Of a stretch of DNA of 60,000 nucleotides, positions 1-60,000 are shown piece after piece. Position 1 is the stretch's first letter; every line of letters starts with the position of its first letter. A model generated the notes under the pieces. It did no database searches, was not told the origin of the DNA, and saw only the letters and a list, made by a program, of their open reading frames with translations. This stretch comes from Malacoraja senta. Lineage: Eukaryota. The DNA lies in assembly GCA_038087875.1 (NCBI GenBank), contig CM075987.1, forward strand, positions 18,478,001 through 18,538,000, in the 5' to 3' direction. A program made the translations under genes and the position numbers.

Positions 1-20355: not shown

Positions 20356-22850
20356 ATTTACTAAAAATGGTGCTTTGAATAAATCCTACTAGCATGTCAC
20401 AATTTCTAACTATCCACATTGCCTTTCTACATTATAAAGTGCAATTCAACAACTGGTCTCTTTTCCTCAGTTTTAAAACATTTCAATTTAGAAACTTCCA
20501 AATGAAGGTGGTACACGAGGATATCATTTATTCTATTTTGGTTCAACTATAATTACATGGTAAACTGAATCTTTTATGAAAATATACACATCATTAGAAA
20601 GAGCCACATACGACACCATACTCTTATTTTTGGTCATTTTCATCAAAAGTCTTTCAAGTCACAAATAATTTTGTTTCAGCTCAGTAGCTTAAACAGTAAA
20701 CAAGATATAATTATTGTTCTTTTCTACATCACTAATTCTATTTAAAGGACATCCATGATTTCAATGATGTTTTCCCCCTACATTAATATAATAGCAAGAA
20801 TTATTTGTTGCACTTTTTGAATTGAAGAACAAAAAGCAAATTGGAAAGTTATCTTTTTAGAAAGCATACTTATGATTTTTTTTAAACAAATATTTAACTG
20901 TGCCTTAGTGGTCTATAGAAAAATATAATACGCATTTTAAAACGGAATGCACAACTATCCTAAACGCATTCACAATATAAATTCAAATCTTTAGCTCAAT
21001 TTTCAGGTGGCAAAGGCCTATACAACGACGCAACGATAGTAGGTTGAAATCAGACGAAGGTTTCCTTGCTCATATTTGGACTAATGCATGGGGTTTTGAA
21101 TCACTCTTGAAGACAGAATGTGCCCAAGGATTGTGATGGAAGAATCTGGTACATTGTCAGTAAGGCATAAATTTTGTAATTACAAATGTGTTTGCCAGTT
21201 ACTTCAATAGTCTATGGCACAGCTATCCCACAGCCGACTCCAGACCCAAATGTTTGTATGGTAGACATTTGCTAGGTTGACAGGACTGGAAGTGATTTTT
21301 TGTTGTGTTCAAACTCGGCGCCTAGGTTAATGCGTCCACCCATTTTTATTCCTTCTCAGTTTGAACATAATTGTAATTTCACAACAGCAAGATAAAAGAG
21401 TGAGTGCCAGTGAAATATTAAGCCAAGCAAAGGGGCGAGGGAAATTACAGGACACAAGAACACAAAAAACTGACTGACACTACAAGCTTGAGGGAAGTGA
21501 AAAATACCACAAAGAAAGAAGAAAAGTAATAATCTCCAACTATATCAATTAAAATTAATCTTAAGTGTGAAGTGAAACACAATGAACTTATTGACAAGTG
21601 GAAAGTGCCAATAATAATCTAAATGTCCTTTGCATCAGTGTTTGTTATAAAGGAAGATGTTGCTAGGAAGTGCGCAAAAATCCCGAACTGCTTAAAAAGG
21701 ATAAAGATGAAATATTACAAATAAAAGGATAATACATTAAAGGTGGCCTAAATGCCAGATTTGAAAAGACACAAGTATCTTGGGGGTAATTATATTTCAC
21801 AGTTAAAAATATCACATAGTTTTTAATCAATTTAGTTCTTTATGACTGGTTGGTATGGTAAATTGCAACAAGCAGCAAATGGACTTTAAGAACATTATAC
21901 AATGGACAGAAAATACTGGAAACACTCAGCCAGCCAGGCAGAATTTTTCATTTGATTTTATTTGATTTTATTTCTTGTCATTTGAACCTCAAAGAGGCTC
22001 AAACGAAACTCCGTTTCCACAGCCATACAAACAAAACAATTCCTACACGACACACAAACAATTCAATTTACAGAAAAACATCCATCACAGTGAATCTCCT
22101 CCTCACTGTGATGGAAGGCAAAGTCATTTATCTCCCCTGCACCATTTTTCTCCCGATGTTGAAGCCCCAGGCAGGCAACGTTAAGTCCCACGGCCGTTGA
22201 GGCCGCGCCGGGCGGTATACAGCTTCGCTCCGGGCCCAAAGTCACAAGTTGGAGCCCCGGCGGGCGCTGGAATGTCCCGCGGCTTTAACATTAAAGCCGC
22301 GCCAGGCGATTTATGGCCCCGCTCCGGGTCGTTCCAACCCCGCGACTCGAGCTGGAGAAGTTGCGTTGCGGGAGCTCCGGAAAGCGGTCTCTCACCCGGA
22401 CCCGCGAGCTCCCGATGTCCCAGTCCACGGGTCTGCAGCTGCAGCTGGAGCTCTGGAGTGAGCAGCAACGAGTCACCACCGCTCCCCGCGATCCGAGGAC
22501 GGCCAGCCCCACGATGGTAAGTCCGCAGCTCCACAGGCTCCGCGACTGGAGCCCCCAGGTCGTCCCGGTCGGAGGCCGCTCCACGGAGCTAGGCCCCAAC
22601 GACAACAGAGACCCGACAGGGAAAAGGTCGGGTCTCCCGTGCAGGGAAGAGATCTTTTTTAAGTTTCCCGCCCCCCACATATACACAATTAAAACAGTAC
22701 AAAAAAAACACAAACTACTACATTTAACTAGACAAAAATTTAAAAAAGACAGATGGGCTGTAGGGGCCGCAGCAGTAATCCGCGCCGCCGCACTCCAAAT
22801 CTGTGCGAAGTGAAGAGTTCACACATTATAACTGAGCTTGATAAATGAGA

Positions 22851-22948
22851 AGGTAGACAAAAATGCTAGAGAAACTCAGCAGGTGAAGCAGCATCTATGG
22901 AGTGAAGGAAATAGGCGACGTTTCGGGTCGAGACCCTTCTTCAGACTG
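22851..22948 (-). mobile_element. Penelope terminal-repeat fragment with an intact hammerhead-like core
   Basis: Minus strand CTGAAGAAGGGTCTCGACCCGAAACGTC at 22917-22944. Confidence 0.75.
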
Positions 22949-23096
22949 AACAGTTTAGCTTTAAGTTGCAGAAAGGATGGGACAAGGGCGGCTCGGACAA
23001 AGACATGATCTCTGATTGCCCAGGTAACCCCCAATGTTCATCAAGCCATCCGGCTAATAGGTTAATGAGGAAAGTTAGAGAGGGAAACAAAGGAAC

Positions 23097-23221
23097 ACAT
23101 TAAAGCTATGAAGCATTGAAGAAGGGTTTCGGCCCGAAACGTTGCCTATTTCCTTCGCTCCATTGATGCTGCTGCACCCGCTGAGTATCTCCAGCACTTT
23201 TGTCTACATTAAAGCTATGAA
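23097..23221 (+). mobile_element. Short Penelope-derived insertion with 16-bp TSD
   Basis: TSD ACATTAAAGCTATGAA at 23097-23112 and 23206-23221 around TGAAGAAGGGTTTCGGCCCGAAACGTTGCC... Confidence 0.8.
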
Positions 23222-23769
23222 TAGGTCAGGGCCATTGATAAAACAAAAAGAATGCTGGAAAACGCCCGGCAGATTGGGCAGACCAGTTCTGCTACACAAT
23301 TAAACATCTGTCATATCAACTCATTTTTATTTCTCTACTTACATTCCTGATCTGATGAGCATTGAGCTTTCCTGTGTTTATATATCTAATTTATGGGTGT
23401 TGACGATGATTTTTATGACCTTTAATAAAATGATTATCTGTTTCTCTTTAGATGCTGAGTGACCTTCTAAGCATTTCCACCAGTTTGCTGATTTTCATTT
23501 ATATATTGGACATGTTTTTTAAACAGTTGATCAAGGGGAGGAGAACCAGATTGGTACTAATTTGGATTCAAAAATGGATGATGTGAAACAAGGAGTAGAA
23601 ATTAAATGCTGTTTTATCAGAAGGATTTATATACAGTCATAGAGCACGGAAACACCCTTCAACCCAACCTGCCCATGCCTACCAAGATGTTCCATTTAGT
23701 TAGTCCCACAAGCTAATTTGGCTAAAATCCCTCTAAAACTTTCCTATACAGGCATCTCTCCAAATCATA

Positions 23770-24374
23770 TACGGGAAATATTCCGGTAGTGATTTACCTC
23801 ATGATTTTAAAAAATCCCCTCATCTGTAAACTTGGTTCATTATTTCCTGGGTTTTTCACTAAAATTGTTCACAAATCCGACTTTTTCCCCCAAATCTAAC
23901 CGCTGGCCAGCTGATGACGTCACATGCCTTTGCTCGTGGCCCACCTGGCTCATGGCCCCGCCCCCCGCTCTGGATTAAAGCAGCTGCTGTCAACGCACAG
24001 GCGCACTGTTTTCCACGAGTTACGTCACCACCCTCCCCCCCCCCCGTTCTACAAAAGGCGCAGAAAGAACGAGCAAGTTATGCAGATCCCGAGGTCACCG
24101 GAGATCTCCAGCGCTCACCTGCGTTCACCAGCTTCCCGGCTTGCTTTTGAAGAACTTTCTCCTCGCGGCCTGCACAGCGAGTGAAGTCACGCTCCTCCCC
24201 CCCGCTGCTACCCGCTCCGGGTTTCCAGAGTCGGGCCACCTCTCTACCCCCCTCTCTCTCTGCCCTCCCCCCCCTGTGGGGGGTGGGGGTGGTTAGCGTG
24301 TGTGTGACGCCGCAGGCCTCCCCCTGCAACCGTGCGTTGAGGGGACGGGACCCAACGGATCCCCCTTGGTCTAG
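23770..24374 (+). mobile_element. Helitron-like element (3' end clear, 5' end approximate)
   Basis: GGGACCC-AAC-GGATCCC hairpin, then CCTTGGT and CTAG|T (24371-24374); shares CTGATGACGTCACA and subterminal GTGCGTTG.GGG with the 18480-19179 element. Confidence 0.55.
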
Positions 24375-24379
24375 TGTCA

Positions 24380-25765
24380 TTTAAATGTTGCTATAGTACC
24401 TGCTTCGACTACCTACTCCGGCAACTTGTTCCATATACCCACCTATGTGAAAAAGTTGCTTTTCAGGTTCCTGTTATTTCTTTCCCCTCTCACCGTAAAC
24501 CTATGTATTCTTTATCTTGATTCTGCATAAAAGACACTGTGCAATCACTCTATTTACTCCCCTCAATTTTATATACCGCTATAAAATCACATTTTAGTCT
24601 CGTGCACTCCAAGGAATAAAGTCTTAGCTTGCCTTACCTCTCCCTAGAGCTCAGGCCCTCAAGTCCTGGCAACATCCTCGTAAATCTTCTCTGCACTCTT
24701 TCCCTCTTAACAACATCTATCCTATAGCAGGGTGCCCAAAGCTGAATACAATACTCCAAATGTATCCTCACCAATTACTTTTACAACTGTAAAGGGCCTG
24801 TCCCACGGGCAGGCGATTCTATGCGGCAAGCGCGACCTGCCCGGAAGCGGGGGCCGTGCGGCTGCCGCGCGAGGGCCGAGTGATCACCGTACGGCCTGCC
24901 CCACGGGCATGCGCTTCCATGCGGCGAGCACGACCTTACCGGAAGCGGGTGTCGCACGGAGGCCGAGTGATCACCGTACTGCCTGTCCCACGGGCATGCG
25001 TTACATGCGGCGAGCGCGACCTTACCAGAAGGTGAGCGGACGTCCAGTTCGAGCAAAGTCCGTTGGTAGCTCGAGCAGTTTTTATGTAGGTGAACACGGG
25101 TAGGTGATGTTTAGGTTTTTATGTAGGTGAACACGGGTAGGTGATGTTTTGGGTCGAGACCCTTCTTCAGACCATAGAAGACTGCAGAAGGCTTCAGTTT
25201 GAAGAAGGTGTCTCGACCCGAAACACCACCTGTCCACATAAGCTGCCTGATCTACTGAGTTAATTACTCCGGCATTTTTGGTATGTCCATCTTCGGTGTA
25301 AATGGGCATCTGCAGTTCCTTCCTTCACAACAATTCCAGAGTTGACGGAGGCGGTGCGCGCAGCCTCGATGCGGCAGCGGGGCGACAGGCCGTTGCCGCG
25401 CAGAATTTTTGAACAGTGTCGGTTTTTCGGAGCCCCGCACGGTGTCGGGACCAACTACATACGGCTCCGGCGATCTACATGAGACCGACCCCACGACCTC
25501 CGCGCGGTCCCCGCTTCCTGTTAGGTCGCGCTTGCCGCATGGAATCGCCTGCCCGTGGGACAGGCCCTTAACATAACATCCCAACTATACTCAATAACCT
25601 GATTCATGAAGGCCAATGTATCGAAAGCCTTCGTGACCACCCTATCTATCTGTGACGCTACTTTCAGAAAACATGCATCTTCACTCCAGTTGCTCTACAA
25701 TGCTACCCATGGCCCTACCATTCACTGTGAAGGTACTGTCCTGCTTTGACTTCCCAAAATGCACA
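24380..25765 (-). mobile_element. CR1-like LINE RT-end fragment, interrupted by a MITE
   Basis: Across the MITE junction the minus strand gives a decayed IEYSWDVMLQL..LVR.HLEYC.Q.WAPCYR motif typical of CR1-clade ORF2. Confidence 0.7.
24793..25568. mobile_element. PIF/Harbinger-type MITE
   Basis: ~45-bp terminal inverted repeats AGGGCCTGTCCCACGGGCAGGCGATTC.ATGCGGCAAGCGCGACCT; 3-bp TSD TAA at 24790-24792 and 25569-25571. Confidence 0.85.
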
Positions 25766-26590
25766 AATATATTCAATCAGTTTTATTGTGAGGCTGATCG
25801 TTTTCGTTGTGCATACAGAAAAAAAGTACAAAAAGGAGGGAAAGTAAATCTGAGGATTCGGGGTCACTCAAAGCGCAAACTGATTGGTTGATAAAAAAAG
25901 GGGAGGGGGGTAAAGTGAGTTGACAGATGGAGCGCAAATTATGCAAAGTATTAATATTTGAAATGATGACAAGACAAATGTGAAATATTAAGAATTTCAG
26001 GAGTGCAAGGAATGAGCAAGGCTGGCAAGTTCTCCTGCCATTAAAGCATCATCTTTTTAAATGAACCTAAATCACTCTACCTTCCTTCAAAATGTATGTT
26101 TAAAGTTGCCCCTGTGATGAGCATATAGGTTAAGCTCATTTTTGTTTTTGTCAGTGCCCCTGTGAAGACCAATTCACTATAATTAAAAGGCGATGGTGTA
26201 AATAAATTGAAAAAAGGACACAAAGTGTTGGAGGAACAGCAGGCAGCATCTCTGGAGAACATGATAAGGTGATGTTTTAGGCTGAGACCCTTCTTCAGTC
26301 TGAAGGGTCTCAACCCAAAACGTCACCCGTCTATGTACTCCAGAGATGCTGCCTGACCAGCTGAGTTAGCCCAGCACTTTGTTCCCTTTTTTTATTAACC
26401 AGCAGTTCTTTATTTCTATATAAGCTGTGTTTAGTCTCGCTTATTACTGTCACCTGTACTGAAATATAGGGAAAACCTTTTGATGATGATAATGACGAAG
26501 AAAAACCCATTAAATAGCATTAAAAACATGTATTGCGGTAATGAATGAAGTTGTGAATTTATGCAAAATCACAGCAAAACTGTATTTGGG

Positions 26591-27530
26591 AGTAGACAAA
26601 AGTGCTGGAGAAACTCAGCGGGTGCGGCAGCATCTATGGAGCGAAGGAAATAGGGAACGTTTCGGGCCGAAACCCTTCTTCAGACTTCAGGTTATAGTTA
26701 AGACAGAGGAAGAGAGGAAAGAAAGGACATCTCAGATGTCCTAGAATGGAAAGTCATCATGGGAGCAGATGCGGTGGAGGCCGAGGAATTGAGAGTAGGG
26801 AACAGCAAAAGGCAGGGTGGGAGGGAGCGGAGTCCAGATAACTGCGGGAGTTGGTAGGTTTATAAAAAACATATGTAGATAGTTTGTCCCCTGTGATGGA
26901 GACAGAGGACAAGAAAGAGGAGAGAGGTGTCAGCGATAGTCCAGATAAATTTGAGGGCATGGTGGAAGTTAGTGGTGATGTTAATGAAATCCACAACTTT
27001 TGAAGGGATGTAGGAGGCAGCCCAGATGCAGTTGTCAATGTAGTGGAGAAAGAGTTAAGGGAAGCGGCCAGAGGCGATGCAATCAGAAACAGTTTGGCCG
27101 ATGTATTCGTCTGTGGGGTTATGTTCAAGGTGCAGGTATGATGAGGAGTCCGAGAACTGACGCCAGCTTAGCATGGTTGAGGTCAACCTGCCAGACTACA
27201 ACAACTCTTCCCTTGTTGGTGGGTTTAATATAATGTTGGGATTGCAGCTAAATTGGCAGAGGGCTGTGTGTTCAGAGGTGAGATTGGAGTATCTGAGTGG
27301 AGTAAAGAAGTCAATATAGTTGATGTCGTACCGACAGATGGAAATAAAAAGGTCCAGAGAAGGTAAGAGGCAGGCACAGGGGAAGGGGGTGAGGTGGGGC
27401 AGGGTTCAAGAGGAGAATGTTGGATACAGGAAAAGGGGTTGTCACTGGGAGGCGAGGACTCCTTCCCATAGAGAAAAGCCCAGAGGCGTGGCAATGGAAG
27501 AAAAGCTCTACATCATGCTGGGCCCGGAAG
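26591..27530 (-). mobile_element. Penelope-like fragments (terminal repeat plus decayed RT/thumb region)
   Basis: SVSITGDKLSTYVFYKPTNSRSYLDSAPSHP in ORF 26757-27128 resembles the Penelope RT C-terminal motif; hammerhead-like repeat at ~26656-26683. Confidence 0.7.
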
Positions 27531-29199
27531 CAAGCCAAGATCCTTTAATTAGTATTATATATACTGATGCCATTACTGAACAGCATTATCATACCTCATT
27601 TTCCTTGCTGCTCATCTCTCTAATTGTCAAACATTCTGGAATATTCACAGCCACATTTCTGCTTTATAGCAATTGGAGCATACCCAATTACAACTATTTA
27701 TGTCATCAATTCATATACATTATTGTGAATGCATAATGCTTTAGTTTTGGTGCCTTTTAACAATTTTCCCTTGCTGTGGGCCCATTTGGTGCTTGGCTTT
27801 GTTGCACTGCCTACTTATTCTGCTTACTACCTTTCTAACTTTCACTTCATCTGTGTTTCCCTCTCTCCTGACTCACTCTTAATTTCCATTCCCCAGCTAA
27901 CTTCTCCCATACCATTGCCAGAAGTGCTAATCATATAGATCTGGTCATGTTACGGTGTAACCCATCTGTCTTTTACAGTTTACAAGTCTCAGATCTCCAA
28001 AGCCCTCCCTCCTACATTACTTCTCCTGCCGCACATTCATTTGCTCAATCCCTCTACTTCTGCACTTGTTACCTGTATCGCTGGAAACAATAGACCGAGA
28101 TTCTGTTTTTGACCCATTTACTAGCTCCTGAAAATCTGCTCACAGGATCCCAATTCCTCTTTCTACCTTTGTGAACCATAATTGGCTCTTCACTCTCTCC
28201 CTTCAGTATGCTCTGTATGCATTTGTTAACACTCTTGACTCTGGTACCAAAGAGGCCACAAACCATACTGGAGCGTTTAAGAGGGAACTACAGATGCTGG
28301 AAAATCGAAGGTAGACAAAAGTGCTGGAGTCATGCTTATAGTCTCAGAAGTCATAGAAATTGAGTACCAGAGGAAATGTTCATGAATTTAGAACCACTGG
28401 AACAGATTAGGTGCATTCAGGTTTATTTTTGCCGAATAACAGTGTATAAAATCTGTAAAAGCGACTGCCATGTTATTAAAATCATTCAGGTAATGGAAAC
28501 TCGGCACTCGGTAATAGAATTCGCATATTGATACCCAAAAATTTGAGGTACAAAATAAATTCACTCTCATGGAATTTATGTGAATAAAAATAAACAAACT
28601 TTTTTTTCCTCAATTCCATTTGCCTGACAGAAGTAGATGATGCTACTTCTCATTATGGAAAATTGCAACATGGGTAGTTTTTAAATTATATTCATTAACT
28701 CTTTTCCCTGTCCCACATAGCTAACAAAGCAAAACAACTATTTTGAATACATGGCAATTAATAATTTTAGTTTAGAACATGACCTTTTTTGATACATATC
28801 TTTACGCAAGAGGCCAGAACAAATTACATTTTGTTCTGGAGCTACACTTAAAATACAAGTCACCTGTATCAAACTCAATTCATCACACTTTCAAAGACCA
28901 TCAGCAGCGAGTATTCCCAAAATATGCAATTCTATTGAGGAATTCTCGAAGTAAAAAGTGTTGCAACAAAATGATTTATGATCTTTTCAATGAGTAAAAT
29001 GTCAACATTGCAGTGATCCCATTATATTTTACGGATTCAGGAAACCAACAGTAGATATGTTTGTATCTATTCAAAGGATGTGCGAGGCATTGCCTGGCAG
29101 TAATTACTACTTAAGAAGAATACTCTTAAAGCATAAGGAGTCAGCGTATAAGACATTAGTGATACATAGGTCAAACTCTGACAGATTTCCATCCCGAAG

Positions 29200-29330
29200 A
29201 ACATTACATCAATAATGTAATTATTGATGTAATGCTCCATAGATGCTGCCTCACCCGTTGAGTTTCTCCAGCATTTTTGTCTATCTTCGATTTTCCAGCA
29301 TCTGCAGTTCCTTCTTAAACATTACATCAA
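29200..29330 (+). mobile_element. Truncated Penelope-derived insertion with 13-bp TSD and a junction palindrome
   Basis: TSD AACATTACATCAA at 29200-29212 and 29318-29330. Confidence 0.75.
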
Positions 29331-29575
29331 ACAGGTAGTTTTTCATTTTGACTTTTCCTGATGTCAGGCCACATCGTGGTAATTTAATTCGGCTCTTTAA
29401 TTTCCCCCGGTATTTCACAAATGGGAAAATTTGAAGGAGAATAGGCCACAATGAAATTTTGTGTGGGAATGAAAATGTTTTCTGAGCTGCCACAGAGACC
29501 TTGGTCTTCACCATCATAGGAAAAAGGGAAAATCACCACCATTCAAAATGCAAGGAAAGCACTAATTTAAGGAGG

Positions 29576-29779
29576 AACATAAGTGCAGATTAGACAAAAT
29601 TACTGGAGAAACTCAGCGGGTGAGGCAGCATCTATGGAATTTCTTTAAATGCTTTCGGGCCGAAACGTTGCCTATTTCCTTCGCTCCATAGATGCTGCCT
29701 CACCCGCTGAGTTTCTCCAGCATTTTTGTCTACCTTTGATTTTCAAGCATCTGCAGTTCCTTCTTAAACATAAGTGCAG
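29576..29779. mobile_element. Penelope-derived fold-back element with 13-bp TSD
   Basis: Inverted arms; TSD AACATAAGTGCAG at 29576-29588 and 29767-29779. Confidence 0.85.
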
Positions 29780-30899
29780 GTTAAACTGGACTCGAGATAT
29801 GCATATACATAATATGATGTAATTTATTTATTATTCAAAGACGTGAGCATCGCTAGAAATTGTCCATAACTAATTTGCATCAAACATCTGCTTGCTGAGA
29901 GTATTTTTTTTTAAGTCTTCCATAATATTGTTGATCTTAAGTCATAAGAGGATCAGTCAGGGCAAAGACACCATAGAATGACACAAGGTAGTTGCAAGAG
30001 CTCTTCATTTTATTTAAAATATAGCAGGCAGAGTTATGGGAAGTCTTTTAATGTTAAATGTGTTATATACATGCCAGCTCTGAGGATTGCACTAAAGCAT
30101 TTAAAGAAATTAAGAACCTGGATAAGCGCAAATGAAAAATAAACTGCTGGATATGTCGGTGGGGTTAAATAAAGATAGGTGGAGGGACATTTCCCTGAGG
30201 GGATAAATAAAGTATTTATGTATAATTATTTTGGTGAAATGTAACAAAGCCAGTTTGGCTGAATGTCCTTCTTTATGATGTAAATTCTGTGTAATTTACC
30301 ATAGTTCAGTCTACAGCTTGTAAATCCAATACCATAATCATTAGTCTTCCAAGCCCATTCTTGCCTACTGGCTAGTCCTACAGCATCTAAATATTTCACA
30401 TTTTTCATACATTCCTCATATCCAAATCAAAGGAGGCATGTAGACCCGTTTTGGTATCTGTTCTTTCTTACCTATGTTAACAGTCAAATTGGAAAGTATT
30501 TTCCTTTCAAGATGAAAACAGATCCAGAATTCCACCACAAAAGATAAATTCTAGTCAAGAGCCAAGCAATAAATGTATGAGTTCAAAAATGTATGGTTTC
30601 TAATCAATCAAAAATCTAAAAACTATTTATGTGGATACCATAGCCAAACGAATCCCCAAATGCCATTGTCGCAATAAATGAATCTGAGATTCCTGCTACT
30701 TTGCAATGAGCCTCTCCAATTTTTTTAAAATAAATATTTGCCCAAAATAATTTATCTTATATAGTCTTCCACAAGCAAATTTAAACAAAGAAATCAGCAA
30801 ACAAATATGTTAATCATTGGCAGCCCATGAACTTGCATTTCTTTTCTACAGCAATAAATCAGGATAGAGATGCAATTGTGGAAATGATTTTTTAGTGTT

Positions 30900-31660
30900 A
30901 CCTATTCCGTAGGCTTTGGAGAAGATCCAGGCCAGGTTGGCGGCGATTTTGGCCCTGGAGGAGTCGTACAGTTCCAGCGGGACAACCTCGGCGCAGTCCG
31001 AATCCAGCGGCTCCGGCATCTTCCTGCGGCTGCTGCCATCTCCAGACGCACCGCAGCCGCCGAAATCCACATCCACCATCGCAAGTCAGGTAATAAAATA
31101 TTTTTTTTTAAAGCGTAATCTTCCAAAAAAAATTAATAAAGATCCCCAGTAAAATCGCCCTCCTCAGCAGAATCGCTGCATTAATTCTCCTCGGTGACCG
31201 CCTACCTGAGGATGCGGCCTACAACGTGACACCCCAATGAATGGGAGTATTTTTTCTTTTTCTTTTTAAATGGCAGAGGCTGCACCCAGGAAAGGTCGGA
31301 TCGATGGTGTCATGAAGTGCGGGTCATGGTGGTCGAAGCGGCGTCCCTTTTTCTGTGTGTGTGTGTGTGAGAGAGTATGTTTGTGCCCTGGGCCGACCGG
31401 CCGCTCCGCTCCCCTCCTTCAGCTCGTCCGTCGACGCCGCCGCGGCCGTTAGAGGCGCGCGCGCCCGCCCCGCCGCCGCCCCCACTGTGCGCGGGTTGGA
31501 CGGGCACGCCCCCCCACCACCTCCCCAACCGTCGGCATCGCTGCGTTCCCAACGCGCGTGCGCGACGCGGAAGGGCGTGCCCACGCTCCGCCCAGCGCCG
31601 GCCGCGCGCGCGCATCGCGTCACCAAGGTAACGTTCTCTCCGTGGCGGGAGATTCGAATC
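30900..31660 (-). promoter_or_regulatory. CpG island / promoter and 5' UTR of CAMSAP1
   Basis: Very CpG-dense (CGCGCGCG, CCGCCGCCG, CCCGCCC GC boxes) around 31390-31620, just upstream of the start codon; TSS not determinable from sequence. Confidence 0.8.
30902..31079 (-). CDS. CAMSAP1: Calmodulin-regulated spectrin-associated protein 1, first coding exon
   Basis: MVDVDFGGCGASGDGSSRRKMPEPLDSDCAEVVPLELYDSSRAKIAANLAWIFSKAYGI matches the CAMSAP1 N-terminus as I recall it (..VPLDRYDAARAKIAANLQWICAKAYG..). Kozak GCGATGG; 178 nt ending in phase 1 at donor G|GTAACA. Exon 2 not seen in the window. Confidence 0.93.
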
Positions 31661-31802
31661 GGATGATTTGCAGCTTTTCATTTTCCAAGGTTTATCTCCC
31701 TGCATCTATCTTAATGCCACTTCTGTATCTGCCTTCTCCACCACCGGCAGCATGTTCCACAGCTCAACACTATGTATAAAAACGTGTCCCATTCTATTAA
31801 AG

Positions 31803-32965
31803 TTAGACAAAAGTGCTGGAGAAACTCAGCGGGTGCGGCAGCATCTATGGAGCGAAGGAAATACGCAACATTTCGGGCCGAAACCCTTCTTCAGACCAAA
31901 GATCTTATAGCGGAGCAAGATAGACCACTCCTTCTAAATGCAATGGGCTGACGTACGCAACAGAGCGGAACGAGGGCCTTTTTTTCATCCATTTCAGTAA
32001 CCCGATCCGACCTGACCCGACCCGTCTCGCAGTGTAATCAACGTTGTGGGGGAACAGTTTGTGTTAATAAATTATAATTCTGAAAATGAGGATAAGATTT
32101 TTACCAAATAACTTTGATTTTTACGAGGATGTTTCCGTAACCGGCTTCCGTCCCTGCACTAGTTATCTTTGCTCCACTATGGGATCTTTGGTGCGGAGAC
32201 GGAAGCCGGTTACGGAAATGGGGCCGAAAATTACCCATGAATCTGCCCATGACCGTACTACGTCTTTTTCATCGAGTGGACTATCTTGCTTGCTATAGGA
32301 TCTTTGCTTCAGACTGATGTAGGGGGGGGGGGGAAGAAGAAAGGAAGAGGAGGAGCCAGAGGGTTGAGGGAGAGCTGAGAAGGGGAGGAGCCAATAAGGG
32401 CTACCGGAAATTGGAGAAGTCAATGTTCATACTGCTGGGGTGTAAACTGCCCAAGCGGAATATGAGGTGCTGCTCCTCCAATTTCCGGTGGTGCTCACTC
32501 TGGCCATGGAGGAGGCCCAGGACAGAAAGGTTGGATTCGGAATGGGAGGGGGAGTTGAAGTACTGAGCCACCGGGAGATCAGATTGGTTATTGCGGACCG
32601 AGCTGAGGTGTTCGGCGAAACGATCGCCAGGCCTACGCTTGGTCTCACCGATGTAGATCAGCTGACATCTAGAGCAGCGGATGCAATAGATGACGTTGGA
32701 GGAGGTGCAGGAGAACCTCTGTCGCACCTGGAACGACTGCTTGGGTCCTTGAATGGAGTCGAGGGGGGAGGTAAAGCGACAAGTGTAGCATCTTTTGCGG
32801 TTGCAAGGGAAAGTGCCCGGGGAGGGGGTGGTGCGGGTGGGAAGGGAAGAATTGACCAGGGAGTTACGGAGGGAGCGGTCTTTGCGGAAAGCAGACAGAG
32901 GGGGAGATGGGAAGACTTGGCGAGTGGTGGGGTCACATTGGAGGTGGCGAAAATGATTGAGGACG
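31803..32965 (-). mobile_element. 5'-truncated Penelope-like element encoding linker and GIY-YIG endonuclease (ORF part ~32401-32965), interrupted by a MITE
   Basis: CNRKRCYTC...FSCTSSNVIYCIRCSRCQLIYIGETKRR..DRFAEH...KLEEQHLIFRLGSLHPSSMNIDFSNFR* is a GIY-YIG domain with Cys/His linker; terminal repeat at 31803-31896. Confidence 0.9.
31897..32306. mobile_element. hAT-type MITE (410 bp)
   Basis: Imperfect ~33-bp inverted termini CAAAGATCYTATAGC..AGCAAGATAGWCCACTC; perfect 8-bp TSD CTTCAGAC at 31889-31896 and 32307-32314; internal ~28-bp inverted repeat at ~32133-32218. Confidence 0.88.
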
Positions 32966-33339
32966 CCACGTCGATGCTGCCATTCCTTCTTTCCCATTCT
33001 ATTAAGCTGCAACATGACATCCTGACTCTTATACTCAGTCCCCCAAGGCAAGCATATCGTACAGCTTCTTTACCATTCTATCTACTTGTGTTGCTACTTT
33101 CAGGGAGCTATGGACATGGACCCCAAAATCGTTCTTTAAGCTCTTATGAAAACAAGGTTGAAAGATGACCTCAGGACATATGAAATGGAAACATGAATTT
33201 GCTCCTCACCATTTGATACACCATTCACTCAGATCATGGTTGATTCTAAACATTGATGCCACTATCTTGAAGTAATCCGATTTCTATCAATTACCTCAAT
33301 ATTTACAATTCAATCAATCTCTTTCTTGAATATACCTAG

Positions 33340-34014
33340 ATGCTTCCTGGGAATCCACATTGAGGAGGACCTGACGGAGCGTGAACACCTCTGCGCTGCT
33401 GAAAAAGGTCCAGCAGAGACTGTACTTCCTGAGGGTGCTCAGGAAGAACAACATCACCCAGAGACTGCTGCTATCCTTTTATCGATGCTCAATTGAGAGC
33501 ATCCTAACATACTGTGTATGCGTGTGGTACACCAGCTGCACAGCGGCTAAGGGGATAGCGCTCCAGAGGGCTATTGACAATGCCCAGAAGATTATCGGCT
33601 GCCCTCTCCTCACCTTGGAGGACCTACACAGTTCCCACTGTCTCAAAAAACCCAAGAAGATCATAAAGGACATTTTCCACCCCGGTCACTCCCTGTTTGA
33701 ACTGCTGCCGTCAGGCAGACGGTACAGATCAATGAGGACAAGGACAAACAGACTCAAAAACAGTTTTTATCCCACAGCAATAAATACACTTAATGTAGCC
33801 ACCAAATGAGTACAGGTGCGCTACACACCAAAGGGACTGTGAAATCGACAGAAGAATGTGTGTTTTTTTTCATGTGATTTATTTTAGTTGTTTATCTTAG
33901 ACTTTTGCTCGAAGGAAATGTGTGAATGGTGCACTGACTGGTTGGCATTTCTAATTTCGTTGTACATGTTTACATGTTATAATGACAATAAAGTATTCAT
34001 TCATTCATTTATTC
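33340..34014 (+). mobile_element. Rex1/Babar-like LINE 3' fragment (RT C-terminal region)
   Basis: KKVQQRLYFLRVLRK..LLLSFYRCSIESILTYC..VWY...HPGHSLFELLPSGRRYRS..TRTNRLKNSFYP; ends in AATAAA plus a (TTCA)n tail. Confidence 0.85.
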
Positions 34015-34019
34015 ATGCC

Positions 34020-34530
34020 GAGTCTCCACATCTCTCTTGGTAAAAAATTGCAGAGTAATTATTGGCTAGATGAAGAAATTGTTTCAGTCCTCAATGGCTA
34101 ACACTTATTTAGAGGCACTGGCTCCTGGTTTTAGATATCCCAGCTAAAGGAAACTTATACTGTACTCACATCTACACTGTAAACTTAAGATTTTTTAGGT
34201 TTTAATACAATCACCTACACTTAAGACAGCATAGGCTCAATTTGTTTAAACTGTCTTCATTCAACAAACCCACCATCTCTGAAATCAATCTAGTGAATCT
34301 TAGCTGCATTGCTTCTACCAAATGAATTCCATGCCTCTTTAATAAAGGAGGTTGGACCTGACTGCAATATTCTAGATGTACTTTCACAAGAGCCCTATAT
34401 AATTGGAGCAATACATTTCTACTCTGATACATGAGCCATTCAAGCCCAATATTCTTCCATTAAAGCCCAATGTTCTGTTTGCCACCTGATTGCTTCCTAT
34501 ACTTGCATGGTAATTTTAAGTGACACATAG
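34020..34530 (-). mobile_element. Old CR1-like LINE fragment
   Basis: ORF 34211-34432 LLQLYRALVKVHLEYCSQV...EAMQLRFTRLISEM is a decayed CR1 ORF2 C-terminal motif. Confidence 0.7.
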
Positions 34531-35473
34531 GAACACCCAAATTCCTCCAATAATTATTTTAATAATTATGTTATACTCATAAAAAAGATTTTTTCTCATT
34601 CTTAGTTAAAGACTATGTGTCATGCCCAGAAGCTAACTACTGTAAATGTGAAATAATAAAATAAAATGGTAGAAATATTCAGCACGTTAGATAGCATCTG
34701 TGGAGAGAAATATAGAGTTGGAATTTTACTTTGATGACTTTTCATTAGAACTGAGAAGCTTTAAATCAAACGTTTTACATTGGATTTAGTTGTAACTGCT
34801 CTCCAATTTATTATTCCCTTATTCTCTCAGCCCCTATCACCCCTCCCCCCCCAAACTTACAATATGAAGTTATGTTCCCAGTTCCAATGGAAGAGCATTA
34901 CTGGAATTTTAATTCTCCCTCCAGAGATGCTGCCTGTTCTGCTGAGTATTTGTAGCAGTTTGTTCTTTTATGAGAATGGCAACTGATAGTCCTAATTAAT
35001 CCAGCAGATTTTTTTTTTTAACTTCTTTACCTGATGGATGATTGAAATAACAACTTGTTGCCACATGTGGTTAAAGAGATGATTATCATTTATGCACTTT
35101 AGGGCAATTGAGATAAGTACATGAGCGAGAAGGGAATAGAACGATATACTGAGAATTAGATGGTGGAGTGAGGGAGGCGTCAATGCTGAATATCACATTT
35201 CTGCATTGTGCATTTTATCTAATTGATTTCAGACCTTGGTGAATGTTATGTTTCATTAAACAGGGATTATAAGGCTACCATTTAAAAAAATATCAAATAT
35301 GCATTGCACCCAACAAAATCAAGAACATTAGTGGAGATTTGCAATCATATTTGTGTAAATTTTGAAAGCAAGCACCTGGATAGCACAGTGGACGTAATTT
35401 TATGTTGTCCTTGTTGTAACAAAATTGTAAAAACTTTTAGGAAAACTGAGATTGTATTACTATACCCTTAGAT

Positions 35474-36517
35474 TAGCAATATTACAAAATTTTGAGATTT
35501 AAAAAATCAAGTCTGTAATTTATCCCATCAGATAAAGCATAAAAAGAAGTTTAATTTGACACCTAATTCACTTTCATATCTTCAGTATTAAAAAAGTTAT
35601 GGCCATTTTCATACTCGGAAATTAGCATCTTGTTCCCTATTGCTTTTCCATTGACTTAACACAAAAGCTGTGATTGAGGACAGTCAAAAGCCCATAACTT
35701 TCTTAAAAATTAAGAGAACTGAAAGAAATGTTCAGTTATTATAGATTGAAGAATTCTGAAACAAATATGAAACAATCTTACTTAGACGACATGAAATTAA
35801 AGCATATAATTAGTTAGTTACCGAATTGTAGCTAATTACAAAATTCAATTACTAGATCTAAACATCTATCAATTTCTTAAGAATAGATTAACATTTTTAA
35901 AAAGCCTAAGTGTCCAAATAACATTCACACGTGAATTCACAATATAACATAATTTTTAAATCTCATTGTCATGGATTTATAGGCCAAATTGAAGGAATTT
36001 AATGTTTAATACCTGTAAATTAATGGCCATTTAAATCATCTTGCGAGTGGGTTTTTCTGGAACGTGATCATTTGAAACGTTGCATTTGTGGTGAATTTAA
36101 ACCCGTATCGGCATGAAAAATACTACTGGTTCGTTCGGGGGAAAAAATCACCGTTTCACAACTTAAAATGTGAATTAAAGGCATCTTAAGGAGCACTTTT
36201 ATACATAAAATAAACGGCTTTCGTTTACCTGTCCCGTGCGTGAAATCCGTCCCCGTTGTTGGCGTTGACAGCTTTAGAAGCAGATTTTAAAATAGCTCCA
36301 GCGCTGAAATTGTCGGGGGATTTTTAAAACAAAATACACAGAACGCCCGTCGGAACGATTCTTCAGCAAAAGCTTGCACTCCAACGAAATATAATTCAGG
36401 ACAAGGTAGGAGAAACCCGCGTTTTAACCCCGCCCCCCCCTCAAAGGCGCCAAAATCACACACACGGCCAGTGGCAGAATTGCAGCGCCGCTGAAGGTAA
36501 GTATTGTAACATACCTA
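35474..36517. mobile_element. Non-autonomous DNA transposon, probably hAT-like (~1.05 kb)
   Basis: Imperfect inverted termini TAGCAATATTACAAAA / reverse complement TAGGTATGTTACAATA; flanking direct repeat CTTAGAT at 35467-35473 and 36518-36524. Confidence 0.55.
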
Positions 36518-36520
36518 CTT

Positions 36521-36672
36521 AGATCTTAGGGCTAACGGAATCAAGGGATATGGGGAGAAAACAGGAATGGGGTACTGATTTTGGATGATCACCCATGATC
36601 ATATTGAATGGTGTAATGCGTACTGGCTCGAAGAGGCGAATGGCCTACTCCTGTACCTATTTTCTATGTTTC
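36521..36672 (+). mobile_element. CR1-like LINE 3' tail
   Basis: GGAATCAAGGGATATGGGGAGAA...CATGATCATATTGAATGG...GAATGGCCTACTCCTG..CCTATTTTCTATGTTTCT; related tails at ~39670-40250, ~41440-41760, ~43400-43750 and ~52970-53255. Confidence 0.65.
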
Positions 36673-39600
36673 TTCCCAACACCAAGGAAATCTGTTCTGT
36701 TATCGACCACCCAACATATTGATATGTTATAAACAGTTATTAACAATTCTTCCTGTTAATTTCCTATATGTAATACTTAAATTATAACACGTAGCTGCTG
36801 AACACTAAATGTGAATGTCATCAATGAGTTGCTTTCTCCAATCATTTGGTGAAACGAATCAGAGGGTCAAGTGATGAGTTATGAAGACCTGGATTTCAGT
36901 TCTGATTGTACAAAGTTAACTGATTCGCCACTCGGTAGCAGGAGAGATGCGCAAAAATCACTTCAGCTCAATTATAGCAAGTCAATTCTTAATAGGCAAA
37001 AAAGTTTTTAAAATAAATACACTTAAGTTTCATCAGAAGTTTCATTATCATTACCATTTTTTCATGAGCAACCAGGACTGAGCATTAATCATTGGCTAAG
37101 TCATTGGTGCTAACATTTCGTGAACCAAGAAATCATGGACAGAAAATCTTCTCTCCTAGTTTCCAGATTCTTCGGAGTGAAGTTCTTGATTTTACTAATT
37201 TTAGCAATTAAAAGGTATGCAAAATATTGTGAAATTAAAATCTATATTTGCAAAATCACATATTAAAGGTAGAAATTAAGCTGTTTAAATTTATCCCACT
37301 GATGTAAATTGACATACAATATTGCCTTCCAATCATCAGGATTGATATATCTCCTTTGAAAACATTCTGGCTCTTTTCTGAAATTGTCGCTGGCTAATCA
37401 GTGCAATAGAACTAATCCGTGACTTCTAGTTGCCATGGAAGCAGGTAACATATGGCATAGTCATTTTCAGAGTCTGCCGGATGTAGGAGATGGGATGAAA
37501 TAAGAAAAACAGTTGTAGATAATGGCACTGAGGCAATGACATGGAAACTTGTGTACACAATATAACATGGGAAATTACAGTAACATCACCCCACCCCTAA
37601 ATCACAGGTTTGCAAACACAACTAAGTCCAGTCCTATTTTATAATCTGCACCAATTTTGGAAACATTGTTTTTCTCAATGAAGCTGCATCTCTGAATAAA
37701 CTCAAAAATCTCTCAGGGTCCAAACGTCAATCCCATCTGATACAGCAATAAGCAAAGCTCAAAGTGTTGAAGGAACTCAGCAGGTGAGTTAGTATCTGTG
37801 GAGAACATACAGTGTAAATAGCTGACGATTTGGGTCGTGACCAGTCTTCTGACCTAACCTGAAACGAAGTCTATCCACGTCCTCCAGCGGCGTTGCGTGC
37901 CCCGCTGAGTTATTCCAGCACTTTGCATTCTGCGTAAGATTCCAGCATCTGCAGTTTCTTATGACTTCATGTACAGTATTATCTGATTTGATTGCATAGC
38001 ATGTAAACACAAGCTCTTCCCTTTATCTCAGTACATGTGACAATAATAAAGCAATGCTAATTTGAAAACGGTTAAGCTATTCTTCCAGTGATGGCTAACA
38101 TTTCTTCCTCAGTTAACATCACGAGTTATCTTACATTCATCCCATTATTGTCTAGGCAATTATATTATAAATGGACACAAGGAACTGCAGACACAAAGTG
38201 CTGGAGTAACTCAGCAGATCAGACACCATCTCTGGAAAACATGGATAGGTGATGTTTCTGGTCAAGACACTTCTTGAAACTCCTAAGATGTTGCCTGACT
38301 CTCTGAGTTACTCCAGCACTTTGTGTTTATGTTATATACAACACGACCACTGTCTTTTGTCACAAAGGAAGTCTTTGCACTCAATATACCCCAGTACCGG
38401 AAAACTCTCTGGGAGATGTAATTATATGTTAAGCATTTTCCTTCCTTCATAATTGTGAAGCAAACCACTATGAGAAACTTATTGCATTTTGGTTTGATAT
38501 GCGGCTGTATGAAGACAATAAACTGAATTTTAGATTTAAAATTCAATGAACATACAATTGCATGTTTAGTGCAGTTGAAGATATCTATAATTTTCCTATA
38601 CATATGTAATAAAGCAGTCTGAAGAAATCTCCCGACCCAAAACATTGTCTGTCCATTCTCTCCACAGAAGCTGGCTGACCCGCTGAATTCCTCTTCCACT
38701 TTATGTTTTGCTCAAGATTCCAGCATCTGCAGTTTCTTATGTCTCAGTGTAATACATTCTATATTCATTGCTCTCATTTACTTTTTCAACCGCACAGCAT
38801 TACCTAATCAGGAAGTTTATTCCCTCGGCCTCTGCCAATGTTCTTAATTTGGCATCTTAGATGAGTGCCAGAGCATAGTGAATCATCCAATAATTTGTGC
38901 TCTAGCATTCCTCAATGATCTCACTAGAAAAAGGGAAAGGACAGAGAGAGAGTTGAAAAAATGGGATTCATGGGCTTTATTTCTTCAGTTACAATTTCTT
39001 CAGTATAAATATTCTGTAATGATAATGTACAGAGCTTTGAAGGAGCCAGGTTATAGGACAAAATATATTGCTTTACACGGAAATTGGCCTCCTGCATGTG
39101 TCAATTTTATGACCAAAGTAGTTATTATCTCGTTGCCTTTAATGTGGTGAAAGGTTTTAAGTGTGGAATGCCATTGTTCTTTTCATATAAGTTTTGACAG
39201 GGGCTTTGTGTTGTTTTGCTCATTCGTGGAATGCGAGAACCTCGAACGAGGTTGTTTTTTTTGTTCATTTCTGCTTCCTCTTGAAAACATGGTGGTGGGA
39301 TGTCACATGAACTGTTACAGTCCATGTGACATCTCGCCATTGCTACAGTCTATGTGCTGAGGATGCTTCTTTGGAGGAGATTTGCAGCATGTCGATGCAA
39401 CAACTGCCTTGTCCTGGGTGGGATAAGCACTATGTTATTAGTGCTGCACACATCAAGGCAAATGGGGAGAAGGATCTCAACCCGAAACGTCACCCATTCC
39501 TTCTCTCCAGAGATGCTTGCTGCCTGTCCCGCTGAGTTACTCCAGTTTTTTGTGTCAATCTTCGGTTTAAACCAGCATCTGCAGTTCCTTCTCACACGTA

Positions 39601-42600
39601 TTCCATTTCAATCCTGACTTGTAATTTGTAGGTGAAGGAGAGACTTTTGAGAATCCATCGGCAAGCCACTTACATAGAACATAGAAGAGTACAGCACAGA
39701 AACGGGCCCTTTGGCCCACAATATTTGTGCCGAACATGCTGCCTAGCCAAACTGATCTCATCTGCCTATACATGATCCATAACCCTTTATTTTCTGCACT
39801 TCCATGTGCCTACCCAAAAGCCTCTTAAACACCCCTATCATATCTGCCTCCGCCACCACCACCCCTGGCAATGCGTTCCACGCCCCCACCACACTCTGTG
39901 CAAAAAAATTAAAAACTTGCCTTGCACATCTCCATTAAACTTCCCCCCTTTCACCTTTTATACCCATGCCCTCTAGTGTTGGTTATTTCAACTCTGGGAA
40001 AAAGATTCAAAGATGTGTGGGGCAGTTTTACTACAGAGAGGGTGGTGGGTGCCTGGAACGCACAGCCAGAGGTGGTGGCAAATATGAAAGTGGTGTTGAA
40101 TAGACCTTTAAATAGGCATATGGAAATGCATGGAATTGAGGGATATATATCACATGCAAGCAGAGGAGATGAGTTTAATTTGTCATCATTTCAGCATGGA
40201 CGTTGTAGGTCAAAGGGTCTGTTCGTTTGCTGTATTGTTCTATGTTTTAATTAATCCCTAATTCCGGTTAAACACTGCAGAGCATGTCGTATGATTTTTC
40301 ATTCCATGCAGCTGTAATAACAATTCAACCGTCAAATTTCATTTAATAAAATCAAAGCGCTGATGAGAGGCTAGATGCAAGAGGAGTCTCGAGAAACGAG
40401 GGAGTTCATTAGAAATTAGAAATTAAATCTAAAAAGCTTTCAGGGTTACTGTTTTGGAGAAGGAAACCAGTATTCAGTTTTCTAATTTCTCAAATATGAA
40501 GCAGTCAATGCCCTCTGCATCAAAACTGGGAAAGATCTAGACTTAGGATGACAAGTGGTAAGTTACAGTACATCCAAGCCACACAACTGCCAGGATATAA
40601 CAAATTTTAACAAGGAGTAATTTCACTATCAAATGCTATGACAGCAAATCTATGAGTAGCCTAACTCATGTGGTGTAATAGCTGTCACGTGGTTGTTTTA
40701 GTGTTCTGACTACACTTCCCAAAATTCATTGGCTGTAAAGTGCTTTGAGATATCCCGAGACTGTGATTGGTGTAATCTAAATATACATAATACTTTATTT
40801 TCTGCAACCCACAGAGCAAAATTTAGAAATTGGCTATTATTTACTAGACAGCTCGCCTAAACTCCAGGTGCTCATGGAATTATTCTCATGGCAGGGAACC
40901 TGAGGGGCAACATTTTCACACATGGTGGGTATATGGAACAAGCTGCCAAAGGAGGTAGTTGTGACAGGTAATATATAACAACATTTAAAAGAGATTTGGA
41001 CAGGTGCACGGACAAGGCAGGTTTAGTGGGTTTTCGGAACATGAGCCAAACGCTCATGGGACTAGTAAAGATCTTGGTCAGCATGAGCAAGTTGGGCTGG
41101 AGGACCTGCTTTGGTGCTTTATGACCATAACTATTATTGGTATGGATAAACAGGAGCGGGGGGACTTTGTTAGAAGCATTTGACATGGAGCTGCATAAAC
41201 AGATATTACAGAAAATAAAGTTTTGCTACGAGCTTTACAAGGACCAATAAATGCTGACGTTGCTAGTGATGCCAATGTAGCATGAATGAATAAATAAATA
41301 AAAAGCAGTGTCCAAATTACATGCAATACATTCCACAAATGGCAGTGGTTTAACAAATGGATGATTGAAATATGCTATGAACATTTGGTAGGTTGGACAG
41401 CATCTGTGGAAAGAGAAACAGAATTTTTTATTTCAGTGTAGACAGCTGGAATCTTTTACCCAAGATGGAAATGGCAAAGACTAGAAAGCGTAGATTTAAG
41501 GCAAGAGGGGCAATGTTTAAAGCTGTGTGGGGCAAGTTCGTTTTTTACTGCCAGGGGGTGCTCGGTGCCTGGAATGTGCTGCCAGGGGTGCTAGTGGAGA
41601 CAGATACAATAGAAGCGTTTAGGAGGCATTTGGATAGGCACATTGACATGCAAGGGATGGAGGGATATGGATCACGTGCAGGCAGATCAGATCAGTTTCA
41701 CTAGGCATCATGTTTGGCAAGGACATCGTGGGCTGAAGGACCTTTTCCTCTACTGTACCATGGAAAATCTGTTGTTTCATTAGTATTATTTGTGGGTTAA
41801 ATACCAGATGCACTTTCCTGTTCTTTGAACTGATACTTTGGGTTTGTTTACATATATTTGATTATCTCAGTTTAATATCTCATCCAATGTCCAAAAGTCA
41901 AAAATATTCTTCTTCGATATTGGAGTTGATGCTGATCGCCGGCAATTAACCATGAACCTTTCAACTAATCGCTGACACGAAGGCACGGCGGGTGTCTGGT
42001 ATTTGTTAAGTGAAGTTTCAAATTCGAGAGGAAAAAAATAGTAAGACACACGGGAAATAATTATTTCCCATGGTGAATCGTTAACTGGAAACAATAAAAC
42101 CAAGAACTGCTGAAATTGTAAATCTCTCCCAAAAAGCAGTAGATGGTGGCTCAATAATTTCAAAGCTGAGCTACATACTCTTTGGAGATGAAATCATTGC
42201 ATGGATCAGACAGAATAGCAAAACAGCCTTGTGTGAACCTGGGAACCCTCCACATTGGACCCAATGTTTGATGCAATGTTTCAATCCACGGGAACGGTCT
42301 ACAAATGGTGTGAGTGAACCCAAGTCTGCACAAGTGTCCAGTGAAACCCCAGGCCTGACATATAAAAGGTATCAGAGTCGCTTACTGGGGGGAAAAGAAT
42401 CTACATGCAGGTTTGACAGGGCTGAACAATCTACTTGTCCCAATGTTCCTTTCAAGTGCTAGAAACGTGTGTCAGGTAAAATGAAGCACAAGCTTGGATA
42501 CACAGATTGTCACTGCCATGAATCTTCACAGAAAACACGGGATGCCTTCATATTTCCCTCTTGCCCCACTTCTATAACTCCATTACAATTAGCTTTCAGT

Positions 42601-42663
42601 TACATGGTTTACCACTGCCTCCAATAAGACTATCACACATCATTCTTGCCTTTTGTATGAAAT

Positions 42664-42679
42664 GTGCCACCTGGTGGCT
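42664..42679 (-). promoter_or_regulatory. Candidate CTCF site
   Basis: Reverse complement AGCCACCAGGTGGCAC matches the CCACCAGGTGGC core; a weaker match GCAGTAGATGGTGGC lies at 42136-42150. Motif match only. Confidence 0.45.
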
Positions 42680-45600
42680 TAACTTCATAACAACACTACA
42701 AAATCAAACTTCCCTTCGCGGAAAAAGACCAGAGCAAAATAACTGCAGCGTTGGAAATTATTTTATAACCTAATGCAGACTCTTGTAAATTTGGGAAATT
42801 TAGCAGCCAATCTAACCACAAGATTCCAAGTAATGTGGTAACAACCACATTATTCGTTTTATCATTAGCCGAGAAAATAATACTTTCAGTACAAGGAGAT
42901 AGCTCAATTTCTTTGAAATAATGCAACACCACATTTTGCATCTATCTGAGAGAAAAATTAAGGCCTCAGTTACCATTTCATCTGATAACTCACTCCATTA
43001 GCATTGAATTCATTGAATGTCAGCCAAGAATTTATGCTGAATCTCCTACATTGGACGAAGCAACAATCCTCTAACTGTATGATTGCTACCAGTGAGCTAA
43101 GATAGAATTCCTTCCAAGATCAAATTTATTTAGACAGATTTTAACACTTTTCTCTCCTGAAAGCATTGATTCCTGAAGGGTGTAGGACACATTGTAATTT
43201 CTACCCCTCGTACCTATTCTTGATGGACCAGTTCAAGGTATCTATTCCACTATGGTGGAGAGATTAATCTTTTTCCATCTTGACTTCTACAGCTGTGCAC
43301 ATTAAAATTGAGTCAACCAAGTATATCCATTCTTCAGTAGAAAAATTAGATCTGTGCAAAATAATCATACAATCTCGTGCCTCATGTGCATAGTACTTAG
43401 TACAGTATAGCACAGAATAGACCCTTCAGCCCACAATGTCCTTATTGAACATGGTGCCCAGTTCAACTAATCACCTCTGCCTGCACATAATCTATGTGCC
43501 CTCCATGTACCTATCCAAAAGCCTCTTAAATACCACTATCATATCTGCCTCCACCAACAGCCCTGGTAGCATGTTTCAGGCACCTGTCTCTCTATGTAAA
43601 AAAAACTTGCTCTACGCTTTCATTTAAACTTTGTCCCTTGTATCTTTAAGCTCTGCCCTCGTCTTCGACATTTCCACCCTGGGGAAAAAGGCACTCTATC
43701 TATGCCTCACATCATTTCATATACTTCTATCATCTCCCCCCTCAGCTTCCGATATATTGTGTTCAAATCATCCAGTAATAAAGACTAACTTCTAAATTAA
43801 TGCTCTTCCTGTGCGTTAACCATGTGAACTAGGGCACCCAAGCCCAACACCTATAGCTTTCTATCTGTTAACATTAAAGCGCATTCTGCCTTTTTTTATT
43901 TTTCTACCATGGTGGAAAATCTCATACTTTTCCACATTATATTTCATCTGCCTTGACCTTGCCCATTCGTTTCACCCATCTATATGCCTTTATAGCTACT
44001 TTACTTTGTATCCTCAAAAATATTGGGTATATTATACATGATCATTGCATCCAAAGCATTGATATAAACTGAGAACAGCTGAGGCTCCTGGTGGCATCCT
44101 ACCAGTCACAGCCAAAATAGCCCCTTTATTTTCAGGGAATCTGCTCTATTTTCCTGTACATTAACCTATTTTTAATCCACTTTATATATTATCCTCAATT
44201 CCAAATGCCCTAATTTAAATAACATGTTTTTGAAGGCCTTCTAAAAGTCCAAACAGACTGGAGCCATTGGTATCATCTTTATCGGTTTTGAAATTTCTGA
44301 GTCGTAGTTAGAGCAGCAGTCACAGCGCTAGAGACCAGGATTCGATCCTGACCTCCGGTGCCGTCTGTGTGGTGTTTGCATGTTCTCACCGTGATAGCGT
44401 GGGGTTCCTCTGGGTGCTTTGCTTTCCTCCCACATCCCAAAAGGGTTTGTAGATTAATTGGCATCAGTAAATTATAAATTGTATATAGGCAGTGGATGAG
44501 AAAGTGGGATAACATCAAACTAATGTGCACGTCTGAAGTGCTTGTTTCCGTGCTGCATCTTTAAACTAAACTATTAGATTTATCAAAAAACTATTTGTTG
44601 TAGAAATAAATCATATGATTAAAAAAAACAGGAAAGTACATCCTCCAACTAACATTAATGAAACAGATGATCTAATCGAAAATATAAATCTTACAAAGGA
44701 TCTTTAACCTGAAATGTTAACACTGTTTCATAAAACCATGTTACTTCTGCCCAATCCTCTTATTAATTTTTAACACCATTTTTAACACCATTTCATAAAT
44801 AATAGATATTAATATTTTCCCCAAGGAGTGATGCAAGTCTGTCAGGTCTTTAGTTCCTCATTTTATTTTTTCCAAATATAAGGGTTACACTTCCTACCTT
44901 CCAATCCATAGGATCCCTTCCAGAATCCATAACATTTTGGGAGATGACAAGCCTATTGTTAGATCCTGGTGATTTAATGCTTTTCAGTCCCATTGATTTT
45001 TCCTTTTTTTTTAAAACTAATGTTGATTTATTTTAGCTTCTCATTCAGGTCTGTTGTTTTTCGTGATTTCCAGGAGTTTTTACAATCTCTGTGACCAGAC
45101 ACAGAACATTCATTCAATTTCTCTGTCATTGCCTTATTCCTCATGGTCCGTTCCCTCAATAGACCCTGAACATATTGATCTGGAAAACAAACCCTTTAAA
45201 CTCCAACACTATTAGTGCTAATTTGGTTTACCCAGTTTAGATGTAGATTAAGATCTTTCATTAGCTTTATTATGTGCAGTTCAAACTTAAAATGCCATAT
45301 CCATGATTATCCCATTATTTGGGTACCAGTAGACTTTCGACCACTGCTTTCTGTCTCTGGTTTTTTGCTCCATCCAAACTGCTTCTACTTCTTGATTCTA
45401 ATCTGTGACTAAATCTCCACAATGATATAGATGATCTTATCTGAATCAAGACTAGACTTTCTTTTTGAAAGGTGAAACAGACAAAAGGAATGGCATGCTC
45501 CTACTCTTATGTAATCTAAAATTCTGCGCATCCATATCTCAGTGAATCATTGCTCATGAACAGCTGGCTGCCAGGTGTTCTTATGCTCTCAATTACAAAC

Positions 45601-48600
45601 AGCTTGTCATAAGCAGCCCACCAAGTGCTGTATTGTTACTTTAAAACTTCTTACATCTGCCACTCAATTATATTTTTAATGTTCATTTTTTATTCATATT
45701 GGAATGTTGGAATTCAAACATTATGTAGCAATTTCAAGGTTTAAAAGCAATACATTGACAGCACAATGGCTTAAATAGTCCAACAAGTTTAAAAAATATA
45801 TATATTATTAGACATGACATTTGAGAACAAGGTCAACATTTAATGTCCAATCTTAGGCCATCTTGGGTGCTCTTGAGAAGGGGATGTTGAACAGTCATTT
45901 GGAACTGCTGCATTCTCTCACAATGAAGGTGTTTTAATAGTTTCCATCAGAGGAATTATCAATTTACAACTCAAGTCTGCCTATGACTAAATCTCCACAA
46001 TGATATAGATGATCTTATCTGAATCAAAACATAGAACCAATGTAAATCCATTTAAAATCCTGATGTGCAGCATTTAAACTCAAATACAAAATGCATAGTT
46101 GTTTGCAAGGAGTTACAGGAATATAATTGCACTGATGATAAATAGTAAATAATATACGATGGGGGATGAGTTGGCACTCCCATCAAATTGTGCCCTTGCC
46201 CTTGAGGGTGGCGATTTTGAATATTTGAGAGGAGCTGCAAAAGTCTTGGAGACTTATACTTGACTAGCAGGCTAGATGGCAGTTGAGGGAGTGGATGCTT
46301 AAACCAATGGAGGAAGATAACAACATTGAAACCCATTCTTCCTCTGGAGACACAAGGAACTGCAGATGCTGGAATCTGGAGCAAAACACAAAGTGCCAGA
46401 GGAACTCAGTGGATCAAGCTGCATCTGTGGAGGGAATAGACAGACACAAGCTGGCAGGTGATGTGAAAATAGAGGTAGTGGTGGGGAAAGGGGAAGAAGA
46501 TGAGAAAGGTGAACAAAGGGCCAATAAACCTAAGTGGACTGTTGAGTAGATGAGGAGAAAGATTGCAAAAAAACAATGTTCATGATGGCTGTCACTCCAT
46601 TTCAAAGATACTGCAACCTGAAATATTTATTTTCTCAGATGATCAGAATGCATGACGGAGTTTACATCAAATACCTTTTTCACCAGTCTCTTTATATTGT
46701 ATGAAGTACTTAACTTTGTGTAAGGCGTTATGTAAATGCAGGTGCTTTCTATATGTAACCAACGTCAGAAGGAAAATACGTAGCCTGCAAGGGTTTCTCA
46801 TATGTTGAGCACATCAATGTAACTTACTTTAAATTAATATTCCAGATTTACCTTGTGAAAGCCATTTAATGTACAACAACTATGGGTAACTGACAAGTTA
46901 CGACACATTTTGCAGTATGTTCCAAGGGCGCAGAACAGTATAGATTTGAGATGGTATTGAACTCAATTGGCAAATTTTCGTTTCTGATTACAGTGAACAT
47001 TCAGATGAGACAATACTACCCCTGCAAATTAACATGGTCACGTTGCCTAGCACACTACACATATCCTGCACTGTGTAAGGATGACAGTTGCTATTGGAAA
47101 CTGACTGGTAATAAATTATGTCATTTAGTTAAGGTAAGAGAATTTCTGTATTAAAAAAAAATCTAAAATGAAGGATTTTGACAGTTCTATTTACATTGCA
47201 GGTGGTCACTAATAATTACTAAGCAATAATCTAATGGATTGATTGAAGTAATTGCAAGAGAGCACCTCTCACCTTGGCCAGAGACCAAACGACGATTGTA
47301 TCTCACTGATCAGAAGTTTTATAATGCTGGATGCTTGCCCTCTCATTTCAATAATTGAAGACGAAGAAGCATTTCAATATTTGGCCAAAAAGACAGGATT
47401 TATCACTCGTATCCCAACCAATATTTCCCCAACATTTAGAAATCCCCCCCCCCCCCCCCCCCACTGTACACCAGCTACCTGCTTCCTACACCGTAATGTA
47501 TGCAAAGTACTTAGGAAAATCCTAGTATTGTGATATTCTTTTTTTGCCGCAGGGAAGTGGAGGAGCAGCTACTGGAGGCGATGGGTGGCGCATTTGTGGT
47601 GGTCGCAGATAGTGGCGTTGGCCCTACAGCAGCCGAGTAAGCGAGGGAATTGAGCACCAGCGGCTGCATGGAGCGGCGTCAGATGGAACCAACGGCATCG
47701 TGTTGGGCCTGTCTGACCCCACTTCATTGATCCAGTATGCCAGGACCTCTGGCATTAAAAGTGAAGAAATAACAAAATTCATATCTCCTTGGGCCAAGAT
47801 GGAGTTTCTCAAAAAAATTGGAAGTTGCAAGATGGCACCGGTAAGGTGGCCACTCTCTGCAAGCTAATCCAATAGATGACTTATTGCACTCATGAATGTA
47901 TAATTTGACTTGATGCCATGCGGACAAGCATTTCACTATATCTCTATATACACGTGACAATAAATACACTAACTAACTAAACCTCAGGTTGCCGATGATT
48001 TTCTTCCACCCAGGTTTGTGGGGTCCAAGATGCGCAAAGAGCTCTGAGCAAGAGGAGCTGAACAGAGCCCTATTCCTGCAGGCACTGACTGCTTCTCTAT
48101 CCTGGACTTCTCCTCATTCTCAGCTTTCAGGTTGTTGATGGGAGATGACTTTGACAGTCATAAACATGTACAACCCCATGACTATTCCAGTCACCTGCCA
48201 TTTGCTGCTGGATCCTTGCACTCTTTTCAGCCATCATCTGTTTCTCAGGTCACAGGTCTTCTTGTTGGCCCTCAACCTTCAAATGACAAAGGACCTGTTT
48301 TGGTTTTGTCTTTGAGATATGATCACTTTCCCTGTACATAAAATCCTCGTGCTTATTAATTTCTTCCTGCATCACCTGATTGCTCTCATTAAATCAGTCT
48401 TGATACTCTTTGGTTGAAAGGCCAATAGGTGCTAATTATGGCAGACTTTACAGCAGCCCAGGAAACAATTCTGCCTGTTGGGAGTGATCAGATTGCCTAC
48501 AAAGTGCTAACCGTGTAGAACATGAATTGAGTTATTTGATTCCTTCAGTATTAATCTTCCTATCATACCCTGCTGTGGTCATCACCATCCAGGAAGCAGG

Positions 48601-51600
48601 TTAATGGAGACGACAGATTGGATCAGGTGCACATCCAACCATCAGTCAATGGCACCTGTTGTGAATGAAGGTTGAAACCAACCCTGCAGTTAATCATTCA
48701 GATGTAATTGAGCAGATGTCGCTCTAAGATCTGGAACTTGTCTCCATGACAAAACTGGACCTGGGTTTATGACAAGTCCATGTTTGAAGCATTTTGGCTG
48801 GAGACTCAGAAGGAGTAGCTTTCTCTTCTTCTTTCCAATAACACCATAGAGGTATGCTTCTTCACCAACTCTGGCTGTAAACTTACCAGGGAGCAGCAGG
48901 CTTCCTACAGTTGGGACATTGGCCAAGGAATGCTTGGACTCAGGGTAGGATTCACTTTTGGTCTCATCTTGTTTCCAGAGTTGGTGGGTGTCAATGACTG
49001 CAGTACGCTGCTTCTACTTAAGAGCGAGTCAGATGCTGATAAGGCAATTGCTTTTCCTACAGGGGGCTATTGATAAAACTCTGGTGCAGATCATTGTTAA
49101 TGGTGAGATCCATGTCATGGAGGAAGATTCCTCCTTCAGGCTTCCTTTGCAGAGAGTGTACATTGATCATTGATCTTGCCTTTACTCGCTCAATAAATCT
49201 CATTCAGGGCAGCAAAGTCAGCACTGAATTCAAGTTCTTAAGTGTGTAGGGAGGGAATGCAGATGCTGGCTTAAACAGAAGACAGATACAAAAAGCTGGA
49301 GTAACTCAGCACATAAGGCAGCATCTCTGGAGAGAAGGAATAGGCGAGTTCTGAAGTGATATCCCAGTGCACTAGCATTAGGATTGTTAGTGAGAAGTCT
49401 GCCATTCCAGATCTTGAACCCTCATTTAGACAAGTGGAAAATGCCTGTGCCTGCTGCAAGGCAGCCATTGCACACCAGATGCCAAGCAGTCTCAGTTGAA
49501 GAGAACCATGTTCGTTTTTTTAGATTTAAGCACAGATGTGGATGTAGATACACAAACCATGCCACACTTGTAAAAGGCATGAAAGAAAGACTATTCAATT
49601 ATATAAAGTGCTGTGCAGCATTCCACCATGCAATGTTTTATGTCAGAAAATAATATTGCAAAGTAACACCTTTAAGCGGAATAAAAGAGCAGCACCAATA
49701 CTACCAATAGGAGCATAAAAATAAAATTACTAGCAGCTCACTTTGGGGTTCAGGTAGAGCAAAAGAAAGATGATTGGGTAGAAATTCCAGAGCTTCAATC
49801 TGGGAGAGATTATTCACAATGATAGATACCAGGAAGACAAGTGAAATGAATTTACCATGCAGCGTTACAATTATTTTTAAAAAAAGGACATAATACACAA
49901 CATAATTCAACACAGACATCCACTACAGCACTCTTCACTGTTGTGGAAGGCAATACAGTTCAGACACTCCTCCTCCACCTCCCTTGTTCACTCGTGGTTG
50001 GGGCCCTGACCCTCCGTAGTCACCACTACGGACGGCCCGATGTTCAAGCCCTCTGGTTGGGATGGTCGGAATGCAGGCAGGCAGCATCTCTGGAGAGAAG
50101 GAATGGGTGACGTTTTGGGTCGAGACCCTTCTTCAGACTGATGTGGGGGAGAGGGAGGGGGGGAGGGGGAGGGAGAGGGAGAGTGTCTAACACCATATAT
50201 TTTTGACTAGTCTAGAAGGACTTCCCTGCTTTACACGAGGAAGATTTCACATTCTAGCTTCATCCCATCTGTCATAGAATACAGAACATTACAATGCAAA
50301 AAGAGGCCCCTCGGCCCACTATGAACATGATGCCATAAACTACTCTCCTCTGCCTGCATGTGATCCATATCCCGCCATTCCCTGCATATAGATGTGTCGA
50401 TCTAAAAGCCTATCAATCATCACATTATTTCCAAAATTAGTTCTTACTCAACTCTCCAAAATATCCTAATTTAAGTTTGAGTCAGGCTGTAGAATGAATC
50501 AGCACTTTGGCACATTTCAGCCAGCACCAATGCAGATTTTAATGGAAGAGATAGCAATACTTAATCTAATGCTCCTCTTGGTCAGAGGTATAATAACTAT
50601 AAATCAGTTTGTAAGATAGAATTTAAAGGCATGATCCATTTACAGTGCAGTTAAGCAAATTGCTTGACCTGGATTCCTGTCAGTCTATAAGAGGTTGTTT
50701 TAAACTAGCTACATGATTAATGATGGATTGGAAATTTCACTCCTGCTCCAACTTTGTGAGTTAGAGTGGTACACAGAACTGCCACAGCTGACGTTTGGTT
50801 GGGTGGGTAAGGTTATTTGAGATATTGTGCACTCCTCCTGCTGTTTACACATGGGCTCTCACTACCATTGCCGGTGGGGGGGGGGGGGGTGGCGTCGCCG
50901 GAGAAGCGCTCCAACCACTGGCCTGTGGCCTACAACATCTTGAAGCCGCGGTCGAAGGAGGTGGTCAATTTAGGAGCTCCGGGCTGTGGGGTGTGCTTGA
51001 CTTGTCCTGACGTCAGCATTTCGACCATCCCAACCAGAGGGCTTGAACATCGGGCCGTCCGTAGCGGCGACTACGGAGGGTCAGGGCCCCGACCATGGGT
51101 GAACAAGGAAGGAGGAGGAGGAGTGTCTGAACTGTATTGCCTTCCACAACTGTGAAGAATGCTGTAGTGGATGTCTGTGTTGAATTATGTTGTGTATTAT
51201 GTCCTTTTTTAATAATTGTAACGCTGCATGGTAAATTCATTTCACTGCACCTTATGGTGCATGTGATAAATAAATTTGAACCTTTGAACCTTTCCTCGAT
51301 GCTCCTTCAAGCAATTACAGGGCCAGCAATATCCTTATTAGTTGGTGAGGATGTTACACTTGTTCCCAAGAAGGATGAGGATAACCTTCAAGTGTTTTCT
51401 TTGCACTCCTGATGAACGTCAAAATGGAGCGCTTGTTTCAGGAGATTGGTGCCAAGCATGTAGGTCCATCAAAGTGGAGGATGAATCTGGAGGATTTGGG
51501 GATACTGCTTAGATGTTACATGTCCTACTATACAAACAACATACAAGGAGGGTGGGAAAATCACTGCTGCACACAACAGTATATTGGAGACAATAGCACA

Positions 51601-51839
51601 CTTCATCATCGATATTTACCGGTGCTGAGGCGGTTCCTCTTTTGAGCCATTTACTAGGATCTCATTGTAGATTTTATGATTGGGAAACCATGCATGGTAG
51701 GCTAGGGTAGCAGAGGAACCATCTCTTCACAATATTGTTTTTTTTAAATGAATGCGTTGATGTGCTTCCATGCAAGAGGCATTGATGATTTGCTCGGCCT
51801 CTAAAAGTGCACAAACAAGCCTGTGGCTGCAAATCAATG

Positions 51840-52085
51840 AGTGAGATTAGGGTAGACAAAAATGCTGGAGAAACTCAGCAGGTGAGGCAGCATCTATGGA
51901 GCGAAGGAATAGGTGACATTTCGAGTCGAGACCCTTCTTCAGACTGAAGAAGGGTCTCGACCCGAAACGCCACCTATTCCATCGCTCCATAAATGCTGCC
52001 TCACCCGCTTAGTTTCTCCAGCATTTTTGTCTACCTTCGATTTTTCCAGCAACTGCAGTTCCTTCTTAAACAGTGAGATTAGGGT
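51840..52085. mobile_element. Penelope-derived fold-back element with two opposed hammerhead-like cores and 14-bp TSD
   Basis: ~90-bp arms centred on CTTCTTCAG-A-CTGAAGAAG; TSD AGTGAGATTAGGGT at 51840-51853 and 52072-52085. Confidence 0.88.
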
Positions 52086-54519
52086 GCTTGTTCACAGGAT
52101 GGCAATCAAATATCACCACCTTTAACCAAGTCTAAACCCTTTAATCACTTTAATATATTACTGGGTTGTAGAATTAATTGAAATAACAATCAACAGATTG
52201 TTACTGGACCAACAGTTTTCCAAAATTCCACGAGTGCCAGATTAATAATGTATTATAGTACATAGAACTGCATGATGAAGGGAGTTGTGGAACAAGATTC
52301 TGGGAATCGTCAAGCTTGTTGAATTGGCATTGTCAGCTTTGATGATGTAAATTCTTATTTTAGATGCTTTGGTTAAGGCTGCCAATTATGGCTGAAATTT
52401 ACTATTTCGAAGATGATATCATAGAGCCCAGAATCTTTCCAACAGTTTTTATCCCCAAAAATGTTCAAGGAAAATTAGAACGGTCACTTTAAAAAATACA
52501 TTCTCTCCACTTGCTTACACAGGCATCAATCCCAGGAAACTCCAAGGCAGGACTAGTCAGGGTAAAATGCAGGTAAAACACAAAATCAAAGTGGTAAAGC
52601 TTACCAAGGTTGACAGGATTTCAGAGCCGACGTAAAGCATCGGATTAACTGTGATCTCATCTAATACTGGAGCAGGCTTGAGGGGCAGAGAAGCTTCCGG
52701 ATGCTCCAGAGTGGTTGCATGAACAGTGAGTTCACTATCTCAGTGCAGAACAACACAAATATTATTTTATGCAGCTGCTCAGTTAGTGTGTAAAGTTCTG
52801 TTACAGAGCAGCTGAGGATGGATGGGTTACAATGTCACATGGGAAGAAATGCCACACAAACACACTCCATTGAAACCATCTTTACAGTAGTGCATCTATA
52901 TAAATATTGGCAATTAGAGCTTACCACAAAAAGGCTTTCTAAATTTCTTTTTACTTCTTTATTTAGACAAAAGGGCATAGTTTTAAGATGAGAGGGGCAA
53001 ATGCGCAAGGCAAGTTAAAAAAAAATCTTTATAAGAGTCGTGGGTGCCAGGAACGCACAGGCAAGGCATGGTAGAGGCTGATACGATAATACCATTGAAG
53101 AGACCTTTAGATCGGCACAAGAATATGCAGGGTATTATGAATATGAAGGTTATTGATCATGTGTAGGTAGTGATTAGTTTATCTTGGCATCATGTTCGGC
53201 CTGGACATTGAGGGCCAAAAGCCCTGTTCCTGTGCTGTACTGTGTTCAGTTCTATTTAAATTTACATAGAACATTTCTTTGCTGTCAAATAGTTCTCTTA
53301 AAAATGGGTTAATGATAGTCCTTTTTCAATTGTGAATTAATGAAAAATAATTTGCCACTTGGCTGCAGATGCAAATACTCAAAAATACAAGGCCACTGGT
53401 CATTTTCTGCTTGGTGTTATGATCATAAGACAATTTCAACTTCTCCATCATTCCTCCCTTCCTAATTCCTACTCGTGGAATTACTTGCATTTCAAGGACT
53501 TCAAAGTCTTATAGGAACTCCTTACCCAACAGCACAACATCACAAGGACTGAAGTGGTTCAAGGCAGTTCACCACCACTTTCTCAAGCAATTATTGGCAA
53601 TACATGCTGCCATTGCCAGGTACAGCCATATTCTGCAAATGAATAAAAAGGTTACTGCTTTAATTGTAGGGAAAATGACAGCAATTCTGCACCCAAGGTC
53701 CATAAACAGTAATTATACAAATGACTGGATAATCTGCTTTCATAAGGATAGAAATTATAGTGGCTTGGACACGGAAAATGGATCCCTTATTGTCTAAAGC
53801 CTAGACTTCGTACTCTAGAGCTGGATGGAAATGCACAATCTTGAGATTTCAGCACCAAGCCATGTCTAACATCCATTTAGTGTGGTGGGACAACTAAAAT
53901 CTCAGAGATTAGCTTTTTAATAGAATTACATGCATTACATAGTTTAATGTCCTGGCTCATCGGGTAATGTTATTTAATTTATGAGTAGCGATAACCAGAA
54001 GAGCAGCCATTATCTGTGCAAGCTTGTTCTGTTCAATTCCCACCCACCCTCCCTCTAAAATCAACACGGTCGAAAATTAAAAAAAAAAAAGATTCTGGAA
54101 ATTGAAATTAAAATCAAAAATGGAGAAAACTCAGCTGGTTCATTTGCAATTTAAACTGTCCGGTTCTTTTCCCAACAAGCTATTAGCTATATTGGCCTGG
54201 TAATCTGACCCACACTTACACCGTTTACTCATTAAACAATCCAGCAATCAACAACATCCATTATAGAATTTACAGAGTAATCCTGTGCAGATGCATCTCC
54301 AGGAATGCTGGAGAAAATGAGTTTGCAGCTCTCAAGCCTCCACATCTTCCGCCGTGTTGTCGAGAGTTCTTAGTACGTACTAGTTCCAATGGTGTATTGT
54401 TAGCACTTTAAACAACTGTTTACCGTAGCTAATCTAGTTACATTTGAAACCCTTTAATTATCCACACAGGGTAATGCTATAATTTAAGTCATCTACTCAT
54501 GCAAATTATTCAAATAAAA

Positions 54520-54833
54520 TCAAAAGACACTTTCAAATCTTTTATTGCAAATAAATAAATTCCAAACATTTTGTTAAACAACCTGAAATCATAGTTCACA
54601 TTAGTATTAGAACTGTGCACTTCACAATCCACAAAACCAGTTCACAGTCACTCCAAATAGGTACAGGAAATGGAGGAATTGTGCCAATTGTCTGACTTGG
54701 GAAAGGATTGAGGTTTGTTTTTACAAGCAATTGCAATTAATCAGAACACAGTAAAGACAGCTGCAACACCAAATTGCAATGCATTTTCACAAGGAGCTGT
54801 ATTGGTCTGATGAAACCTGTGACTCTATAAACT
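54520..54833 (-). other. Putative terminal (3' UTR) exon of the unidentified gene, with polyadenylation signal
   Basis: Acceptor TATTTCTGCTGTTCCCCAG before 54833; AATAAA at 54541-54546 followed by GU/U-rich GTGTCTTTTGATTTTATTT; candidate partner donor CTG|GTGAGT at 55952-55957. Confidence 0.5.
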
Positions 54834-55055
54834 CTGGGGAACAGCAGAAATACTTGAATGCATTCCTTTCCCTTGTCCACCAGACACATCCAGAATTGCA
54901 CCACAATAGATTGTGACACAATTAACCACAGTAGTGTTAGCTATAATTCTTTAGTTGCTAATAACATCTTTAGATTTGGGGCTGCCATGAATGCTGGGCT
55001 AATCATATTAGTATTAGAAATATGCATTGCTAATCATATTTTAGGTAAGATTAGA

Positions 55056-55257
55056 CTGGAGCAAGTAGAAGAGAACATTTTAGTCCAGATTGCCTCAAGA
55101 TGGTTCTCATAGTAGATGCTCATAAGCAATATTGAATCCAGATGCACTAATCTAGACCGAGTAGATGAAGACAACATTTTAGTGCACATTGCCTCAAGAT
55201 AGTTCTCATATTAGATGCTCACAGGCAATATTGAATCCTGATGCACTAACCTGGAGC
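55056..55257. repeat. Two-copy ~95-bp tandem repeat
   Basis: AACATTTTAGT.CA.ATTGCCTCAAGAT.GTTCTCATA.TAGATGCTCA.A.GCAATATTGAATCC.GATGCACTAA occurs twice. Confidence 0.9.
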
Positions 55258-56033
55258 ATGACAGTGTCTGCTCGGATCTATTGATGGCAGATTTACATAT
55301 TTTGTTGTGTTCATTGCAAAGACCTGATAAGTGGGATGGGACAGTGAAATCAATGCACAGCACAGAGCCAACTCTTGTCTCTCTCTTCCTGGCCCAAGGT
55401 CTACTCCTTTGTTTAAATTCATATTTGTATTATCTGGCAGGGCTGGATAAAACCATGAAAGAAGTAGGATCAATGTGTCTATCTTCCGAAACGTATGATC
55501 AGTTCAGCCAAGTGGAGTCCATGCAATAATCTTACCTCCCCCCACCCCCCTCTAACAAAAAAGTATTTTCTTTCATCTACAATTTGCAGTGAACTTGGCC
55601 ACAATTCAACAAAGAAAGGAAACCATTGAGGTTGAAGTACTTAGCCGAGTACCTTCTTTTCATACTTCTGATATGAACAAATAATTTTCCATTAGAGTGT
55701 GAGATCAGAATTAGCATTGATTTCCCAACAGAACAATCGAGCAGGTGAATTTGGATCAGGCCTGATCCAACCAAGTCCCCAAAACACTGCAGGACTGTCC
55801 CTAACTGGTGACTCTCCAACATTAAATGTTGATAATATGACTCTTAACAGAATAACGTAACCTAGAGTTGATGTTCTGGGTTCTGATAAATGAGACCAAG
55901 TAGAGGAGTAAGCCTGGTCAAAGGAGTTTAGTGGCAGATTTATGGAACTTGACTCACCAGCCAAATCCATGCCACAATTAACAAAACAGTAGATCAACCA
56001 AGTGTCTGTGCATAAGGAACTGATAGAGCTCTG

Positions 56034-56115
56034 TCAACATTTGCAGAAGATGCCAATCACGTTTGCAGCTGGATTTCGAACAGGAAACCCTGTTGAGATG
56101 TGTGTCAATGAACAT
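56034..56115 (-). CDS. Last coding exon of unidentified gene: (K)CSLTHISTGFPVRNPAANVIGIFCKC*
   Basis: Acceptor TGATATACCTTGCAG; phase-2 start fits the preceding exon's AA end (AA+A = Lys); TGA at 56034-56036. Confidence 0.62.
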
Positions 56116-57488
56116 CTGCAAGGTATATCATGGTCAATTTGCAAGCATCACTTACATTAAAAACTGAATGCTCAGGTCTTCCAACTCTCACTACAGTTAG
56201 TTCAAAGACCACCTGGAAACTTCTTTGCTGCGCTACAGAATTTAATCTGACAGGCTGTAAAATCTTGTTTACAGAACACAATCGTGGCAAAAAGTTGAAG
56301 GGAGTGAATCCAAGGTGATAAATCTAGCATCAGCCAGAAAAGGTCTGGTTGCATGAAACATGCTTGTACTGGGACCTAACCAAACCCCTTATGTTCTCAA
56401 AGCATACATTAGTCTCTCTCTCCCCTATTTTTCATCTGCTCATTCTCCCCATATACAATTGTGACCTCAATTAATGTTATTACAAACTGATATAGTAACT
56501 AATTTGAAAATGCAGAACTGTTGAAATAGGATGACAGCATTTGTGCTCCAACTATCTAAATATAGAGAGGGGATTATATCACAAATGGCTGATATGTTCA
56601 AGCCCTTATTAAAGCAAGTCAATTTCAAACAGAAGAGGAGGAAATTTTGAAGATCCGTCTTAGAAGTAAAACAAAAACAGCATAATTGGAAGAGGAAGGA
56701 AATTATTCAGTTCAAATCATGGGATCAATTCAAATCTAAAGTTCAAACTCAATTACTACACAATATCTGATGCAGGATGATCAATTGTATTTGTCCCATC
56801 TGATTTTGTATCCTACACAGCTAAAAACACCGCTGTAAATCAAATGAAACAAACAATGGTGCTTCCAGTATCCAAGTGATATTTTCTAAACTATAAAACT
56901 ATAGGTTTGGGATGAATGGCAGAAAGTGACGAATACTGCTGCAAAAATGAGATAATAGTTGTGTATTTCATCATGTACAATGTTATCTTGTATTTGTTGG
57001 TTAACTGTGATAAGCAAGGGACTTCTAGAGGGAAAGCAGGTTCTGCATTTAATACTGGAGTGCACAGGTCTGAACTTCCCTACTGCAGCTTTTATGAAAG
57101 TATCGTGCAAAGCAAATTGTGTCAACCATGTATCTGCTCAATGCAGTTGCATGTCCCATAAATAAATAAATTGCTAGTGACCAATATACAGTCAAGGGAA
57201 AGGTCATGTATCATTCGTCAGATCTCAGTGAAGGTTTCAATCTTAGCAAGTCCTACTTCTCAATACAAATTCAGAGTTCAAGATGGCACACTTTCTGTGC
57301 CAGAGTATCAGGATACAGATTTAGTGATTTAAAAACCACACATCAGTGTTCTGCTTTCAGTGTGAATTCCTTGCTTACAACTGGAGGAATCATTTGAAAA
57401 TAAAATGTCCTGGAAGAGCAAATATATATTAATATGACCCAACAGATATTACTTTTTCAGTAAGAAAATAATCTTAGAAAAGACATAC

Positions 57489-57583
57489 TTCTGCAAACTA
57501 AGTGACTTCATATTAAACTGGACATCAAAATGGCCATCCATCTCAAAACCATACTGGTCAAGAAGATAATTGGATTTTGGTGC
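57489..57583 (-). CDS. Internal coding exon of unidentified gene: APKSNYLLDQYGFEMDGHFDVQFNMKSLSLQ(K)
   Basis: Long polypyrimidine tract ending TTTAAAG, donor AA|GTATGT; 95 nt; only the phase-0 frame is stop-free. Confidence 0.75.
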
Positions 57584-58254
57584 CTTTAAAAAAAAAAAAT
57601 GGAGAGGTAAGGTGGTGGTTAATAACATACAATTTCTCTGGAAATTTGCCTGATTTGACTGCAAGGGAAGTCCCAACCACACAATCTGGTTCACAAATGC
57701 TGTCAGATGTCTGATCACAAAAATGTCAATGGATTTCAATCAACGGTTGTACAATTCATTGACACATTTCGTTCTCATGGGCAGCATTTCAGATTATCCA
57801 GATGCACCGCTCAATTATAGAAATGATAGATAAACAAAGCTGCAGGGTAGTCATTCTGCACGAGCCAATTAGTTTGCCTTAGACATAAAGGTGCAGAGAT
57901 AATTCAGTTCCACATCAAAGCATCCAGTTAATGGACCAATATTCAGGTGATAAATGGGCATTCATTCTCCTGCCCTCCACACATTTACTCTCTACTTAAA
58001 TCAGGTAAGCAGATAAGGAATCACACAAAATACTGGAAACACTCACCAATGCAGCCAGTGTTGAGGGTATGGGTGTGTGTGCAGATGTTGTTGGTCCACT
58101 GAGGTATCTCCAGCATCTTGTTTTTTCGCAGTATTTTGCTTTGGTATCAAGATTAGTGTATCTTTCTAATTACGCGAATAAATTAACAGATTTGGAGTGA
58201 AACCTATGCATCTAGTAAACAATCAGCAAGCTATTAAGAAAATGACAGTGGGAC

Positions 58255-58493
58255 ACTTTAAACCTGCGGTAGACAAAAATGCTGGAGAAACTCAGCGGGT
58301 GCAGCAGCATCTATAGAGCGAAGGAAATAGGCAACGTTTCGGGCTGAAACCCTTCTTCAGACTGGTTTCGGCCCGAAACGTTTCCTATTTCCTTCGCTCC
58401 ATAGATGCTGCTGCACCTACTGAGTTTCTCCAGCATTTTTGTCTACCTTCGATTTTCCAGCATCTGCAGTTCCTTCTTAAACTTTAAACCTGC
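58255..58493. mobile_element. Penelope-derived fold-back element with 13-bp TSD (intronic)
   Basis: Inverted ~80-bp arms; TSD ACTTTAAACCTGC at 58255-58267 and 58481-58493. Confidence 0.85.
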
Positions 58494-59161
58494 ATTTTCT
58501 GTCAGATTTCATCAGGTGTTATTCCTCAAGGGAACACATGTCATTTAGTGCCAAATGTTTAGTGGTAACTGTACAATACCAATGCCAAGCAAGTCTTCAA
58601 ATTAGTCATCAAGAGTAAGAAGTCAGAAGACCTCAATAATATTTTTACTGGCCCTACTAGATTCTACGACCATAAGACTAAGGCAAGTGTGCCAAGTTGC
58701 GGCTGGCTCTACCTCACTTGTTTTACAATATGCAAGCTCATAGAAAGCTTCTAATCCTACCAAATGAGATGATCAAAGTACGAGAAGCAACTTAACAAAG
58801 TATGTCCAAAATATCAAGCATGTGTGCTGCATAATGAAAGACTAGGAGGGTAATGAAGTGAGCAATCTGCCTAAAATCGACATTACCCCAAATGTAGAGG
58901 GTATAGTGATAAAGGCTTCCAGACAAGAACCTAGCAGCCTCAAGCTCCAAGTTTTGAAAGAAAGTTCAAAACCAAATATATTTTATTAATAGACACAAAC
59001 AAATGATTTAAATAGTCCAGTAGAACTCCACAGCCAAGTGGGTTTTTATTAGCTACTTTTACTTTACCTCGATAGTAAATGTCAGTAAGCCATGAGTGAG
59101 CTAATATTGAGTGGTCACAATTCCACAATGCACAAGGCAGGCATATATATAAGAAACATAC

Positions 59162-59292
59162 TTGCCACTTTGATTGTCTTGCTATTGCATCTTTCTGTAC
59201 CAATAAGGGCCATTCCAACACAGGTGACCGTTCCATTACTGGAGGATCACATTCACAGAAAACGGTCTGTGTCATGATTTTCTGTGCATCAT
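59162..59292 (-). CDS. Internal coding exon of unidentified gene: xDAQKIMTQTVFCECDPPVMERSPVLEWPLLVQKDAIARQSKWQ
   Basis: Acceptor CTCTTATTTCCTCACGTGTGCAG, donor CAA|GTATGT; 131 nt; only one frame is open and it ends in phase 0, matching the next exon. Confidence 0.75.
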
Positions 59293-60000
59293 CTGCACAC
59301 GTGAGGAAATAAGAGTTGGAAAACATTACTCTTTGCCCGACCCCCCCCACCCCCCCACATTTTCTAAGAGGACACTCACATCCCAGATTTTTGGATTGTG
59401 ATTTGCGAACTCTACAAGGGCGAATTTCCATTACCCAAACTATAGGGGGTGGGGGGGATTTGAAGGGAAGAGAGATGGAAGGAAAGCACACACAAGCAAT
59501 TCTGCACCCACCACAGGAACAAATGCTCATGCTCGATATCAAATGTACTGAAATGTTCCAACTACCAGACATGTAAAGTTGTTGACATTTGTAAAAGTAT
59601 GCCCAAGATCCAAATCTGATCCAGATGAAATGTTTGCACCTATAATAAAACAAATCTATTTAAAAGCCAATGTAAACCATTTATCATTTTACACAAAAAT
59701 TGCCACCTTAAAATGAACTGTGGAACCCTTAGCAACAGACTTGTTTATAATATCTCAAATAAAATGAGATTCATAATATCTTACTGTCCTCTTACACCTC
59801 TAAATTTGCATCGATTTGATTTCAAAATTCAAATCCTAATATTAAATAATTTTGATGAATTCATTATAATCTGCAAATTCCTTATCAGGTCAAAATAGCT
59901 AAAAATTATTTAGAATACACACCACGTTCAATGATATTTGGTATAGTTCTTCAGTAATTCAAACTATTGTACAAACAATTGAAAATTTGGGATACTTGTG

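Follow-up and report, generated by a model that had tools for sequence, protein, structure and literature searches.

Splice sites and a long open frame upstream of CAMSAP1 in the skate Malacoraja senta: a possible non-coding 3' tail

Does the DNA 25 kb upstream of the first exon of CAMSAP1, on the same strand, hold the 3' end of an unrecognised protein-coding gene? The window analysed here is a stretch of 60,000 nucleotides from contig CM075987.1 of the Malacoraja senta assembly GCA_038087875.1, and a preliminary description of it had proposed such a gene end from three minus-strand exons:

59292-59162, minus strand: exon 1, 131 nt and 43 codons, entered in phase 1 and left in phase 0, with an AG acceptor and a GT donor.
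57583-57489, minus strand: exon 2, 95 nt, 31 codons and a split codon, running from phase 0 to phase 2, with an AG acceptor and a GT donor.
56115-56034, minus strand: coding part of the terminal exon 3, with an AG acceptor, running from phase 2 to a TGA stop that directly follows a CxC motif.

The canonical splice sites and chaining phases reported for these exons are confirmed. All three acceptors are AG and both donors GT, the phases run 1/0, 0/2 and 2/stop, and joining the three exons by their coordinates yields a read of 101 codons with a single stop, located at its end. The donors of exons 1 and 2 both read GTATGT. One further exon can be proposed on the upstream side:

59566-59639, minus strand: a possible upstream exon of 74 nt, with an acceptor in the top 1.7% of background sites and a weak donor (top 9.6%).

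This candidate is phase-compatible with exon 1 in one frame and directly with exon 2 in another, and none of its three reading frames that were scored has a protein-like composition. We also considered, and dropped, a junction from exon 2 to potential exons at 52.6 or 48.9 kb, as those candidates are of background pseudo-exon quality.

The splice signals are correct, yet the three-exon chain is not above chance. Scoring was conducted with vertebrate splice matrices that are approximate, as are the amino-acid tables used for composition. On this scale, the acceptors of exons 1, 2 and 3 are equalled or surpassed by 91, 20 and 239 of 2513 AG sites in the background (top 3.6%, 0.8% and 9.5%), and the donors of exons 1 and 2 by 98 and 165 of 2248 GT sites (top 4.4% and 7.3%); exon 2 combines a strong acceptor with an ordinary donor. 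At thresholds matching the proposed exons, the 41.6 kb of background contains 80 open pseudo-exon frames at 39 acceptors. Of the 36 overlapping 4-kb windows of background, 21 contain a phase-compatible chain of two internal exons and a terminal exon with a summed score at least equal to that of the proposed chain; chains of at least that score also occur in 59 of 200 Markov simulations. When equal amino-acid composition is required along with equal score, 5 of 18 non-overlapping background windows still contain a chain; these comprise 2 of the 4 windows in the CAMSAP1 intron, 3 of the 9 plus-strand windows and none of the 5 intergenic minus-strand windows. A terminal CxC closes 3 of 1030 background frames, and any Cys-terminal motif 51 of 1030.

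Composition was then scored exon by exon. Exon 1 is mildly protein-like, exon 2 neutral and exon 3 not protein-like: the fraction of null fragments that score at least as high is 0.04 for exon 1, about 0.19 for exon 2, 0.84 for exon 3 and 0.11 for the whole peptide, compared with 0.013 for the CAMSAP1 exon used as a control; the exon 1 figure, by which it beats 96% of the null, was computed after that exon had already been selected. A sliding composition score peaks at exon 1, with a protein-like stretch that starts and stops at the splice sites of this exon. Exon 1 is the most credible piece of the proposed gene and exon 3 the weakest. In addition, exon 1 sits within an unusually long open frame:

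About 58940-59659, minus strand: a stop-free frame of 239 codons in non-repeat DNA, containing exon 1 in frame.

This frame is the longest at 33.2-60 kb and is matched by none of 200 regional and none of 2000 local block shuffles. Its protein-like character is confined to exon 1, the flanks showing non-coding composition and homopolymer runs. The frame is above chance; rare frames of this kind become more likely to turn up when many windows are scanned, and it may have been this one that attracted attention to the locus.

The neighbouring gene had been taken to be CAMSAP1, and this assignment is secured by a Pfam match together with identity to skate CAMSAP1-B:

31079-30902, minus strand: first coding exon of CAMSAP1, matching Pfam CH_CAMSAP2_N at E=1.3e-6.

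All 59 of 59 residues of this exon are identical to the proteins P0001 and P0030. The best matches are CAMSAP1-B of two skates, at 100% over the aligned part, and other cartilaginous fishes follow at 71-90%. Of the skate protein P0001, the window covers residues 1-61 and no more, so the stretch from 12 to 30.8 kb is CAMSAP1 intron 1. A CpG island (31001-32000, GC 0.54-0.56, CpG observed/expected above 1.1) extends across the CAMSAP1 promoter and first exon. Inside intron 1, an AT-rich microsatellite of some 7 kb (about 4200-11500) falls to a GC content of 0.13 and includes a 200-base assembly gap at 4592-4791.

In human, UBAC1, which encodes a protein of about 400 residues, and CAMSAP1 lie on the same strand. 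Among the matches listed in supplement 2 of PMC5571153, UBAC1, CAMSAP1 and KCNT1 follow one another directly in alligator and a number of birds, within a study whose stated scope excluded fishes. Because fishes are absent from that study and UBAC1 lies outside our window, the synteny is extrapolated to the skate. Our literature search returned no paper on the CAMSAP1/UBAC1 neighbourhood in skates or sharks, and the Pfam search of 300 frames at 33.1-60 kb returned neither a UBA domain nor UBAC1 coding sequence.

Signals of transcription were assessed from base skew and polyadenylation hexamers, and the following features were located:

54501-60000, minus strand (sense): a region of T-over-A skew, 0.080 (z 4.5) in non-repeat DNA, continuing past the window end.
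54541-54546, minus strand: an AATAAA hexamer followed downstream by T/GT-rich sequence, a candidate 3' end.
58982-59050, minus strand: two AATAAA hexamers (at 59050 and 58987), candidate proximal 3' ends.

Elsewhere the same minus-strand skew is 0.041 within intron 1 of CAMSAP1 and 0.003 in the intergenic DNA (31.8-54.5 kb). A change point fits best at 52.5 kb, a result reached by 11 of 1000 block permutations. Across intergenic windows of 5.5 kb the skew stays at or below 0.027, compared with 0.080 at 54.5-60 kb. Along the CAMSAP1 intron, 2-kb bins range from -0.06 to +0.12. The skew matches that of transcribed DNA: PMC2927911 describes TA skews that are positive along vertebrate genes and maximal at their 3' ends, with asymmetries in fish that differ from those of mammals, and transcription has been predicted from such skews in work outlined in PMC1391917. 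Between 54552 and 58980 there is no minus-strand AATAAA, compared with four on the plus strand; with a background of about one AATAAA per kb, the hexamer at 54546 is weak by itself. If the pair near 59.0 kb represents 3' ends, exon 1 would be placed within a 3' UTR. Taken together, skew and hexamers point indirectly to the probable end of a minus-strand transcript here. The 239-codon frame and the minus-strand skew are the two features above chance here. A tandem duplication (55068-55255, 89-base unit, 89% identical) also lies within the putative 3' tail.

The reading that we favour, at barely better than even confidence, is that the region is the non-coding 3' tail of an upstream minus-strand gene and that chance alone put the three-exon peptide together. 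Such a tail would be a long 3' UTR, the last introns or read-through, with the coding exons past the window end, and the transcript would end close to the 54.5-kb AATAAA or to the two hexamers around 59.0 kb. From amniote gene order, the upstream gene would probably be UBAC1. Inside this tail, ordinary AG and GT sites would have aligned by chance into a three-exon chain from which no protein would be made, and the role of the tail would lie in cleavage and polyadenylation ahead of the CAMSAP1 promoter, plus regulation at the level of the UTR. The chance level of the chain, the lack of annotated homologues up to 2000 residues, the skew and the hexamers are shown directly, whereas for this account we infer transcription, the identity of the upstream gene and the absence of translation. 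Speaking against it, the 239-codon frame and the exon 1 composition bounded by splice sites are left unexplained, an equal chain is missing from all five intergenic minus-strand control windows, and the skew is equally compatible with introns of a coding gene. The reach of the word searches described next, which stop at 2000 residues and in which shorter members sit under longer cluster representatives, is a further point against it.

In order to find annotated relatives of the peptide, searches were conducted on shared 5-residue words. Exon 1 yielded no candidate among proteins of 77-2000 residues with at least three shared words, and the 45-codon stretch containing exon 2 none among proteins of 80-2000 residues with three shared words; exon 3 is too short for this search, which spans up to 2000 residues and in which short cluster members are hidden under longer representatives. 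As a positive control, the same search with CAMSAP1 exon 1 recovered 29 proteins from 39 candidates, at identities down to 57%. The top cluster of this control contains RefSeq proteins from three skate species along with Logan-derived fragments, and many shark proteins are also in the database. Many words would be shared with an orthologue annotated in a skate, so that at about 80-2000 residues the peptide has no annotated counterpart. This agrees with the earlier impression that the peptide is not UBAC1-like, since exons 1 and 2 match no annotated protein of that size range, UBAC1 included.

Broader searches gave the same result. Exon 1 had no match at E<=0.001 among 1,835,955,588 representatives. 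In Pfam, no family was matched by any single exon or by the 159- and 239-codon frames, a search of low power for such short pieces. A scan of frames of at least 40 codons at 33.1-60 kb (150 of 150 minus, 150 of 163 plus) gave none at the curated cut-off, with a best E of 0.0016; the 13 plus-strand frames outside it comprise 10 at 33.2-36 kb and 3 on an intronic repeat. PDB sequence searches with the single exons and the 239-codon frame, also of low power, returned one match at E 0.73 and nothing else, and the 239-codon frame itself has no PDB sequence match. In the ESM Atlas there was no usable match for exon 1, and the best hit for exon 2 (0.79, SymE-like short clusters) was a lead only and was rejected. 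Metagenome and viral contigs gave 58, 587 and 3 pattern matches, none of them confirmed as a relative. In an exact look-up the exon peptides were absent, but so was the control exon, which makes this result uninformative.

One alternative is that the exons do code for the end of an annotated protein, either one of more than 2000 residues whose C-terminus evolves fast or an isoform concealed beneath another cluster representative. Such a protein would escape word searches that reach 2000 residues, as would fragments clustered under long representatives, and a distant-vertebrate representative of a 50% cluster could miss E 0.001 with a query of 43 residues. The composition of exon 1, bounded by its splice sites, is in keeping with this alternative, and the skew and the distal AATAAA suit a gene end. 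However, none of the 1.84 billion representatives matched exon 1, nor was there a match in Pfam or PDB, and the composition of exon 3 is not that of a protein; to our knowledge, no large vertebrate protein ends as the three-exon peptide does. We consider this alternative unlikely, if worth keeping in view. The proposal that the three exons form a protein-coding gene is unsupported, given a chain at chance level, a terminal exon that is not protein-like, and no homologue in a database that holds three skate proteomes. What had been observed is accurate, but as a gene model it is without significance; that a transcript ends here is probable, whereas a new protein is unproven.

A skate-restricted, unannotated or young coding gene, either spliced as proposed or with the 239-codon frame serving as a single large exon, appears improbable to us. 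In its favour, none of the 200 regional or 2000 local shuffles gives a frame as long, the only protein-like exon lies in frame within it, the strand that looks transcribed is the right one, and the lack of a homologue in every search is what such a gene would show. Such a gene would lie between CAMSAP1 and, if the amniote order holds, UBAC1, and would have been missed by three RefSeq annotations. However, at least one of the three skate RefSeq sets would usually include a model for a well-expressed frame of more than 100 codons. Also against it are the non-coding composition and homopolymer runs of the frame's flanks and the enrichment of rare frames by a scan of many windows. The single-sequence AlphaFold prediction of the 239-codon frame has a pLDDT of 33, a value that is uninformative without an alignment.

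The exons might also be truly spliced yet untranslated, as part of a long non-coding RNA or a spliced 3' UTR. Canonical sites, one strong acceptor, transcription-like skew and the lack of a protein homologue are all consistent with this. However, splice scores of this level are common in the background, the in-frame phases are left without a reason, and Rfam gives no family at gathering score in the window, i.e. no sign of a small-RNA host; this alternative we judge rather improbable. Nine Rfam hairpin (microRNA-precursor) matches below threshold were recorded, and all nine fall on copies of a single palindromic repeat:

58257-58486, no strand: a dispersed palindromic repeat that lies between exon 1 and exon 2, with 36 self-matches in the window.

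The repeat is 91% self-complementary over 180 bases and forms hairpins, and many further copies were found (for example at 828-923, 22852-22948, 26592-26686, 31804-31896 and 51851-52071). Other frames in the window are candidate mobile-element sequences. Two overlapping minus-strand frames at 1993-2651 resemble a putative broken Tc1/mariner transposase, a 222-codon minus-strand frame at 32401-33069 the putative GIY-YIG end of a Penelope-like retroelement, and a 144-codon plus-strand frame at 33375-33809 the putative C-terminus of a LINE reverse transcriptase.

Finally, it is very unlikely that the region is untranscribed intergenic DNA in which skew and open frame are fluctuations: the chain is at chance level and the skew of 2-kb bins varies as widely within the CAMSAP1 intron as noted above, but just 11 of 1000 permutations attain the change point, and intergenic 5.5-kb windows stay at or below 0.027.

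If the region is a non-coding 3' tail, the three-exon peptide matters little, beyond showing that vertebrate non-coding DNA readily yields a plausible spliced peptide. If the gene were real, as junction reads together with purifying selection would indicate, skates would have an unannotated orphan gene within a neighbourhood of genes that is deeply conserved, and gene birth in a slowly evolving lineage could be studied on a tractable example.

Compared with known systems, the locus resembles UBAC1 (KPC2) in position, which in amniotes is directly 5' of CAMSAP1, and a minus-strand transcript appears to end here; it differs in that neither UBAC1 coding sequence nor a UBA domain was detected in the window, and exons 1 and 2 have no annotated match at the size of UBAC1. 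The LLDQYGF stretch, a short helix-Gly-aromatic-strand pattern, loosely resembles the C-terminal half of class I SAM methyltransferases, as had been suggested, and equally GNAT motif B and the luminal domain of GPR107/108; LaeA-like methyltransferases were also considered as a presumed resemblance. As the pattern fits three unrelated folds, it is a poor discriminator. Class I SAM methyltransferases are marked by a glycine-rich motif I and a Rossmann-like fold, and any motif I here would lie upstream of the window. No exon has a Pfam or PDB sequence match, in searches of low power with short queries, and the methyltransferase idea is unsupported.

The peptide shares a terminal CxC with the Rab GTPases, which had suggested Rab-type prenylation. 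Prenylation of Rabs requires binding of REP to the GTPase fold, so that a CxC alone is no signal. Unlike a Rab, the peptide has no GTPase family match in Pfam, and exons 1 and 2 have no homologue at Rab size; at about 200 residues a Rab falls within the searched lengths, and the idea is not borne out. The closest likeness in splicing is to pseudo-exons, the chance open segments between AG and GT in introns and UTRs, which have splice sites of equal strength and chain in phase in the same way. The difference from these lies in exon 1, which is protein-like in composition and sits inside an unusually long open frame.
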